A DNA stretch of 64,000 nucleotides, taken from an uncultured delta proteobacterium. Lineage in GTDB: Bacteria; Desulfobacterota; Binatia; DP-6. How positions within the stretch are numbered: position 1 is the stretch's first letter; each line of letters starts with the position of its first letter. Positions 1-64,000 of the stretch are shown one piece after another. Under the pieces are notes generated by a model. It worked only from the letters and a program-made list of their open reading frames with translations, ran no database searches and was not told the DNA's origin. Position numbers and translations under genes: made by a program. The stretch is from NCBI GenBank assembly GCA_963815115.1, contig CAWFFN010000008.1, positions 544,001 to 608,000 of the forward strand, read 5' to 3'.

Positions 1-2
1 CC

Positions 3-992
3 ATGCGGCGGCTCCTCACGACCCAGCTCGCGGCGTTCTACGACCCCAGGAGCAAGGTGCTCGCCGTCTCCACCGAGGCGGTGCGGGCCGAGGAGGGAGT
101 CGGGCTTCGCATCCTCGGCGCCGTCAGCGGACGCGATCCGGTGGGCGAGCTGGTGCTCGCGCACGAGCTCACCCACGCGCTCCAGGATCAGCACTGGGGC
201 ATTCCCAGCGAGGCGGAGGCGGCGACCGAATCACACGGCGACCGCATCCTCGCACGCCGCGCGCTCTTCGAGGGCGACGCGACCTGGGCGTCGTTCGCCT
301 GCGTTGCGGGTGCGACCCCGAATGCCGAGACGCGAGCCCGCGTGCTGTCGCAGCTGCGCCTGCTCTCCGAGAAGCTGAACGCCGCCTACCCGGACGCGCC
401 GGCGCTCCTGCGAGACGCGCTCGTCTTCCAGTACGAGGAAGGCGCGGCCTTCGTCGACCGGCTGCTCGCCCATGGGGGGTGGGCCGCCGTCGATCGCGCC
501 CAGGCCGATCCGCCGCAGTCGACCGAGCAGGTCCTGCATCCGGAGCGCTATCTCAACGCCCGCGACACGCCGGTCGACGTGGCGCTGAGCCCGACGCTCC
601 TCGAACGCGACGGCTTCACGCTGGTGATGTCCGATACGCTCGGCGAGCTGGGGGTGCGCACCCTCGCCGGCCGCTTCCTGCCGCCCCGGGATGCGGAACG
701 CATCGCCGCCGGCTGGGACGGCGACCGGCTCGCCGCGTTCGCTCGCGGACAGGACACGGTCATCGTGTGGCTGACGGCGTGGGACGGCGAAGCGGACGCG
801 GCCGAGTTCGCCGGCGCGTTCGCGGTGATCCAGCCCGAGGCGACCGTCCAGCGTCGCGGCGCGCGCGTGCTCGTGCTGCTCGGACCCGCCGCACCCGATC
901 TGGCGGATCGGATATGGCGCCAGCCGATCGGCGGTGGGAAACGCGCTCAGTCGCCTCCGATCGAGCCGCGACTGCACGGGACGTGCGGGTGA
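3..992 (+). CDS. putative zinc metallopeptidase / surface protein (HEXXH), 5'-partial
   Basis: AAFYDP, HELTHALQDQH and EGDAT motifs; frame probably begins before the window. Confidence 0.7.
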   Translation: MRRLLTTQLAAFYDPRSKVLAVSTEAVRAEEGVGLRILGAVSGRDPVGELVLAHELTHALQDQHWGIPSEAEAATESHGDRILARRALFEGDATWASFACVAGATPNAETRARVLSQLRLLSEKLNAAYPDAPALLRDALVFQYEEGAAFVDRLLAHGGWAAVDRAQADPPQSTEQVLHPERYLNARDTPVDVALSPTLLERDGFTLVMSDTLGELGVRTLAGRFLPPRDAERIAAGWDGDRLAAFARGQDTVIVWLTAWDGEADAAEFAGAFAVIQPEATVQRRGARVLVLLGPAAPDLADRIWRQPIGGGKRAQSPPIEPRLHGTCG

Positions 993-2017
993 TGGTCTGG
1001 CACCGGGTCTGCGCCGTCGTCCTGCTGGGCCTCGTCATCGGCGCAGGAACGGTCCGCGCGGCACCGCAGGAGTCGGCATACCGTCTCGTGAACACGATCC
1101 GTCTCGAGGGCACCGGAGGATCGGGCCAGATGGCGCTCGACACGGCGACGCGACGGCTCTTCGTGGTGCGCTCGACCCGCGTGACGGTCGTCGACCTCGA
1201 GCGGGGCCGCGAGGCCGGAAAGGTCACCGGGACGGCCGGTGCCAGCGACGTCGTCCTGGTTCCGGGGCTCGGCCGCGGCTTCACCAGCAACGGTGCCGCG
1301 AACACGGTCAGCATCTTCAGCCTCCGGACTCTCCGGGGCACTTCCGATCACCCCGCGACCGGTGCTCGACCCGCGGCCATCGTCTACGACCAGGCATCCG
1401 GGCGTGTCTTCACCATGAACGCCGACAGCAACAACGCCACGGCGATCAACGCGGCCGACGCCGCGGCGATCGGGACGGTTCCCCTCGGCGGAAGGCCGGG
1501 CGTCGCCGTGGCCGACGCTGCCGGCCGCGTGTATGTCGATCTCGAGGATCGCAACGAGATCGCCGTTGTCGATGCTCACGTGCTCCGCGTCGTTCGCCGG
1601 TGGCCGCTGGCGCCCTGCACGGCATCCACCGGCCTCGCCCTCGACCCGACGCACGACCGCCTGTTCTCCGCCTGTCGCGACGGCACGATGACGGTGCTCG
1701 ATACGGGGAGCGGGCGCGTGGTGGCGCGGATCCCGATCGGGCAATGCGTGAACGTGATGGGGTACGATCCCGGAACGGGGCTGATCTTCGCCGCGTGTAG
1801 CGACGGGACGTTGACGACGATCCGTCAGGAGTCGGCCGACGCCTACCGCGTCGCGGACGTGATCCGGACCGCCCCGGGCGTGCACGCCCTGGAGGTCGAC
1901 GCGCCGACGCACCGCCTCTACCTGACCGCGCGCGACGGGACCGCGCCGGGCGACGCGCAGCGCCGCGGGCCGCCGGCCGATCGCGGCCCGATGGCGCTCC
2001 TGGTCTACGAGCGGTAG
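992..2017 (+). CDS. YncE-family secreted beta-propeller protein
   Basis: ATG at 992 overlaps upstream TGA; signal peptide MVWHRVCAVVLLGLVIGAGTVRA; repeated propeller blades (GRGFTSNG, YDPGTGLIF). Confidence 0.8.
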   Translation: MVWHRVCAVVLLGLVIGAGTVRAAPQESAYRLVNTIRLEGTGGSGQMALDTATRRLFVVRSTRVTVVDLERGREAGKVTGTAGASDVVLVPGLGRGFTSNGAANTVSIFSLRTLRGTSDHPATGARPAAIVYDQASGRVFTMNADSNNATAINAADAAAIGTVPLGGRPGVAVADAAGRVYVDLEDRNEIAVVDAHVLRVVRRWPLAPCTASTGLALDPTHDRLFSACRDGTMTVLDTGSGRVVARIPIGQCVNVMGYDPGTGLIFAACSDGTLTTIRQESADAYRVADVIRTAPGVHALEVDAPTHRLYLTARDGTAPGDAQRRGPPADRGPMALLVYER

Positions 2018-2056
2018 GGGCGCGCAGCATCGGCGTCTCGGTGTGGGCTAGGAGCG

Positions 2057-2342
2057 CGACCCGAGACTTCGTCTCGGGTCGAGACGGAGGGCGAGAATGG
2101 ACTGCATGAACAATGCGAACGTCGTGCCGCGGCCGGCGTAGCCGGCGCGGCAAACGTTCCGGAGTGCGACTCTGGAGCTGAGAACGGCATGCGTGTGGGC
2201 CGGTCAGCACGGATTGGGGACGGAGCCTTGGGCATGCCACGTTTTGCCGCGCCGGCTTTGCCGGCCGCGGCACGGCGTCCGCTCGATTCGCCGAACGCCA
2301 CACGCTCGCCCCGCTTTCGACCCGAGACGGAGGCTCGGGTCG
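2057..2342. repeat. four-hairpin intergenic repeat, copy 1 (REPIN/BIME/MITE-like)
   Basis: Terminal palindromes CGACCCGAGAC-N3-GTCTCGGGTCG at 2057-2081 and 2318-2342 (one mismatch); inner inverted arms at 2123-2157 and 2239-2274; same design at 25723 and 47527. Confidence 0.9.
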
Positions 2343-2347
2343 CTCTC

Positions 2348-3139
2348 CTAGGCGAACCGGAAGCGGCCGTCGGGCTCCGCGACGACCGCACCCTCGTGCT
2401 CGAGCTTGGTGAGGTGTGCCCGGACGGTGAGCGCTGCGGCCCACGCGAGGCCCGGATGGAGGTCCACGTAGATGCGCCGCACCAGGTCCGCGATCTCCGA
2501 GGGCTCGTCGCGCAGCGCCTCGACGATCTGACGCTCGCGCAGCAGCCGGTGCGCCACGTACTCGTCGAGCAGCTCGTGCGGCCGCTCCACGGGTGGACCG
2601 TGGCCGGGAAAGATGCTTGCGACGTCGAGGGCACGCAGACGGCGCAGCGACTCGAGATAGGCCGCCATGTCCCCGTCCGGGGGCGCGATGATGGTCGTGC
2701 CGGTCGAGAGCACGGTATCCCCGGTGAACAGCCAGCGCCGCTCCGGCTCGTAGAGGCAGCAGTGGCCGGACTCGTGTCCTGGCGTGTGCACGACGCGCAG
2801 CCGGCCGCCCGGGTACGCGATCTCCTCGCCGTCGTCCAGGAGACGCGCCGGCGCGAGCGGGCGCCCGCCGACGGTGAAGTCGGCGCGGCCGTGATGAACG
2901 GCGATCGGAACGCCGAGGTCGAGCGCACCGCCGACGTGATCCGGGTGGATGTGCGTCAGGACGAGGCCGGCGATCCCGACACCGCTGGCCGACAGCCGGC
3001 GACGGTTCTCGTCGTCGAGCGGTGCGGCGTCGAGCTGCACGGCATCGTGCTCCCCCAGCAGGTACTGATTCGTTCCCGGACCGGTCATCAGGCCGGGGTT
3101 CGGCGCCAGCACGACGCGGAGGCCGGAAGCGAGCTCCAT
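2348..3139 (-). CDS. MBL-fold metallo-hydrolase (LACTB2-like, C-terminal winged helix)
   Basis: APNPGLMTGPGTN, THIHPDH, TPGH, GD and PGHG motifs. Confidence 0.9.
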   Translation of the reverse strand: MELASGLRVVLAPNPGLMTGPGTNQYLLGEHDAVQLDAAPLDDENRRRLSASGVGIAGLVLTHIHPDHVGGALDLGVPIAVHHGRADFTVGGRPLAPARLLDDGEEIAYPGGRLRVVHTPGHESGHCCLYEPERRWLFTGDTVLSTGTTIIAPPDGDMAAYLESLRRLRALDVASIFPGHGPPVERPHELLDEYVAHRLLRERQIVEALRDEPSEIADLVRRIYVDLHPGLAWAAALTVRAHLTKLEHEGAVVAEPDGRFRFA

Positions 3140-3141
3140 GC

Positions 3142-3651
3142 TCAGCGCTCGTCCATCCGCTCGAGGCGCGCGCGCGCCCGCCGGACGAGCGCCTGCTCGT
3201 CGGCATAGGGGATGTTCGCTTCCGCTTCCGCGAGCGAGAACCAGCGCACGGCGTCCATCTCGTCGTCGCGTTCGGCGAAGCGGCCGCCGCGATGGCGCAT
3301 CAGGAAGAAGCGGACGCGCTTCAGCACCCGCACCGCCGAGCCGCCGTCGTCGCGGCGCGCATACCAGTAGGTCACGTCGCCGAGCGTGTCCTCGACCTCG
3401 CCGAGGAGGCCGGTCTCCTCGCGCACCTCGCGCAGCGCGGCTTCCATCATGCTCTCGCCCTTCTCCACGTGCCCCTTGGGGATGCTCCACACCAGCGCTC
3501 CCTCACCGCCACGCCGGCGACCGCCGAGGCACACCTTCCAGCTCCCGCTCGCTCGCCGGTAGACGAGCCCGCCCGAGGACAGCTCGCGGACCAGCGGCAG
3601 CCGGTCCGCCGCGCTCCTCAGCCGTTGCGGTCGGTCACTGCCGCGAGCCAT
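3142..3651 (-). CDS. NUDIX hydrolase
   Basis: Nudix box PKGHVEKGESMMEAALREVREETG; start uncertain. Confidence 0.9.
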   Translation of the reverse strand: MARGSDRPQRLRSAADRLPLVRELSSGGLVYRRASGSWKVCLGGRRRGGEGALVWSIPKGHVEKGESMMEAALREVREETGLLGEVEDTLGDVTYWYARRDDGGSAVRVLKRVRFFLMRHRGGRFAERDDEMDAVRWFSLAEAEANIPYADEQALVRRARARLERMDER

Positions 3652-3956
3652 GTCAGGTAGGCTTCCGATCCCCCGGTCAGCGGCAGCGCCACGACCTCGG
3701 GCACCTCGTAGGAATGCAACCCACGCACGCGCTCGGCGAGCGCCTCCACATCGGCTGCTCGTGCCTTCATCACCAGGAGGTGCTCGTCGGCCTCCTCGAC
3801 GGCGTCCTGCCAGCGGTAGATCGAGCGGATCGGCCCGACGACGTTGACGCAAGCGATGAGGCGCTCCTCGACCAGCGCGCGGCCGATGCGCCGCCCCTCC
3901 TCGGCACTCGGAGCCGTCACCAGCACCACCACGAACTCGGCGGGCTCGGGGCTCAT
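3618..3956 (-). CDS. cutA: divalent-cation tolerance protein CutA
   Basis: LIACVNV, SIYRWQ and HSYEVPE motifs; ATGA overlap with upstream gene. Confidence 0.9.
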   Translation of the reverse strand: MSPEPAEFVVVLVTAPSAEEGRRIGRALVEERLIACVNVVGPIRSIYRWQDAVEEADEHLLVMKARAADVEALAERVRGLHSYEVPEVVALPLTGGSEAYLTWLAAVTDRNG

Positions 3957-5011
3957 CGCGCGCGGGCCTCTCGCGCGGGCGGCCGCACGCGCGCCAGGAT
4001 CTCCTCGTAGTCGAGCACGCCGGGGGGCAGCCGTCGCGCGGGCGCCGGGAGACGGCGGCCGAGACGCGCCCGCAGGCGCCTCAACCACGCCCGGCGCGGG
4101 AGCGCCGGCAGCTGGCCGGCGGCGCGCATCGGTGCCGTCAGCGCGTGCGTCGCCTGTGCCGGGATCAGCCGGCGTCGCACGAGATCGGCCAGCGAGTTCT
4201 CCAGGCGACGGGGCGTGTACCCGGAGCCCCCGGCGAGGCCGGCAGCCACGCTGGCGACGTCCTCGGGGTCGAGCCAGCCGTCGGCCGCGAGCACGAGCGC
4301 CGTCTGGAAGTAGTTGAACGTCGGCACCAGGCGCGCACCGAAGCGGGTGAAGAATGCGGGCGCCGTGCGCCGCTCCAGGTTGATGAAGATGCGCTCGACG
4401 CCGGCGAGCCCCGCCACCGCCGCGGCCAGGCCGCGCAGCGCGGGGACGATCTCGGGGTCGACGCCGATCCGCGCCAGGAGCGGCTCGAGCGCGCTCACCG
4501 CAAGCGTGCCCTCGACCACGTCGGCGTACAGCGAGTAGGTGAGCGGGTCGGATTCCCAGTCGTCCCCGAAGAGCAGCTCTCGGGTTCCGGCGGGACGCTC
4601 GGCACGCCCGCGAAAGAGCTCCGCGAGCTTGAAGCCGACGTGCTCGCGCAGGTTGCGAAACTTTCCGCGCCGCAGGAGCTGGAGCTGATCCTTGAAGACG
4701 ATGCCATCGTACGGCACGCCGTCGAGCCTCAGCTTGTCACGGATGGCGTGCCCGATCTGCGGCGGGCTCGCCGAGATGAAGTAGATGGCGAGCGGACGCG
4801 TGTGCCGGTCGGCCGCCGCCCGCAGTCCCTTCAGCAGATCGGTGACGCCCGGCACCACGACCTTGTCCTCGCCGCGCTCGCGCGCGGTTCGCCACATCTG
4901 GCGGAGGGTGTCGAACTCGCTGCGCAGGTAGGTCTTGTCGAGATCCCAGCGGCAGAGCAGCGGCGACGCCGCCGTCGCCCGCTCACGAGGTCTTCGGGAA
5001 AACAGGCTCAG
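3953..5011 (-). CDS. HAD-superfamily phosphatase (App1/LNS2 phosphatidate-phosphatase-like)
   Basis: WDLDKTYL (DxDxT), ISASP and FGDD motifs; no in-frame ATG/GTG/TTG between plsX stop and motif, so CTG at 5011 is proposed as start. Confidence 0.7.
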   Translation of the reverse strand: MSLFSRRPRERATAASPLLCRWDLDKTYLRSEFDTLRQMWRTARERGEDKVVVPGVTDLLKGLRAAADRHTRPLAIYFISASPPQIGHAIRDKLRLDGVPYDGIVFKDQLQLLRRGKFRNLREHVGFKLAELFRGRAERPAGTRELLFGDDWESDPLTYSLYADVVEGTLAVSALEPLLARIGVDPEIVPALRGLAAAVAGLAGVERIFINLERRTAPAFFTRFGARLVPTFNYFQTALVLAADGWLDPEDVASVAAGLAGGSGYTPRRLENSLADLVRRRLIPAQATHALTAPMRAAGQLPALPRRAWLRRLRARLGRRLPAPARRLPPGVLDYEEILARVRPPAREARAR

Positions 5012-6024
5012 CGCAGGCCTCCGATCGCATCCGCGATCTCGGCCGGCACGCGGTCGCGCACCGCCTTGGCCGCGACCTTGACCGCGTTCGCCACCGCCCG
5101 GGCGCTGGAGCGACCATGGCATTTGATGAAGAGCCGATCGAAGCCGAGGATCGGCGAGCCACCGTAGCGGCTGAAATCGGTGAGCGCGTGCACGCGCTCG
5201 ATGCCCTGAGAGAGCAGGCGCAAGCCCACGCGCCAGACGAGGCGGCGCTCGGCCGCCGCCTGCGCGATGTCGATCAGCACCTCGGAGACGCCCTCGAGCA
5301 GCTTGAGCGCGACGTTGCCGACGAAGCCCTCGCAGACGATGACGTCGGCCCGGCCGCGTACCAGGTCGTTGCCCTCGACGTTGCCGACGAAGTCGATCAT
5401 CGGCAGCGCGCGCAGGCGGCGGTTCGCCTCCACCAGCGCGGCTCCGCCCTTGGTGTCCTCGGTTCCCATGTTGAGCAGCCCGACGCGCGGATTCGGGACC
5501 TTCGAGATGCGCCGGGCATAGGCGCTGCCCATGAGCGCGAAGTGGACCAGCTCGTTGGCTTCGCAATGCACCGTCGCCCCGACGTCGAGCAGCAGCGCCA
5601 GCGGGTCCTGGCCCGGGTACTCCGTGTGCCGCGGGTACACGCAGGCGAGCGCCCCGCGCCGGATGCCCGGCAGGAGCTGGAAAACGCGCGCGGCGCCGAG
5701 GATGCACGCGCCCGTGTTGCCCGCCGACACGATGGCCTCGGCCCGCCCGTCGGCCACCGCGCGCAGCGCGACCAGGAGCGAGGCGTCCTTGCGCACGCGA
5801 ACGGCCTCGTGTGCGTCCTCGTCCATCCCGATCGCGTCACGGGCGTGCAGGATGGCGATGCGCTCGGGGTTGTAGGGCGCCGCCTCGAGGATGGCCTGGA
5901 GGCGGGCCTCGTCACCGACCAGCAGGCAGTCGATGTCGGTGCCGAGCGAGACCTCGGCGACGCCGCGCACGATCTCCTCGGGCGCATGATCGCCTCCCAT
6001 GGCGTCGACCGCGATGACCGGCAT
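5008..6024 (-). CDS. plsX: phosphate acyltransferase PlsX
   Basis: IAVDAMGGDHAP, SAGNTGA, LDVGA, CEGFVGN and KCHGRS motifs. Confidence 0.92.
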   Translation of the reverse strand: MPVIAVDAMGGDHAPEEIVRGVAEVSLGTDIDCLLVGDEARLQAILEAAPYNPERIAILHARDAIGMDEDAHEAVRVRKDASLLVALRAVADGRAEAIVSAGNTGACILGAARVFQLLPGIRRGALACVYPRHTEYPGQDPLALLLDVGATVHCEANELVHFALMGSAYARRISKVPNPRVGLLNMGTEDTKGGAALVEANRRLRALPMIDFVGNVEGNDLVRGRADVIVCEGFVGNVALKLLEGVSEVLIDIAQAAAERRLVWRVGLRLLSQGIERVHALTDFSRYGGSPILGFDRLFIKCHGRSSARAVANAVKVAAKAVRDRVPAEIADAIGGLR

Positions 6025-6031
6025 CGCCGGC

Positions 6032-6274
6032 CTACTCCGGCTCGCGCGCCAGCCGGGCGCGCAGCGCGGCGGGCGTCACCCGGTACTTGAATGCCTTGCG
6101 CCCGTTCACGAGGAGCACGGGAATCTCCTCGCCGTACGCCGCGACCAGGGCGGGATCGCCGTCGATGTCCACCTCCTCGAGCTCGAACGGCACGTCGGCG
6201 CGAAGCGCAACGACGACGGCGCGCATGTCGTGGCAGAGGTGGCACTCGGGCCGGCCATAGAGCGTGAGGCGCAT
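6032..6274 (-). CDS. glutaredoxin-like protein (DUF836 type)
   Basis: 80 aa; YGRPECHLC, EVDID and IPV motifs. Confidence 0.85.
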   Translation of the reverse strand: MRLTLYGRPECHLCHDMRAVVVALRADVPFELEEVDIDGDPALVAAYGEEIPVLLVNGRKAFKYRVTPAALRARLAREPE

Positions 6275-6291
6275 CGTGTGGTTGACGGCGG

Positions 6292-6320
6292 TTGACACCC
6301 CGAGACACCTCAAGTACAGA
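6292..6320 (+). promoter_or_regulatory. sigma70-like promoter for rplU-rpmA
   Basis: TTGACA-17 nt-TACAGA, 41 nt upstream of rplU ATG. Confidence 0.55.
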
Positions 6321-6361
6321 GCGTCGCTCGGCGCGGCAAGCCCGTCGTGCCGGTCCAGCCC

Positions 6362-6682
6362 ATGACCTACGCCGTCATCCGCACCGGAGGGAAGCAGTAC
6401 CGCGTCACGCCGGGAAGCGTGCTGCGCGTCGAGCGCCTGGCAGGCGACGTCGGTGCGAGCGTCGAGTTCCCCGAGGTCCTGCTCGCCGGAAGCGCCGAAG
6501 CGGACGCGCCGGTGCGCATCGGCCGGCCGCTGGTCGAGGGCGCGATCGTGCGCGGCGAGATCGTCGCCCAGGGTCGCGACCGCAAGATTCTCGTCTTCAA
6601 GAAGAAGCGCCGGAAGAACTACCGACGCCGCCGCGGACACCGCCAGAGCATCACGACCGTCCGCGTGACCGAGATCGCCTAG
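6362..6682 (+). CDS. rplU: 50S ribosomal protein L21
   Basis: MTYAVIRTGGKQYRV...KKRRKNYRRRRGHRQ. Confidence 0.98.
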   Translation: MTYAVIRTGGKQYRVTPGSVLRVERLAGDVGASVEFPEVLLAGSAEADAPVRIGRPLVEGAIVRGEIVAQGRDRKILVFKKKRRKNYRRRRGHRQSITTVRVTEIA

Positions 6683-6703
6683 GAGACGCGTAGGAGTCGA
6701 TCG

Positions 6704-6973
6704 ATGGCCCACAAGAAGGGACAGGGCAGCAGCCGGAACGGCCGCGACAGCCAGGGGCAGCGCCGGGGCGTCAAGATGTACGCGGGTCAGCAGGCCCGCG
6801 CCGGCAACATCCTCGTGCGGCAGGTCGGGACCCGCGTCCATGCCGGGCAGAACGTCGGCGTCGGTCGCGACTGGACGCTCTTCGCGCTGGTCGACGGCAC
6901 CATCAAGTACGAGCGCTGGGGCAAGGACCGCACCCGGGTGCGGATCGAGCCCGCGCCCAAGCCGCAGGCGTAG
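6704..6973 (+). CDS. rpmA: 50S ribosomal protein L27
   Basis: [16 protein letters not shown]; GGAG RBS. Confidence 0.98.
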
Positions 6974-7225
6974 GGTCACTTCGCGGACGCGACGGGTGAT
7001 CCGCTCCAGCTCGCGGCGGGCGTCCGCCAGCCGAGCCGGATCCGCGGCGGCGAGGTCGAGTCGACATCCGGGAACCAGGCGGTTGCGCGGCCGGCTGCCC
7101 TCGGGGCAGCCGGCCGTTTCCATTTTGGCTTGCGAGCGGGGTCGTGTGCCATCCTCGGGGGAGGCGGTTTTCAGGTCTGGAAACCGCTCGCCCACGTGAG
7201 AAAAAAGGACGTGCTCCCCGTGCGA

Positions 7226-7519
7226 ATGATCAGAACCAGAACCCCGCTGGCCCTGCTGGCTCTCGGCCTCGTGCTCATCGGCTGTCCGAGGAAGGCGTCC
7301 TGGATCGCCAACGAGCAGGGAGGCTACGCGCTGTTCGCGAACGTGGAGTCCATCGATCAGGCCGTGATCCGCTTCCAGCGAACCGCCCGGGATCTGTGCG
7401 GCACGTTGCCGTACAGCCTGAGCGAGCCCAGGATCATCGCGCAGGGGTTCCAGGGAGGTGCGTGGTCGCCGCCGACCAGCACGGTGACGGTGCGCGCCGA
7501 GCTGACCTGCAATCGCTAG
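7226..7519 (+). CDS. small putative lipoprotein
   Basis: Lipobox-like LVLIGC after hydrophobic stretch; two further Cys. Confidence 0.6.
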   Translation: MIRTRTPLALLALGLVLIGCPRKASWIANEQGGYALFANVESIDQAVIRFQRTARDLCGTLPYSLSEPRIIAQGFQGGAWSPPTSTVTVRAELTCNR

Positions 7520-7576
7520 TGTCTGCGGCGCGAGGCAGCCCCTTCCTCCGTGCGCGCTCCGCCGCTCGGGCCGGCG

Positions 7577-8689
7577 CTACTTCACCCGGATGCCGACGTA
7601 CGTGGCGTTGTTGGCCGCGGTGGCCTCGGTGAACTTGTTGTCGTAGTTCACGATGGCCCCGATGTAGCGTGTCGAGCCCGACGGGAGGGTCTTCGGGATC
7701 GTCACGTACGTGTTGTTCGTGGTCACGATCGACGATCCCAGCGCTCCGATGTTGCCCTGGGACAGGAACGTGTCGAGCGTCGTGATCAGGTCGTTGGTCG
7801 ACAGGTAGTATCCGATGTCCACGTTCTTCGCATTCCTGCCGAGGTTCTCGTACGTGAACTCGACCTTGACCGTCTGACCCTTCGAGACCTGGTAGCACCG
7901 CTCGGCGTTGTTGGTGCCACATGCGACCCAGGACAGCGGGTTGTCCGACGTGTCGTAGACCACGGTCCGGACGTGCGTGCTGTACTCCCCGCTCTTGCCG
8001 CCGTACTTCCAGTGCACCACGGAGACGTCCTCGTACTTGGAGGGCGGCCAGACGCCGTAGAGGCTGACCTCGCCGGCGATCCCCGATCGGCCCGCGTAGG
8101 GGCGCAGCGTGCTCCCGTTCGCGTTGATGAACGTCGAGTCGTCACCCATGATGTTGTACGAGGAATTGTTGTGGCAGAGCCCCAGGGCGTGCCCGAGCTC
8201 GTGGTTCGCCACCGTCCGGAACGTGCGCGACGGCCCACCATAGGCGCTCGATGACGACTTGCTCGTGCCGGACGTGTAGTTCCAGTTGGCGTCGAAGACG
8301 ACGTCGGTCTCCTCGATCTCCTCGCAGTCGTTCCAGCGCAGCGTGACCGCCGGAGCGCCCTTCAGGATGCTCTGGTCCGTCGAGAACCAGATCTCGTTCC
8401 TTCCATTGTCACGGCCGACGGAGTTCGTGGGATAGGTCATGTAGATCGTGAAGAAGCCGGGGCTCTGGTTCCACGCATCGCCGCCCGCGTGGATCGCATC
8501 CAGGAAGTTCGGGTCCTGGAAGCTCTTCTTGCCGAGCCAGAACGTGGCCTCGTTCACGGGCCATCGCATCTTGGCTCCATCGCACGTCGAGATGCAGAAG
8601 GCGGCGACGCTGGTGCAGTATCCGAGAGCGGCAAGGGCCGCGGCAGCCAGGAGCATGCTCCGGCAATGACTTCGGCTCGGGGTGTTCAT
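7577..8689 (-). CDS. secreted matrixin-like (metzincin) metalloprotease with C-terminal Ig/CARDB-like domain
   Basis: Signal peptide; HELGHALGLCH plus Met-turn (NIM); YYLSTND...YIGAIVNYDN..E....NN C-terminal pattern. Confidence 0.85.
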   Translation of the reverse strand: MNTPSRSHCRSMLLAAAALAALGYCTSVAAFCISTCDGAKMRWPVNEATFWLGKKSFQDPNFLDAIHAGGDAWNQSPGFFTIYMTYPTNSVGRDNGRNEIWFSTDQSILKGAPAVTLRWNDCEEIEETDVVFDANWNYTSGTSKSSSSAYGGPSRTFRTVANHELGHALGLCHNNSSYNIMGDDSTFINANGSTLRPYAGRSGIAGEVSLYGVWPPSKYEDVSVVHWKYGGKSGEYSTHVRTVVYDTSDNPLSWVACGTNNAERCYQVSKGQTVKVEFTYENLGRNAKNVDIGYYLSTNDLITTLDTFLSQGNIGALGSSIVTTNNTYVTIPKTLPSGSTRYIGAIVNYDNKFTEATAANNATYVGIRVK

Positions 8690-8726
8690 CGCAATTCTCC
8701 AATCGGGTTGTGGGTTTGGTGACACG

Positions 8727-9611
8727 CTAGAGGCGGGGGTCGCCGCCGTTCGCCAGGTACAGCTCGAGCTCCCTCGCCTCCTCGGCCGACGTGGCGGGCG
8801 CGGGGTCGACGGGCTCGGGAGACCTGGAAGCACGGGAGGCGGGTGCGTGCTCGGGCACCAGGGCGAAGCTGAAATCGTCGTGGATGTCGGCCGAGACCAG
8901 GGGACGCTGCCGCTTGAGCTCCCGGCGGGAGAGGGTGGATCGGATCATCCGCTCGAGGAAGGAATCGAAGTCCTCGCCGCGCATGTGACGCCACCCGGGC
9001 GGGGTCTCGAGCTGCGCGGGCGGGCCATAGTTCCCGCTCGCGTCCGGCTCCAGGATCTGGGCCTCGAATCGATGGCCACCGATCACGTCGGAATCGACGT
9101 CGGGCAGCCGGTGCTCCGGCCCGAAGGCCAGAGCGCCATCGGCATCCAGGTCGACCTCGTTGCCGAGCGCCGTGTAGGTCATGCCGTCGATGATCCGGAA
9201 TCGCCCCTGCGCGCATCCGATCAGAGGGCACGACGACTCGCCGTTCCCCTCCACCATGAGGATGTCCCGGTCACCGACGTCGAAGAGCGGGTAGCCAGAG
9301 ACTTGCAGGGAACGTCCCCCTGGCGTCGCACCTCCGAGGAACCGCAGCGTGACGGTCTGAAGCCCGCCCGGATCGCCCTTGTAGACCTTCCGGATCTCGA
9401 ACGTGACGAACGTGTGGGGCATCGCGCCCTCGGTCTTCGAGGGCCGCGAGGACTTGTAGTCCACCGCCCTGACGACTCCTTCGAAGATGAAATCCGACCC
9501 GTGCAGTGAATCGACGAATCTCGCGCTCGAGAGCTCGGGATGTGCCAGGGCGAGCCCGGGACCGACCTGCACGAGCAGCGCTCCCAGCAGCATCGTGGTG
9601 AATCCGCGCAT
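8727..9611 (-). CDS. secreted hypothetical protein resembling a protease pro-domain
   Basis: Signal peptide; IFEGVV...TFVTFEIRKVYKG...LRFLGG...GYPLFDVGDRDIL...QGRFRI pattern; GGAGG RBS. Confidence 0.65.
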   Translation of the reverse strand: MRGFTTMLLGALLVQVGPGLALAHPELSSARFVDSLHGSDFIFEGVVRAVDYKSSRPSKTEGAMPHTFVTFEIRKVYKGDPGGLQTVTLRFLGGATPGGRSLQVSGYPLFDVGDRDILMVEGNGESSCPLIGCAQGRFRIIDGMTYTALGNEVDLDADGALAFGPEHRLPDVDSDVIGGHRFEAQILEPDASGNYGPPAQLETPPGWRHMRGEDFDSFLERMIRSTLSRRELKRQRPLVSADIHDDFSFALVPEHAPASRASRSPEPVDPAPATSAEEARELELYLANGGDPRL

Positions 9612-9760
9612 GATGACCTCCTCGGGACCGGGGTAGTTTCGGCTGCTCTCGCCGACTCGTCCGCCCGCCGCACGTTGTCGTGCTCCGGAGGCGGATGGAG
9701 CCGGGATCGAAGCCGCACACCCGTGGCGTTACACGCCGTGGAACATCGTGTCGGACCGCG

Positions 9761-10332
9761 TTACCGGGCGGCCCGAGCCGAGGACCACGCAGGTCGCACC
9801 GGCGCGGCCGGGCGGAAGCGCGTCAGCGACGCCCACCATGGGCCCTGCTTCCGCTCGACCACCAAGCCCGCGTCCGCGGCGAGCTGGGTCAGCTTCCGCT
9901 CGGCCACGTAGTCGGGATCGAGCACGGTCTCGCCGATCACGAGGCGTCCCGCGGGCGTCAGGACCCGTCTGAGCTCGCGGAGCGCGCGGGCCGGGTCGGC
10001 AGCTCGCCCAGGACGCCGATCAGATAGGCGGCGTCGAAGCTCGCATCGGCGAACGGGAGGGTGCACGCGTCGCCGTGGCGAACGTCGACGTTGCCGATCC
10101 CCGCCCGTGCGGCGCGCGCGGCGAGCGCGTCGAGCATCGCCTGCTGGGCGTCGAGGACCTGGAGCCGACCGTCGGGCGCGAGCGCCGCCGCCACCGGCAG
10201 CGCGTGGACGCCGATCCCCCGGCCGATCTCGAGCATCCGCTCGCCGGAGCGGGGTGCGAGGATGCCGAGGACGTGGCGCGGCGCGTGCGGCCCGCGCGGG
10301 AGGAGCAGGACCCAGCGGATTGCGTACGGCAT
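9761..10332 (-). pseudogene. class I SAM-dependent methyltransferase, frameshifted near 9998, probably N-truncated
   Basis: LEIGRGIG, GDACTLPFADASFDAAY then frame switch to DPARALRELRRVLTPAG. Confidence 0.7.
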
Positions 10333-10349
10333 GGGGCCGGGATGCGTCC

Positions 10350-10940
10350 GTGCCGAAACAGGATCGCGGTCGGGCGACCGTGGACGCCATCCTCGCTGCA
10401 ACCGCTCAGGTTCTCGTGCGCCACGGCTTCGAGGGCGCGAGCACGAACCGGATCGCTGCCCGCGCCGGGGTGAGCATCGGCTCGCTGTATCAGTACTACC
10501 CGAGCAAGGAGGCGCTCGTTTCGGCGGTGCAGGAGCGGCACGTGGCCGACATGCTGGGCACGATGGAGCGCGCCCTCGGCCGCCTCCTGACGCGCCCGAT
10601 CCGCAGCGCGGCGCGGGAGATGGTCCGCGCGATGATCGCCGCGCACGCCGTCGACCCCGCCCTTCACCGCGTGCTGATGGAGCAGGCCCCGCGGGTGGTG
10701 CCGACCGACCGAGCCGCCGAGCTCGAGCGGCGCTTCGAGGCGCTCGTGCTGACATACCTGGGAGCCCATCGCGGTGCGGTCCGGCCGCGGAACCTCCCGC
10801 TGGCGGCGTTCGTCGTCGTGCACGTCACCGAGGCGCTGGCGCACGCGGCCGTGCTCGACCGGCCCGATGTGTTCGCGTCCGATGCCTTCGTCGACGAGGT
10901 GACCGAGCTCCTCGTGCGCTACGTCGCCGCCGACCATTAG
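10350..10940 (+). CDS. TetR/AcrR-family transcriptional regulator
   Basis: PKQDRGRATVDAIL...TNRIAARAGVSIGSLYQYYPSKEAL HTH. Confidence 0.9.
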   Translation: MPKQDRGRATVDAILAATAQVLVRHGFEGASTNRIAARAGVSIGSLYQYYPSKEALVSAVQERHVADMLGTMERALGRLLTRPIRSAAREMVRAMIAAHAVDPALHRVLMEQAPRVVPTDRAAELERRFEALVLTYLGAHRGAVRPRNLPLAAFVVVHVTEALAHAAVLDRPDVFASDAFVDEVTELLVRYVAADH

Positions 10941-11022
10941 GGGAGGAGCCGGTCCGCCAGCCGCCTCGGGCGTTGCGTCTGCGGTGGGCACGTAGCATGG
11001 TCCGCACACATTGGGAGAACCC

Positions 11023-11124
11023 ATGACGCCCCCCCCCGCAGACGACGTGCTGACGCCCGCCGACGCGGCCGAGGGTGTCGCCGCCTTCCTCGAACGCCGC
11101 GCACCGGTTCTCCGGGGCGTGTGA
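11023..11124 (+). pseudogene. C-terminal remnant of an enoyl-CoA hydratase/crotonase
   Basis: 33-aa ORF ending ADAAEGVAAFLERRAPVLRGV, the typical crotonase tail. Confidence 0.55.
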
Positions 11125-11138
11125 GACAGGAGCGATCC

Positions 11139-12152
11139 GTGGCCGAACCCCAGGTATCGGCGCTCGCCTCTTCGGGCACGAGCGCCGTCTTCTTGGTCTT
11201 GACCGTGAGCCCGGGCGAGGACGCGGCCGCACGCGTCCGCGACGTGTGCGCGAACATGCCGGCGTTCGTGCGCAGCGTCGGGCGTCGCGACTCGGGTGGC
11301 GGACTGAGCTGCGTGGTGGCCATCGGTGCCGATGCCTGGGAACGCCTCGCGCCCGGGAGGACCCGGCCCGCACAGCTGCACGCGTTCCGGGCGCTCGCCG
11401 ATGGCCCGCGCACGGCGCCCGCGACGCCCGGCGACCTGCTGTTCCACATTCGCGCCAATCGTCGCGACTTCTGCCACGAGCTGTCGCGCATCGTCATCGA
11501 CAAGCTCGGCGACGCGGTGCAGGTCGTCGACGAGACACACGGCTTCGCGTACATGGACAACCGCGACCTCATCGGCTTCGTGGACGGCACCGAGAATCCG
11601 GCGGGCGGCGCGCGGAACCTCTGGACGGTCGTCGGCGATGAAGAGCCCGACAACGCCGGCGGCAGCTACGTCACCGTCCAGCGCTACGTGACCGACTTCG
11701 CGACGTGGGGCGCGCTGCCCACCGAGGAGCAGGAGAAGGCGATCGGTCGCACGAAGGCCGACGACATCGAGCTCGACGATACCGTGTCTCCCCCGAGCGC
11801 GCACAAGGAACGCACCACGATCGTACGTGACGGCGAAGAGCACAAGATCTTGCGCCACAACATGGCGTGGGGATCGACGGCCGAATCCGGCACCTACTTC
11901 ATCGGCTACGCACGTGATCTTTCGGTCACCGAGGACATGCTCCACCGCATGTTCGTCGCCGATGCCGACGGCGTCTACGACCGCCTCGTCGACTTCAGCA
12001 CTCCGGTGACCGGAACGAACTTCTTCGCGCCGTCGCTCGAGGTGCTCGAGGCGCTGGCCGACCAGCCGGTGCAGGCCGCCGCCGATGCGCCGACGGCGGC
12101 AACGCCGTGCGATGGAGCGCTCGGGATCGGAAGCCTGCGGTCGGTGCGCTGA
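11139..12152 (+). CDS. DyP-type peroxidase with C-terminal encapsulin cargo-loading peptide
   Basis: GFVDGTENP, IGRTK, SAH and ILRHNM motifs; ends DGALGIGSLRSVR; AGGAG RBS before GTG. Confidence 0.92.
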   Translation: MAEPQVSALASSGTSAVFLVLTVSPGEDAAARVRDVCANMPAFVRSVGRRDSGGGLSCVVAIGADAWERLAPGRTRPAQLHAFRALADGPRTAPATPGDLLFHIRANRRDFCHELSRIVIDKLGDAVQVVDETHGFAYMDNRDLIGFVDGTENPAGGARNLWTVVGDEEPDNAGGSYVTVQRYVTDFATWGALPTEEQEKAIGRTKADDIELDDTVSPPSAHKERTTIVRDGEEHKILRHNMAWGSTAESGTYFIGYARDLSVTEDMLHRMFVADADGVYDRLVDFSTPVTGTNFFAPSLEVLEALADQPVQAAADAPTAATPCDGALGIGSLRSVR

Positions 12153-12501
12153 CGACGCACCTGCGCAGCCAGTAGCACGCAGTTCTGCGTACGTAGTATT
12201 CCGGCTTCCTCGGGTGTCTGCGTACCCGCTATACGAGTGCGGCTCGGGCTGTAACGAACACCGGGGAGGGCGTCACGTCAGCTCACGGGAGTGCGGTCTT
12301 TCGGAGTGTCGACGTCGTCCGTGATGCCGGCACGGCGTTCCACTGCTTGGTGGGAGACGAGCGGGTATGGATCCCGCTCACCGAGATCCACCGTGGCACC
12401 GATCTGACCAAGACCGGCGATCACGGTACGCTCATCATCCCGGGGTGGCTCGCGCGGATGCGGGGTCTTCGCCGCGCGCCATAGGGCTCGGGCTGCAACC
12501 G

Positions 12502-13527
12502 ATGTCCAGCACCACGGCTCGCAGTGAAGTTCACCGTGCGCGTGCCGGTGGAGAGGACACTGGCCTTTGCACGCGTGCCCACCGTGGCACGCGCGGGCAC
12601 GCATCGGGCCGTCGGCACGGGAGTCCTCGGTGCGCGACCACGGCGAGCGAGGTCTGGGGACTGATCCTGGCGGGAGGCGACGGCACGCGGCTCCAGGGGC
12701 TCACCCGGGCGCTCACCGGGGCCCCGATACCCAAGCAGTACTGCCGCATCGGCGGGGATCGCTCGATGCTCGAGACGACCCTGGCACGCCTGGAGCCGCT
12801 CCTGCCCCCGTCACGCACGCTCGCGATCGTAAACCGGGACCACCTCTCGCTGGCCGCTGACCAGCTTCGCGGCCTGCCCGTGCCGAACGTGCTCGTGCAG
12901 CCGAGGAACTACGACACCGGCCCCGGACTGCTCTTTAGCCTGCTGCGCCTCGAGCGACGCGACCCATGGGCCACGGTGGCCGTCTTCCCGAGCGACCACT
13001 ACATCCGGGAGCATCGCGCCTTTCTCTCCCACGTCGCCCGCGCGATCGCGCTCGTCCACCGTTTCCCGACCGAGATCGTCCTGCTCGGCATGACGCCGGA
13101 CCGGCTGGAGGCCGGGTTCGGCTACCTCGAGCCCGGACCGCCGCTGCCCGGGGACGCCGCGGCGTTTCGCGTCGTCTCGTTCGTCGAGAAGCCGACCCCC
13201 GAGATGGCTGCGGACATCATTCGCCGGGGCGGCCTCTGGAACTCGTTCGTGATGGTGTTTCGCCTCGACAGGATGCTAACGCTCCTACGCCGTCGGCGCC
13301 CGTGGGACTGCGCCGTGCTGCGCCAGCTCGACGAGGATGCCTATCCAGCGCTCACCCCGTGGAATGCCTCGCGCGACTTCCTGGCGCACATCCCGGCCGC
13401 GCTCACCGTGTTGCAGGTCGATGACGTCGGCTGGAGCGACTGGGGGACCCCCGAGGCGATCGAGCGGACGTTCCGCGACCTCGACCTCGCCCCGCCATGG
13501 GCCCTCGCCGGTTCATGCGGGCGATGA
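12502..13527 (+). CDS. sugar-phosphate nucleotidyltransferase (mannose-1-P guanylyltransferase-like)
   Basis: ILAGGDGTRL, PKQY, QPRNYDTGPG, PSDH, EKP and WSDWG motifs; start uncertain. Confidence 0.85.
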   Translation: MSSTTARSEVHRARAGGEDTGLCTRAHRGTRGHASGRRHGSPRCATTASEVWGLILAGGDGTRLQGLTRALTGAPIPKQYCRIGGDRSMLETTLARLEPLLPPSRTLAIVNRDHLSLAADQLRGLPVPNVLVQPRNYDTGPGLLFSLLRLERRDPWATVAVFPSDHYIREHRAFLSHVARAIALVHRFPTEIVLLGMTPDRLEAGFGYLEPGPPLPGDAAAFRVVSFVEKPTPEMAADIIRRGGLWNSFVMVFRLDRMLTLLRRRRPWDCAVLRQLDEDAYPALTPWNASRDFLAHIPAALTVLQVDDVGWSDWGTPEAIERTFRDLDLAPPWALAGSCGR

Positions 13528-13528
13528 C

Positions 13529-14710
13529 ATGAGCACGCCGATCTTGCCTGGCAGGAGGGAAAAACCCGCCATGCCTTCGCGGGACTCGGACGCGCTGCGC
13601 ACTCTCGGGCTAACGGCCGCGCGCTGGCACGCCATCCTCGACACGGCGCAGGATGCCATCATCTGCATCTCGACGGGCGGCGAGATCACGCTCTTCAACG
13701 CCTGCGCGGAGCGCATGTTCGGGTACGCTGCGGATGAGGTGCTGGGCCAGAACGTCGGGCTGCTGATGCCGGCGCCATACCGTGACGAGCACGAGGGGTA
13801 CGTCAGCAGCTACCTCGCCACGGGGGTCCCCAAGGCGATCGGTCGCGTCCGCCAGGTGCAGGCGCAACGGAAGAGCGGCGAGGTCTTCCCCATCGAGCTC
13901 ACGGTGTCGGAAGCCGTGGTGGGCGACGAGACCTTGTTCAACGCCATCATCCGCGACGTGAGCGAGCGCGATCAGGCCCAGGTCGAACGGATCCGGCTGA
14001 ACATGCTGCTGCACCAGCACGAACGCCTCGCCGACATCGGGGCGGTGACCGCGCGCATCGTCCATGACTTCGGGAACCCTCTCGCGGGCCTCTCCATGAC
14101 CGCGCAGCACATGCTCCGTCGCATCGATCGCGGGCCCACGTCCCCCGCGGAGGAGTTGCGGGGCCCCCTCGAGCGCCTCATCGCGACCACGCGACACCTC
14201 GACGCGCTGCTCCACGACTTCAAGGACTTTGCCCGTGAATACCGGTTGAGTCTGGAGCCGGTCGCGCTCGCCCCGTTCCTCGAAGACGTCATGCGGACGT
14301 GGCAACCGGAAGCCGAAGACCGCGACGTGAGGCTGACGCTGGAGGCTACGGTCGAGCTGGCGGTCCGCATCGACCGTCACCAATGCCGGCGGGTGTTCGA
14401 CAACCTCTTGAAGAATGCGCTGGAGGCCATCGACCGCGGACCGGGTCGGGTGAACGTACGCGCCGCCATGCTCACGCCCGAGACGGTCCGCGTGTCGGTG
14501 CTCGACAGCGGGCCCGGCATCCCGGAGGGCCTCGACGTCTTCGCCCTCTTCGAGACGACGAAGCCCTACGGCACCGGTCTCGGGCTCCCCATCTGCAAGC
14601 AGATCCTCACGGCGCACGGCGGTGGCCTCAACTTTGCACCGATGACCCCTCATGGAGCGGCCTTCCATGTGGATCTGCTCATCAAGGGCCCCCGGCTCGC
14701 GGTGGGGTAG
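13529..14710 (+). CDS. PAS-domain sensor histidine kinase (FixL-like PAS)
   Basis: LMPAPYRDEHEGYVSSYLATG PAS; H-box HDFGNPL; NALEA, DSGPG and GTGLGL motifs. Confidence 0.9.
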   Translation: MSTPILPGRREKPAMPSRDSDALRTLGLTAARWHAILDTAQDAIICISTGGEITLFNACAERMFGYAADEVLGQNVGLLMPAPYRDEHEGYVSSYLATGVPKAIGRVRQVQAQRKSGEVFPIELTVSEAVVGDETLFNAIIRDVSERDQAQVERIRLNMLLHQHERLADIGAVTARIVHDFGNPLAGLSMTAQHMLRRIDRGPTSPAEELRGPLERLIATTRHLDALLHDFKDFAREYRLSLEPVALAPFLEDVMRTWQPEAEDRDVRLTLEATVELAVRIDRHQCRRVFDNLLKNALEAIDRGPGRVNVRAAMLTPETVRVSVLDSGPGIPEGLDVFALFETTKPYGTGLGLPICKQILTAHGGGLNFAPMTPHGAAFHVDLLIKGPRLAVG

Positions 14711-14737
14711 GAATTACCGTGGCCGTCGTTCGCGAGG

Positions 14738-15130
14738 ATGGGAAATACGACCTTGACCGCGATGTCCGTCGCCTGTGCCGGGTGCCCGATCATCCTGGTG
14801 GACGACGAGACGATCTTTCGCTTGGCGCTCGCGGAGACGCTCCGCGACGACGGCCACGAGGTGTTCGACTATCCGTCGGCGACGGCGGTCCCGGCATTCG
14901 TCACGTTGCCGGCCGCGGCGATCCTCGTCACCGACTTCGAGATGCCCGGGCCCAACGGTGTGGCGCTCGCCGATGCGTTCCGGCGCGCGCGCCCGTCAGC
15001 GCAGGCGATCCTGCTGAGCGCCTACACCATCCCGGCCGTGGACGGCGCGGTGGCCACGAGGCCATGGCTCCGCTTCATGTCGAAACCGCTCGACTACGAC
15101 GTCCTGCACGCGCTCATTCACGACCTCTGA
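14738..15130 (+). CDS. single-domain response regulator
   Basis: ILVDDE, TDFEMP, LLSA and SKP receiver motifs. Confidence 0.88.
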   Translation: MGNTTLTAMSVACAGCPIILVDDETIFRLALAETLRDDGHEVFDYPSATAVPAFVTLPAAAILVTDFEMPGPNGVALADAFRRARPSAQAILLSAYTIPAVDGAVATRPWLRFMSKPLDYDVLHALIHDL

Positions 15131-15231
15131 GGGCGCACCGGGTGCATCAGCCGAGAAGGCGCTGAACTGCCAGGCAGCGGGGGGTTGCTTCGCGACGCGC
15201 CGAACTGGTTGTTGATGAACGCCTGGGTCGT

Positions 15232-15330
15232 GTTGGTGACCAGGACGTCGGGCTCTGGACATGCCGCGACCGGCCGATCGCGTCCCTCCTCGGTGCAGAG
15301 ATCCGCGACGACCGGCGTGACCCGGGCGCC
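15232..15330 (-). pseudogene. internal fragment of an SDR oxidoreductase
   Basis: GARVTPVVADLCTEEGRDRPVAACPEPDVLVTN resembles the SDR segment before NNAG; rest of gene absent. Confidence 0.5.
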
Positions 15331-15472
15331 CCTGCAGAAGGGGAAGGGACGGTGAGCGCCCGAGATCAGGACTTCTGTCAGCCTTCCCGAAAGGGTCTTC
15401 ACCCCCGCTATCTACTCGCGATCGCGTCGGGACGGGAAGGCGGAGATGCGGGAGCGCTCGAGTGTGCCGTCG

Positions 15473-15868
15473 TCAGCGAGGCAACTGGAACTGGCAGGAG
15501 GGACCAGACGCTCGGCTCAGCCGTCGATCAAGAGTCGCGAGCGGAAGGTCGAACGCCTCGGCGACGGCGACATACCAGGCATCGTAGCTGGTGACGTTCC
15601 GGCGAAGATCCCACACGCGTTCGGCGAAGGGCTCGAATGGAACCAGCACCATGTGGAGGCCGAGTAGATCTCTCTGCGCAGCAGTGGCCTCGAGGCGGCT
15701 CAGCTGCTTCGCGCTCTCGAGACGACGCAAGATATTGGTGGCCTCCACCAGGACGAGGTGCGGTGCCACGATACCGCCTTCTGCCAGCACCTGTTCGGCC
15801 CAAACCCCTTCGGGGCCCGCGTCCGTCGTCGCGGCCACGAGCACCGACCCGTCGACGACGGCGCTCAC
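15473..15868 (-). CDS. vapC: VapC-family PIN toxin
   Basis: VVDGSV, APHLVLVE, YDAWYVAVAE and LATLDRRL motifs. Confidence 0.92.
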   Translation of the reverse strand: MSAVVDGSVLVAATTDAGPEGVWAEQVLAEGGIVAPHLVLVEATNILRRLESAKQLSRLEATAAQRDLLGLHMVLVPFEPFAERVWDLRRNVTSYDAWYVAVAEAFDLPLATLDRRLSRASGPSCQFQLPR

Positions 15869-16101
15869 CGCCGGTCGGCGTCCCGATGCCCGAGAATCTG
15901 CTTCGCAGACACCCGCGCGCCGGCCGCATGCTTCCGATCGCGCACCCGCTCGAGCCAGGTGTGGATGGAGGGACGGGCGACGAGGCGCTCCAGCTCCTCC
16001 TTGAGATATTCCTGCATGGACTTGCGGTCGCGAGCTGCGCGGGCGGCGAGCTCGTCACGGACGTCCTCCGGCACATCCCGAATCGTGATCTGAACTCCCA
16101 T
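15865..16101 (-). CDS. RHH (FitA-like) antitoxin
   Basis: QITIRDVPEDVRDELAARAA...SMQEYL; GTGA overlap with toxin. Confidence 0.88.
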   Translation of the reverse strand: MGVQITIRDVPEDVRDELAARAARDRKSMQEYLKEELERLVARPSIHTWLERVRDRKHAAGARVSAKQILGHRDADRR

Positions 16102-16458
16102 GGCAGCGATATGCCATCACTGAAGGCAGTTTGCAATCGGGCGGAGAGTGAGACTCGGGACGCCCGGCCGCAACCCGTTCCTTCGTACGTGGCCAGGATC
16201 GCCCGCGTCTCGGACGCTTCCGGCGTGAGCCCGATGTGGACGATTCCGTCCCCGGGAAGGGTGAAGGGATGGTGAAGCGTCCGAGATCGGGTTACGTCAA
16301 CGTTCGGGCCTGTATGGGCGCTATCTCCTGAAGACCGCGGGCGGCGGCGCGCCGCTCGCCGCCAGCTTCCCGGCCGAGGCCGCGCGGCAGTCGGCACGGG
16401 CGCCGGGGGATACTCGACGCCCGTGTCGACGAGCCGCGAACCGGTGACGGCCCAAAGC

Positions 16459-16872
16459 CTACTGCAGTGGGGCGGATCGGATCGGGCGCAGGTTCGAGAC
16501 GTTGAACTGGTCCAGCTCGTGCTTGTAGAGGACCAGCGTTCCCCGGAGATTCGTGGTCGACGCTGCCGTCGCGACGCACGCGAAGGCCTGGAGGTTGTTG
16601 TTGTTGATGACCGCGGAAACGGAGCAGAACTGGCCTGCGCCCAGCGGTCCGCTGCAGTCCGTCGTCGTTCTCGTCACTCCGCTGTCGTCGAGGATCTTGA
16701 CCGTCACCCCCGAAAGGGGCCTCGTCCCGCTGTTCAGGACCACGCATTCGGCGAAATCCTGGAGGAAGTTTCCGTGGATGTCCGGCGTGGCGATCATCCG
16801 GGCAGCCCGCGCGAGACCTCCCGTAGCCACCATGCCGGCGAAGGCCATCGCAACGATGAGAGTCTTCTTCAT
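16459..16872 (-). CDS. secreted hypothetical protein (paralog A)
   Basis: Signal peptide MKKTLIVAMAFAG...; 4 Cys; similar to neighbouring gene. Confidence 0.75.
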   Translation of the reverse strand: MKKTLIVAMAFAGMVATGGLARAARMIATPDIHGNFLQDFAECVVLNSGTRPLSGVTVKILDDSGVTRTTTDCSGPLGAGQFCSVSAVINNNNLQAFACVATAASTTNLRGTLVLYKHELDQFNVSNLRPIRSAPLQ

Positions 16873-16904
16873 GGCACACTCCTTGTGTTGGGAATGAACG
16901 ACCG

Positions 16905-17303
16905 CTAGCGCAGGTCTTCTGCGACGATCGTGTTGAATTGGGTTTCGGCTTCGAGCGTCGCCCGCAGATTCTTCACGTTCTGAGCCGTGACCGTGCAGGC
17001 GGCGAAGGAGTCGTCGGGCAGGAACGACTGCACGTAGCAACTCTCTCCCCCAGCCAGGGTCCGCGGCCCCCCTTCGCCCTGGCAGGAGTCGAAGAGGGGG
17101 ACCACCGCGTTGTTCGAGAAGAGCGAGACCGTCACCGTGACGGGCGCGGTGCCGACGTTCCGGACGCGGCACGTGCCCGAGTCCAAGAGGTTGGTGGCGA
17201 ATGGGTGAGTGGGGAGCGGGGGGCTCACGAGCTGCGCCGCCTGGGCGAAGCCGGCAAGCCCCAAGAGGAGCGCGAACGCGGTCTGAACAGCGTACGTCTT
17301 CAT
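16905..17303 (-). CDS. secreted hypothetical protein (paralog B)
   Basis: Signal peptide; GAGG RBS; shares C.V.N.GT.P, L..G..C.V and AC..TA....NLR.TL with paralog A. Confidence 0.75.
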   Translation of the reverse strand: MKTYAVQTAFALLLGLAGFAQAAQLVSPPLPTHPFATNLLDSGTCRVRNVGTAPVTVTVSLFSNNAVVPLFDSCQGEGGPRTLAGGESCYVQSFLPDDSFAACTVTAQNVKNLRATLEAETQFNTIVAEDLR

Positions 17304-17667
17304 GGTCACCTCGATGGTTGATGCCTGGCTCGGGAGCGAGACGCATCGAGCCGGGCGGTTGACTGTCACTGCCTACGGAACGGGGCACGCGAGCTGAGCT
17401 GGTCCCATCGCTTTCCTCCTTTCGTTGGCCGAGGCCGGCTACGCGGGAGTCCCCCGCTCGGCGCCTCGTGGTCGGTGTCGTCCCTGCGAGGTACGTCCAC
17501 CGGCACGGCGGGTTTCGCTCGGAGACTCGTCCGCGACCGGCGTTGCCACTGCTGCCTGAGCGCCGCGGCGGCGGCTTGCCTACACGCCGTCCGTTTCATA
17601 GATCGTGGTTCAGGTCGGGCCGGCGCCGGGGGGGCGATCCGAACACTTCGTTCGAGAAGGGACGCCC

Positions 17668-19428
17668 ATGCCGACACGCCTCTCCCTCGTGCTCCTGGTC
17701 GTGGCTGCAACGATCGCCCGGGCCCAGACGTGCCCTCCCGGCACACGCAGCGTCTCCTTCGTGAACGACTGCGGCGCCCAGGTCTGGGTCGGAGCGGTCG
17801 GGAACCGGACCCACACCGTCGCCGGCGCTCCCACGTGCGCGGTGAACGCCGAGTGCGCGGCGAACCAGTACTGCGACGCGACGATCACCACGGAGTGCAC
17901 GTACATCCCGGTGAACGGCACGGTCAGCACGACGGCCACGGCGTGCACGACGAACGGCGACTGCCCGGGAGACCAGTTCTGCTACACCGCCACCGGCACC
18001 TGCGCGTCACTGCCGACCGACGGCAACGGCTGGTCGCTCGGGTCCGGCACCAGCACGGCCGTGTGCGTGGCGGCGCCGTGGGCGGGCCGGTTCTGGCCGC
18101 GCACCGGCTGCACGTTCAGCGGCACGACCTGCAGCAACGGAACGCAGTGCTGCGACACCGGAAGCTGCCTCGGCACCGACGACAAGACGTTCTCACTCCA
18201 TTGCGCGCTCTCCGCCGTGCCGCCGGCCACGCTGGCGGAGCTCGCGCTGCTCGCCTATCCCACCAGCGACACGTACGACGTGAGCAACGTCGACGGCTTC
18301 AACGTCCCGCTGGAGGTCGCGCCCAACGCGGGCACGTACGACCCGACGCCACCGCCGGGGACGCTCTACGTGCCGTGGTGCGGGCGTCCGGGATGCGCCA
18401 CGGGTTGTGGCAGCCAGCAGGCTTGCACCTGGAACCTCGGACCGACGTCGTGCCCGACGCAGATGCTGTACGTGGTCCCGCAGCGCTGCACCAAGAACAC
18501 CGATTGTCCGACGCCGACCTCGCAGTGCACGCCCGCCGGTATCTGCACGTGCTCCACCGCCGCCGACTGCGGCGGCGGCCAGGTGTGCGGCGTGTCGCCG
18601 CTGAACGGCGGCACCCAGACCTGTGGCACCTACGCCGGCTGCTACAGCGCGAACGCCGCCTGCGCCGCCGATCCCGCGCTCGGCGCTCCGCTCGACTGCG
18701 GCGCGAACGCCCCGCTCTTCGGCTGCACCGGCGCCGTCTACGGCGCATCGTGCTACACCGCGGGTGCCACGTCGGCGTGCTGCGGCTGTCCGTCGTGGTC
18801 GCCGCCCGGCACCTGTCAGGCGAGCAATGCCGCCTGGACGACGCTGGCGCAGACGACGGCGCTGCCCCCAAGCCCGGTCGGCTCCGCGCAGACGTTCCAC
18901 GACGCCTGTCCGACGGCCTACAGCTACCAGTACGACGACAAGGTGAGCACGTTCAATTGCCTCGGCCAGAGCACGGCCAGCGGGGTCGGCTACACGATCA
19001 CGTTCTGCCCGGGGTCCACGGTCCCCGGCGGCGGATGCACGTCGGCGGCCGACTGTCCCGCCGGCGACCCGTGCACGCAGGCGACGTGCACCGACGGCAA
19101 GTGCGGCTCGCAGCCCCTCTCGGGTTTCCCGGGCGTCGCGTGCGTGTGCGGCCGCACCAATCCGAGCGCATGCGCTGACACCTCGTTGCCGCGGCCGGTG
19201 TCGAAGCGCGTCACGATGGCCTGTCGCCGCATCGAGAAGGCGCGCGACGCCCGCAAGCGCCTCGCCCGCATGCGGCTCGGCGGCGCGGCGATGGAGCTCG
19301 GCCGCGCGACGCAGGCCGCGCGCCGCCTCGGTCGCCGGGACAAGCTCTCCGCGCCGTGCGCCTCCGCCCTCGAGGCGACGCTGGGCGACGCCCGCGAGCG
19401 CGCCCGGGCGCTCCGTCGCGAGCTCTGA
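17668..19428 (+). CDS. secreted thaumatin/PR-5-like protein with Cys-rich inserts and basic C-terminal domain
   Basis: GRFWPRTGC, PPATLAE, YDVSNVDGFNVP, ACPTAYSYQYDD and YTITFCP thaumatin motifs. Confidence 0.88.
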   Translation: MPTRLSLVLLVVAATIARAQTCPPGTRSVSFVNDCGAQVWVGAVGNRTHTVAGAPTCAVNAECAANQYCDATITTECTYIPVNGTVSTTATACTTNGDCPGDQFCYTATGTCASLPTDGNGWSLGSGTSTAVCVAAPWAGRFWPRTGCTFSGTTCSNGTQCCDTGSCLGTDDKTFSLHCALSAVPPATLAELALLAYPTSDTYDVSNVDGFNVPLEVAPNAGTYDPTPPPGTLYVPWCGRPGCATGCGSQQACTWNLGPTSCPTQMLYVVPQRCTKNTDCPTPTSQCTPAGICTCSTAADCGGGQVCGVSPLNGGTQTCGTYAGCYSANAACAADPALGAPLDCGANAPLFGCTGAVYGASCYTAGATSACCGCPSWSPPGTCQASNAAWTTLAQTTALPPSPVGSAQTFHDACPTAYSYQYDDKVSTFNCLGQSTASGVGYTITFCPGSTVPGGGCTSAADCPAGDPCTQATCTDGKCGSQPLSGFPGVACVCGRTNPSACADTSLPRPVSKRVTMACRRIEKARDARKRLARMRLGGAAMELGRATQAARRLGRRDKLSAPCASALEATLGDARERARALRREL

Positions 19429-19571
19429 GCCCGAGCGGATCCGCGGGCGGGCGTCGAGAAATCCATCCCTGGTTGGCGGTCGGATACCCGATCGTGGCTT
19501 CAATCCCGACGCCAACTCCCAGAAGATTCCGAGCGACGCCGTACGGAGGCGCATGCGTGGCTCGATCTGAA

Positions 19572-19823
19572 GTACCCGTAGACGGGCGCGGCGTCGCCCA
19601 TTCGATGGGGTATTTCAGCGCCAAGCATCTAGGCGCGGGCCAGTTCCATGTGATGACCATCGTCGACAAGGCGGGGAAGCCTTTCGACGGCGGCAGCACG
19701 TGTCGCCTGAACGTGCCGGCGAACGCGCCGGTGAAACTGTACTGGTCGGCAACGGTCTACAGCCGTGCGACGCACGACATGAAGTGGTCGAGCCGATCGT
19801 CGAAACCCAGGGCCGGGCGATGA
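19572..19823 (+). pseudogene. fragment of a DUF1254/DUF1214 protein
   Basis: GQFHVMTIVDKAGKPFDGGSTCRLNVPANAPVKLYWSATVY matches my recollection of the DUF1214 pattern; no N-terminus. Confidence 0.6.
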
Positions 19824-19887
19824 GCGGCGCTATGTCCCCAAGTAGCGCCCTTGCCTTCCAGGCGAGTCGCTTGCATTAAGAGCGAGG

Positions 19888-20403
19888 ATGGACCTGGCAG
19901 AAGTGCTGGACGCTTGCCGTGTCCTCGAGATCCGTGCGGCGGCACTCTACCGCAGATTCGCCGCGTGGGCGAGCGACGAACCGGACCTGTGCGCGCTCTG
20001 GATGGCTCTGGCAGGCGAGGAAGAGGAGCACGTCGTCTTCCTCGACGACGCGTCCCGGCATCTGCCCACGCTCGAAGCCTGGACGACGCACCTCGGATCG
20101 CGGTGGCACGAAGTCCTGCGTGACGCTGATGAAAAGCTGTCAGCGGCTGAGCTGATTTCAAATGAGGCCCCGACCGACCAGCAGCTGGCAGTTGCGCTCG
20201 CGCTCGAGCTGACCGAGATCGAAGCGTTGCACGCCATGCTCGTGGCGACCAGCCGGCACCGCCCGCCACGGCCCAGCCTCGAGAGCCACGCGCGTCGCTT
20301 GGCCGACATGGTCGAGCGTTTCAGCGTCGACCCGCAGGTTCGGCGACAGGCCGCGCTGCTGCTCGCTCGGGTCCGGCCAGCCGTGCGCGACTCGGATGCC
20401 TGA
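19888..20403 (+). CDS. ferritin-like/rubrerythrin-like protein
   Basis: E..AAALY...W..LAGEEEEH di-iron-type helix pattern; second E..H (LESH). Confidence 0.7.
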   Translation: MDLAEVLDACRVLEIRAAALYRRFAAWASDEPDLCALWMALAGEEEEHVVFLDDASRHLPTLEAWTTHLGSRWHEVLRDADEKLSAAELISNEAPTDQQLAVALALELTEIEALHAMLVATSRHRPPRPSLESHARRLADMVERFSVDPQVRRQAALLLARVRPAVRDSDA

Positions 20404-20779
20404 CCGCATCCTGTCGCCGGACGGGAGCGGGCGGGTCGCGGGTTCGACTGCTTCTCACCATCGAACGGCGCGCGCAGCGGACGAGAGCGAAGCGGTGCGC
20501 TATCGGCGCTACTGCGCCGCTTGCCACGGCGTCCCACCGACCTCATGCAGATCGCCGCCCCCCACGGCGGGAAGCGCGGGCCCGGGTCACCCTCATCGCA
20601 GCGTACCTGCGTTCCTTGCAGGCTGCGTCGCGGCCGTCGCCCTGATTTTCGCGCCGCGTGCCACGGCAGCAGCGGCGTCCGGCGCAGCTCCGGCCCCCGC
20701 CCGGCTCGAGCGCCACGAGGGTGGCCCTGGAGCGAGCGCCGCGTTTCTGGCATGTGGCCTGTGGGGCGGATGACCACCG

Positions 20780-20893
20780 GTGCGTGACCCAGGAACACCC
20801 AGACACCCGTGGTGGCGTACCCTGCGCTGGATTCTGGCCGCTCTCGCCGCCTTGTGGCTCCTGTGGATCCTGCTGCGCAGTGCGCCGGTGTGA
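20780..20893 (+). CDS. possible 37-aa single-pass membrane peptide
   Basis: GTG-start ORF MRDPGTPRHPWWRTLRWILAALAALWLLWILLRSAPV; GC3-rich codons in hydrophobic part. Confidence 0.4.
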   Translation: MRDPGTPRHPWWRTLRWILAALAALWLLWILLRSAPV

Positions 20894-21110
20894 GCGAAGC
20901 CGGCGGGTGCGCGGAAGGAGAAGGCGCTCCGTCTACCAGAGGGCTCGAGGGAAGGCGGTCTGGGACGACGTGAGCCACGTCTGACATGCCTTCGCGCCGC
21001 TCCTGCCGGAGGCCGGGCGATCGCTCGCGAGCCCGGTCCCCAAGCGGCGCGTGGCCGCGCCGGGGTAGCTTTGTGGCAGGGTCGTCCCGTGCGCTACGAT
21101 CGCCTCGCTC

Positions 21111-22156
21111 ATGAAGTTCGTGGACGAGGTGCGCATCCGCGTCGAGGCCGGCGATGGCGGCGCCGGCTGCACGAGCTTCCGGCGTGAGAAGTTCGTGCCA
21201 CGCGGTGGCCCGAACGGTGGCGACGGAGGCGACGGCGGCGACGTCGTGCTGCGGGTCGACCCCGGCCTCGCGACGTTGCTCGACCTCTCCTACCCGCAGA
21301 CCCTGCGCGCGAAACGCGGCGAGCACGGGCGCGGCAAGGACCAGCACGGGGCGCGCGGCGCCGATCTCGTGCTGCGCGTCCCGCCCGGCACGACGGCGTA
21401 CGACGAGGAGAGCGGTGCGCTCCTGGCCGACCTGCGCGCGCCAGGCGAGGTCGCGATCGTGGCGCACGGAGGTCACGGCGGCCGTGGCAACATGCACTTC
21501 GCCACGTCGACCAACCGCGCGCCGCGTCGATCCGACCCGGGCACGGCCGGCGAGCGACGCCCGCTCCGTCTCGAGCTCCGCATGCTGGCCGACGCCGGCT
21601 TGCTCGGCTTTCCGAACGTCGGCAAGTCGACGCTGATCCGGGCGGTGTCCGCGGCGCGGCCGCGGGTGGCGGACTACCCGTTCACCACCCTCGTGCCCCA
21701 TCTCGGCGTGGTCCGCGTCGACGACGAGCGCGCCTTCGTCCTCGCCGACGTGCCCGGCCTGCTCCCCGGCGCTCACCAGGGGCACGGCCTCGGCACCCGC
21801 TTTCTCCGTCACCTGTCGCGCACCGCCGTGCTGGTCCACCTGCTCGACGTGTCGGGCCTCACCGGGCGCGACCCGCTCGACGACTTCGACACCCTGAATC
21901 GCGAGCTCGTCCCTCGCCAGCCCCGAGCTGGCCGCGAAGCCGCAGCTGGTCGTCGCCGGCAAGCTCGACCTGGTCGAGACCCGCGATCGGTCTGCCCGCG
22001 GTGCGCGCCCGATTCGCCGCGCGCGGCATCGCGCTGCACGCGGTCTCCGGCGCGACCGGCGAGGGCACGCGCGAGCTGGTGCGCCACGTCGCCGCCGCGG
22101 TCGCCGCGGCGCGCGCCGCCGACGCGATCGGCGCGCACGCGCAGCCGGTCGCGTGA
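21111..22156 (+). CDS. obgE: GTPase ObgE (two apparent +1 frameshifts near 21910 and 21990)
   Basis: MKFVDE, Gly-rich Obg fold, [14 protein letters not shown] and DVPG motifs; C-terminus ([19 protein letters not shown]) continues in other frames. Confidence 0.92.
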
Positions 22157-23306
22157 GCCAGCTGGCGCACAAGGAGCCGCTGCTGCGTCGCGTGCGGCGG
22201 GCGGTCGTGAAGATCGGCAGCAACGTGCTGGCCGACGCCGACGGGCTTCGCCTGCCCCGCATCCGCGCCCTCGCCGGAGAGATCGCGGCGCTGGTCGCGG
22301 GCGGGCGTCAGATCGTCGTCGTCAGCTCGGGCGCGGTCGCCGCCGGCGGCGCGCGGCTCGGCGGCCGGGCCGGGACGGCTCGAGTGGCGGCAGGCGGCGG
22401 CCGCCGTCGGGCAGCCGAGCCTCATGGCGGCCTACGAGCGCGCCTTCCGCAGCCACGGACGCGCCGTCGCGCAGGTGCTGCTCACGCACGCCGACCTGGC
22501 CGACCGCCGGCGCTACCTGAACGCGCGCCACACGCTGCGCGCGCTGCTCGCGCTGGGCGCCGTCCCGATCGTCAACGAGAACGACACGGTCGCCGTCGAG
22601 GAGCTCCAGTTCGGCGACAACGACAACCTCTCCGCGCTGATCGCGGCGCTGGTCGAGGCCGACCTGCTGGTCATCCTGAGCGACGTCGAGGGCCTGTACG
22701 AGACCGACCCGCGTCTCGATGCCGCCGCGCCGCTCGTGCCTCTCGGCCGGGCCGGGGACGCGCGCGTGGCCGGCAGCCGCCGGACCGCCGCGCTCGGGTG
22801 TCGGCACGGGCGGCATGGCGTCGAAGATCGACGCGGCCAGAACGGCTGCCGCCGCCGGCATCCCCACGCTGATCGCGCACGGCGGCCGGCGCGGCGTGCT
22901 CGCCGCGGCGTTCGATCCGCGGGCGGAGATCGGCACGCTGCTGCTCGCGGACGGCGATCCGCTCGGCCGCCGCAAGCACTGGATCGCCCACACGCTCCGG
23001 CCCACCGGCACGCTGCACCTCGACGCCGGTGCCGAGCGTGCGCTGGCGCAGGGCGGGCGCAGCCTGCTGGCGTCCGGGGTGCGTGCCGTCGAGGGCAGGT
23101 TCGGGGTGGGCGACTGCGTACGGTGCGTCGGTCCCGACGGCAGCGAGGTGGCGCGTGGGCTGGTGAACTATGCGGCTGGCGAGATCGATCTCATCAAGGG
23201 CGCCCACAGCCGCGATCTCCCCCGGCTGCTCGGCTACAAGGGCAGCGACGAGGTGATCCACCGCGACGACCTGGTCGTCGTGGTCCCGCCGCGCGCCGCG
23301 GGCTGA
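22153..23306 (+). CDS. proB: glutamate 5-kinase ProB (apparent frameshifts near 22370 and 22775)
   Basis: [29 protein letters not shown] and PUA domain spread over three frames. Confidence 0.9.
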
Positions 23307-23370
23307 ATCGCGCGCCCGGCGTGCTGGTCGCGGGTTGGCGGCTCCACGCACCCTGCGCTACAGTCGCCCG

Positions 23371-24642
23371 ATGCAGCCCGCCGCCTCGCCCGACGTCGAC
23401 CGCATCGTCGAGCGCCTGTCGCTCGGCGCGCGCGAGGCGGCCCGCGCGCTGGCCCGCGCCTCGTCGGCCACCAAGGATCGCGCGCTGCGCGACGCCGCGA
23501 CCGGGCTGCGCGGCGCCGAAGCCGCGCTGCTCTCCGCCAACCGCGACGACGTCGAGCGCGCCCGGGCGAGCGGCGAGTCGGCGGCCTTCGTCGATCGCCT
23601 CACGCTGAACCCCGATCGCATCGAGGCCATGGCGCGCGGCCTCGAGGACATCGCGGCGCTCCCGGATCCCGTGGGCGAGACCATCGCCGCGTGGCGCCGC
23701 CCGAACGGGCTCGACATCGCCCAGGTCCGGGTGCCCATCGGCGTCGTGCTCACGATCTACGAATCCCGTCCCAACGTCACCGCCGACTCCGCCGCCCTGT
23801 GCCTCAAGACCGCCAACGCCGTCCTGCTGAAGGGAGGCTCCGAGTCGCAGGCGACGAGCGGCGCCATCGCCACGGTGATCCGGTCCGCCATCGCGGCGGC
23901 GGGGCTTCCCGTGGACGCCGTGCAGCCCGTGGAGGGCGGCCGCGAGGTGGTGCGCGGGCTCCTGCGGCGCGACGATCGGATCGACGTGGTGATCGCGCGC
24001 GGCGGCGAGGCGCTCAAGCGCACCATCATGGAGGAGAGCCGCATCCCGGTGGTGAAGCACTTCGAGGGCATCTGCCACCTCTACGTCGACGCGGCGGCCG
24101 ATCTCGACATGGCGGAACGCCTCTGCCTCAACGCCAAGGTGCAGCGCCCGAGCGTCTGCAACGCCATCGAGAACCTCCTCGTCCACGAGGCCGTCGCCGC
24201 GAAGTTTCTCCCCCGCCTGACCGCCGCGCTGCGTGCTCGCGGCTGCGAGGTGCGCGGCGACGCGGCCACCCGGGCCATCGTGCCCGACGTGCATCCGGCG
24301 AGTGACGCGGACTGGGACACGGAATACCTCGACCTGATCCTCAGCGTGCGCGTGGTCCCGTCGCTCGACGAGGCGCTGGCGTTCGTCGCCGCACACGGCA
24401 CCGGGCTGGCCGAAGCCGTGGTCACGGAAGACTATCGCGTGGCGGAACGCTTCCTCCACGAGGTCGACGCGGCCGCCGTCTTCGTCAACGCGTCGACCCG
24501 CTTCACCGACGGCTACGAGTTCGGATTCGGGGCCGAGGTCGGCATCAGCACGAACCGGCTGCACGCCCGCGGGCCGATGGGTCTTCGCGAGCTGACGACG
24601 TACAAGTATCTCGTGCGCGGCGACGGTCAGGTGCGAGGGTAG
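23371..24642 (+). CDS. proA: gamma-glutamyl phosphate reductase
   Basis: [24 protein letters not shown] and HARGPMG motifs. Confidence 0.96.
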
Positions 24643-25328
24643 TGCCACCGCCGGACCGGACGGCCGGCGGGGTCGGCATTCTCGGCGGCACCTTCAACCC
24701 GATCCATCTCGGGCATCTCCGGGCGGCCGAGGAGGTCCGAGAAGCCGAGGGTCTCGACGAGATCCGGCTGGTTCCATCCTCGATGCCTCCCCACAAGGAG
24801 CCCGATGGCATCATCGCGTCCGGCCATCGCTTCCGCATGGTCGAGCTCGCCGTGCAGGACACCCCGGGCCTGCGCGCCTGGGACGCGGAGCTCGGCCGTC
24901 CCGGGCCGTCCTACTCCATAGACACGGTCCGTGCCCTGCGAGCAGAGATCGGGCCCCAGGGGCGCATCGCCTTCATCCTCGGGCACGACGCGTTCGAGGA
25001 GTTCCACACCTGGCGGGAGCCGGAAGCGATCCTCTCTCTCTGTGAACTCATCGTGATGCTGCGGCCTCCCTGGCCTCCCGCACGCTCACCCGGCGATCTC
25101 TGCATTGCGGGGGCTGGAGCGTTTCGGTATGATGCCGCCAGTGGGACGATCCGCCACGCGTCGGGACGCGGAGTGAGCTTGCTGCACATCACCGGTCTCG
25201 ACATCTCGGCCACCGCCATTCGGGCCCTCGTCGCCGCCGGCCGCTCCATCCGTTTCCTGGTTCCTCCCGCGGTCGAGGCGTACATCGCCCGGCACGAGCT
25301 GTACCGCGGGGAGGGCCCCTCAGCCTGA
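24642..25328 (+). CDS. nadD: nicotinate-nucleotide adenylyltransferase
   Basis: GGTFNPIHLGH, PPHK, SYSIDT and ISATAIR motifs. Confidence 0.95.
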   Translation: MPPPDRTAGGVGILGGTFNPIHLGHLRAAEEVREAEGLDEIRLVPSSMPPHKEPDGIIASGHRFRMVELAVQDTPGLRAWDAELGRPGPSYSIDTVRALRAEIGPQGRIAFILGHDAFEEFHTWREPEAILSLCELIVMLRPPWPPARSPGDLCIAGAGAFRYDAASGTIRHASGRGVSLLHITGLDISATAIRALVAAGRSIRFLVPPAVEAYIARHELYRGEGPSA

Positions 25329-25717
25329 TGCCGCTCGCCAGCTGGGACCGCGCGATCGAGTGCACGCGCGCCGCGCTCGAACGGAAGGCGTACGACCTGG
25401 TCGTGCTGGAGACCACGAAGCTCACCTCCATCGCGGACTACTTCGTGATCTGCAGCGGGCGATCCGATACCCAGGTGCAGGCCATCGCCGAGGGGGTGCG
25501 AGATCACCTGGAAAGCCTCGGCGTCCACGCCCTCTCCGCCGAGGGCGTCGAGCGCGGCCAGTGGGCACTCCTGGACTACGGCGACGTCGTCGTGCACGTG
25601 TTCCAGGTGCCGGTGCGGGAGTTCTACGGCCTCGACCGCCTGTGGGCACGAGCGCCGCGGGTCGCGCTGCCCGAGCCGTATCAGAGCCAGGCGCGAAGCC
25701 AGAAGACGGGCACCTAG
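25328..25717 (+). CDS. rsfS: ribosome silencing factor
   Basis: ADYFVICSG, WALLDYGDVVVH and FYGLDRLW motifs. Confidence 0.95.
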   Translation: MPLASWDRAIECTRAALERKAYDLVVLETTKLTSIADYFVICSGRSDTQVQAIAEGVRDHLESLGVHALSAEGVERGQWALLDYGDVVVHVFQVPVREFYGLDRLWARAPRVALPEPYQSQARSQKTGT

Positions 25718-25722
25718 TTGTC

Positions 25723-25999
25723 CGACCCGAGACTCCGTCTCGGGTCGGGGACGGAGGGAGGGTTGAGGCGTCTTGGCCAGTGCGGACGGCGTGCCGCGGC
25801 CGGCAGAGCCGGCGCGGCAAACGTTCCGGAGCGCGAGCCCGTAGCCGACATGACGGAACTGCGGGTGCTGTCCGGCCAGGGCGCCGCGGGTACCACGTTT
25901 TGCCGCGCCGGCTCTGCCGGCCGCGGCACGACGCTCGCTCGACCCACCAGCCGCCACACCCTCGCCTCCCCCCGCGACCCGAGAGGCAGTCTCGGGTCG
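25723..25999. repeat. four-hairpin intergenic repeat, copy 2
   Basis: Terminal palindromes at 25723-25747 and 25975-25999; inner arms at 25790-25824 and 25895-25930. Confidence 0.9.
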
Positions 26000-26007
26000 C
26001 GCTCGTA

Positions 26008-27344
26008 ATGTACTGGCTCACCGCCCTCGCCGCCGCCGCCCTGACCATCGTCGCGGGCTGGTTCTTCCTGTTGAATGGCGCCGAGGTCGCCGTGCGGCTC
26101 GCTCCGTCGCGCACCGTGGCTGCACCGCTCGGCGGGGCGCTCCTCGGCGCCTTCTTCGCGGGTGGGGCGGTCGTCGGGCTGCTCGCGACGGCGGGAGCGG
26201 GCGTACGCGGCTGGCGAGCCATGGGAGCGCGCCGGCGCGCTCGCCGCGAGGCGCGCCGGGCCGCGACGGTTACGCGCGCCCGCCAGCTCGTCTGGACCGG
26301 AGATGCCGCCCGCGCTCGCGCCGAGCTGCTCCGGGCTCCCGAGCCTCCGGAATCGGATGCTTCCCGCCTGGCGCTGCTCGCAGAGGCACATCTGCAGGAG
26401 GGCGACCCCGCGGGCGCCCGCAACGTGCTCGAGGGCGGGCTGCCGGAGGTGGGTCAGGATCCGCGCCTGCTCGACCTGCTGGCCCGGGCTGCCGAGGAGC
26501 TCGGCGACCAGCGCGCCGCGCTCGATGCGCTCGAGCGGGCCCATCGTGCCCTGCCCGCGAGCCCGCGCCTTGCGGCCCGCCTGCGTGACGCGTATGCAAC
26601 CGCCGGTCGCTGGGACGAGGCCGTGGCGATGCAGGCCGATATCCTCCTACGCCTCCGGGCACCCGCACTGCTCGGCACCGAGCGCGAGCGCCTCGTCGGC
26701 CTGCGCTACGAGTCGAGCGCCGCCGAGCCCGATGACCTGCGCGCGGCACGACAGCTCCACGGGCTCGCCCGTGAGGCTCCGGAGTTCGTGCCCGCGTGGG
26801 TGAGCGCCGGGGACCGCTACGCGCGTGCCGGACGATCGTTCCTGGCCCGCCGCGCCTGGAAGCACGGCCTGCGGCAGCGTCCCGCCGCCGTGCTGCTCGA
26901 GCGCGTCGAGACCCACGACGCCGCCGCGGGACAGCCGTCGCGCACCACGCGCCTGCTCCGCAGGCTCGCCCGACGCCATCCCGATCAGCCGCTCGTCGCG
27001 CTCCGCCTCGCCCGTCACCTGCTTTCCCACGACGCCCTGGACGAGGCGGCCGCGATCCTCGATGCGCTGCCCGAGCCGGCGGCGCCGCCGACCGACGCGC
27101 TCCGGGGGAGCTCGCGCGGGCACGCGGCGATGCAGCGGCCGCCGCCGAGGGCTTCGCGCGCGCGCTCGGGCCCGACCTCGGCCTCTCCAGCCCGTGGCGA
27201 TGCTCGGCGTGCGCGGCGACCGCGGAGCGCTGGGCTGCCCGCTGCGCGGCGTGCGGCCGCTGGGACACCCTGTGCGCCAGCAGTGAGAACGCTGGCGGCT
27301 CTACTCGACTCACATCAGACTCGCTTATCCGTCCGGCAAGGTGA
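26008..27344 (+). CDS. LapA/LapB-like membrane-anchored TPR protein with C-terminal CxxC-CxxC (frameshift near 27108)
   Basis: Two N-terminal TM helices and TPR repeats; WRCSAC...RCAACGRWDT rubredoxin-like end lies in the next frame after a G-run. Confidence 0.75.
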
Positions 27345-27402
27345 ACTCAGGTGCGGCTCCGTTGAATGCCGCTTCGAGACCGCTACACTCGCGAGGGCGC
27401 GC

Positions 27403-28053
27403 ATGCCGCAGATTTTCCACCGCAGCACCAACACCCTCTCCCGGGTGAGCATCTTCGGTGCTGCCTTCTTCGTCGCGGGATTTCTCTGGCTGCTCGCCGC
27501 CATCAACCGCAGCGGCTACGTCACGCAGCAAGGCGTCGCGCGCGAACAGCCGGTGCAGTTCAGCCACAAGCATCATGCGGGCGAGCTCGGGATCGATTGT
27601 CGGTACTGCCACACCAGCGTCGAGATCTCCGCCGTCGCATCGGTGCCACCGACCAAGACCTGCATGAACTGCCACTCGCAAATCTGGACCCAGAGTCATT
27701 TCCTCGAGCCCGTGCGCGCGAGCTGGCGGACCGACGAGTCGATCCGGTGGATCCGGGTGAACGACCTGCCGGACTTCGTCTACTTCAACCACAGCGTCCA
27801 CGTGCACAAGGGCATCGGCTGCGTGTCGTGTCACGGGCGCGTCGACAAGATGAACCAGCTCTACCAGGCGCCGTCCCTGCAGATGGAATGGTGCCTGGAT
27901 TGCCACCGCCATCCCGACCGCTACGTGCGTCCTCGCGAGGAGGTCTTCAACATGACGTGGGAGCCCACGGTCGACCAGCAGGTGCTCGGCGCACGGCTGG
28001 TGAAGGCATACAACGTCCACCCTCGTACCGACTGCTCGACCTGCCATCGCTAG
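27403..28053 (+). CDS. actA: alternative complex III pentaheme cytochrome c ActA
   Basis: MPQIF start; five CxxCH motifs (CRYCH, CMNCH, CVSCH, CLDCH, CSTCH). Confidence 0.93.
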   Translation: MPQIFHRSTNTLSRVSIFGAAFFVAGFLWLLAAINRSGYVTQQGVAREQPVQFSHKHHAGELGIDCRYCHTSVEISAVASVPPTKTCMNCHSQIWTQSHFLEPVRASWRTDESIRWIRVNDLPDFVYFNHSVHVHKGIGCVSCHGRVDKMNQLYQAPSLQMEWCLDCHRHPDRYVRPREEVFNMTWEPTVDQQVLGARLVKAYNVHPRTDCSTCHR

Positions 28054-28060
28054 GACCAGC

Positions 28061-31000
28061 GTGGACCCGATGCCGCCCGCTCCGCCCATCGACCTCGGCC
28101 TCATCCGCCACCGCCTCGCCTCGCAGCACGGGCCCGAGCTGTGGCGCAGCCTCGAGGAGCTCGCCGGGAGCGAGGAGTTCCTCGAGTTCCTCGAGTACGA
28201 GTTTCCGCGGCAGGCCGCCGGCATCCGCGAGGCCGGGACCGGCCGGCGCGATTTCTTGAAGCTGATGAGCGCCTCGCTGGCGCTCGCGGGCCTCGGCGCC
28301 TGCACGAAGCAGCCGGAGGAGCGCATCGTCCCGTACGTCAAGCAGCCCGAGCGCATCGTGCTCGGGCAGCCCCTCTACTTCGCCACCGCGATGCCCCTCG
28401 GCGGTTTCGGCGTCGGCCTCGTCGTCGAGAGCCACGAGGGCCGGCCGACCAAGGCCGAGGGCAACCCGGCACATCCCGCCAGCCTGGGGGCCACCGACGT
28501 GGCCGCGCAGGGCTCGGTGCTCGGGCTCTACGATCCGGATCGCTCGAAGGTGGTCACCAGCGCGGGACAGATCCGCACCTGGCAGGGCCTGGCGGACGTG
28601 CTCGGCCCGGTGCGCGAAGGGCAGCGCGCCTCGCGCGGCGCGGGCCTTCGCATCCTCACCGGCACCGTGACGTCGCCGACGCTCGGGGCGCGAATCCAGG
28701 CGCTGCTCGACGCCTTCCCGCAGGCCCGCTGGCATCAGTGGGATCCGATCGGGCGGGACACGAGCCGTCTCGGGGCGCGGCTCGCCTTCGGGGAGGACGT
28801 CGAGACCCAGTACCGTTTCGACCAGGCGAAGGTGATCGTCTCCCTCGACGCCGACTTCATGACCTTCGGCCCGGGACGCCTGCGCTACGTGCGCGACCTG
28901 ATGCGCGGCCGCCGGGTGGGCGCGGGGCAGACGGAGATGAACCGCTTCTACGCCGCCGAGAGCACGCCGACCGTCACCGGGAGCGTGGCGGACCACCGCC
29001 TGCCGGTGCGCGGCCGCGACGTCGAGTCCCTCGCGCGTGCAATCGCCGCGCGGGCCGGCCTCGCGGTTCCGCCCTCCCCCGACGCGGCGGCCGTGACGGC
29101 GCACCAGCGCTGGATCACCGCCGTCGCCGCCGACCTGCGCGCGCACCGCGGCGCGTCCGTCGTGGTCGCCGGGGAGCAGCAGCCGCCGGTCGTGCACGCG
29201 CTGGCCCACGCGCTCAATCACGCCCTCGGCAACGTCGGGCGCACGGTGGTGCACACCGCGCCCGTCGAGGTGCGACCCGATCACCAGCTCGCCGCGCTGC
29301 AGGGCCTGGTCGGCGAGATGCGCGCCGGCACGGTCGAGTGCCTGCTGATCCTGGGCGCCAATCCCGTGTACAGCGCACCGGCCGATCTCGACTTCGCCGC
29401 CGCGCTCCGGCAGGTGCCGCTGCGCGTGCACCTCGGGCTGTACGCAGACGAGACCGCGCGGCTGTGCCAATGGCACGTCCCCGAGGCGCATTACCTCGAG
29501 AGCTGGGGCGACGTGCGCGCCTTCGACGGCACCGGCACGATCATCCAGCCCCTGATCGCGCCGCTGTACGGGGGCCGCACGCCGGTCGAGCTGCTGGCGG
29601 CCTTCACCGGTGACGGTGGCAACTCGATGCACGACCTCGTGCGCGCGCGCTGGCAGCAGCTCCGGCCGGGCGGCGACTTCGAGGCCTTCTGGCAGCAGGC
29701 GCTGCACGACGGCGTGGTGCCGGACACGGCTGCTCCGGTGCACGCGGTGCAGGTGCGCGGCGACTGGGATCCCGGACCGACGGCGCCGCCGGCCGAGCCC
29801 AGCGGGCTCGAGCTCGTCTTCCGGCCGGACCCGTACGTGCTCGACGGCCAGTTCACCAACAACGGGTGGCTGCTCGAGCTGCCGCGCCCGCTGACGAAGC
29901 TCACCTGGGACAACGTCGCCCTGGTCGCACCCGCCACCGCCGAGCGGCTGGGCGTCGCGAGCGGCGACGTGGTCGAGCTGGGCTTCCACGGGCGTACGGT
30001 GCGGGCGCCTGCCTGGGTCACGCCCGGCCAGGCGCGCGACAGCGTCACGGTCGCCCTGGGGTTCGGGCGCACGCATCTCGGCCGCGTGGGCGACGGTGTC
30101 GGGTTCGACGCCGGCGCGATCCGCCCGAGCGACGCCCTCGACGGCGGCGCCGGCCTCACGCTGGTGCCGACCGGCGCCCGCGCCGTGCTCGCCAGCACGC
30201 AGGACCACCAGACCATGGCCGGCCGGCCGGTCGTGCGGCGCGCGACGCTCGCAGAGTACCGCGCCAACCCCGAGTTCGCGAAGGAGATGGGCGAAGCGCC
30301 GCCGAGGTCGCTGACGCTCTACCCGGACAAGCCGTATCCCGACAACGCGTGGGGCATGACGATCGACCTCGGGGCGTGCATCGGTTGCAACGCCTGCGTG
30401 GCCGCCTGCGTCGCGGAGAACAACATCTCGGTCGTGGGGAAGGAGCAGGTGGCGCACGGACGGGAGATGCAGTGGATCCGCATCGACCGGTACTATGCCG
30501 GCGACCTCGACGCGCCGGAGATCCTGCACCAGCCGGTTCCCTGCATGCAGTGCGAGAACGCGCCCTGCGAGCTGGTCTGCCCCGTCAACGCCACCGTGCA
30601 CAGCAGCGAGGGCCTGAACGACATGGTCTACAACCGCTGCGTCGGCACGCGCTACTGCTCGAACAACTGTCCCTACAAGGTCCGTCGCTTCAACTACTTC
30701 CTGTATGCCAACTGGACGAGCGAGACGATCGCGATGGCGCGCAACCCGCAGGTGACGGTGCGCAGCCGCGGGGTGATGGAGAAGTGCACCTACTGCGTGC
30801 AGCGCATCGAGCGCGCGCGCGCCCGCGCGAAGCTCGACGACCGTGCCATCCGCGACGGCGAGATCGTCACGGCCTGCCAGCAGGCGTGTCCCGCCGAGGC
30901 CATCGTGTTCGGCAACATCAACGACCCCGAGAGCCGGGTCGCGAAGCTGAAGACCGAGTCCCGCAACTACGCGCTGCTCGCCGAGCTGAATACCCGGCCC

Positions 31001-31066
31001 CGCACGACCTATCTCGCCGGCGTCACGAACCCGAATCCCGAGCTCGAGAAGGAGACCGTGTCGTGA
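28061..31066 (+). CDS. actB: alternative complex III ActB (Tat; molybdopterin-fold plus Fe-S domain)
   Basis: WRSLEEL, RRDFLK; [27 protein letters not shown] and CTYC clusters. Confidence 0.93.
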
Positions 31067-32451
31067 CCACGGGCGTGCATCCCGCCGACGAGCCCCCCGC
31101 GCGGCCCGCGCTCATCGGTCCCGGTCACACCCTCGGTTCGATCACCGACAAGATCAGCGCGATCGTCCTCGGCCGGCGCACCCCGCTCGCGTGGTTCTTC
31201 GGCTTCGGGGTCGGCTTCATGCTGCTGCTCCTGATGCTGATGACCATCACCAACCTGCTCTTCCGCGGCATCGGCATCTGGGGGCCCAACGTTCCCGTCG
31301 GGTGGGGCTTCGACATCATCAACTTCGTGTGGTGGATCGGCATCGGACACGCCGGGACGCTGATCTCGGCCATCCTGCTGCTGCTGCGGCAGACCTGGCG
31401 CCAGTCGATCAACCGCTTCGCGGAGGCCATGACGCTGTTCGCGGTGGCCGCGGCGGGACTCTACCCATTGCTGCACACGGGCAGACCATGGCTCGACTAC
31501 TGGCTCTTCCCGTATCCGAACACGATGGGGATGTGGCCGAACTTCCGCAGCCCGCTCATCTGGGACGTGTTCGCGGTCTCCACGTACGCCACGGTCTCGC
31601 TGCTCTTCTGGTTCGTCGGGCTGATCCCCGATCTCGCCACGCTCCGCGACCGGTCGCAGAACCGCGTCGGCCGCGCCGTCTACGGCATGCTCGCCATGGG
31701 CTGGCGTGGCTCGGCCCGGCACTGGCACCGCTACGAGCTGGCGTCCCTGCTCCTGGCCGGCCTCGCGACGCCGCTCGTGGTCTCCGTGCACACGATCGTC
31801 AGCTTCGACTTCGCCGTCGGGATCATCCCCGGCTGGCACGCCACGATCTTTCCGCCCTACTTCGTGGCCGGCGCCATCTACGCCGGCTTCGCGATGGTCC
31901 TGACGCTCGCGATCCCGCTGCGTCGCATCTACGGCCTGCAGGACTTCATCACGATGCAGCACCTGAACTACATGGGCCGCATCCTGCTCGCGACCGGCCT
32001 CGTCGTCGCCTACGGGTACATGATGGAGGCCTTCATGGCCTGGTACAGCGGGAACCCCTACGAGCAGTTCATGATGATCAACCGCTTCATGGGCCCGTAC
32101 CGCTACATGTACTGGGCACTCCTCACGTGCAACGTGCTCGCGCCGCAGGCCCTCTGGTTCCAGCGGGTGCGCGCCAGCACGGTCGCGCTCATGGTGGTCT
32201 GCATGTTCGTCAACGTCGGGATGTGGCTCGAGCGCTACATCATCATCGTCGTGAGCCTGTCGGCCGACTTCCTGCCGTCGTCGTGGGGCCTCTACACCGG
32301 GAGCAAGTGGGACTGGGGCATGTTCCTCGGCACCATGGGCCTGTTCCTCACGCTCTTCTTCCTCTTCATCCGCTTCCTGCCGATGATCTCGATCTTCGAG
32401 ATGCGCAGCATGCTGCCCGAGGCCAAGCTCGAGGAGGACTCGGCCGCATGA
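31063..32451 (+). CDS. actC: alternative complex III ActC (NrfD-like)
   Basis: WGFDIINFVWWIGIGHAGTLISA and NFRSPLIWDVFAV motifs. Confidence 0.93.
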   Translation: MTTGVHPADEPPARPALIGPGHTLGSITDKISAIVLGRRTPLAWFFGFGVGFMLLLLMLMTITNLLFRGIGIWGPNVPVGWGFDIINFVWWIGIGHAGTLISAILLLLRQTWRQSINRFAEAMTLFAVAAAGLYPLLHTGRPWLDYWLFPYPNTMGMWPNFRSPLIWDVFAVSTYATVSLLFWFVGLIPDLATLRDRSQNRVGRAVYGMLAMGWRGSARHWHRYELASLLLAGLATPLVVSVHTIVSFDFAVGIIPGWHATIFPPYFVAGAIYAGFAMVLTLAIPLRRIYGLQDFITMQHLNYMGRILLATGLVVAYGYMMEAFMAWYSGNPYEQFMMINRFMGPYRYMYWALLTCNVLAPQALWFQRVRASTVALMVVCMFVNVGMWLERYIIIVVSLSADFLPSSWGLYTGSKWDWGMFLGTMGLFLTLFFLFIRFLPMISIFEMRSMLPEAKLEEDSAA

Positions 32452-32984
32452 GGCGCCCGCCGATCCACGGCCTGATGGCCGAGTTCAGCGACCTCGAGGA
32501 GCTCGTCCACGCCACGCGCACGGCGCACGAGTCGGGATACCGGCACATGGACGCCTACACGCCGGTCCCGGTGGAGGAGCTGGGGGAGCTCCTCGGCGGC
32601 CATCGCAGCCGCCTCCCCTTCCTGGTCCTGATGGGGGGCATCGTCGGCGGCATCGGCGGCTTCGCGCTCTGCTACTGGACGTCGGTGATCGATTTCCCGA
32701 TCAACGTCGGCGGCCGGCCGCTGAACAGCTGGCCCTCGTTCATCCCCATCACCTTCGAGTGCACCGTCCTCGGCGCCGCGCTGCTGGCGGTCTTCGGGAT
32801 GCTCGCGCTGAACGGTCTCCCGATGCCCTACCATCCGGTGTTCAACGTGCCGCGCTTCGCGCTCTCGTCACGCGACCGGTTCTTCCTGTGCATCGAGGCC
32901 GACGATCCGCTCTTCGATCGCGAGGAGACGCGGCGGTTCCTGGAGCGCCTGGTCCCTCGTCAGGTGTCCGAGGTCGACCACTGA
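32448..32984 (+). CDS. actD: alternative complex III ActD (DUF3341)
   Basis: DAYTPVP and NVGGRPLNSWPSFIPITFE motifs. Confidence 0.9.
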   Translation: MRRPPIHGLMAEFSDLEELVHATRTAHESGYRHMDAYTPVPVEELGELLGGHRSRLPFLVLMGGIVGGIGGFALCYWTSVIDFPINVGGRPLNSWPSFIPITFECTVLGAALLAVFGMLALNGLPMPYHPVFNVPRFALSSRDRFFLCIEADDPLFDREETRRFLERLVPRQVSEVDH

Positions 32985-33556
32985 TGCGCCGCGCGCTCGC
33001 CATCGCGATCCTCGCCGCCGCCGTCGGCGCCGGGTGCCGGCAGGACATGCACGACCAGCCGAAGGTGAAGGCGCAGGCGGCCAACAAGTTCTTCCCCGAC
33101 GACCGCGGGGGCCGGCCGCTGATCGAGGGCACCGTGGCGCGCAGCGCGGTGCTGGGTGATCCGCCATACCTGACCGGCAAGCAGGGCGGCCAGCCCGTCC
33201 CGCGCGCACCGGTCCCCGTGACCGCCGAGACGCTCGCCCGCGGCCGCGAGCGCTACGACGTGTTCTGCTCGCCGTGCCACGACCGCGTCGGCACCGGCGG
33301 CGGCATGATCGTGCAGCGCGGCTACCGCCAGCCGCCGTCGTTTCACATCGACCGCCTGCGCCAGGAAGGCGACGGCTACTTCTTCGACACCATCACCAAC
33401 GGGTTCGGCGTGATGCCGAGCTACGCCCAGCAGATCCCGGTGGCGGACCGCTGGGCCATCACGCTCTACATCCGGGCCCTCCAGCTCAGCCAGCACGCCA
33501 CGATCGCCGACGTGCCCGAATCCGAGCGTGGGCCCTTCACGCCCACGGGTCGCTGA
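32984..33556 (+). CDS. actE: alternative complex III monoheme lipoprotein ActE
   Basis: AGCRQDMHDQP lipobox; CSPCH; GFGVMPSY. Confidence 0.9.
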   Translation: MRRALAIAILAAAVGAGCRQDMHDQPKVKAQAANKFFPDDRGGRPLIEGTVARSAVLGDPPYLTGKQGGQPVPRAPVPVTAETLARGRERYDVFCSPCHDRVGTGGGMIVQRGYRQPPSFHIDRLRQEGDGYFFDTITNGFGVMPSYAQQIPVADRWAITLYIRALQLSQHATIADVPESERGPFTPTGR

Positions 33557-33557
33557 C

Positions 33558-34736
33558 ATGAACGGGACCACCACGCCGCTGCTCCTCACCGAGGACCATC
33601 CGCTGCATCGCGTGCAGCGGATCGCCGTCGGCGTGGGCGCGGCGGCGTTGCTCGTGTGCGCCCTGGCGGGCTTCGGCAACCTCACCCAGCTCCTGCGCAG
33701 CTACCTCGTGGCCTACCTCTTCTGGATCGGTGCGGCGCTCGGCTGTCTCGCGCTGCTCATGATCCAGCACGTGACCGGCGGCGCGTGGGGCGTCGCCATC
33801 AGGCGCTTGCTCGAGTCGGGCGCGCGGACGCTGCCGGCCATGGCGATCCTGTTCATCCCCATCGCGCTCGGGCTCGGCCGGCTCTACGAGTGGGCGCGGC
33901 CAGAGGAGGTGGCACACGACCCGCTGCTGCAGCACAAGGCGCTCTACCTGAACGTCCCCTTCTTCCTCGGCCGCGCGGCCTTCTACTTCCTCGTCTGGAC
34001 GCTCGTGGTGCGCGCGCTCTCGCGCTGGTCGCTCGAGCAGGACGAGAGCTTCGACCCGAAGCCGGGCGAGCGCCTGGAGCTCATCTCGCGTGGCGGCCTG
34101 GTGCTGCTCGGTCTCACCATGACCTTCGCCTCGATCGACTGGGCCATGTCGCTCGAGCCGCACTGGTTCTCCACCATCTACGGCGTGATCTTCATGGGCG
34201 GGAATGCCGTCACGGCGTTTGCCGTGGTGATCCCGGTCGCCGCCCTGCTCTCGACCTGTCCCCCGATCGGCGATCTCATCTCGACCGACCAGCTGAGCGA
34301 CCTCGGCAAGCTGCTGCTCGCCTTCGTCATGCTCTGGGCCTACTTCAACCTGTCGCAGTTCATCATCACATGGTCGGGCAACCTCCCCGAGGAGATCACC
34401 TGGTACCTCGCCCGCACGCGCGGCGGCTGGCAGTGGGTCGCCCTCGCCATCGTGCTCTTCCACTTCGTCCTGCCGTTCGTCCTGCTGCTCTCGCACCGGC
34501 TCAAGCGCCGCGCTTCGAGCATCGCGATCGTGGCGCTCATCCTCGTCGTCATGCGGTTCGTCGACGTGTTCTGGCTGGTCACCCCGGCCTTCGATCCGAG
34601 CAGGCTCACCGTGCACCTGCTCGACATCGCGGCCGTGCTCATGCTGGGCGGGGTGTGGATCTGGCTCTTCGTCCGCCAGCTCGAGGGCCGGCCGCTGCTG
34701 CCGCTGCGCGACCCCGTCTACCCGGTGGTGCAGTGA
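33558..34736 (+). CDS. actF: alternative complex III ActF
   Basis: Polytopic membrane protein; DWAMSLEPHWFST and WSGNLPEE motifs. Confidence 0.9.
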   Translation: MNGTTTPLLLTEDHPLHRVQRIAVGVGAAALLVCALAGFGNLTQLLRSYLVAYLFWIGAALGCLALLMIQHVTGGAWGVAIRRLLESGARTLPAMAILFIPIALGLGRLYEWARPEEVAHDPLLQHKALYLNVPFFLGRAAFYFLVWTLVVRALSRWSLEQDESFDPKPGERLELISRGGLVLLGLTMTFASIDWAMSLEPHWFSTIYGVIFMGGNAVTAFAVVIPVAALLSTCPPIGDLISTDQLSDLGKLLLAFVMLWAYFNLSQFIITWSGNLPEEITWYLARTRGGWQWVALAIVLFHFVLPFVLLLSHRLKRRASSIAIVALILVVMRFVDVFWLVTPAFDPSRLTVHLLDIAAVLMLGGVWIWLFVRQLEGRPLLPLRDPVYPVVQ

Positions 34737-35113
34737 GCGCGATCGACGATCTCCCCGTGGCGGGGCACGAGCGGCGCGACGTCCGTGCGAGCACGGTGGT
34801 GAAGTGGGGAGCCGGCGTCTTCGGACTCGTCGTGTTCACCGTGGCCGCCATGTGGCTCCTGCTGCTGCGTCTCCAGGCGCGCGAGGAGCGCGCGAGCGAG
34901 CCGGCGAGCCCGCTCGCCAGCTACGGTCCGCGCGAGCCGCCGCAGCCGCGCCTCCAGATCGACCCTCACGGGGACATCGCGAAGCTGCGGGAGAGCGAGC
35001 GGGCGCAGCTGGACGGCTACGGCTGGGTCGATCGCGACGCGGGCACGGTCCACATCCCGGTCGAGCGCGCCATGAGTCTGCTCGTGCAGCGCCGCGGGGA
35101 AGGCCGGCGATGA
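34733..35113 (+). CDS. ActG-like small membrane subunit
   Basis: GHERRD, single TM helix, YGWVD...HIPVERAM; position in act operon. Confidence 0.75.
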   Translation: MSAIDDLPVAGHERRDVRASTVVKWGAGVFGLVVFTVAAMWLLLLRLQAREERASEPASPLASYGPREPPQPRLQIDPHGDIAKLRESERAQLDGYGWVDRDAGTVHIPVERAMSLLVQRRGEGRR

Positions 35114-35937
35114 GGACCCTGCTCGTCACGCTCGCGCTCCTCGTCTCCCTGGGTCCGGGCGGCCGCGCCGCTCGTGCCGATTCCGAACGACCCGCCGTCC
35201 TGCGCGACGTCGGATTCGACCAGCGTCTCGGCGCGCAGGTCCCCCTCGACCTCGCCTTCCGGGACGAGACCGGCCGCACCGTGACGCTGCGCGAGTACCT
35301 CGGCGACAAGCCGGTCATGCTGGTGCCGGCCTACTACGAGTGTCCCATGCTGTGCACGCTGGTGCTGAACGGCGTCGTGAGCGCGCTGCGCGCCCTGCCG
35401 TTCGACGTCGGGAAGGAGTTCCGCGTCGTCACCGTGAGCTTCAACCCGCACGAGACGAGCGCGCTGGCGGCGGCGAAGAAGGCCACCTACCTCGGGGAAT
35501 ACCGCCGGCCCGGCGCCGACGCGGGCTGGCACTTCCTCGTCGGCGACGAGGCGTCGATCGGCCCGCTCATGCAGGCCATCGGCTTCCGCTACGCCTGGGA
35601 CGCCGCGGCCTCGCAGTACGCCCACGCCGCCGGGCTCGTGGTGCTGACGCCGGGCGGGCGCGTCTCGCACTACTTCTACGGCGTCGAGTTCGCGCCGCGC
35701 GATCTCCGGCTCGCACTGGTGGAGGCGTCGGGCGAGCGCATCGGCTCGGTCGTCGATCAGCTGCTGCTCTTCTGCTTCCACTACGACCCGGCGACGGGAC
35801 GCTACAGTCGCGTGGCACTGAACGCGGTCCGCGCCGGCGGGGTACTCACCCTGGCCGCGCTCGGGCTCTTCGTCTGGATGGCGCTGCGTCGCGACCGTCG
35901 CATGGCCGGCGCCACCTCCGAAGGCAAGACCGCATGA
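35110..35937 (+). CDS. SCO-family copper chaperone
   Basis: YYECPMLC (CxxxC) and YAH motifs. Confidence 0.9.
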
Positions 35938-36889
35938 TCGAGCGGTTCCGTCTCTTCCCGGAGCAGGCCTCGACGCTGGCCCCCCAGACCGATGCGCTGC
36001 TCTTCTTCCTGCTCGCGATCACGACCTTCTTCGTCGTCCTCATCGCCGGCTTGATCATCGTCTTCATGATCCGCTATCGCCGCCGCGCTCCCGACGAGAT
36101 CCCGGAGAGCGTGCACGGCTCGCTCGCGCTCGAGATCGCCTGGACGCTCCCGCCGTTCGTGATCGTCATGGTGATCTTCTTCTGGGGCGCCAGCCTCTTC
36201 GCCATCATCCGGCGGCCGCCGGACGACGCCATGAACATCGACGTCGTCGGCAAGCAATGGATGTGGAAGCTGCAGCACATGGAAGGCCGGCGCGAGATCG
36301 ACGAGCTGCACGTCCCCGTGGGCACGCCGGTGAAGCTCACCATGACGTCCGAGGACGTCATTCACAGCTTCTTCGTGCCCGCGTTCCGCATCAAGCAGGA
36401 CGCGGTGCCCGGCCGGTACACCACCACGTGGTTCGAGGCCACGAAGCCCGGCTCCTACCACCTCTTCTGCGCCGAGTACTGCGGCACGCTGCACTCCGGG
36501 ATGATCGGCCACGTCATCGCCATGGAGCCGGCCGAGTATCAGGCCTGGCTGCAGACCGGCGAAGCGGGCGGCGTGCCGGCCCTGTCGCCGGTGGCGGCGG
36601 GCCAGGCCCTCTTCGAGGCGCAAGGCTGCCCCTCGTGTCACGCGGCCGGTGCGGCCCAGCGCGGACCCATGCTCGCCGGCCTGTTCGGGAGCACGGTCAA
36701 CTTCGAGGGCGGGGGGACCGCGCTGGCGGACGAGGGCTACCTGCGCGAGTCCATCCTGAACCCGCAGGCGCACCTCGTCGCGGGCTACCAGGCCATCATG
36801 CCGACCTACCAGGGGCTGCTCAGCGAGGAGAACGTCATGCAGCTCATCGCCTACGTGAAGTCGCTCAAGGCGGAGGGGGGCGCGAAGCC

Positions 36890-36893
<4 letters not shown>
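35934..36893 (+). CDS. coxB: cytochrome c oxidase subunit II with fused cytochrome c (caa3)
   Basis: [18 protein letters not shown] CuA site; CPSCH heme c. Confidence 0.95.
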
Positions 36894-38546
<1,653 letters not shown>

Positions 38547-38554
<8 letters not shown>

Positions 38555-39209
38555 CGCCGCCACCACACGCGTCGTGCACCAGCACGTCGCGCACCACTTC
38601 GACGACGCCGCCCAGCAGCGCGACGCCTCCACGCTCGGCATGTGGGTGTTCCTCGCCCAGGAGGTCATGTTCTTCGGTGGCCTCTTCACGTGCTACGTCG
38701 TGTACCGGGCGCTCCACGCGTCGGGGTTCGCGCACGCGAGCCACCAGCTCGACGTCGTGCTCGGCACGACCAACACGGCCGTGCTGATCACGAGCAGCCT
38801 CACGATGGCGCTGGCGGTCTGGGCCTCGCAGACGGGGAGCCGGCGGATGCTGCTCGTCTGCATCACGCTGACGGCGGCGCTCGGGTCCGTCTTCCTCGGC
38901 ATCAAGGGATACGAGTACTGGCACAAGTTCCACGAGCACCTCGTGCCCGGACCCTACTTCGTGTGGGACGGGCCGGACGGGCCCGAGGCCGAGATGTTCT
39001 TCTCGCTCTACTTCGCGCTGACGGGCCTGCACGCGCTTCACATGGTCATCGGCCTCGGCATCATGGCGTGGCTCTTCTGGATGGCGTGGTCGGGCCGCGT
39101 CGGGCCGGCCTACCACGCCCCGGTCGAGATCTCCGGGCTCTACTGGCACTTCGTCGACATCGTCTGGATATTCCTCTTCCCCCTCCTCTACCTGATCGGC
39201 CGGCACTGA
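38547..39209 (+). CDS. coxC: cytochrome c oxidase subunit III
   Basis: [21 protein letters not shown] and YWHFVD motifs; start is CTG 38547 (perfect SD) or GTG 38574. Confidence 0.93.
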
Positions 39210-39216
39210 GGATCGC

Positions 39217-39507
39217 ATGTCCGAGGAGCACGTCGTCCCCGTCCGCATCTACGTGATCATCTTCGTCACGCTCGTCGTCCTCACCGGCGTCACCACCGCC
39301 GTGGCCTTCGTCGACCTCGGGCCCATGAACGTCGTCGCGATGCTCCTCATCGCCTTCCTCAAGGCAACGCTCGTCGTCCTCTATTTCATGCACGTGCGCT
39401 TCACGGGGAGGCTCACCCAGATCGCCGCGGCCAGCGGCTTCGCGTGGCTGGTGATCCTGATCGGGCTCACCCTGAGCGACGTCCTGACGCGGAAAGTCGT
39501 CCCCTGA
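39217..39507 (+). CDS. coxD: cytochrome c oxidase subunit IV
   Basis: Three TM helices; KATLVVLYFMH motif. Confidence 0.9.
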   Translation: MSEEHVVPVRIYVIIFVTLVVLTGVTTAVAFVDLGPMNVVAMLLIAFLKATLVVLYFMHVRFTGRLTQIAAASGFAWLVILIGLTLSDVLTRKVVP

Positions 39508-39576
39508 GCGCCCGCGCACGTGCCTTGCCGGCTCTTTGCGCTTGCCCCCGGGCGCGGCCGGTGGGTATAGCCGAGG

Positions 39577-41655
39577 ATGGTCTTGGCTCCGCAGGAGCGT
39601 CTTCGCCGCCGAACCGCGCAGTGCTTCAGCGCGCTGGCGGGCGCGCTGCTCGTCATCGTCGTTTCGGGGCGTCCGGCGCTCGCCGCGACGGATCCGAACG
39701 GCGACCCCGATCACGACGGCGTGACCAACGCGGGCGAGGCGTTCTGGGGCACCGATCCCACGAACCCCGACACCGACGGCGACGGCCTCTCCGACGGCGA
39801 GGAGATCGGCACCCAGCTCGTCTGGGGGATCGGCTCCCCGACCGATCCGGACAGCGATCACGACGGCATCGACGACCTGCACGACGACTACGACGGCGAC
39901 GGGCTCAGCAACCTCGAGGAGCGCCAGCTCGGCCTCTACTACGTCCTCTTCGACTCCGACTTCGATGGCCTCTCCGACGGCTGGGAGGTCGCCCACGGCT
40001 CGAATCCGCTCGCCTGGGACAGCGACGGCGACGGCATCCGCGACGGTGACCAGGACGACGACGGCGACGGACTCGGGACCGCGCTCGAGGTGGAGCTCGG
40101 CACCGATCCCACGAATCCCGACACCGACGGCGACGGCGTCACGGACGGCGACGAGCGCCTGCTGTGCACCGATCCGCTGGTCGCCGATTCGAACGGCGAC
40201 GACCCGCCCGACGCCCTCTGCCTGTCCCGCGCCCCTGAGGGCGTGCCCGACTGGAAGCTCTTCCAGCGCGACGCCGCCAGCCGCAGCACGACGATCACGG
40301 TGCCGTTTCACTACCGGCTCGCTCACGCCGCGCGTGTCGAGGTGGCGCTGATCGCCCAGGCGACCGGCGCGGCGCTGTCCGGCTTCGGGTTCGCCGAGCA
40401 CGCCCTGACACTCGACGTCGACACGACGGACGGCGGGGGGAGCGGCTCGCTCGTGCTCGCCGGCGTCCCCCAGGGCGGGAACTACGACCTCGCCGCGCGC
40501 ATCGTGAACCCGACGAGCGGCGTCGTGCTGCTGACCGACACCACCCGCAACCTCGCGGTCGGCGACGTCTTCCTCGCCGCCGGCCAGTCGAACATGTCCG
40601 GCAACAACGGCCTCGCGGAAGCGCCAAGCCACTACGAGCAGCCCGATCCGCAGGTTCACCTCTTCGGCAACGACTATCGGTGGAAGCTCGCGACCGAGCC
40701 GATGGAGAACGCCGCCAACTCCCTGGACCCGGTGGGAATCGACTCACAGGCGCGCAGCTCGCCCATGCTGCGCTTCGCCAAGGAGGTGACCCAGCGGACC
40801 GGGATTCCGGTCGCCATCATGCCCGCTTCCTCCTCGGGCAGCAGCATCATGCCGGCCACCACCGGCGATCCGTTCGCCAACCACTGGACGCGGGACGCGC
40901 AGGATCCGCAGCGCCGCACGACGCTCTACGGCTCCGCCCTGTCGCGCGTCCTGGTGCAGGACTACGCGAGCCCGATCCGGGGCGTGATCTGGTATCAGGG
41001 AGAGAGCGACGCCGCGGTGCCGACCGCGGACTACCTGGCGACGCTGCGGCAGCTCGTGAGCGACCTGCGCACCGACCTGGCGAGCCCTGCCCTCTTCTTC
41101 GCCAGCTGTCAGCTTGCCTCGTACACGCTCGACGTGACGGAGGCGCCACAGGCCCTCTGGATGGGGCTGCGCGAGGCCCAGCGGCAGTACGCGGCTTCGG
41201 ATCCGCAATCGACGCTCGTGGCCACACTCGACCTCCCGGTGTACTTCGTACACCTCTTCGGATCCGGCTACCGGGAGACCGGCAGGCGGCTCGGCCTCGC
41301 GACGCTCGAGGCGTCGTACAACGTGCGCCGCCTCGGCACGACGCCGAAGCTGCGCAGCGTGCGCCTGTCGCGGGCCGGCGCGCGCGTCGTCCTCCGCTAC
41401 GACCGGCCCGTCGTCGGGGGCGATCCGGCGCTCTTCCGGGTCTCGAACGCATCGGGCGGCGTCGCGGTCCTGGCCGCGCAGGCGCGTGGAAGCCGGGTGT
41501 ACGTCGACCTGGCACAGCCCGTGACGGCCGCGGCGCACGTCAGCTACGGCTTCGGGAAGCCCGCGTCTCCAGGCGGCTGGCTCGTCGGGCGCCGCGGCGA
41601 GGGCTCCGTCCTCGCCTTCAAGGACCTCGGCGCAGTGACGAACCTCGCGCGCTAG
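39577..41655 (+). CDS. secreted SGNH/sialate O-acetylesterase-like protein with Ca-binding DxDGDG repeats
   Basis: Signal peptide; repeated TDPTNPDTDGDG; GQSNM and WYQGESD motifs. Confidence 0.82.
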   Translation: MVLAPQERLRRRTAQCFSALAGALLVIVVSGRPALAATDPNGDPDHDGVTNAGEAFWGTDPTNPDTDGDGLSDGEEIGTQLVWGIGSPTDPDSDHDGIDDLHDDYDGDGLSNLEERQLGLYYVLFDSDFDGLSDGWEVAHGSNPLAWDSDGDGIRDGDQDDDGDGLGTALEVELGTDPTNPDTDGDGVTDGDERLLCTDPLVADSNGDDPPDALCLSRAPEGVPDWKLFQRDAASRSTTITVPFHYRLAHAARVEVALIAQATGAALSGFGFAEHALTLDVDTTDGGGSGSLVLAGVPQGGNYDLAARIVNPTSGVVLLTDTTRNLAVGDVFLAAGQSNMSGNNGLAEAPSHYEQPDPQVHLFGNDYRWKLATEPMENAANSLDPVGIDSQARSSPMLRFAKEVTQRTGIPVAIMPASSSGSSIMPATTGDPFANHWTRDAQDPQRRTTLYGSALSRVLVQDYASPIRGVIWYQGESDAAVPTADYLATLRQLVSDLRTDLASPALFFASCQLASYTLDVTEAPQALWMGLREAQRQYAASDPQSTLVATLDLPVYFVHLFGSGYRETGRRLGLATLEASYNVRRLGTTPKLRSVRLSRAGARVVLRYDRPVVGGDPALFRVSNASGGVAVLAAQARGSRVYVDLAQPVTAAAHVSYGFGKPASPGGWLVGRRGEGSVLAFKDLGAVTNLAR

Positions 41656-41670
41656 CAGTCCCGCGCCGCC

Positions 41671-42117
41671 TCACTGGCCGCCCGAGGGAGCGCCTCCCTG
41701 GTCGTGCATCGAGTCGCGCAGGCGACGGCCCGCATCCTCGAGGCCCTTGCCGATCTGCTCGCCGAGCCCACGCAGCATGTCGCCCGCCGTCGCGCCGAAG
41801 CGGGCGACGCGGGTGGCCACGTAGGTCTTCTGGAGCTCGGCGCGCCGCTCCGACAGGGCGGCGGCCTGCTGGAGGATCTCGGCTCGCTGGTCGGCGGGCC
41901 TCGCCGCGGCATCGGCGCGCAGCGCGGCGATGTCGGCGTCGAGACGGGCGAAGAGCGCGTCGATCTGCTGCTCGGTGACCCCCGGCTTCTGCTGCTGGTA
42001 GGCTTCGATCGCCACGCGCAGCTCGTCGGCCGTGCGCGGGGCGGCGGGCTTCGAGCAGCCGACCCCGAGCCAAACCAGCAGTACCCCGGCGCCGAGCGCG
42101 GCCACCCAGCTAGACAT
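41671..42117 (-). CDS. putative helical lipoprotein
   Basis: LGVGC lipobox; coiled-coil-like body. Confidence 0.65.
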   Translation of the reverse strand: MSSWVAALGAGVLLVWLGVGCSKPAAPRTADELRVAIEAYQQQKPGVTEQQIDALFARLDADIAALRADAAARPADQRAEILQQAAALSERRAELQKTYVATRVARFGATAGDMLRGLGEQIGKGLEDAGRRLRDSMHDQGGAPSGGQ

Positions 42118-42265
42118 GCCCCGAGGGCTACCACGATCGCGGGAGGGGCGCACTCCACGACGTCGCCGCGGGCTCTGCCCGATCGGATGGGCAGCCCTCG
42201 GGGGACGCTCGTGACCGACGCTGGCCTTTGCCCCTCGAAGTCAGTAGAGAGGCATCCCGCAGCCG

Positions 42266-43753
42266 ATGAGAATCGCGTTCCTGGTCGCCGTGCTCCCGGC
42301 GGTGCTTCTCGCGGGCTGCGCGGTGGGTCCCAACTACAAGCGTCCCGAGACCCCGGTCACGCCCGCCTATCGCGGCCAGGAGCCGCCCGAGCCGACCTCG
42401 ATCGCCGACCTGCCGTGGTGGGAGGTCTTCCACGACGAGGTGCTCCAGTTCCTCGTCACCGAGGCGCTGAGGAACAACTACGATCTCTTGACGGCGATCT
42501 CCCGAGTCGAGACGGCCCGCGGGCAGCTCATCTCCACCCGGTCCCAGATGTTCCCGCAGGCCACGTACGAGGGCGGCGCCTCGCGCGGGAGGCAGTTCCT
42601 CGGTGAGGAGCAGAAGGTGCCCGTCCTCACCCTGAAGAAGAACGGCCAGCTCGTCCAGCGGGAGGGGACCTTCGGCGGTAACTCGACCTTCGACACCTTC
42701 CTCGGCACGCTGAACGCCGCCTGGGAGATCGACCTGTGGGGGCGAATCCGCCGGGCCACCGAATCCGCCCGTGCCGACCTGCTCGCCTCCAACGACTTCC
42801 GCCAGGGTGTCGTCCTCTCGCTGGTGAGCCAGGTCGCGCAGACCTACCTCCAGCTCCTCGAGCTCGACGTCGAGCTCGAGATCGCGGAGCGCTCGACGAA
42901 GACGTTCGGCGAGACGCTCGATCTCTTCCAGCGCCAGTTCGAGGGCGGCATCGGTACCAAGCTGGCCGTGGCGCGCGGCGAGGCCGCGCTCGCGCAGGCC
43001 GCGGCCACCATCCCCAACACCGAGCGTGCCATCGTCTCGACCGAGAACGCGATCTGCATCCTGCTCGGCTGGCCGCCGACACCGATCCCGCGCGGCACGG
43101 CGCTGACCTCGCAGGAGCTGCCGCCCGAGCCCCCCGCCGGCCTGCCGGCGGAGATCCTCGAGCGCCGTCCCGACGTGCTGCAGGCGGAGCAGGTGCTGCG
43201 CTCGGCCAATGCCCAGGTCGGCGTCGCGATCGCCGACTTCTTCCCCCGCATCGGCCTGACCGCGCTCTACGGCGGGACGAGCGCGGAGCTGGAGGCCGTG
43301 GTGAAGGGGGCCGGCAACGTCTGGTCGATCGCGGCGTCGGTGACCGGGCCGATCTTCCAGGCCGGGAAGCTCTACGGCGGCTACAAGTCGGCGGTCGCCA
43401 ACTGGGAGGCCGCGAAGTCCCAGTACGAGGGCACCGTCCTGGGCGCCCTCCGCGACGTGTCGGACGCGCTGGTCGACGCGCAGAAGCTGAAGCTGGTGCG
43501 CGACGAGCTCGCCAAGGCGGTCGCGGCACTCAAGGAGGCCTCCGAGCTGGCCACCATCCGCTACACGGGCGGCCTCGCGACGTACTTCGAGGTGCTCGAG
43601 GCGCAGCAGCAGCTCTTCCCCGCCGAGGATCAGCTCGCGCAAACCGAGCGCGACGAGCTCCTAGCGGTCGTGCGCCTCTACGCCGCGCTCGGTGGCGGCT
43701 GGAGCGTCGAGGACCAGCCCGTCCCGCTCAACGCCTTCCCCGGCTGGCCGTGA
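42266..43753 (+). CDS. NodT/OprM-family efflux outer-membrane lipoprotein
   Basis: LAGCAVGPNYKRP, WEIDLWG, RRPDV and ALGGGW motifs. Confidence 0.93.
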   Translation: MRIAFLVAVLPAVLLAGCAVGPNYKRPETPVTPAYRGQEPPEPTSIADLPWWEVFHDEVLQFLVTEALRNNYDLLTAISRVETARGQLISTRSQMFPQATYEGGASRGRQFLGEEQKVPVLTLKKNGQLVQREGTFGGNSTFDTFLGTLNAAWEIDLWGRIRRATESARADLLASNDFRQGVVLSLVSQVAQTYLQLLELDVELEIAERSTKTFGETLDLFQRQFEGGIGTKLAVARGEAALAQAAATIPNTERAIVSTENAICILLGWPPTPIPRGTALTSQELPPEPPAGLPAEILERRPDVLQAEQVLRSANAQVGVAIADFFPRIGLTALYGGTSAELEAVVKGAGNVWSIAASVTGPIFQAGKLYGGYKSAVANWEAAKSQYEGTVLGALRDVSDALVDAQKLKLVRDELAKAVAALKEASELATIRYTGGLATYFEVLEAQQQLFPAEDQLAQTERDELLAVVRLYAALGGGWSVEDQPVPLNAFPGWP

Positions 43754-43768
43754 CCGCCACGCCCGCCG

Positions 43769-46222
43769 CTAGCGGCTGCCGAACGCCGTCATCGCCGCGA
43801 TGAAGAGATAGGCGTGCTCCCAGACGTGGGGCACGTCGTTCTCGGCGACGTAGTCGGGCGCGATGCCGTCGCCGTTCACGTCGAGCTGGTAGCGGCCGTA
43901 CTGCTCGCCCATGTGCAGCGTGCCCGGCGTGGTGAGCTCGCGCACGAAGAAGCGTACCTGGTCGCGCAGCTCCGCCAGCCCCGCGGCGTCGCCGGTGGCG
44001 CGGAAGCGCATGCCGCGCGCCACCAGGTTCTCGGCGTCATAGGCGCCGCTCGGCGCCGTACGGGTGAGGATCGGGTCGATCGAACGCTCGCGCAGCCACT
44101 GGGCGTGCGACAGGGCCAGCGGCTCGCCCGGGGCGAAGAGCTCGACCGGCCAGAGCAGCCAGCCCGGGCGATCGCCGCCCGCGCCGAGGTGCGCCGGCGG
44201 CCCGGGATCCAGGAAACGGGCGCGCAGGGCGGCCTCGAGCTCGCCGGCGCGGCTCTGCCAGGCGGCCGCCTCGGCCGGGTCGAAGCCGCAGTCGCCCGCA
44301 GCGGCGGTCGCGTTCTTCAGCGCGAGGAGGACGGTCTCGGCACCCTGCAGCCCCTGGGTGAGCGGGATGTTGTCGTCCTCGTTCGCCAAGCACTGGAGCC
44401 CGGTCTGCGGATCGCGGCAGGCTGCCAGGTTGGCGGCGCCGAGCCGGATGGCGGGGCAGACGTCGGCGAGATAGGCCGTCCGCTGGGCCGGGTCGGTCAG
44501 GTGCCGCGCGTGCTCCCACATGGTCCACACGCCGAGCCCCGCCTCGTCGATCTCGAAGGAGATCGGGTTGCCCGCCACGGCCTCGTCGGGATCGGCGTAG
44601 TAGTTGGTCTCGTACGTGCCCGCGGGGACGCACGCCGGATAGCTCGGGTGAGCCGGAGCGCACGTTCCGAAGTCGTAGAGGAGCGACCACGGCCCGGGCT
44701 CCTTGCGCTGCACCCGGGCGTAGAACCGGTTGTGCCGGCTCACCAGGTCGGTGTAGCCGGCCAGGTCGAGGGCGTAGTTGATGAAGGATCCGTCGCGCGG
44801 CCAGTCGGAGCCGTAGGGATTCTGCGTGTCGACGCTCGCGACGATGGCACCGCTCGCGTCGTCCGTCGCGGTGCGCGCGACCACCAGGCTCCGCCGCGCG
44901 AAGGCGGTGATGAGCGGGTCGTCGGTGTCGGGCAGGTGCGCCGGTGCGAGGAAATCCGCCCACCAGCGCTCGGTCGCCTCGCGCTGCGCCACCGGCGACT
45001 CGGCACGGGCGCTGCGCAGCAGCTCGTACGCCTGGTCGCGCGTTCCGGCGATGGCGATGTCGAAGGTCACGGTGGCGACGCCTTTCCGGAAGCGCAGCCG
45101 GCGCGCGAGGGCCGCGTTCGCCTGGCAGGCCGCGATCGGCGACCGGCCGAGCGCACCGTCCCGGGCGTCGTCGTACGCGCTGCGGGCCTCGTAGCGCCAG
45201 CCCTCCCGGGTGCGGCAGGCGCCCACCGGCCCGCCCGGATCGAGGACGGTCGCGGAGCACACGAACAGCCCGCGCGCGAAGGGCAGGAAGTCGGGCGGCA
45301 GGTTGAAGCTCGTGATGGCGCGCTCCGCCAGCTCGCTCTGGTGCGCACACATCGGCGCGTCGTCGAAGCCCACCTGGTAGCCGTCATCGCGCCGGCGCGC
45401 CCCGAAGGCGATGTACACGCCGGCCTCCGAGAGGCCGTCGAGAACCTGGCGCACCGTCCTCCGGAGCTTGTGCGCTCCCCGGGGCGGGTCGCGCAGCACG
45501 GGATTCACCGGTCCGTAGTCGTGCGGATAGCTCTGCGCGCTCGCGGGCAGGAACTGGAGCACCGCGCGCTGGCGCGTGTCGTACGCGGCGGCGTAGTCGT
45601 TCTGGAAGTCGAGCCCCCAGTCGGCGATGGGAAAGAACGGCAGGCGGGCCAGGGTCGGCGCGAAGTTGGTGTAGAACACCATCGTGCCGCCGCGAACCGG
45701 CGAGCCGCGCTCCCGCCGCACCTCGTAGTGGCTCACGAGCACGTCGCGGTCGGGCAGGACGAAGTGGCGGGCGGTCACGTGCAGCCCGAGCGCACGGTTC
45801 GACGCCTCGTCGACGAGCACGTCCGAGGTGTCGGCGGAATAGCGCTGATCGTGGGTCCAGTCGTCGTCGCGCAGCCACGTGAAGCCGCGGCCCTTCGCGG
45901 TCCGGTAGGCGATCCCCGGAAACGCGCCCTGGCTGTCGAGGGCGCCGAAGTGCGGCAGCGTGCGCGCCTCCGGCGCGTTGGACGACAGATAGTCGAGCTG
46001 ACCGTAGAAGCTCGGACCAGGCCACTTGAGCACCGTCAGCTCGCCGCAGCCCGAGAAGGCCGCCGTCAGCCGGCCGCTGCCCAGCGCGGCGTTCACGTTG
46101 GTGGCGCCGAGCTGGAGCTCGAACGGGTTGGGTGCATCGTGGGCCACCGGGAGCTGCGGACAGGCGAAGCTTTCCGTGGCCCATGCGAGGACTGCGAGGC
46201 AGGCGAGACGACGCAGGGACAT
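43769..46222 (-). CDS. secreted GH15-like (glucoamylase/six-hairpin) glycoside hydrolase
   Basis: GAIVAS, WPRDG, EIDE, GEQ and VPHVWEHA motifs. Confidence 0.75.
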   Translation of the reverse strand: MSLRRLACLAVLAWATESFACPQLPVAHDAPNPFELQLGATNVNAALGSGRLTAAFSGCGELTVLKWPGPSFYGQLDYLSSNAPEARTLPHFGALDSQGAFPGIAYRTAKGRGFTWLRDDDWTHDQRYSADTSDVLVDEASNRALGLHVTARHFVLPDRDVLVSHYEVRRERGSPVRGGTMVFYTNFAPTLARLPFFPIADWGLDFQNDYAAAYDTRQRAVLQFLPASAQSYPHDYGPVNPVLRDPPRGAHKLRRTVRQVLDGLSEAGVYIAFGARRRDDGYQVGFDDAPMCAHQSELAERAITSFNLPPDFLPFARGLFVCSATVLDPGGPVGACRTREGWRYEARSAYDDARDGALGRSPIAACQANAALARRLRFRKGVATVTFDIAIAGTRDQAYELLRSARAESPVAQREATERWWADFLAPAHLPDTDDPLITAFARRSLVVARTATDDASGAIVASVDTQNPYGSDWPRDGSFINYALDLAGYTDLVSRHNRFYARVQRKEPGPWSLLYDFGTCAPAHPSYPACVPAGTYETNYYADPDEAVAGNPISFEIDEAGLGVWTMWEHARHLTDPAQRTAYLADVCPAIRLGAANLAACRDPQTGLQCLANEDDNIPLTQGLQGAETVLLALKNATAAAGDCGFDPAEAAAWQSRAGELEAALRARFLDPGPPAHLGAGGDRPGWLLWPVELFAPGEPLALSHAQWLRERSIDPILTRTAPSGAYDAENLVARGMRFRATGDAAGLAELRDQVRFFVRELTTPGTLHMGEQYGRYQLDVNGDGIAPDYVAENDVPHVWEHAYLFIAAMTAFGSR

Positions 46223-46345
46223 GCGCGCGCTCTACCATGCCGTCGCCGGGGCGGGCCAGGAATTCGCGGGTCGTGCGATGCGGCGCCGCGGCGGCGAGCA
46301 CCGGGCGTCGTTGCGGTCTGCGGGCTCATGCTACAAGTCCGCGCC

Positions 46346-47524
<1,179 letters not shown>

Positions 47525-47526
47525 AG

Positions 47527-47788
47527 CGACCCGAGACTGCGTCTCGGGTCGGGGCGGACGGCGAGCATGAGGCCCGATGGCAGTGCGGACGTCGTGCCGC
47601 GGCCGGCGGAGCCGGCGCGGCAGTCGTCCGGCACGCCGAACCCCCGCCACCTGTGTGAGGGCCGCAGGAGGCGTCGGCAAGAACACGTGTGCCGCGCTGG
47701 CGTTGCCAGCCGCGGCACGGCGTTCGCCTGATCCACCGAACGCCACACGCTCGCTTCCGCATTCGACCCGAGACGGAGTCTCGGGTCG
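47527..47788. repeat. four-hairpin intergenic repeat, copy 3
   Basis: Perfect terminal palindromes at 47527-47551 and 47764-47788; inner arms at 47593-47622 and 47690-47719. Confidence 0.9.
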
Positions 47789-47795
47789 AGCTGCT

Positions 47796-48665
47796 CTAGC
47801 TGCGCGGCGGGGGCGGGAAGGCGCTGTGCTCGTGCACCTGGCTGTGCGGGCGCACCACCACCGTGCTGCCGACGTAGGCGCCCTGGTAGTCGCCGTTCGG
47901 GCCGAGCAGAACCGTCCCCGTGGGGGCGAACACGGTGCCGGCCACGACGGCGTGCGGTCCGGTACGGAACGCCGCGCCGGTGATGCCGGCCGCGATGTCG
48001 ATCCGCACGCGCTCGGCCATGAGCCCCTTCACCGCACCGAGCTGCGCCCTGGGACCGAGGCGGACGTTCTCCGCCACGCCGATGCGGCAGTCGGCCACGC
48101 AGACCACACGCGCCGCCGGGGCGAGACGGATCGAGCGCACCTGGTACGTGCCGCCGTCGAGCTGCAGCAGGGAACCCCGTCCGACCCTGATCGCGCCGTA
48201 GGCGCCCTGGGCGAGCGGGGCCGCCGACGAGCGCGGGCCGATCACCACGTCGCTGGCGCCGGGCGTGACCGCGACGGGCGCGAGCAGCGTGGGATCGACC
48301 ACCGGCGTGGTCAGCTGGAGGCATCCCGGGATCGGGGAGCCGCCCACCGTCGGACCGCCGACCACCCCCGGACCGAAGCCGGCACCCGAGACGATCTGAC
48401 AGAAGAGCCTTCCCACGCGCGCGCGACGCGCGACGCGCACCGACCCGCCCACCACCGTTCCGGGGACCTGTGCCGCGGTCGCAAGGCGAACGCTGCCCGC
48501 CGTCGCGCCGACGGCGCCGGGCTGCACGCGGGCCCCGGGACCGACGCGAACCTCGTTCACGCCGAGGACGGCGTAGGCGCGCAGGACGGGCTGCGACTGG
48601 GCAATGGCTGCGCCGCGGAGACCGATCAGCAGCGCGGCGAGGAGAACGGCACGGATCATCACCAT
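47796..48665 (-). CDS. secreted beta-solenoid-like hypothetical protein
   Basis: Signal peptide; YAVLG, GTYQVRSI and GTVFAPTGTVLL...YQGAYVG patterns reminiscent of beta-helical adhesin/DUF3494-like domains. Confidence 0.55.
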   Translation of the reverse strand: MVMIRAVLLAALLIGLRGAAIAQSQPVLRAYAVLGVNEVRVGPGARVQPGAVGATAGSVRLATAAQVPGTVVGGSVRVARRARVGRLFCQIVSGAGFGPGVVGGPTVGGSPIPGCLQLTTPVVDPTLLAPVAVTPGASDVVIGPRSSAAPLAQGAYGAIRVGRGSLLQLDGGTYQVRSIRLAPAARVVCVADCRIGVAENVRLGPRAQLGAVKGLMAERVRIDIAAGITGAAFRTGPHAVVAGTVFAPTGTVLLGPNGDYQGAYVGSTVVVRPHSQVHEHSAFPPPPRS

Positions 48666-48716
48666 GCCATCCTGCCACAGCCGCGCCCGACCGTCAGCCC
48701 GGACTTTCGGGCCGCT

Positions 48717-51710
48717 TCATCGCAATTGCATCGGCTTGTACTCGTACATGCGGAAGAGCACGGCCTGATCGCCCATGTGCGCGTCGGCCAGCCCGCTGCC
48801 GTCGGGCAGGTGGTGGATGAAGCCCGACTGGCCGGACGGGATCACGTTCTCCCCCACGATCCGCCGGCGCCCGACCTCGAGCGCCTGCATGTACGTGCTG
48901 CGGTTCTCCTCGGGCGCGCGGCCGAAGCTCGTCGGCTGCGTGCCGAACGAGAGGAAGTTGTTGGCGAAGTTGTCGAGGCAGTCGAAGTCGAGACTGGGTG
49001 GCGGCTGCCAGCCCCAGGAGCGCGGATCCGGGTTCCCGAAGCCCGGTGTCTGGACACTTCCCCCCGTGCACAGGCCGTAGCCCATCTGCGGCAGCGGGCC
49101 GGTGCCGGCGAGCAGGGCGATCGCGTCGTTCAAGCTCTGGACGATGATCTCGTCACGGTGGCCGCCGAAGTAGTCGCCGGTGAAGTGCTGCGGCACGCCC
49201 GAGGTGCTCGGCTCGAGCACGTGGAGGAACATGTTGTAGGTGGTCTCGTCGAGATAGTCGTTGCCGTCGATGGTGCGATCGCTGAAGTCGACGGTCCCGA
49301 CGAACGCGCCCGCGGGACTGCCGCCGGTGCTTCCGCCCCACAGGTTCTGCTTCAGCGCGTACCACCACTGGAAGAAGATCGACATCCCGGGCTGGCCGCG
49401 CGACGGGCTGTAGGTCGGGCCGTAGTGCCCATCCGGGTAGATGAGCGAGGGATCGTTCAGGTAGGCCAGCCACTCGTCCAGGACCGTGACCGCCGTGGCG
49501 AGCGTCGGATGCGCCGTCGGGTCGACCAGCGGGCTTCCCGCGGCGACGAGGGCGTCGTACGCTTCGCGGATGGCGGGCACGAGCGCCGGCGCCGCCGCCC
49601 GCACCGTATCGGTGCTGCCGTCCATCGAGCCGACGTCGCGCTCGATCTCCTGCGCGTCCTTCAGCGTCATCTGCGGGTTGTGGGCGAGCAGGAAGGCGAT
49701 GCGGTCGGAGCGGTAGATCGGCCCCCAGTGCTCGTCGTGGCTGTTGCCCTCCTGGATGTAGGGCCGGTCGGCCGGCTTGGTGTTCCAGTTGGCGAGGTAG
49801 CCCTGGGTCGGATTCGTCGAGACCAGGGAGCGGCTGAACGGCAGGTAGCGCTGCCCGCCGGGGTGCAGTCCCCACTCCTGGCTGCCCGAGCCGTCGGCGG
49901 GCAACCGGTCGTCGAACCCGGCGGGGAACGCGGGCCGTGCCCCGGCGCTCCAGTAGGCGATGTTGCCGCGCCGGTCGGCGTAGAAGAAGTTGTGCAGTGA
50001 AACCACCTGGTCGACCGAGGCCGCGAACTCGTCGAAGTTGCGGGCCAGGCCCTGGCCGAGGAAGCCCTGGACGGTGGATTGCTCGTTCTTCCAGTATGCC
50101 GTCTTGTAGGTGAAGGCGCGCGGCGGGGAGGCGCCGAGATCGAACTCGAGCACGTAACCGTGGAAGTGCGCCGGGTCGCAATCGTTGACGCGGAAGATGT
50201 TGAAGAGCAGCGGGCCGTCACCGATCGACGGACCGCCTGGCGCGTAGGCAGCGGGCCTGGACGAGTCCTCGCCGGCGAAATGGAACAGCTCGGTGCGCCG
50301 GTCCATCGGGTGATACGCGCCGTCGAGCAGGAAGGCGTACGAGGCGCTGTCGCTCTGGGGCTGGGGGAATGCCGGCGCCTGCAGGGTCTCCACGTAGAGC
50401 GTCGAGTTGTCGATCTCGCCCGAGGTCGTGGTGAAGGCGAACCGGGTGGTCTGACCGATCAGCACGCCCGGGACTCCGGCGATGAACATGCCGCCGGCCT
50501 TCATGCGCGGTGAAAGGATGTATCCCTCCCAGTCGATGTTCGGGTTGTCGAAGCCCTCCTGCGGTCCGCCCCAGAGGAGCGCGTTGCCGGAGGCGCTGCG
50601 CTCGGGTGAGACCACCCAGGCATTGCTGCCCGAGGTGATGAAGACGCCGAAGCGGCGGTTGAGCTCGCGCGCGTGCCGCTCGAGCCGGTCGGCCGCGCTC
50701 AACCCGCGCAGGATCGTACCCGGTGCGAGCTCGCTCAAGAACGCGTGCTGGGCGCCGAGCGGGTCATCGCCCGACGCGGCGAGGACCGGCGAGGGCCCGA
50801 GCAGGAGCCGCAGGCCATCGGCCAGCCGGAACGGCAAACGGATGGGCGTCGCGTCGGCGAGCGGGATGGGCGTCCGCCCGCCCTTCACGGGCGTGATCGC
50901 CCCGTGCGCCGGGATGGTCGTCGGGCTGCTGGGATCGCGAATCCAGCGCACGTCCTCGAAGACGTCGCGGGCCGCAGCCGCCGCCGTCTTCCCGGCCGGC
51001 GCGCCGGTGCGGGCGAAGTACTCGGTGAGGTAGTCGAGAAGCGCCGCCTGGCGGAGCTGGCGCCCGCCGCCACTGCCGAAGCGGCCGGCGAGCAGGCCGC
51101 CGATGGCGGCGACGTCGGTGACCCGCCACGGGTCGGGCTTGAAGACCTCGCGGCCCCCGATGAACTCGATCGTGTAGCGCACCCCGCTCGGGATCTGACC
51201 GTTGCCGGCGCCGCGCACGATCGTCGGGAGGAGGAAGAACTCGTGCGGCACTTCGGCCAGCGTCGTGTCCGCGTAGATGGAGGCGACGTGCGCGTTCACG
51301 CCGTCGACGAAGCCCTGCACGAGCGACTGCGTGTCGCAGGGGAGCGTCGACACCAGGTACTGCCGCTCCTCCTCGGAGTAGAACTGCAGGCGCGTGTCCT
51401 CGTCGTCGCCGAGGAAGCTCTGCCCGCCGATCTCCGCCAGGTTTCCGGTGGCCGACTTGCGCACGAACTCCATCTGGAAGAGGCGGTCCTCGGCCTGGGC
51501 GATGCCGGTGGCGTAGCCCACCTCGTAGAGGCTGCGTGCCTTGATGTGGGGCACGCCGTACCCGTCGCGCGTGATCCGGTAGCGCGGGCGCGCGGGCGCC
51601 CGCGCCGGACACGCGTGCGGCGTTCCGCCGACGTTGGCGGTGCAGATCGCCAGCGCGTGACCCGTGAGCACGACCAGCAGACATCCGGCGACGACGGCGT
51701 GTCGAGTCAT
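48717..51710 (-). CDS. penicillin acylase family (S45) Ntn hydrolase, secreted
   Basis: RDGYGVPHI, AEDRLFQM, GSNAW nucleophile and NWNTKP motifs. Confidence 0.9.
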   Translation of the reverse strand: MTRHAVVAGCLLVVLTGHALAICTANVGGTPHACPARAPARPRYRITRDGYGVPHIKARSLYEVGYATGIAQAEDRLFQMEFVRKSATGNLAEIGGQSFLGDDEDTRLQFYSEEERQYLVSTLPCDTQSLVQGFVDGVNAHVASIYADTTLAEVPHEFFLLPTIVRGAGNGQIPSGVRYTIEFIGGREVFKPDPWRVTDVAAIGGLLAGRFGSGGGRQLRQAALLDYLTEYFARTGAPAGKTAAAAARDVFEDVRWIRDPSSPTTIPAHGAITPVKGGRTPIPLADATPIRLPFRLADGLRLLLGPSPVLAASGDDPLGAQHAFLSELAPGTILRGLSAADRLERHARELNRRFGVFITSGSNAWVVSPERSASGNALLWGGPQEGFDNPNIDWEGYILSPRMKAGGMFIAGVPGVLIGQTTRFAFTTTSGEIDNSTLYVETLQAPAFPQPQSDSASYAFLLDGAYHPMDRRTELFHFAGEDSSRPAAYAPGGPSIGDGPLLFNIFRVNDCDPAHFHGYVLEFDLGASPPRAFTYKTAYWKNEQSTVQGFLGQGLARNFDEFAASVDQVVSLHNFFYADRRGNIAYWSAGARPAFPAGFDDRLPADGSGSQEWGLHPGGQRYLPFSRSLVSTNPTQGYLANWNTKPADRPYIQEGNSHDEHWGPIYRSDRIAFLLAHNPQMTLKDAQEIERDVGSMDGSTDTVRAAAPALVPAIREAYDALVAAGSPLVDPTAHPTLATAVTVLDEWLAYLNDPSLIYPDGHYGPTYSPSRGQPGMSIFFQWWYALKQNLWGGSTGGSPAGAFVGTVDFSDRTIDGNDYLDETTYNMFLHVLEPSTSGVPQHFTGDYFGGHRDEIIVQSLNDAIALLAGTGPLPQMGYGLCTGGSVQTPGFGNPDPRSWGWQPPPSLDFDCLDNFANNFLSFGTQPTSFGRAPEENRSTYMQALEVGRRRIVGENVIPSGQSGFIHHLPDGSGLADAHMGDQAVLFRMYEYKPMQLR

Positions 51711-51781
51711 ACCGCCTCTTCGCGCCGCGCGTCCCCTCCGTCAAGGCACGGCGCGGCGCCGGGCCCACGCCCGGCCGCCGG

Positions 51782-52950
<1,169 letters not shown>

Positions 52951-52954
<4 letters not shown>

Positions 52955-53928
52955 GACCGCCGCCGCACGGCCCGCACGGCCGTGCCGCTGGCGAGCGCCT
53001 CCTCGAGCGCGACGGAGAGCCGCTCGAGCGCCTCGGTGCCGAACTCCTCGACGAAGAGGAACGGCAGCTCGATCATCGGGGCCGGGGCGGTCCCCGCACG
53101 CAGGCGCTCGAGGTTCGCCTGGTTGATGGCCGCCCACCCGCTCTCCTCCGCCGCGCGCTCGGCGACGCAGCCGAGCAGCCCGCGCGCGCCGGTCGCGTTG
53201 CGCGCGGCGGCCTCGAGGGCGGCGATCACCTCGGGCGCGAAGCGCCGGCGGTGAAGCCGGTTGACCACCACCCAGCCGAGCGGCATCTGCAGCGTCTCGC
53301 GGAGCTGGGTGGTGGTCTCGAGCGTCTCCGCCACCGGCATCTCCTCGGCCAGCGTCACGAGGTGAACGGCAGTGGTCTCGCCGTCCTGCAGCAACCCCAC
53401 GATCTTCGCCGCTTCACGCTGCACCAGGCCCGCGCCGAAGGTGTCGCGCGCCGCCTGCGGCATGCGGAGGTACTGCAGGCTGTGTCCGGTCGCGGGCGCG
53501 TCGACCACGATCGTGTCCCAGGCCGGTCCGGCACTGCCCTGCCGGGTCGCCTCGTACCAGATCTTGCCGACCGTCATCAGCTCCTTCAGGCCCGGCGCCG
53601 CCGCCACGAAGTACTGGTAGATGCGACTCGAGAAGACGGTCTGCAGCAAGCGCTTCACGGGGATGACCAGCCCGAGGTACTCCTCGAGTGCGGCCCGCCC
53701 ATCCACCGAGAGCACGTGCAGGCCGGGAGCGACGGGGCGCGCGACGGGCGCTGCTCCGTCGGAGCCGAGCAGCGCCGGAAGGCCACCCGTCGAGTCCATC
53801 TCCACCGCGAGCGTGCGCCGGCCGCTGCGCGCCAGGAGCAGCGCCAGCGCGGCCGCTACCGTGGTCTTGCCGACGCCGCCCTTGCCGACGACGAAGTGCA
53901 ACCGCCGCTCGAGCAGCGAGCCGGGCAT
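52951..53928 (-). CDS. ArsA/Get3-like ATPase, subunit 1
   Basis: GKGGVGKTT, APGLKE, DAPATGH and EEMPVAET motifs. Confidence 0.9.
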
Positions 53929-55193
53929 CAGTCGACCCGGCGTATGGCCAGGGAGACGTTCGTGCCCCCGAACCCGAAGGAGTTCGAGAGCGCGACCTCG
54001 ACCGTGGCCTTGCGCGCGGTATGCGCCACATAGTCGAGGTCGCACGCCGGATCGGGGTCGTCCAGGTTGATCGTGGGCGGGAGGATGCCACGTGCGACGG
54101 CCAGGACCGTGTAGATGGCCTCGACGGCGCCGGCGGCGCCGAGCGTATGGCCGGTCATCGACTTGGTGGAGCTCACCGCGAGGCGGGGCGCATACTCGCC
54201 GAACAGGCGCTTGATCGCCCGGGTCTCTGCCTCGTCGTTGTGCGGCGTACCCGTGCCGTGCGCGTTGATGTAGCCCACCGCGTCCGGCGTCACGCCGGCG
54301 TCGACCAGGGCCTGCGCCATGCACTCGGCCGCTCCTTCGCCACCGGGCGAGGGCTGCGTCATGTGATAGGCGTCGCAGTTGGCGCCGAAGCCCGCGACTT
54401 CCGCCAGGATGTGCGCGCCGCGCTTCCGGGCATGATCGAGCTCCTCCAGCACCAGCATGCCGGCACCCTCCGCGACCACGAAGCCCTCGCGGCCACGATC
54501 GAAGGGCCGGCTGGCCCGGACGGGATCGTCGTTGTAGCCGGTGGCGAGGGCGCGCATGGCAATGAACCCGCCGACGCCGAGCAGACAGACGGGCGCCTCG
54601 GCGCCGCCGGCGAGGATGATGTCCTGGCGGCCGTCGCGGATGTGCAGCACGGCGTCGCTGATGGCGTGCGCGCCCGACGCGCAGGCGCTCGTCGTCGCAT
54701 AGCTCGGACCGCGCGCGCCGTAGCGCATCGCGATGTGTCCGGAGGCCATGTTGGGGATCAGCTTGGGAATGAAGAAGGGCGACACCCGGCGCACGTCCTG
54801 GGTGGCGAAGTGGTGGTAGGCCGCCTCGAGACTCTCGAGACCGCCCATGCCAACGCCCACGATCACCCCGGCCCGCTCCGGGCGGTCGAACGGCGCCGGC
54901 AGACCGGACTCCTCCATCGCCATCTGGGCGGCGGCGACGGCATACTGGATGAAGACGTCCATCTTCTTCAGGTCCTTGCGCTCGATGAAGCGCTCGGACT
55001 CGAAGTCGGGCACCTCGCCCGCGATGCGAACCGCCAGGTTGGAGGCGTCGAAGCGCCTGATCTCACGCACCCCCGAGCGCCCGGCCACCAGCGCCTCCCA
55101 GTTGCGTTCCGTGCCCGTCCCGAGCGGCGTGACGAGACCGACCCCCGTCACCACCACCCGCCGTCGCGTGCCGTTCGCGTGCAGAATCGCCAT
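53928..55193 (-). CDS. fabF: beta-ketoacyl-ACP synthase II
   Basis: VVVTG, SACASG, NAHGTGT, KSMTGH and SNSFGFGG motifs. Confidence 0.95.
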
Positions 55194-55216
55194 GCTAGGA
55201 GCGCGCCGCGGGGGAG

Positions 55217-55975
55217 TCAAGGAAACGTTCCGAGACGGCCGAGCCCTCGTCGCCAGAGCGCAAGATAGAGCACCACGGTGCTCACCACCAGTGCGGCTGC
55301 GACCAGGTCGCCGATCCCGGGCGCCGGCCGTGGAAAGCGGGTGCGCGGCCGGCCCGAGTTGAAGCCCCGCAGCTCCAGCGACATCGCCATCCAGTCGGCC
55401 CGGCGGAGCGCCCCGATGAACACCGGCACGATCACCGGCCCGAAGTGCTTGAGGCGCGTGAGCGGTCCGCCGCGCCGCAGATCGAGCCCGCGACAGCGCT
55501 GGGCCTGCACGATGGTGACGGCCGACTCGAAGAACACCGGCACCAGCCGAAAGGCGAGCGTGAGCGTGAACCCCACGAGATAGGGCACGCCGAGGCGGCG
55601 CAGCCCGTAGGCCACCTCTTCCACGCGCGTGGTGGTGAGGAAGAGCAGCCCCGTGACCAGGAACGTGCACAGGCGGATCCCCATCGAGATGCCGTACTCC
55701 AGGCCCTGCTCGCGCGTGGCGGCTCCGTAGAAGAACGTCCAGATGATCACCGTGACCACGAACACGATGACCAGCGCCGGTGTGAAGCGCCTGAGGTTCG
55801 GCAGCCCGCCGGCAAGCAGGAGGAACACCGTCACCGGCAGCCCGAGGGCGGCCAGCAGCACGGGGCGGTCGACCACGAAGGCGGCCACGACCAGACCGAA
55901 CAGCGCCAGGAGCTTGGTCACGGGATGGAGGCGATGGACGAACGTCGCCGCCGGCACGTAGAGGGTGAGGGTCAT
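55217..55975 (-). CDS. ecfT: ECF transporter T component
   Basis: [15 protein letters not shown] and LELRG motifs. Confidence 0.88.
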
Positions 55976-57639
55976 CGCGTCCCGTCCTCCTGCAGCCACG
56001 AGACCAGCTCGTCGACGGACAGCGGCGTGCAGCCGAGCGCCTGCCCGAGCAGGGTCACCTCGGGAGCGCGGAACGCGGCCTCGGCGACCCGCGCCGGGTC
56101 GGCGAAGAAGTCGCGCACGCTGCCGTCGAAGCGCAGCCGGCCCTGCGCCAGCAGCAGCACGCGCTCGGCATACTCCGCGATCACCCAGGGCGTGTGCGTG
56201 ATCACCAGCACCGTGCGGCCGGCCTGCCGGAGCGTGCGCAGCAGCTCGAGCATGCGGCGCTGCTCCTGCCAGTCGAGGCCGGTCGTCGGCTCGTCGAGCA
56301 CGAGGACCTCGGGTCGCAGCGCGAGCACGGACGCCACCGCCAGGCGCTGGCGCGCACCCTTGTCGAGCAGGAACGGATCCGCATCGCGTCCCGCGAGGCC
56401 GACGGCCGCGAGCGCTTCCTCCACCCGGAGCGCCACCTCGACGGCGGGAAGTCCCAGGTTCCGCGGGCCGAAGGCCACCTCGTCCTCGACGGTGGCTGCG
56501 AAGAGCTGGTGGTCGGGATCCTGGAACACGAATCCCACGCGCTGGGCGATCTCCTCCAGCGGACAGGCGGCGACGTCGCGTCCCTCGAGCCGCACCGCGC
56601 CGGTGGTGGCACGCAGGAGCCCGTTCAGGTGCTTGGCGAGCGTCGTCTTGCCGGAGCCGTTGCGGCCGATGAGCGCGACCAGCTCGCCGCGGCCGATCGT
56701 GAAGCTCACGTCGGTCAATGCCTCGCGCCCGTCGGCGAAGCGGTACCCGAGGCGCTCGACGACGAGCACGGAGGCGCCGCGCCGCGGCGCCGGAGGGAGG
56801 GTCGGAGCGCGGGCGATCCGCCCTGCCGCCCGCAGCCGCTCCGCCGCCTCGGCGACGTCGAGCGGCGGCGCCGACTCGTGGACGGCGTCGAAGACGCGGC
56901 ACACGTCGTGCGGCCGCACGCCCGCCGCGGCGCAGGACTGGACGTCGGCCAGCACCGACGCCGGCGGGCCGCTGGCCACCACGCGGCCGGCGGCGAGCAG
57001 CACGAGGTGGTCGGCAGCCGCCGCGGCGCCGACGTCGTGCTCGATCAAGAGCACCGCGACCCCCTCGCGGCGGAGACCGGCCAGCACCGCGAACACCTCG
57101 GCGCGCCCCACCGGGTCGAGGTCGGTGGTCGGCTCGTCGAGCACCAGGATGGGCGGGCGCAGCGCCAGGAGGCCGGCGATCGCGAGCCGCTGCTTCTCGC
57201 CTCCCGACAGCGTCCCGGGATCACGCCCCTCGAAGCCGGTGAGCCCGACGGCGGCGAGCGCGTCACGCACCCGGGGCGCCATCTCGCGCGGCGGGACGCC
57301 CGTCTGCTCGAGGGCGAAGACGACTTCCTGCGTGACGTCGGTGGAGAAGAGCTGCGCCTCGAAGTCCTGGAACACCATCCCGATCAGCCCGGCCAGCTCC
57401 GCGACGCGGCGGCCCGCGATCGACTCACCCTCGAGGCGGACGTCTCCGTGCACCTCGCCGGCCAGGAAGCACGGGACGATGTTGGTGAGGCAGCGCGCCA
57501 GCGTGGTCTTCCCCGCCCCGGTGGCGCCCATGACGACGGTGAGGGTCCCGGCAGGCACCGAGCAGTCGACGCCGGAGAGCGCCGGCCGCCCGGCGTCGGC
57601 GTAGGTGCAGCCGAGACCCTGGACCGCGATCCCGGACAT
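55972..57639 (-). CDS. ECF transporter fused double ATPase
   Basis: Two Walker A motifs ([16 protein letters not shown]), LSGGEKQR and two DEPT motifs. Confidence 0.9.
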
Positions 57640-58421
57640 CACAGCAGGACGAGACCGAGGACGGCGAGCCCGAGGAAGGGGAGCACGCCGAGCCCGAGCT
57701 CCCGCTGCCCCGTCGCCGTCGCCAGCCCGGCCCAGGCCGGCACCCAGCGGTGCGCGGCGATGAGCTGGCCGGCGGTGAACCCGCCCACCGTTCCGGCCAC
57801 GAGGAGCGCGAGCGCGACGGCACGGCGGCCCACGGACCGGCGCGGCCGGGGCCCGAGCAGGTTCCGGTAGAGGAGATGCGCGCTGTCGATGCGCGGGTAG
57901 AGCAGCCGGAGCAGCAGGGGTGCGAGTCCGATCCCGGCGATGAGGTTGTTCGCCAGCACCGACGAGCCGATGACGGTGAAGGGGTGGAAGCCGAGCACGC
58001 CGAGGCCGAACCCGACGACCGTCGCGCACAGCATGCCGGCGAGCCCGACCACTGCAACGAAGAGCATCCACCAGCCGAGGCGCGGCGCCGGCACCGGCCG
58101 GCTGCCGGTCACCGACTCCCAGACGGCGTAGGGCACGAGCCCGAAGGCGAGGTTGCCGACGAAGCCGAAGAGGTCGCCGGGACCGAGGCCACCGAAGAAA
58201 TCGCCGATCAGGTTGCCGAAGGCCGCGCCCCAGGCTCCGGCCGGTCCGAACAGGAACGAGCACACGATGGGCAGCGCGTTGGCCGGCCGCAGCTCGGTCA
58301 CGCCGGGGATGATCGGCGCCACCTTGAACGGGATCAGGATGCCGCCGTAGAGCGCGGCGCAGATGGCCGTCAGCACGACCATGCGCGTGTTGCGCCACAT
58401 ACCGAAGAGCTCGCCCGCCAC
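57639..58421 (-). CDS. ECF S component (QueT-like family)
   Basis: Hydrophobic; ELRPANALP and GAAFGNLIGD motifs; upstream of A/T genes. Confidence 0.75.
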   Translation of the reverse strand: MAGELFGMWRNTRMVVLTAICAALYGGILIPFKVAPIIPGVTELRPANALPIVCSFLFGPAGAWGAAFGNLIGDFFGGLGPGDLFGFVGNLAFGLVPYAVWESVTGSRPVPAPRLGWWMLFVAVVGLAGMLCATVVGFGLGVLGFHPFTVIGSSVLANNLIAGIGLAPLLLRLLYPRIDSAHLLYRNLLGPRPRRSVGRRAVALALLVAGTVGGFTAGQLIAAHRWVPAWAGLATATGQRELGLGVLPFLGLAVLGLVLL

Positions 58422-58503
58422 CCCGCGCCGCACTTGCCAGGCCGGAGCGGGCGCTTCAACCCCGCCGCGTTGACTGGCGCCCGACCTTCCTCTAACGGGA
58501 GGC

Positions 58504-59373
58504 ATGCGTCGCGCATGCCTCGCGCTCTGCGTGGCCGCGATCTGCGCGGCCTGCTCCGGGAAGAAGCCCCTCGTGCCCGCCGATCAGCTGTGGGCACAGG
58601 GCAACGAGGCCATGCAGGACGAGGCGTACGACGTCGCCGTCCAGAACTACAAGCGGCTCCTCGACAGCTATCCCTTCGATCCCAACACCGAGGAAGCGGA
58701 GCTCAAGATCGCGGAGGCGTACTTCAACGCCCAGCGCTACCCGGAGGCCATCGCCTCGTTCGGCGACTTCGAGCGCATGCACCCGACGAGCGACAACCTG
58801 CCCCAGATCGAGTACCGCCGCGGCATGGCGTACCTCGCCCAGCACCGCTCGAGCGATCGCGACCAGCAGGCGATCAAGAACGCGCTCGAGTCGTTCCGCA
58901 ACATCGTCGAGCGCTACCCCGGCACACCGTGGGCGGCGCGCGCCGGGCTGCGGGTCCGCGAGTGTCGCGAGGATCTGGCCGAGCACGACGCCGACATCGC
59001 GGCGTTCTACCTGCACCGCGGCAGCCTGCGCGCCGCCGAGTCTCGCCTGCGCGGGATGCTGACGGACTACCCGGATACCGAGGCCACGGCCCGCGCCCTC
59101 GACACGTTCGCCAAGCTGTACGCCTCGCGCGACGAGCCGGAGGAGGCCAACCTCGCCCTCGCCACGCTCGCGCGCTATCACCCCGAGAGCCCGCTCGGCG
59201 TCGACGCCCGCCAGCAGCTCGGCGCGCTCGACCCGGCGCAGGGCCAGGACCCCCTGCCCGTGCTCGTCGCGCGGATCGACGAGATGCGTACGCAGGCGGA
59301 CCGCGAGAGGGTCCCGAAGACCGTGTCGGCGTACTCCGATCGCCCTGGCATGCCGGGCGGCGCCCGCTACTGA
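58504..59373 (+). CDS. bamD: outer-membrane assembly lipoprotein BamD
   Basis: Lipobox AAC; YPF, HP.S and RDQ motifs; TPR pattern. Confidence 0.88.
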   Translation: MRRACLALCVAAICAACSGKKPLVPADQLWAQGNEAMQDEAYDVAVQNYKRLLDSYPFDPNTEEAELKIAEAYFNAQRYPEAIASFGDFERMHPTSDNLPQIEYRRGMAYLAQHRSSDRDQQAIKNALESFRNIVERYPGTPWAARAGLRVRECREDLAEHDADIAAFYLHRGSLRAAESRLRGMLTDYPDTEATARALDTFAKLYASRDEPEEANLALATLARYHPESPLGVDARQQLGALDPAQGQDPLPVLVARIDEMRTQADRERVPKTVSAYSDRPGMPGGARY

Positions 59374-59407
59374 GCGGGCCAGCGCCGCGTGGCCGGCGTG
59401 TCGCGGT

Positions 59408-59437
59408 TTGACACGCCTTCGCGATCCGAGATACCAC
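59408..59437 (+). promoter_or_regulatory. putative sigma70 promoter upstream of SAM riboswitch
   Basis: TTGACA at 59408 with weak -10 (TACCAC, 18-nt spacer). Confidence 0.45.
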
Positions 59438-59462
59438 CCTGCGTAGAGAAGAGACGACAAAC

Positions 59463-59580
59463 CCCATCCAGAGTGGCGGAGGGTCCGGCCCAGCGAAGCC
59501 ACAGCAACCGGCCCGTGCGGGGCGCGGTGCTAATTCCGACGCGAGGTTTGGCTGGTGAGAGCCGCCCGCGAAAGATGAGG
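59463..59580 (+). ncRNA. SAM-I riboswitch
   Basis: ATCCAGAG-TGGCGGAGGG...GGCCC..GAAGCC.CAGCAACC...GGTGCTAATTCC...GAAAGATGAG S-box consensus; downstream hairpin at ~59601-59623. Confidence 0.92.
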
Positions 59581-59637
59581 ATCGCACGCTGGTGAGAGCC
59601 CTCCCCCTACCGTCGGTGGGGGAAGAGATCACCGAGC

Positions 59638-60384
59638 ATGCGCCCCAGCCGATCGACACGCCCTGACCTCGAGGATGCTCGCGTTCTGGTCGTCGGCGTC
59701 GGAGGACTGGGATCGCCGGCCGCGATGGCGCTCGCCGAGGCGGGCGTGGGTACCGTCGGCCTGGTCGACCCGGATCGGGTGGAGCCGTCGAATCTCCACC
59801 GCCAGCCGCTCTACACCGATGCCGACGTCGGGCTGCCCAAGGTGGACGCGGCCGCCGCCCGGCTCCGCGCCGGTCATCCGCGCCTCCGGGTCGAGACCGC
59901 GGCCGTGCGCTTCGGTGCCGGCTCGAGCTCCCTGCTCGCTGGCTTCGACGTCGTCCTCGACGGCACCGATTCCATCGGCGCCAAGTTCGACGTCAACGAC
60001 GCGGCGATTGCCGCGCGCGTTCCGCTCGTCCACGCCGGCGCCATCGGCTGGCAGGCGCAGCTGCTCACCGTCCTGCCGGGCCGCAGCGCCTGCTATCGCT
60101 GTCTCTTCGAGGAGCCCCCGCCAGCGGACGAGGTGCCGTCGTGTCAGGAGGCCGGCGTCCTCGGTCCCGCCGTGGTGTTCGCCGGCAGCGTGCAGGCCGC
60201 GGAGGCGATCCGCCTGCTCACGGGGGCGGCGCCGGCGTTCGCGGACCGGCTGCTCGCCATCGATACCCGCACCGGAAGCTGGCGGCGCATCGCGGTGACC
60301 CGCCGTCTCGACTGCCCCGCCTGTGGGACCGTGCATCAGGAGACCATCGCGCCCAGGAGCGCGCAAAGGAGTGTAGCGAGATGA
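59638..60384 (+). CDS. ThiF/MoeB-family E1-like adenylyltransferase lacking the N-terminal RYSRQ helix
   Basis: GVGGLG, SNLHRQ, CYRC, SCQEAG and CPAC motifs; in-frame stop at 59593 rules out a long N-terminal extension. Confidence 0.9.
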   Translation: MRPSRSTRPDLEDARVLVVGVGGLGSPAAMALAEAGVGTVGLVDPDRVEPSNLHRQPLYTDADVGLPKVDAAAARLRAGHPRLRVETAAVRFGAGSSSLLAGFDVVLDGTDSIGAKFDVNDAAIAARVPLVHAGAIGWQAQLLTVLPGRSACYRCLFEEPPPADEVPSCQEAGVLGPAVVFAGSVQAAEAIRLLTGAAPAFADRLLAIDTRTGSWRRIAVTRRLDCPACGTVHQETIAPRSAQRSVAR

Positions 60385-61634
60385 GCCACGCAAAAGGGCT
60401 CAGATGCCGCGAGTGCGGCGCCGAAACCCCCATCGCCCCCCTGCACGTCTGCGAGACCTGCTTCGGCCCGCTCGAGGTGCAGTACGACTACGACGCGATC
60501 CGGCGCGTGCTCACGCGCGAAGCCATCGAGCGCCGGCCGCGCAACCTGTGGCGCTATCGCGAGCTGCTCCCGATCGAGGGCGAGCCGCAGATCGGGCTGC
60601 ACTCGGGCTTCACCCCGCTCGTCCGGGCCGAGCGCCTCGCCGCCGTGCTGGGCGTGAAGGAGCTCTGGGTCAAGGACGACTCGGTCAACCACCCCACCTT
60701 CTCGTACAAGGACCGGGTGGTCTCGGTCGCCATCTCGAAGGCCATCGAGTTCGGCTTCGACACGGTGTCCTGCGCCTCCACCGGCAATCTCGCCAACTCC
60801 GTCTCCGCGCACGCCGCGCGTGCGGGACTCAACTGCTTCATCTTCATCCCGGACGACCTCGAGCAGGGCAAGGTGATCGGCTCGACCATCTACGGCCCCC
60901 GCGCCATCGCGATCCGGGGCAACTACGACGACGTCAATCGGCTGTGCAGCGAGATCGCCGACAAGTACGGCTGGGCCTTCGTCAACATCAACGTGCGCCC
61001 GTACTACACGGAGGGCGCGAAGACCTACGGCTTCGAGGTCGCCGAGCAGCTCGGCTGGCGCCTGCCGCAGCACATCGTCGTGCCGGTCGCCGGGGGAACG
61101 ATCCTGCCCAAGGTGGCGAAGGCGTTCCGCGAGCTCCGCGACCTGGGCCTGGTCGACGGCGATTTCAAGATCTACGGCGCGCAGGCGGCGGGGTGCGCTC
61201 CGGTCGTCCAGGCGCTCCACAAGCACACCGACCTGATCAGTCCCGTCAAGCCGGCGACCATCGCCAAGTCGATCGCCATCGGCAACCCGGCCGACGGCTA
61301 CTACGTGCTGAAGGCGGTGCGCGAATCGGGAGGCTGGGGCGAGTCGGTCACCGACGCGGAGATCGTCGAGGCCATCCAGCTCCTGGCGCGGACCGAGGGC
61401 ATCTTCACGGAGCCGGCGGGCGGCACCACCGTGGCCGTCACCCGCAAGCTCATCGCGCAGGGCCGCATCCCGCGCGACGAGTCGATCGTGATCTGCGTGA
61501 CCGGCAACGGCTACAAGACGCTCGAGGCCGTGATCGACAGCGTCGAGCAGCCCTCGCGCATCCCGGCGCGGCTCGCCGATTTCGACGCCCTCTACGCCCA
61601 GCTCCGCGGCGGGCTCGAGGCGTCCGCGGGCTAG
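60381..61634 (+). CDS. threonine synthase-like PLP enzyme (possible O-phosphohomoserine sulfhydrylase)
   Basis: CREC...CETC, TFSYKDR (PLP Lys), CASTGNLA and EPAGG motifs. Confidence 0.88.
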   Translation: MSHAKGLRCRECGAETPIAPLHVCETCFGPLEVQYDYDAIRRVLTREAIERRPRNLWRYRELLPIEGEPQIGLHSGFTPLVRAERLAAVLGVKELWVKDDSVNHPTFSYKDRVVSVAISKAIEFGFDTVSCASTGNLANSVSAHAARAGLNCFIFIPDDLEQGKVIGSTIYGPRAIAIRGNYDDVNRLCSEIADKYGWAFVNINVRPYYTEGAKTYGFEVAEQLGWRLPQHIVVPVAGGTILPKVAKAFRELRDLGLVDGDFKIYGAQAAGCAPVVQALHKHTDLISPVKPATIAKSIAIGNPADGYYVLKAVRESGGWGESVTDAEIVEAIQLLARTEGIFTEPAGGTTVAVTRKLIAQGRIPRDESIVICVTGNGYKTLEAVIDSVEQPSRIPARLADFDALYAQLRGGLEASAG

Positions 61635-61687
61635 CGCCGACGCCCCCCGCGCCGGTACAACCAGCAGTCGACAGGAGGAACGAACGC

Positions 61688-61963
61688 ATGACCCAGGTGA
61701 GAGTGCCCACGCCCCTGCGCAAGTTCACGGGCGGCTCCGAGGCCGTCGAGGCAGACGGCACGAACGTGACCTCGGTCCTTGCCGATCTCGATCGGCGCTA
61801 TCCCGGCATCCGGGAACGCATCTGCGACGAATCCGGCCAGGTGCGCCGCTTCGTCAACATCTTCGTCAACGGTGAGGACATCCGCTTCCTCCAGCACCTC
61901 GAGACCCCGGTGAAGGCAGGCGACGAGCTGTCGATCGTCCCGGCCATCGCGGGAGGCCGCTAG
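61688..61963 (+). CDS. MoaD/ThiS/CysO-like sulfur carrier ending GG-R
   Basis: VPTPLR, FVNIFVNGEDIR and PAIAGGR motifs; AGGAGG RBS. Confidence 0.93.
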   Translation: MTQVRVPTPLRKFTGGSEAVEADGTNVTSVLADLDRRYPGIRERICDESGQVRRFVNIFVNGEDIRFLQHLETPVKAGDELSIVPAIAGGR

Positions 61964-61975
61964 AGCGGAGCGTGC

Positions 61976-62959
61976 ATGGCGTCGCGCGTCGCCCAGGCGG
62001 GTTGCTCCGCCGGTCCGACGGCGCCGGGGGAGGGACCGCTCGTCTCGCCCTCGGTGCTCGAGCTGATCGGCAACACGCCGCTGGTGGAGATCCAGCGGGT
62101 GCGCGAAGGAGTCCCGCCCGGCGTCCGCCTGTTCGGCAAGATCGAGGGCTTCAACCCTGGCGGCTCGGTGAAGGACCGGCCCGCGCTCAGGATGATCCAG
62201 GAAGGCATCCGCCAGGGCAGGCTCGTGCCGGGCAAGACCATCCTCGACTCGACGTCGGGCAACACCGGCATCGCGCTCGCCATGATCGGCGCCGCGCTCG
62301 GCTACCCGGTCGAGCTGGTGATGCCGGCCAACGTGAGCCGCGAGCGCAAGCAGATGGTGGCGGCGTTCGGCGCCCGGGTCGTGTTCAGCGATCCGCTCGA
62401 GGGCAGCGACGGCGCCATCCGCCTCTGCCGCGAGGTGCTCGCGGCCGATCCCGAGCGCTACTTCAAGCCCGACCAGTACAACAACGAAGCCAACCCGCTC
62501 GCCCACTACGAGACCACGGGACCGGAGATCTGGCGCCAGACCGACGGCCGGGTGACGCACTTCGTGGCCGGCATCGGCACGGGCGGCACGATCATGGGCA
62601 CGGGTCGCTTCCTGAAGGAGCAGAATCCGGCCGTCCAGGTGATCGCGGCGGAGCCGGAGGACGCGTTTCACGGCCTCGAGGGGCTCAAGCACATGGAGAC
62701 CTCGATCGTGCCGGGCATCTACCACGAAGCCGAGCTCGACCTGAAGCTCGGCGTCGGCACCGACGAGGCATACGACATGGTGTACCGCCTCGGGCGCGAG
62801 GAGGCGCTGCTCGTCGGCCAGTCGTGCGGCGCCGCCCACGTCGCCGCGTTGCGGGTGGCGCGCACGCTCGACGAGGGCACGATCGTCGTGCTCTTCGCCG
62901 ACTTCGGGGACCGCTACCTCTCGACCAACCTCTGGCTCGGCTGGCAGCGCCAGGGATGA
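61976..62959 (+). CDS. cysteine synthase family PLP enzyme (CysM-like)
   Basis: IGNTPL, NPGGSVKDR, TSGNTG and GTGGT motifs. Confidence 0.92.
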   Translation: MASRVAQAGCSAGPTAPGEGPLVSPSVLELIGNTPLVEIQRVREGVPPGVRLFGKIEGFNPGGSVKDRPALRMIQEGIRQGRLVPGKTILDSTSGNTGIALAMIGAALGYPVELVMPANVSRERKQMVAAFGARVVFSDPLEGSDGAIRLCREVLAADPERYFKPDQYNNEANPLAHYETTGPEIWRQTDGRVTHFVAGIGTGGTIMGTGRFLKEQNPAVQVIAAEPEDAFHGLEGLKHMETSIVPGIYHEAELDLKLGVGTDEAYDMVYRLGREEALLVGQSCGAAHVAALRVARTLDEGTIVVLFADFGDRYLSTNLWLGWQRQG

Positions 62960-63240
62960 GCCGCGGCGGCAGCACATCGTCGCGCCGCAAGGCGGGCACC
63001 AAGGCGCGGGTGAAGCTCTACCTCACCTACCCGAGCCGTCTGGTGCGCGAGCCCCTCATCTACCACCTGAGCCGCAACTTCGACCTGATCTTCAACATCC
63101 GGCAGGCGAGCGTGAACGAGGACATCGGCATCATCGCCATCGAGCTCGACGGCGCCGACGAGGCGATCGAGCGCGGCATCGCATGGCTCCGCGAGCGCGG
63201 CGTCACCGTCGAGCCGATCGAGAAGAACGTCATCGAGTGA
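62956..63240 (+). CDS. stand-alone NIL-domain protein
   Basis: LTYP...EPLIYHL...FNIRQA...ELDG...GVTVEPIE pattern. Confidence 0.85.
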   Translation: MSRGGSTSSRRKAGTKARVKLYLTYPSRLVREPLIYHLSRNFDLIFNIRQASVNEDIGIIAIELDGADEAIERGIAWLRERGVTVEPIEKNVIE

Positions 63241-63800
63241 TGCTGAGCGACGCGGACATCGAGCGCTGGAGCCGCCAGATCATCCTCCCGGAGGTCGGCG
63301 GCCGAGGGCAGCGCAGGCTGATGACGGCACGCGTGTCGGTCGTGGGCGACGGGCCGGTCGCCGCCTGCGCGACCGATCTGCTCGCGCGCGCGGGGGTCAC
63401 CGCCGAGCGCTCCTCCGGGCAGCTCGACGACGCCGAGCTCGTGGTCGATCTCGGCCCGGGGAAGAGCGCCGGCACCGCCCTCGCCCGGCGCGCGCTCGAG
63501 CGCGGCGTGCCGCTGGTTCGCGGCCGATGCTGGAGCGCCGGCGGTACGGTGGACACGCTGGTCGGCCGGCCCTGCGGCCTCTGCCTGTCCGGGGCGGCGC
63601 TCCCGTCCGGCCCGACCGGCGAGGCCCTGGCGGCGCCGGCGGCACAGGCGGTGGCCGCGCTCGTCGCGACCGAGGTCCTGCGCGTGCTCCTGATCGGAGC
63701 GCCTGTCGGCCGGCGACAGCTGGTCGATCTCGACGGCGGCCGCTTCTCGTGCGAGGCGCTCGACTCGGCCGGCTGTGCCAGCTGCGGAGCGCGGGCGTGA
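63240..63800 (+). CDS. degenerate ThiF/MoeB-like protein (keeps N-terminal RWSRQ helix and Zn CxxC pairs, lacks ATP-binding motifs)
   Basis: MLSDADIERWSRQIILPEVGGRGQRRL; GDGPVA instead of GxGGxG; no SNLxRQ; CGLC and CASC. Confidence 0.8.
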   Translation: MLSDADIERWSRQIILPEVGGRGQRRLMTARVSVVGDGPVAACATDLLARAGVTAERSSGQLDDAELVVDLGPGKSAGTALARRALERGVPLVRGRCWSAGGTVDTLVGRPCGLCLSGAALPSGPTGEALAAPAAQAVAALVATEVLRVLLIGAPVGRRQLVDLDGGRFSCEALDSAGCASCGARA

Positions 63801-64000
63801 CCGGCGGCGAGCGGCTCGAGGCGAAGCTCGACATCGCGGCCCGTGGTGTGCGCATCGACGAAAGCGCGCGTGGGCTCGCCCCGGAATCGGAGCCGCTGCC
63901 GCAGGCCCTCGAGCTCGTCATCGACGACGAGGCGCACGTCAGCGCGCCGGTCGACGCGGCCGGCACGGCGCCCGCCGCCCTGCTGCTGATCGGAGACGCG
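63797..64000 (+). CDS. 3'-partial CDS, possibly the N-terminus of a radical-SAM protein
   Basis: GTGA overlap; open to window end (MTGGERLEAKLDIAARGVRID...); family guess is weak. Confidence 0.45.
   Translation, partial: MTGGERLEAKLDIAARGVRIDESARGLAPESEPLPQALELVIDDEAHVSAPVDAAGTAPAALLLIGDA

Follow-up and report, generated by a model that had tools for sequence, protein, structure and literature searches.

A putative split E1-like activating enzyme for a sulfur carrier, with catalytic residues and arginine helix on two proteins, in the class Binatia

The subunits of the MoeB, ThiF and Uba4 homodimers complete each other's ATP sites, each by means of an arginine on its N-terminal helix, and it is from such symmetric MoeB/ThiF homodimers that the E1s of ubiquitin-like modifiers are thought to be descended. 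To our knowledge, the origin of the asymmetric E1 form is known from its end states only. At the end of the window analysed here, i.e., the whole stretch of 64,000 nucleotides of DNA from a bacterium of the class Binatia, one operon encodes two ThiF-family proteins, ThiF-1 and ThiF-2, whose complementarity is exact, with ThiF-1 missing only the N-terminal helix and ThiF-2 missing only the catalytic residues. The question is whether the two proteins work as one enzyme. Judging from the sequences, we consider it rather probable that ThiF-1 and ThiF-2 together make up an asymmetric E1-like enzyme, one half each, with ThiF-2 giving the arginine in trans. No description of such a pair was found in our literature searches.

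ThiF-1 (59638..60384, + strand; 248 aa), the putative active adenylation subunit, keeps all of the catalytic motifs: GVGGLG at residues 20-25, SNLHRQ at 51-56, K68, DGTD at 108-111, the CxxC pairs C152/C155 and C226/C229, and the Cys of SCQEAG, C169, which in the alignment is the counterpart of E. coli ThiF Cys184. The nucleotide-site features of the family PF00899, namely the Rossmann GxGxxG, the ribose Asp, the SNLxRQ Arg, the Lys and the Mg-binding Asp, are all present, R55 and K68 being the equivalents of MoeB R73 and K86. In 46 ThiF-1 orthologs G20, G22, G25, D44, N52, R55, Q56, K68, D108, D111, C152, C155, C169, C226 and C229 are invariant. The N-terminal R-x-x-R-Q helix, on the other hand, is absent from ThiF-1 and from all the ThiF1-type orthologs examined. 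The Pfam ThiF profile matches ThiF-1 with E 1.5e-68, covering only profile positions 17-237 of 238, and the part alignable to it begins at residue 25 in E. coli ThiF and at residue 28 in MoeB; in ThiF-1 the mean pairwise identity is 0.20 over the N-terminal 13 residues versus 0.66 over the rest. There is no space for the helix, because a SAM-I riboswitch and an in-frame TGA (59593-59595) lie directly upstream, ATG 59638 being the earliest start after this stop codon. The initial annotation had described GVGGLG, SNLHRQ, the CxxC pairs and the SCQEAG Cys, the absence of the helix and the closed upstream room, all of which are borne out here, with the riboswitch now added. Note also that no rhodanese domain is present in ThiF-1, which ends after the second CxxC.

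ThiF-2 (63240..63800, + strand; 186 aa), the putative inactive subunit, starts with MLSDADIERWSRQIILPEVGGRGQRRL and keeps the helix IERWSRQIILPEVGGRGQ together with two CxxC pairs (C112/C115 and C179/C182). In the alignment its residues 2-53 pair with MoeB 4-55, with R12 opposite MoeB Arg14, so that the putative inactive unit retains the arginine, as would be expected for an asymmetric E1. The P-loop, SNLxRQ, Lys, Mg-Asp and catalytic Cys are missing: GDGPVA stands at the P-loop position, about 55 residues are deleted from the region of strand beta-2, SNLxRQ and Lys as aligned by hhalign, and no Cys is present at the catalytic or crossover-loop position. With these residues gone, it is predicted that ThiF-2 proteins cannot carry out adenylation. 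The Pfam ThiF match (38 bits, cut-off 28.1) extends over residues 11-53 only, and an hhalign run of the ThiF-2 profile against that of ThiF-1 (probability 98.2%) covers residues 27-185, the two together supporting homology to the adenylation domain along the whole of ThiF-2. Position 63240 is taken as the start because at three other loci (L025, L026 and L030) the frame does not extend further upstream than the conserved M or 5-6 codons ahead of it. An in-frame ATG is also present upstream, at 63183.

The N-terminal part of ThiF-2 is the conserved one. In diverse ThiF-2 proteins the mean pairwise identity is 0.77 in residues 1-27 versus 0.29 elsewhere, and across 27 of them L2, R9, R12, Q13, P17, G20, G23, Q24 and G52 are invariant; in two families (f13 and f7) R9 is replaced and R12 retained. 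Among the 150 best library representatives, the helix is combined with the absence of all four catalytic motifs in 140, SNLxRQ occurs in none, the only two without the helix are N-terminal fragments, and every complete protein keeps R12. The size ranges from 118 to 260 aa, and in four families (f12, f15, f17 and f19) the protein is reduced to 118-167 aa, with both CxxC pairs gone and the helix retained. Of what had been read from the window alone, the kept helix, the broken P-loop and the missing SNLxRQ and catalytic Cys are thus all found in the sequence, while the Zn pairs are present in the window protein but are not universal, several families having no CxxC pairs.

The pair is described here for one group of soil bacteria, the class Binatia, and loci were read from all 19 sampled families of that class. 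The full complementary pair is present in 15 of the 19 families. One genome (G088) of family f6 has the pair in an intermediate form, a helix-less ThiF-1 being accompanied by a ThiF-2 that is without the Mg-Asp and the Cys but keeps the P-loop. In two other genomes of f6 (G029 and G116) both ThiFs bear the helix and the second is without the canonical Cys, and three families (f3, f14 and f16) have one complete ThiF and no ThiF-2 at 6/6 loci; where the operon has just one ThiF, that ThiF is always complete. In a set of 80 loci, with 8 fragment rows excluded from the co-occurrence count, a helix-less ThiF-1 occurs at 26 loci and a dead ThiF-2 stands alongside at 26/26, whereas complete ThiFs are paired with a dead ThiF in 0/43 cases. 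The two were always found together wherever both positions could be read, in keeping with the obligate partnership put forward in the initial annotation. Each of the two traits has a single origin on the tree, and therefore the co-occurrence counts as one inherited event, not as many independent ones. The helix-less ThiF-1 and the dead ThiF-2 are neither chance nor one-off, both features being conserved in relatives. In one genome (G040) the two genes are adjacent and stand next to the genes of APS kinase and ATP sulfurylase, with no MetM ortholog in that genome, and in another (G041) they are 0.93 Mb apart and both intact, ThiF-2 being a neighbour of APS kinase in both. A 99% complete genome (G007) has neither gene. 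The ThiF-1 and ThiF-2 distances correlate with r 0.91, no better than other operon pairs after phylogeny control, and a natural ThiF-2/ThiF-1 fusion was not found in a search that is weak evidence.

The operon runs in the order ThiF-1, MetM-like ThrC homolog, GG carrier, CysM, NIL, ThiF-2 and variant radical SAM. Its leader is a SAM-I riboswitch aptamer (RF00162; 59461..59581, + strand), which matches the full model 1-108 with 74.3 bits, over the Rfam gathering score of 44.4 (E 1.1e-16), and which is also found upstream of the operon at 7 of 9 other loci searched. The ThrC-homologous PLP enzyme, with an N-terminal Cys-rich ribbon (60381..61634, + strand; PALP E 1.4e-70, PRK08197 315.6 bits, TIGR00260 296.9 bits), has a start (ATGA) that overlaps the ThiF-1 stop; two more ThrC-like genes over the cut-off are present elsewhere in the genome. 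The MoaD/ThiS-like sulfur-carrier protein (61688..61963, + strand; 91 aa) has the C-terminus AIAGG-R (ThiS E 2.6e-19, SAMP1 66.3 bits, moaD_arch 58.4 bits). The CysM-like cysteine synthase (61976..62959, + strand; 327 aa; PALP E 5.4e-70) scores 377.2 bits with TIGR01138 cysM, slightly below the cut-off of 394.2, and 353.6 bits with TIGR01136 cysKM, above the cut-off of 344.15. The small NIL-domain protein (62956..63240, + strand; 94 aa; NIL PF09383 E 1.3e-16) overlaps both neighbours, its start with the CysM stop and its stop with the ThiF-2 start. The window closes with the 5' part of the variant radical-SAM gene (63797..64000, + strand; NF045502 variant_rSAM 142.1 bits, cut-off 125), which encodes 401 aa and extends about 1 kb beyond the window end; it starts with a GTG that shares letters with the stop of ThiF-2 (GTGA), and it follows ThiF-2 at 19/20 loci in the first set and 18/80 in the second. 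No JAMM/Mec gene is present in the operon, the sole Prok-JAB match being on another contig.

Based on its context and on the part of GapMind 2026 that presents the MetM/MetO thiocarboxylate pathway of Streptomyces (Hasebe et al. 2024), we infer that the ThrC homolog is a MetM-like thiocarboxylate-dependent homocysteine synthase: the gene stands beside a GG sulfur carrier, is distinct from the housekeeping ThrC and is in a SAM-regulated operon. The split activating enzyme then appears to serve the sulfur carrier for methionine and cysteine synthesis, as follows. The predicted heterodimer would have a single working site, because ThiF-1 has a live ATP/Mg site without the helix and ThiF-2 a dead site with the helix, and R12 of ThiF-2 would in trans complete the ATP site of ThiF-1. 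After the lone residue behind the GG of the carrier has presumably been trimmed, the enzyme would adenylate the C-terminal Gly, and the carrier would then be converted to the thiocarboxylate. Two enzymes would draw on the thiocarboxylate, the MetM-like one to convert O-phosphohomoserine to homocysteine and the CysM-like one to convert O-phosphoserine to cysteine, with the whole operon under the control of the SAM-I riboswitch.

By contrast, it can be supposed that ThiF-1 works as a homodimer or alone, with no arginine in trans, and that ThiF-2 is an accessory protein with another job, perhaps as an adaptor that serves the sulfur donor, the variant radical-SAM enzyme, NIL or the enzymes of sulfate activation. 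We regard this as unlikely, though deserving of weight. ThiF-1 keeps R55 and K68 of its own site and, according to the UBA5 paper, one or more positive residues are required close to the beta/gamma phosphates (PMC2888440), so that ThiF-1 alone might keep some activity; moreover, the ThiF-2 gene has translational coupling on both sides, with NIL upstream and with radical SAM downstream, and APS kinase adjoins it in G040 and G041. However, the conservation of ThiF-2 is greatest in just the helix that would complete the ATP site of the partner, and the helix loss of ThiF-1 is confined to lineages having ThiF-2, neither of which would be explained. The radical-SAM gene is absent near ThiF-2 in many lineages (e.g., at the f8, f9, f4, f2 and f7 loci), and in the ThiF-2 proteins of the family to which the window belongs, the Zn ligands are the only conserved Cys. 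It is noted that ThiF-2 may also have another or an additional partner, given the radical-SAM gene or APS kinase nearby.

A quite improbable alternative is that ThiF-1, itself without a rhodanese domain, pairs with the complete rhodanese-MoeB encoded elsewhere in the same genome (G000 contig 7), which would then give the arginine in trans as well as the persulfide sulfur, with ThiF-2 having no part in catalysis. This 400-aa protein has its IRYSRH helix intact and all the motifs, and proteins of its type are found in the Binatia genomes listed, making it a possible alternative donor of arginine or sulfur. The MoeB paralog has, however, a role of its own, because it is present in G007, which has neither ThiF-1 nor ThiF-2, and in families whose operon has one complete ThiF; nor would it be explained why the ThiF-2 helix in particular has been retained. 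That ThiF-2 is a functionless, decaying duplicate is hardly credible. It does evolve fastest in the operon (40-56% identity versus 80-91% for MetM) and is shortened in several lineages, but its frame is open at every locus read, it is retained in 15/19 families and at unlinked positions, and identity across the clade is 77% over its first 27 residues. The conservation data thus already contradict decay in relatives, which had been named at the outset as something that would speak against the pair: ThiF-2 is retained across most of Binatia with its N-terminal helix under strong constraint.

The proposed split enzyme can be compared with known systems. With MoeB, ThiF and Uba4 it has in common the PF00899 fold and family, ThiF-1 sharing their P-loop, SNLxRQ, Lys, Mg-Asp and Zn CxxC pairs, and the chemistry of adenylating a GG carrier is expected to be alike. 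These enzymes, for whose active site the arginine given in trans by the N-terminal helix is a defining element, are symmetric, with two active sites and the helix on every subunit, whereas in Binatia the helix and the site are on separate polypeptides. In SAE1-UBA2 (SUMO) and NAE1/APPBP1-UBA3 (NEDD8) there are likewise an inactive and an active adenylation subunit and one active site per dimer, and the arginine is given by the inactive subunit, as the comparison with BilD also has it. The Binatia pair differs in having no catalytic-Cys domain insertions, UFD or E2, in its substrate, a sulfur carrier and not a protein modifier, and in ThiF-2 being far smaller than SAE1 or NAE1; because both Binatia clades nest among bacterial ThiFs, its origin would be independent of the eukaryotic E1s. 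Mycobacterium tuberculosis has the CysO-CysM-Mec-MoeZ pathway, from which the Binatia cluster differs in that neither a fused-rhodanese activator nor a JAMM (Mec) protease was found in it. Both this pathway and MetM/MetO are similar to the Binatia operon in the ThrC homolog by a GG carrier, the CysM-type synthase and the E1-like activator, while the activator MoeZ is a complete ThiF plus rhodanese and that of Binatia is split with no rhodanese; the methionine-linked regulation is in Binatia a SAM riboswitch. For the trans arginine, the paper on Uba4 gives Arg18 of the ATP site as coming from the second subunit (PMC7527816), and that on BilD, the bacterial E1 of the antiviral BilABCD ubiquitination system, gives the key Arg9 as coming from the inactive one of its two adenylation domains (PMC10557695). 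BilD consists of one chain that includes a mobile Cys domain, and it works with an E2 in phage defence, whereas the Binatia enzyme would be made from two genes and serve amino-acid biosynthesis.

We lean slightly towards the view that Binatia have independently evolved a eukaryote-style asymmetric E1 in a primary-metabolism sulfur-carrier pathway, with all the stages surviving in living lineages. One complete ThiF would have become two complete ThiFs, of which the second would have lost the Cys and then the Mg-Asp and the first the helix, until the dead subunit came down to about 118 aa, little beyond an arginine-finger donor. If this is true, the clade would be an independent bacterial origin of E1 asymmetry and a natural record of how two paralogs became locked, by complementary degeneration, in an obligate heterodimer, and ThiF-2, by indicating how little of an inactive E1 subunit may suffice, would define the minimal one. 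The intermediates are alive in sister families, and therefore each step is open to expression and assay. Finally, we note that ThiF-1 alone may be an insufficient marker of the MoeZ step when the methionine/cysteine pathway is reconstructed in Binatia. In current annotations the ThiF-2 proteins go under 'ThiF family adenylyltransferase' or 'hypothetical'.

In the window (contig 8 of its genome, 544001-608000; G+C about 70%), a single tightly packed plus-strand operon spans from 59461 to the window end, downstream of BamD (58504-59373). It starts with a SAM-I riboswitch (59461-59581, plus strand; 74.3 bits, the gathering score being 44.4), followed on the same strand by ThiF-1 (59638-60384), a homolog of threonine synthase whose N-terminus bears a Cys-rich ribbon (60381-61634), a MoaD/ThiS-like carrier with the C-terminus AIAGG-R (61688-61963), a CysM-like synthase (61976-62959), a NIL-domain protein of 94 aa (62956-63240), ThiF-2 (63240-63800) and a variant radical-SAM gene (63797-64000, continuing in locus L006 2058-3260; NF045502, 142 bits). 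Start and stop codons overlap at four junctions of the operon.

ThiF-1 carries GVGGLG, D44, SNLHRQ, K68 and DGTD, that is, the full set of motifs of an active MoeB/ThiF, together with the CxxC pairs 152/155 and 226/229 and Cys169, which is aligned with Cys184 of E. coli ThiF; a rhodanese domain is absent. What is missing is the N-terminal R-x-x-R-Q helix, the arginine of which completes the ATP site of the other subunit in the MoeB-type homodimers: the Pfam profile is matched from position 17 only, and the alignments begin at residue 25 of E. coli ThiF and residue 28 of MoeB. Because an in-frame TGA is located at 59593-59595, with ATG 59638 being the first start codon after it, and because the riboswitch occupies the upstream space, the helix is truly missing and an annotation artefact is ruled out. 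ThiF-2 begins with MLSDADIERWSRQIILPEVGGRGQRRL, and its residues 2-53 align with residues 4-55 of MoeB, with R12 falling on MoeB Arg14. From residue 27 to the C-terminus it is homologous to ThiF-1 by profile-profile comparison (98.2% probability). Its P-loop reads GDGPVA, a deletion of about 55 residues has removed the former strand beta-2, SNLxRQ and the Lys, and neither the Mg-Asp nor the crossover-loop Cys is left, while both CxxC pairs are kept. The initial annotation had assigned to ThiF-1 the catalytic motifs, the Zn pairs and the Cys with neither a helix nor room for one, with which the motifs, the TGA and the riboswitch agree; its description of ThiF-2, with helix and Zn pairs, a broken P-loop, no SNLxRQ and no Cys, is right in every detail.

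The two forms occur together far beyond the window. A pattern scan seeded on ThiF-2 gave 80 loci from many phyla, the ThiF-like frames of which were scored at nine motifs after alignment to a complete-ThiF profile. With eight fragment rows set aside, the 105 rows from the loci and three proteins of the window's genome fall in three classes with no leftovers: complete ThiFs (43 rows; 44 including the genome's own MoeB), ThiF-1-type with the helix absent and all catalytic motifs present (26; 27 including the window's), and ThiF-2-type with the helix present and the catalytic motifs dead (36; 37 including the window's). The pairing of the helix-less with the P-loop-dead ThiF, as anticipated in the initial annotation, is borne out: every one of the 26 loci whose ThiF-1 is helix-less also has a dead ThiF-2, and within the 80-locus set a dead ThiF never stands beside a complete one. 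For the ten extra ThiF-2 rows, the contig ends before the ThiF-1 position in seven, ThiF-1 is frameshifted in two, and in one (locus L080) it lies elsewhere in the genome. As the scan is blind to a ThiF-1 that stands alone, the loci of the class Binatia were used to check for that case.

Among nearer relatives, 174 proteins of similar length to ThiF-2 are found in the 90%-clustered collection, and at E <= 1e-30 the 50%-clustered library contributes 87 representatives. The 150 best representatives in this library are all 139-260 aa long; 140 of them combine the helix with a lack of all four catalytic features, SNLxRQ occurs in none, and only two, both N-terminal fragments, are helix-less. In the first 20 loci fetched, ThiF-2 always follows NIL, and ThiF-1 is the first operon gene in 19, the remaining locus being cut by the contig end. 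ThiF-2 is present over its length in 22 of 24 relatives of the window's family; in the genomes G007 (99% complete) and G023 (83% complete) neither ThiF-2 nor, with the query used, ThiF-1 was found, only the rhodanese-MoeB paralog. The ESM Atlas clusters nearest to ThiF-2, mostly from Candidatus Binatota, are unnamed or called 'ThiF family domain-containing protein'. A search for longer or fused forms gave three matches, of which P0242 (369 aa) alone covers much of ThiF-2; it was rejected, as it reads as an out-of-frame CysM-NIL-ThiF-2 from an error-ridden contig.

In 27 clade-spanning ThiF-2 sequences L2, R9, R12, Q13, P17, G20, G23, Q24 and G52 are invariant, eight of these nine lying within the first 24 residues, and the mean pairwise identity is 0.77 over residues 1-27 and 0.29 over the remainder. 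The pattern is reversed in ThiF-1, with 0.20 over the first 13 residues and 0.66 over the remainder. In families f13 and f7, R9 of ThiF-2 is replaced (LEWFSRQ, IEIWSRQ) and R12 is kept. ThiF-2 sizes form a series from about 230-260 aa (f8-type loci) through 173-213 aa (the window's family) to 118-167 aa (f12, f15, f17 and f19; L157, L158, L159, L160), and in the shortest forms both CxxC pairs are lost and the helix start is kept; the 118-aa form occurs in genome G072. That ThiF-2 is a decaying copy is contradicted by this conservation across relatives; decay there was an outcome which the initial annotation had regarded as fatal to its proposal of an obligate ThiF-1:ThiF-2 heterodimer.

Under the trans-arginine rule, dimerisation is essential for adenylation, as stated in part of the Uba4 paper (PMC7527816), and a section of a 2025 review (PMC12596934) describes one complete site as built from two ThiF monomers, one contributing its N-terminus and the other its C-terminus. 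In a heterodimer A:B, the helix of A would then serve the site of B and the helix of B that of A; if the site of B were dead, the helix of A would be jobless and the helix of B indispensable. This predicted state is exactly the state observed. It would be unexpected if the two proteins worked apart, because a ThiF-1 homodimer would need its own helix. In BilD, according to the passage on its active site (PMC10557695), Arg9 from the inactive domain serves the single active site. Judging from the sequences, we thus regard it as rather probable that ThiF-1 and ThiF-2 form a heterodimer, with the ThiF-2 helix completing the ThiF-1 site.

It is noted that ThiF-1 may keep some activity by itself, as R55 and K68 are kept in it and one or more positive residues close to the beta and gamma phosphates are required according to part of a paper on UBA5 (PMC2888440). 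ThiF-2 may also work, instead or in addition, with the radical-SAM protein or with sulfate-activation enzymes; the radical-SAM gene follows ThiF-2 in many lineages, but not in all of them. The complete rhodanese-MoeB on contig 7 could in principle donate arginine or sulfur, but it is present whether or not the ThiF-1/ThiF-2 pair is.

For the class as a whole, 121 genomes from 19 families, each at least 90% complete, were searched (the unpublished genome G098 enters this tally only), and ThiF-1-like frames of about 250-300 aa are present in most of them. Counting of ThiF-2 with the broad profile A3 was dropped, because ordinary ThiFs match it at about 1e-40 and it is thus unusable for per-genome counts; representative loci of all 19 families were therefore read instead. 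In f3, f14 and f16 (6 of 6 loci) the operon has one ThiF, complete with the helix and all motifs, and no ThiF-2. In f6, both ThiFs of genomes G029 and G116 carry the helix and intact ATP motifs, the second being without the Cys at the canonical place, and G088 has a helix-less ThiF-1 together with a ThiF-2 in which G-x-G-x-x-G, the ribose Asp, R-Q and the Lys are kept and the Mg-Asp and Cys are lost. The full split is found in f1, f2, f4, f5, f7-f13, f15 and f17-f19. Two Nitrospirota loci have two complete ThiFs at the same two operon positions, and in the single-ThiF operons of other phyla and archaea the ThiF is complete. In the maximum-likelihood tree a single clade (SH-aLRT 99), placed within the complete ThiFs, unites the ThiF-1-type rows, and a single long-branched clade (SH-aLRT 99) unites the ThiF-2-type rows; the groupings inside one clade mirror those inside the other. 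Based on these clades, the helix loss and the catalytic loss look like one old, coupled event, kept since. Note that the mirror-tree test (22 loci; r = 0.91 for ThiF-1/ThiF-2) is non-discriminating, because the ThiF-1/ThiF-2 partial correlations of 0.74 and 0.63 are not above those with CysM (0.75 for ThiF-1, 0.79 for ThiF-2).

In genome G040 (98% complete), ThiF-1 and ThiF-2 lie side by side with 16 bases between them, followed by a HAD hydrolase, APS kinase and ATP sulfurylase (L147 7127-11068), and no MetM ortholog was found there, the best ThrC match being 36% identical; judged by coordinates, the two genes also adjoin in G056 and G070. In G041, the usual operon begins with ThiF-1 and ends with NIL, and ThiF-2 lies 0.93 Mb away beside an APS-kinase-like gene recognised by eye (L080 5998-7518). 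These arrangements indicate that the pair stays together, or both members stay intact, when the other context changes, and the sulfate-activation neighbours in G040 and G041 hint at a link of the pair to assimilatory sulfate reduction.

The asymmetric E1 principle is already known from the eukaryotic E1s and BilD. The available part of the preprint of Chambers et al. describes all known bacterial E1-like proteins as homodimers, with the single-chain BilD excepted, and the term heterodimer is absent from the available parts of the 2025 ThiF review (PMC12596934) and of Iyer et al. 2006. Our literature search, with most subscription journals and supplementary operon tables outside its scope, turned up no report of a complementary ThiF/MoeB pair encoded by two genes, and such a putative asymmetric E1 of two genes, acting in a sulfur-carrier pathway and with intermediates still living, appears to be new.

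The variant radical-SAM gene is translationally coupled to ThiF-2 in the window, its GTG start overlapping the ThiF-2 stop. Of the first set of loci, 19 of 20 have it after ThiF-2, as do 18 of 80 in the second; it is located also 3' of the second complete ThiF in G029, and none of the single-ThiF-family loci that were read gave it. One possibility is that its product takes part in sulfur supply; sulfide, the rhodanese-MoeB and the NIL protein are further candidates for the sulfur donor. Two more ThiF-family matches, about 7 kb apart on contig 9 of the window's genome (520054-520515, 59.8 bits; 526979-527302, 33.4 bits), lie in open frames of 300 aa and 514 aa.

The pathway served by the operon can be considered from its other genes. 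Since two further ThrC-like genes in the genome score above the family cut-off, the operon ThrC homolog is not the sole threonine synthase. The CysM-like synthase scores 377.2 bits with TIGR01138, slightly below the cut-off of 394.2, and is above the own cut-off of the cysKM subfamily model. The MetM/MetO pathway of Streptomyces was reportedly first described by Hasebe et al. in 2024. As summarised in the corresponding part of GapMind 2026, the ThrC homolog MetM, commonly misannotated as threonine synthase, makes homocysteine there from O-phosphohomoserine with the thiocarboxylated carrier MetO, which is activated by MoeZ and trimmed by Mec. We infer that the operon encodes the synthesis of homocysteine and cysteine via a thiocarboxylate, with which the SAM riboswitch, the GG carrier and the CysM-type enzyme fit. 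In the window and its orthologs the carrier ends in GG plus one residue, which is R in most close relatives and A, H, N, V or T in others, or exactly in GG, and the window's genome has its sole Prok-JAB (Mec-like) match outside the operon's contig (contig 9, 265589-265975). In four single-ThiF operons from other phyla (loci L071, L075, L111 and L117, at about 5700-6000 of each), the carrier frame ...AIAGG continues via three residues into the ThiF helix (EEQIERYSRQ); as read from these frames, the products are predicted carrier-E1 fusions of about 370 aa, which would need cleavage after GG.

A promoter and terminator scan of 59300-64000 gave no sites of either kind, with none terminator-like within the operon. 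In the gap between the aptamer and ThiF-1 (59585-59640), a hairpin CCCCCUACCGUCGGUGGGGG pairs with the purine-rich GGGGGAAGAG directly 5' of the ATG, its fold energy being only modestly better than that of shuffles (z -1.96); this pairing suggests that the riboswitch control is translational rather than transcriptional. Upstream of BamD, the minus-strand frames at 53928-58505, named from translations read by eye, resemble a FabF-type ketoacyl synthase, an ECF-transporter T component, a duplicated ABC ATPase and a membrane S-component-like protein.
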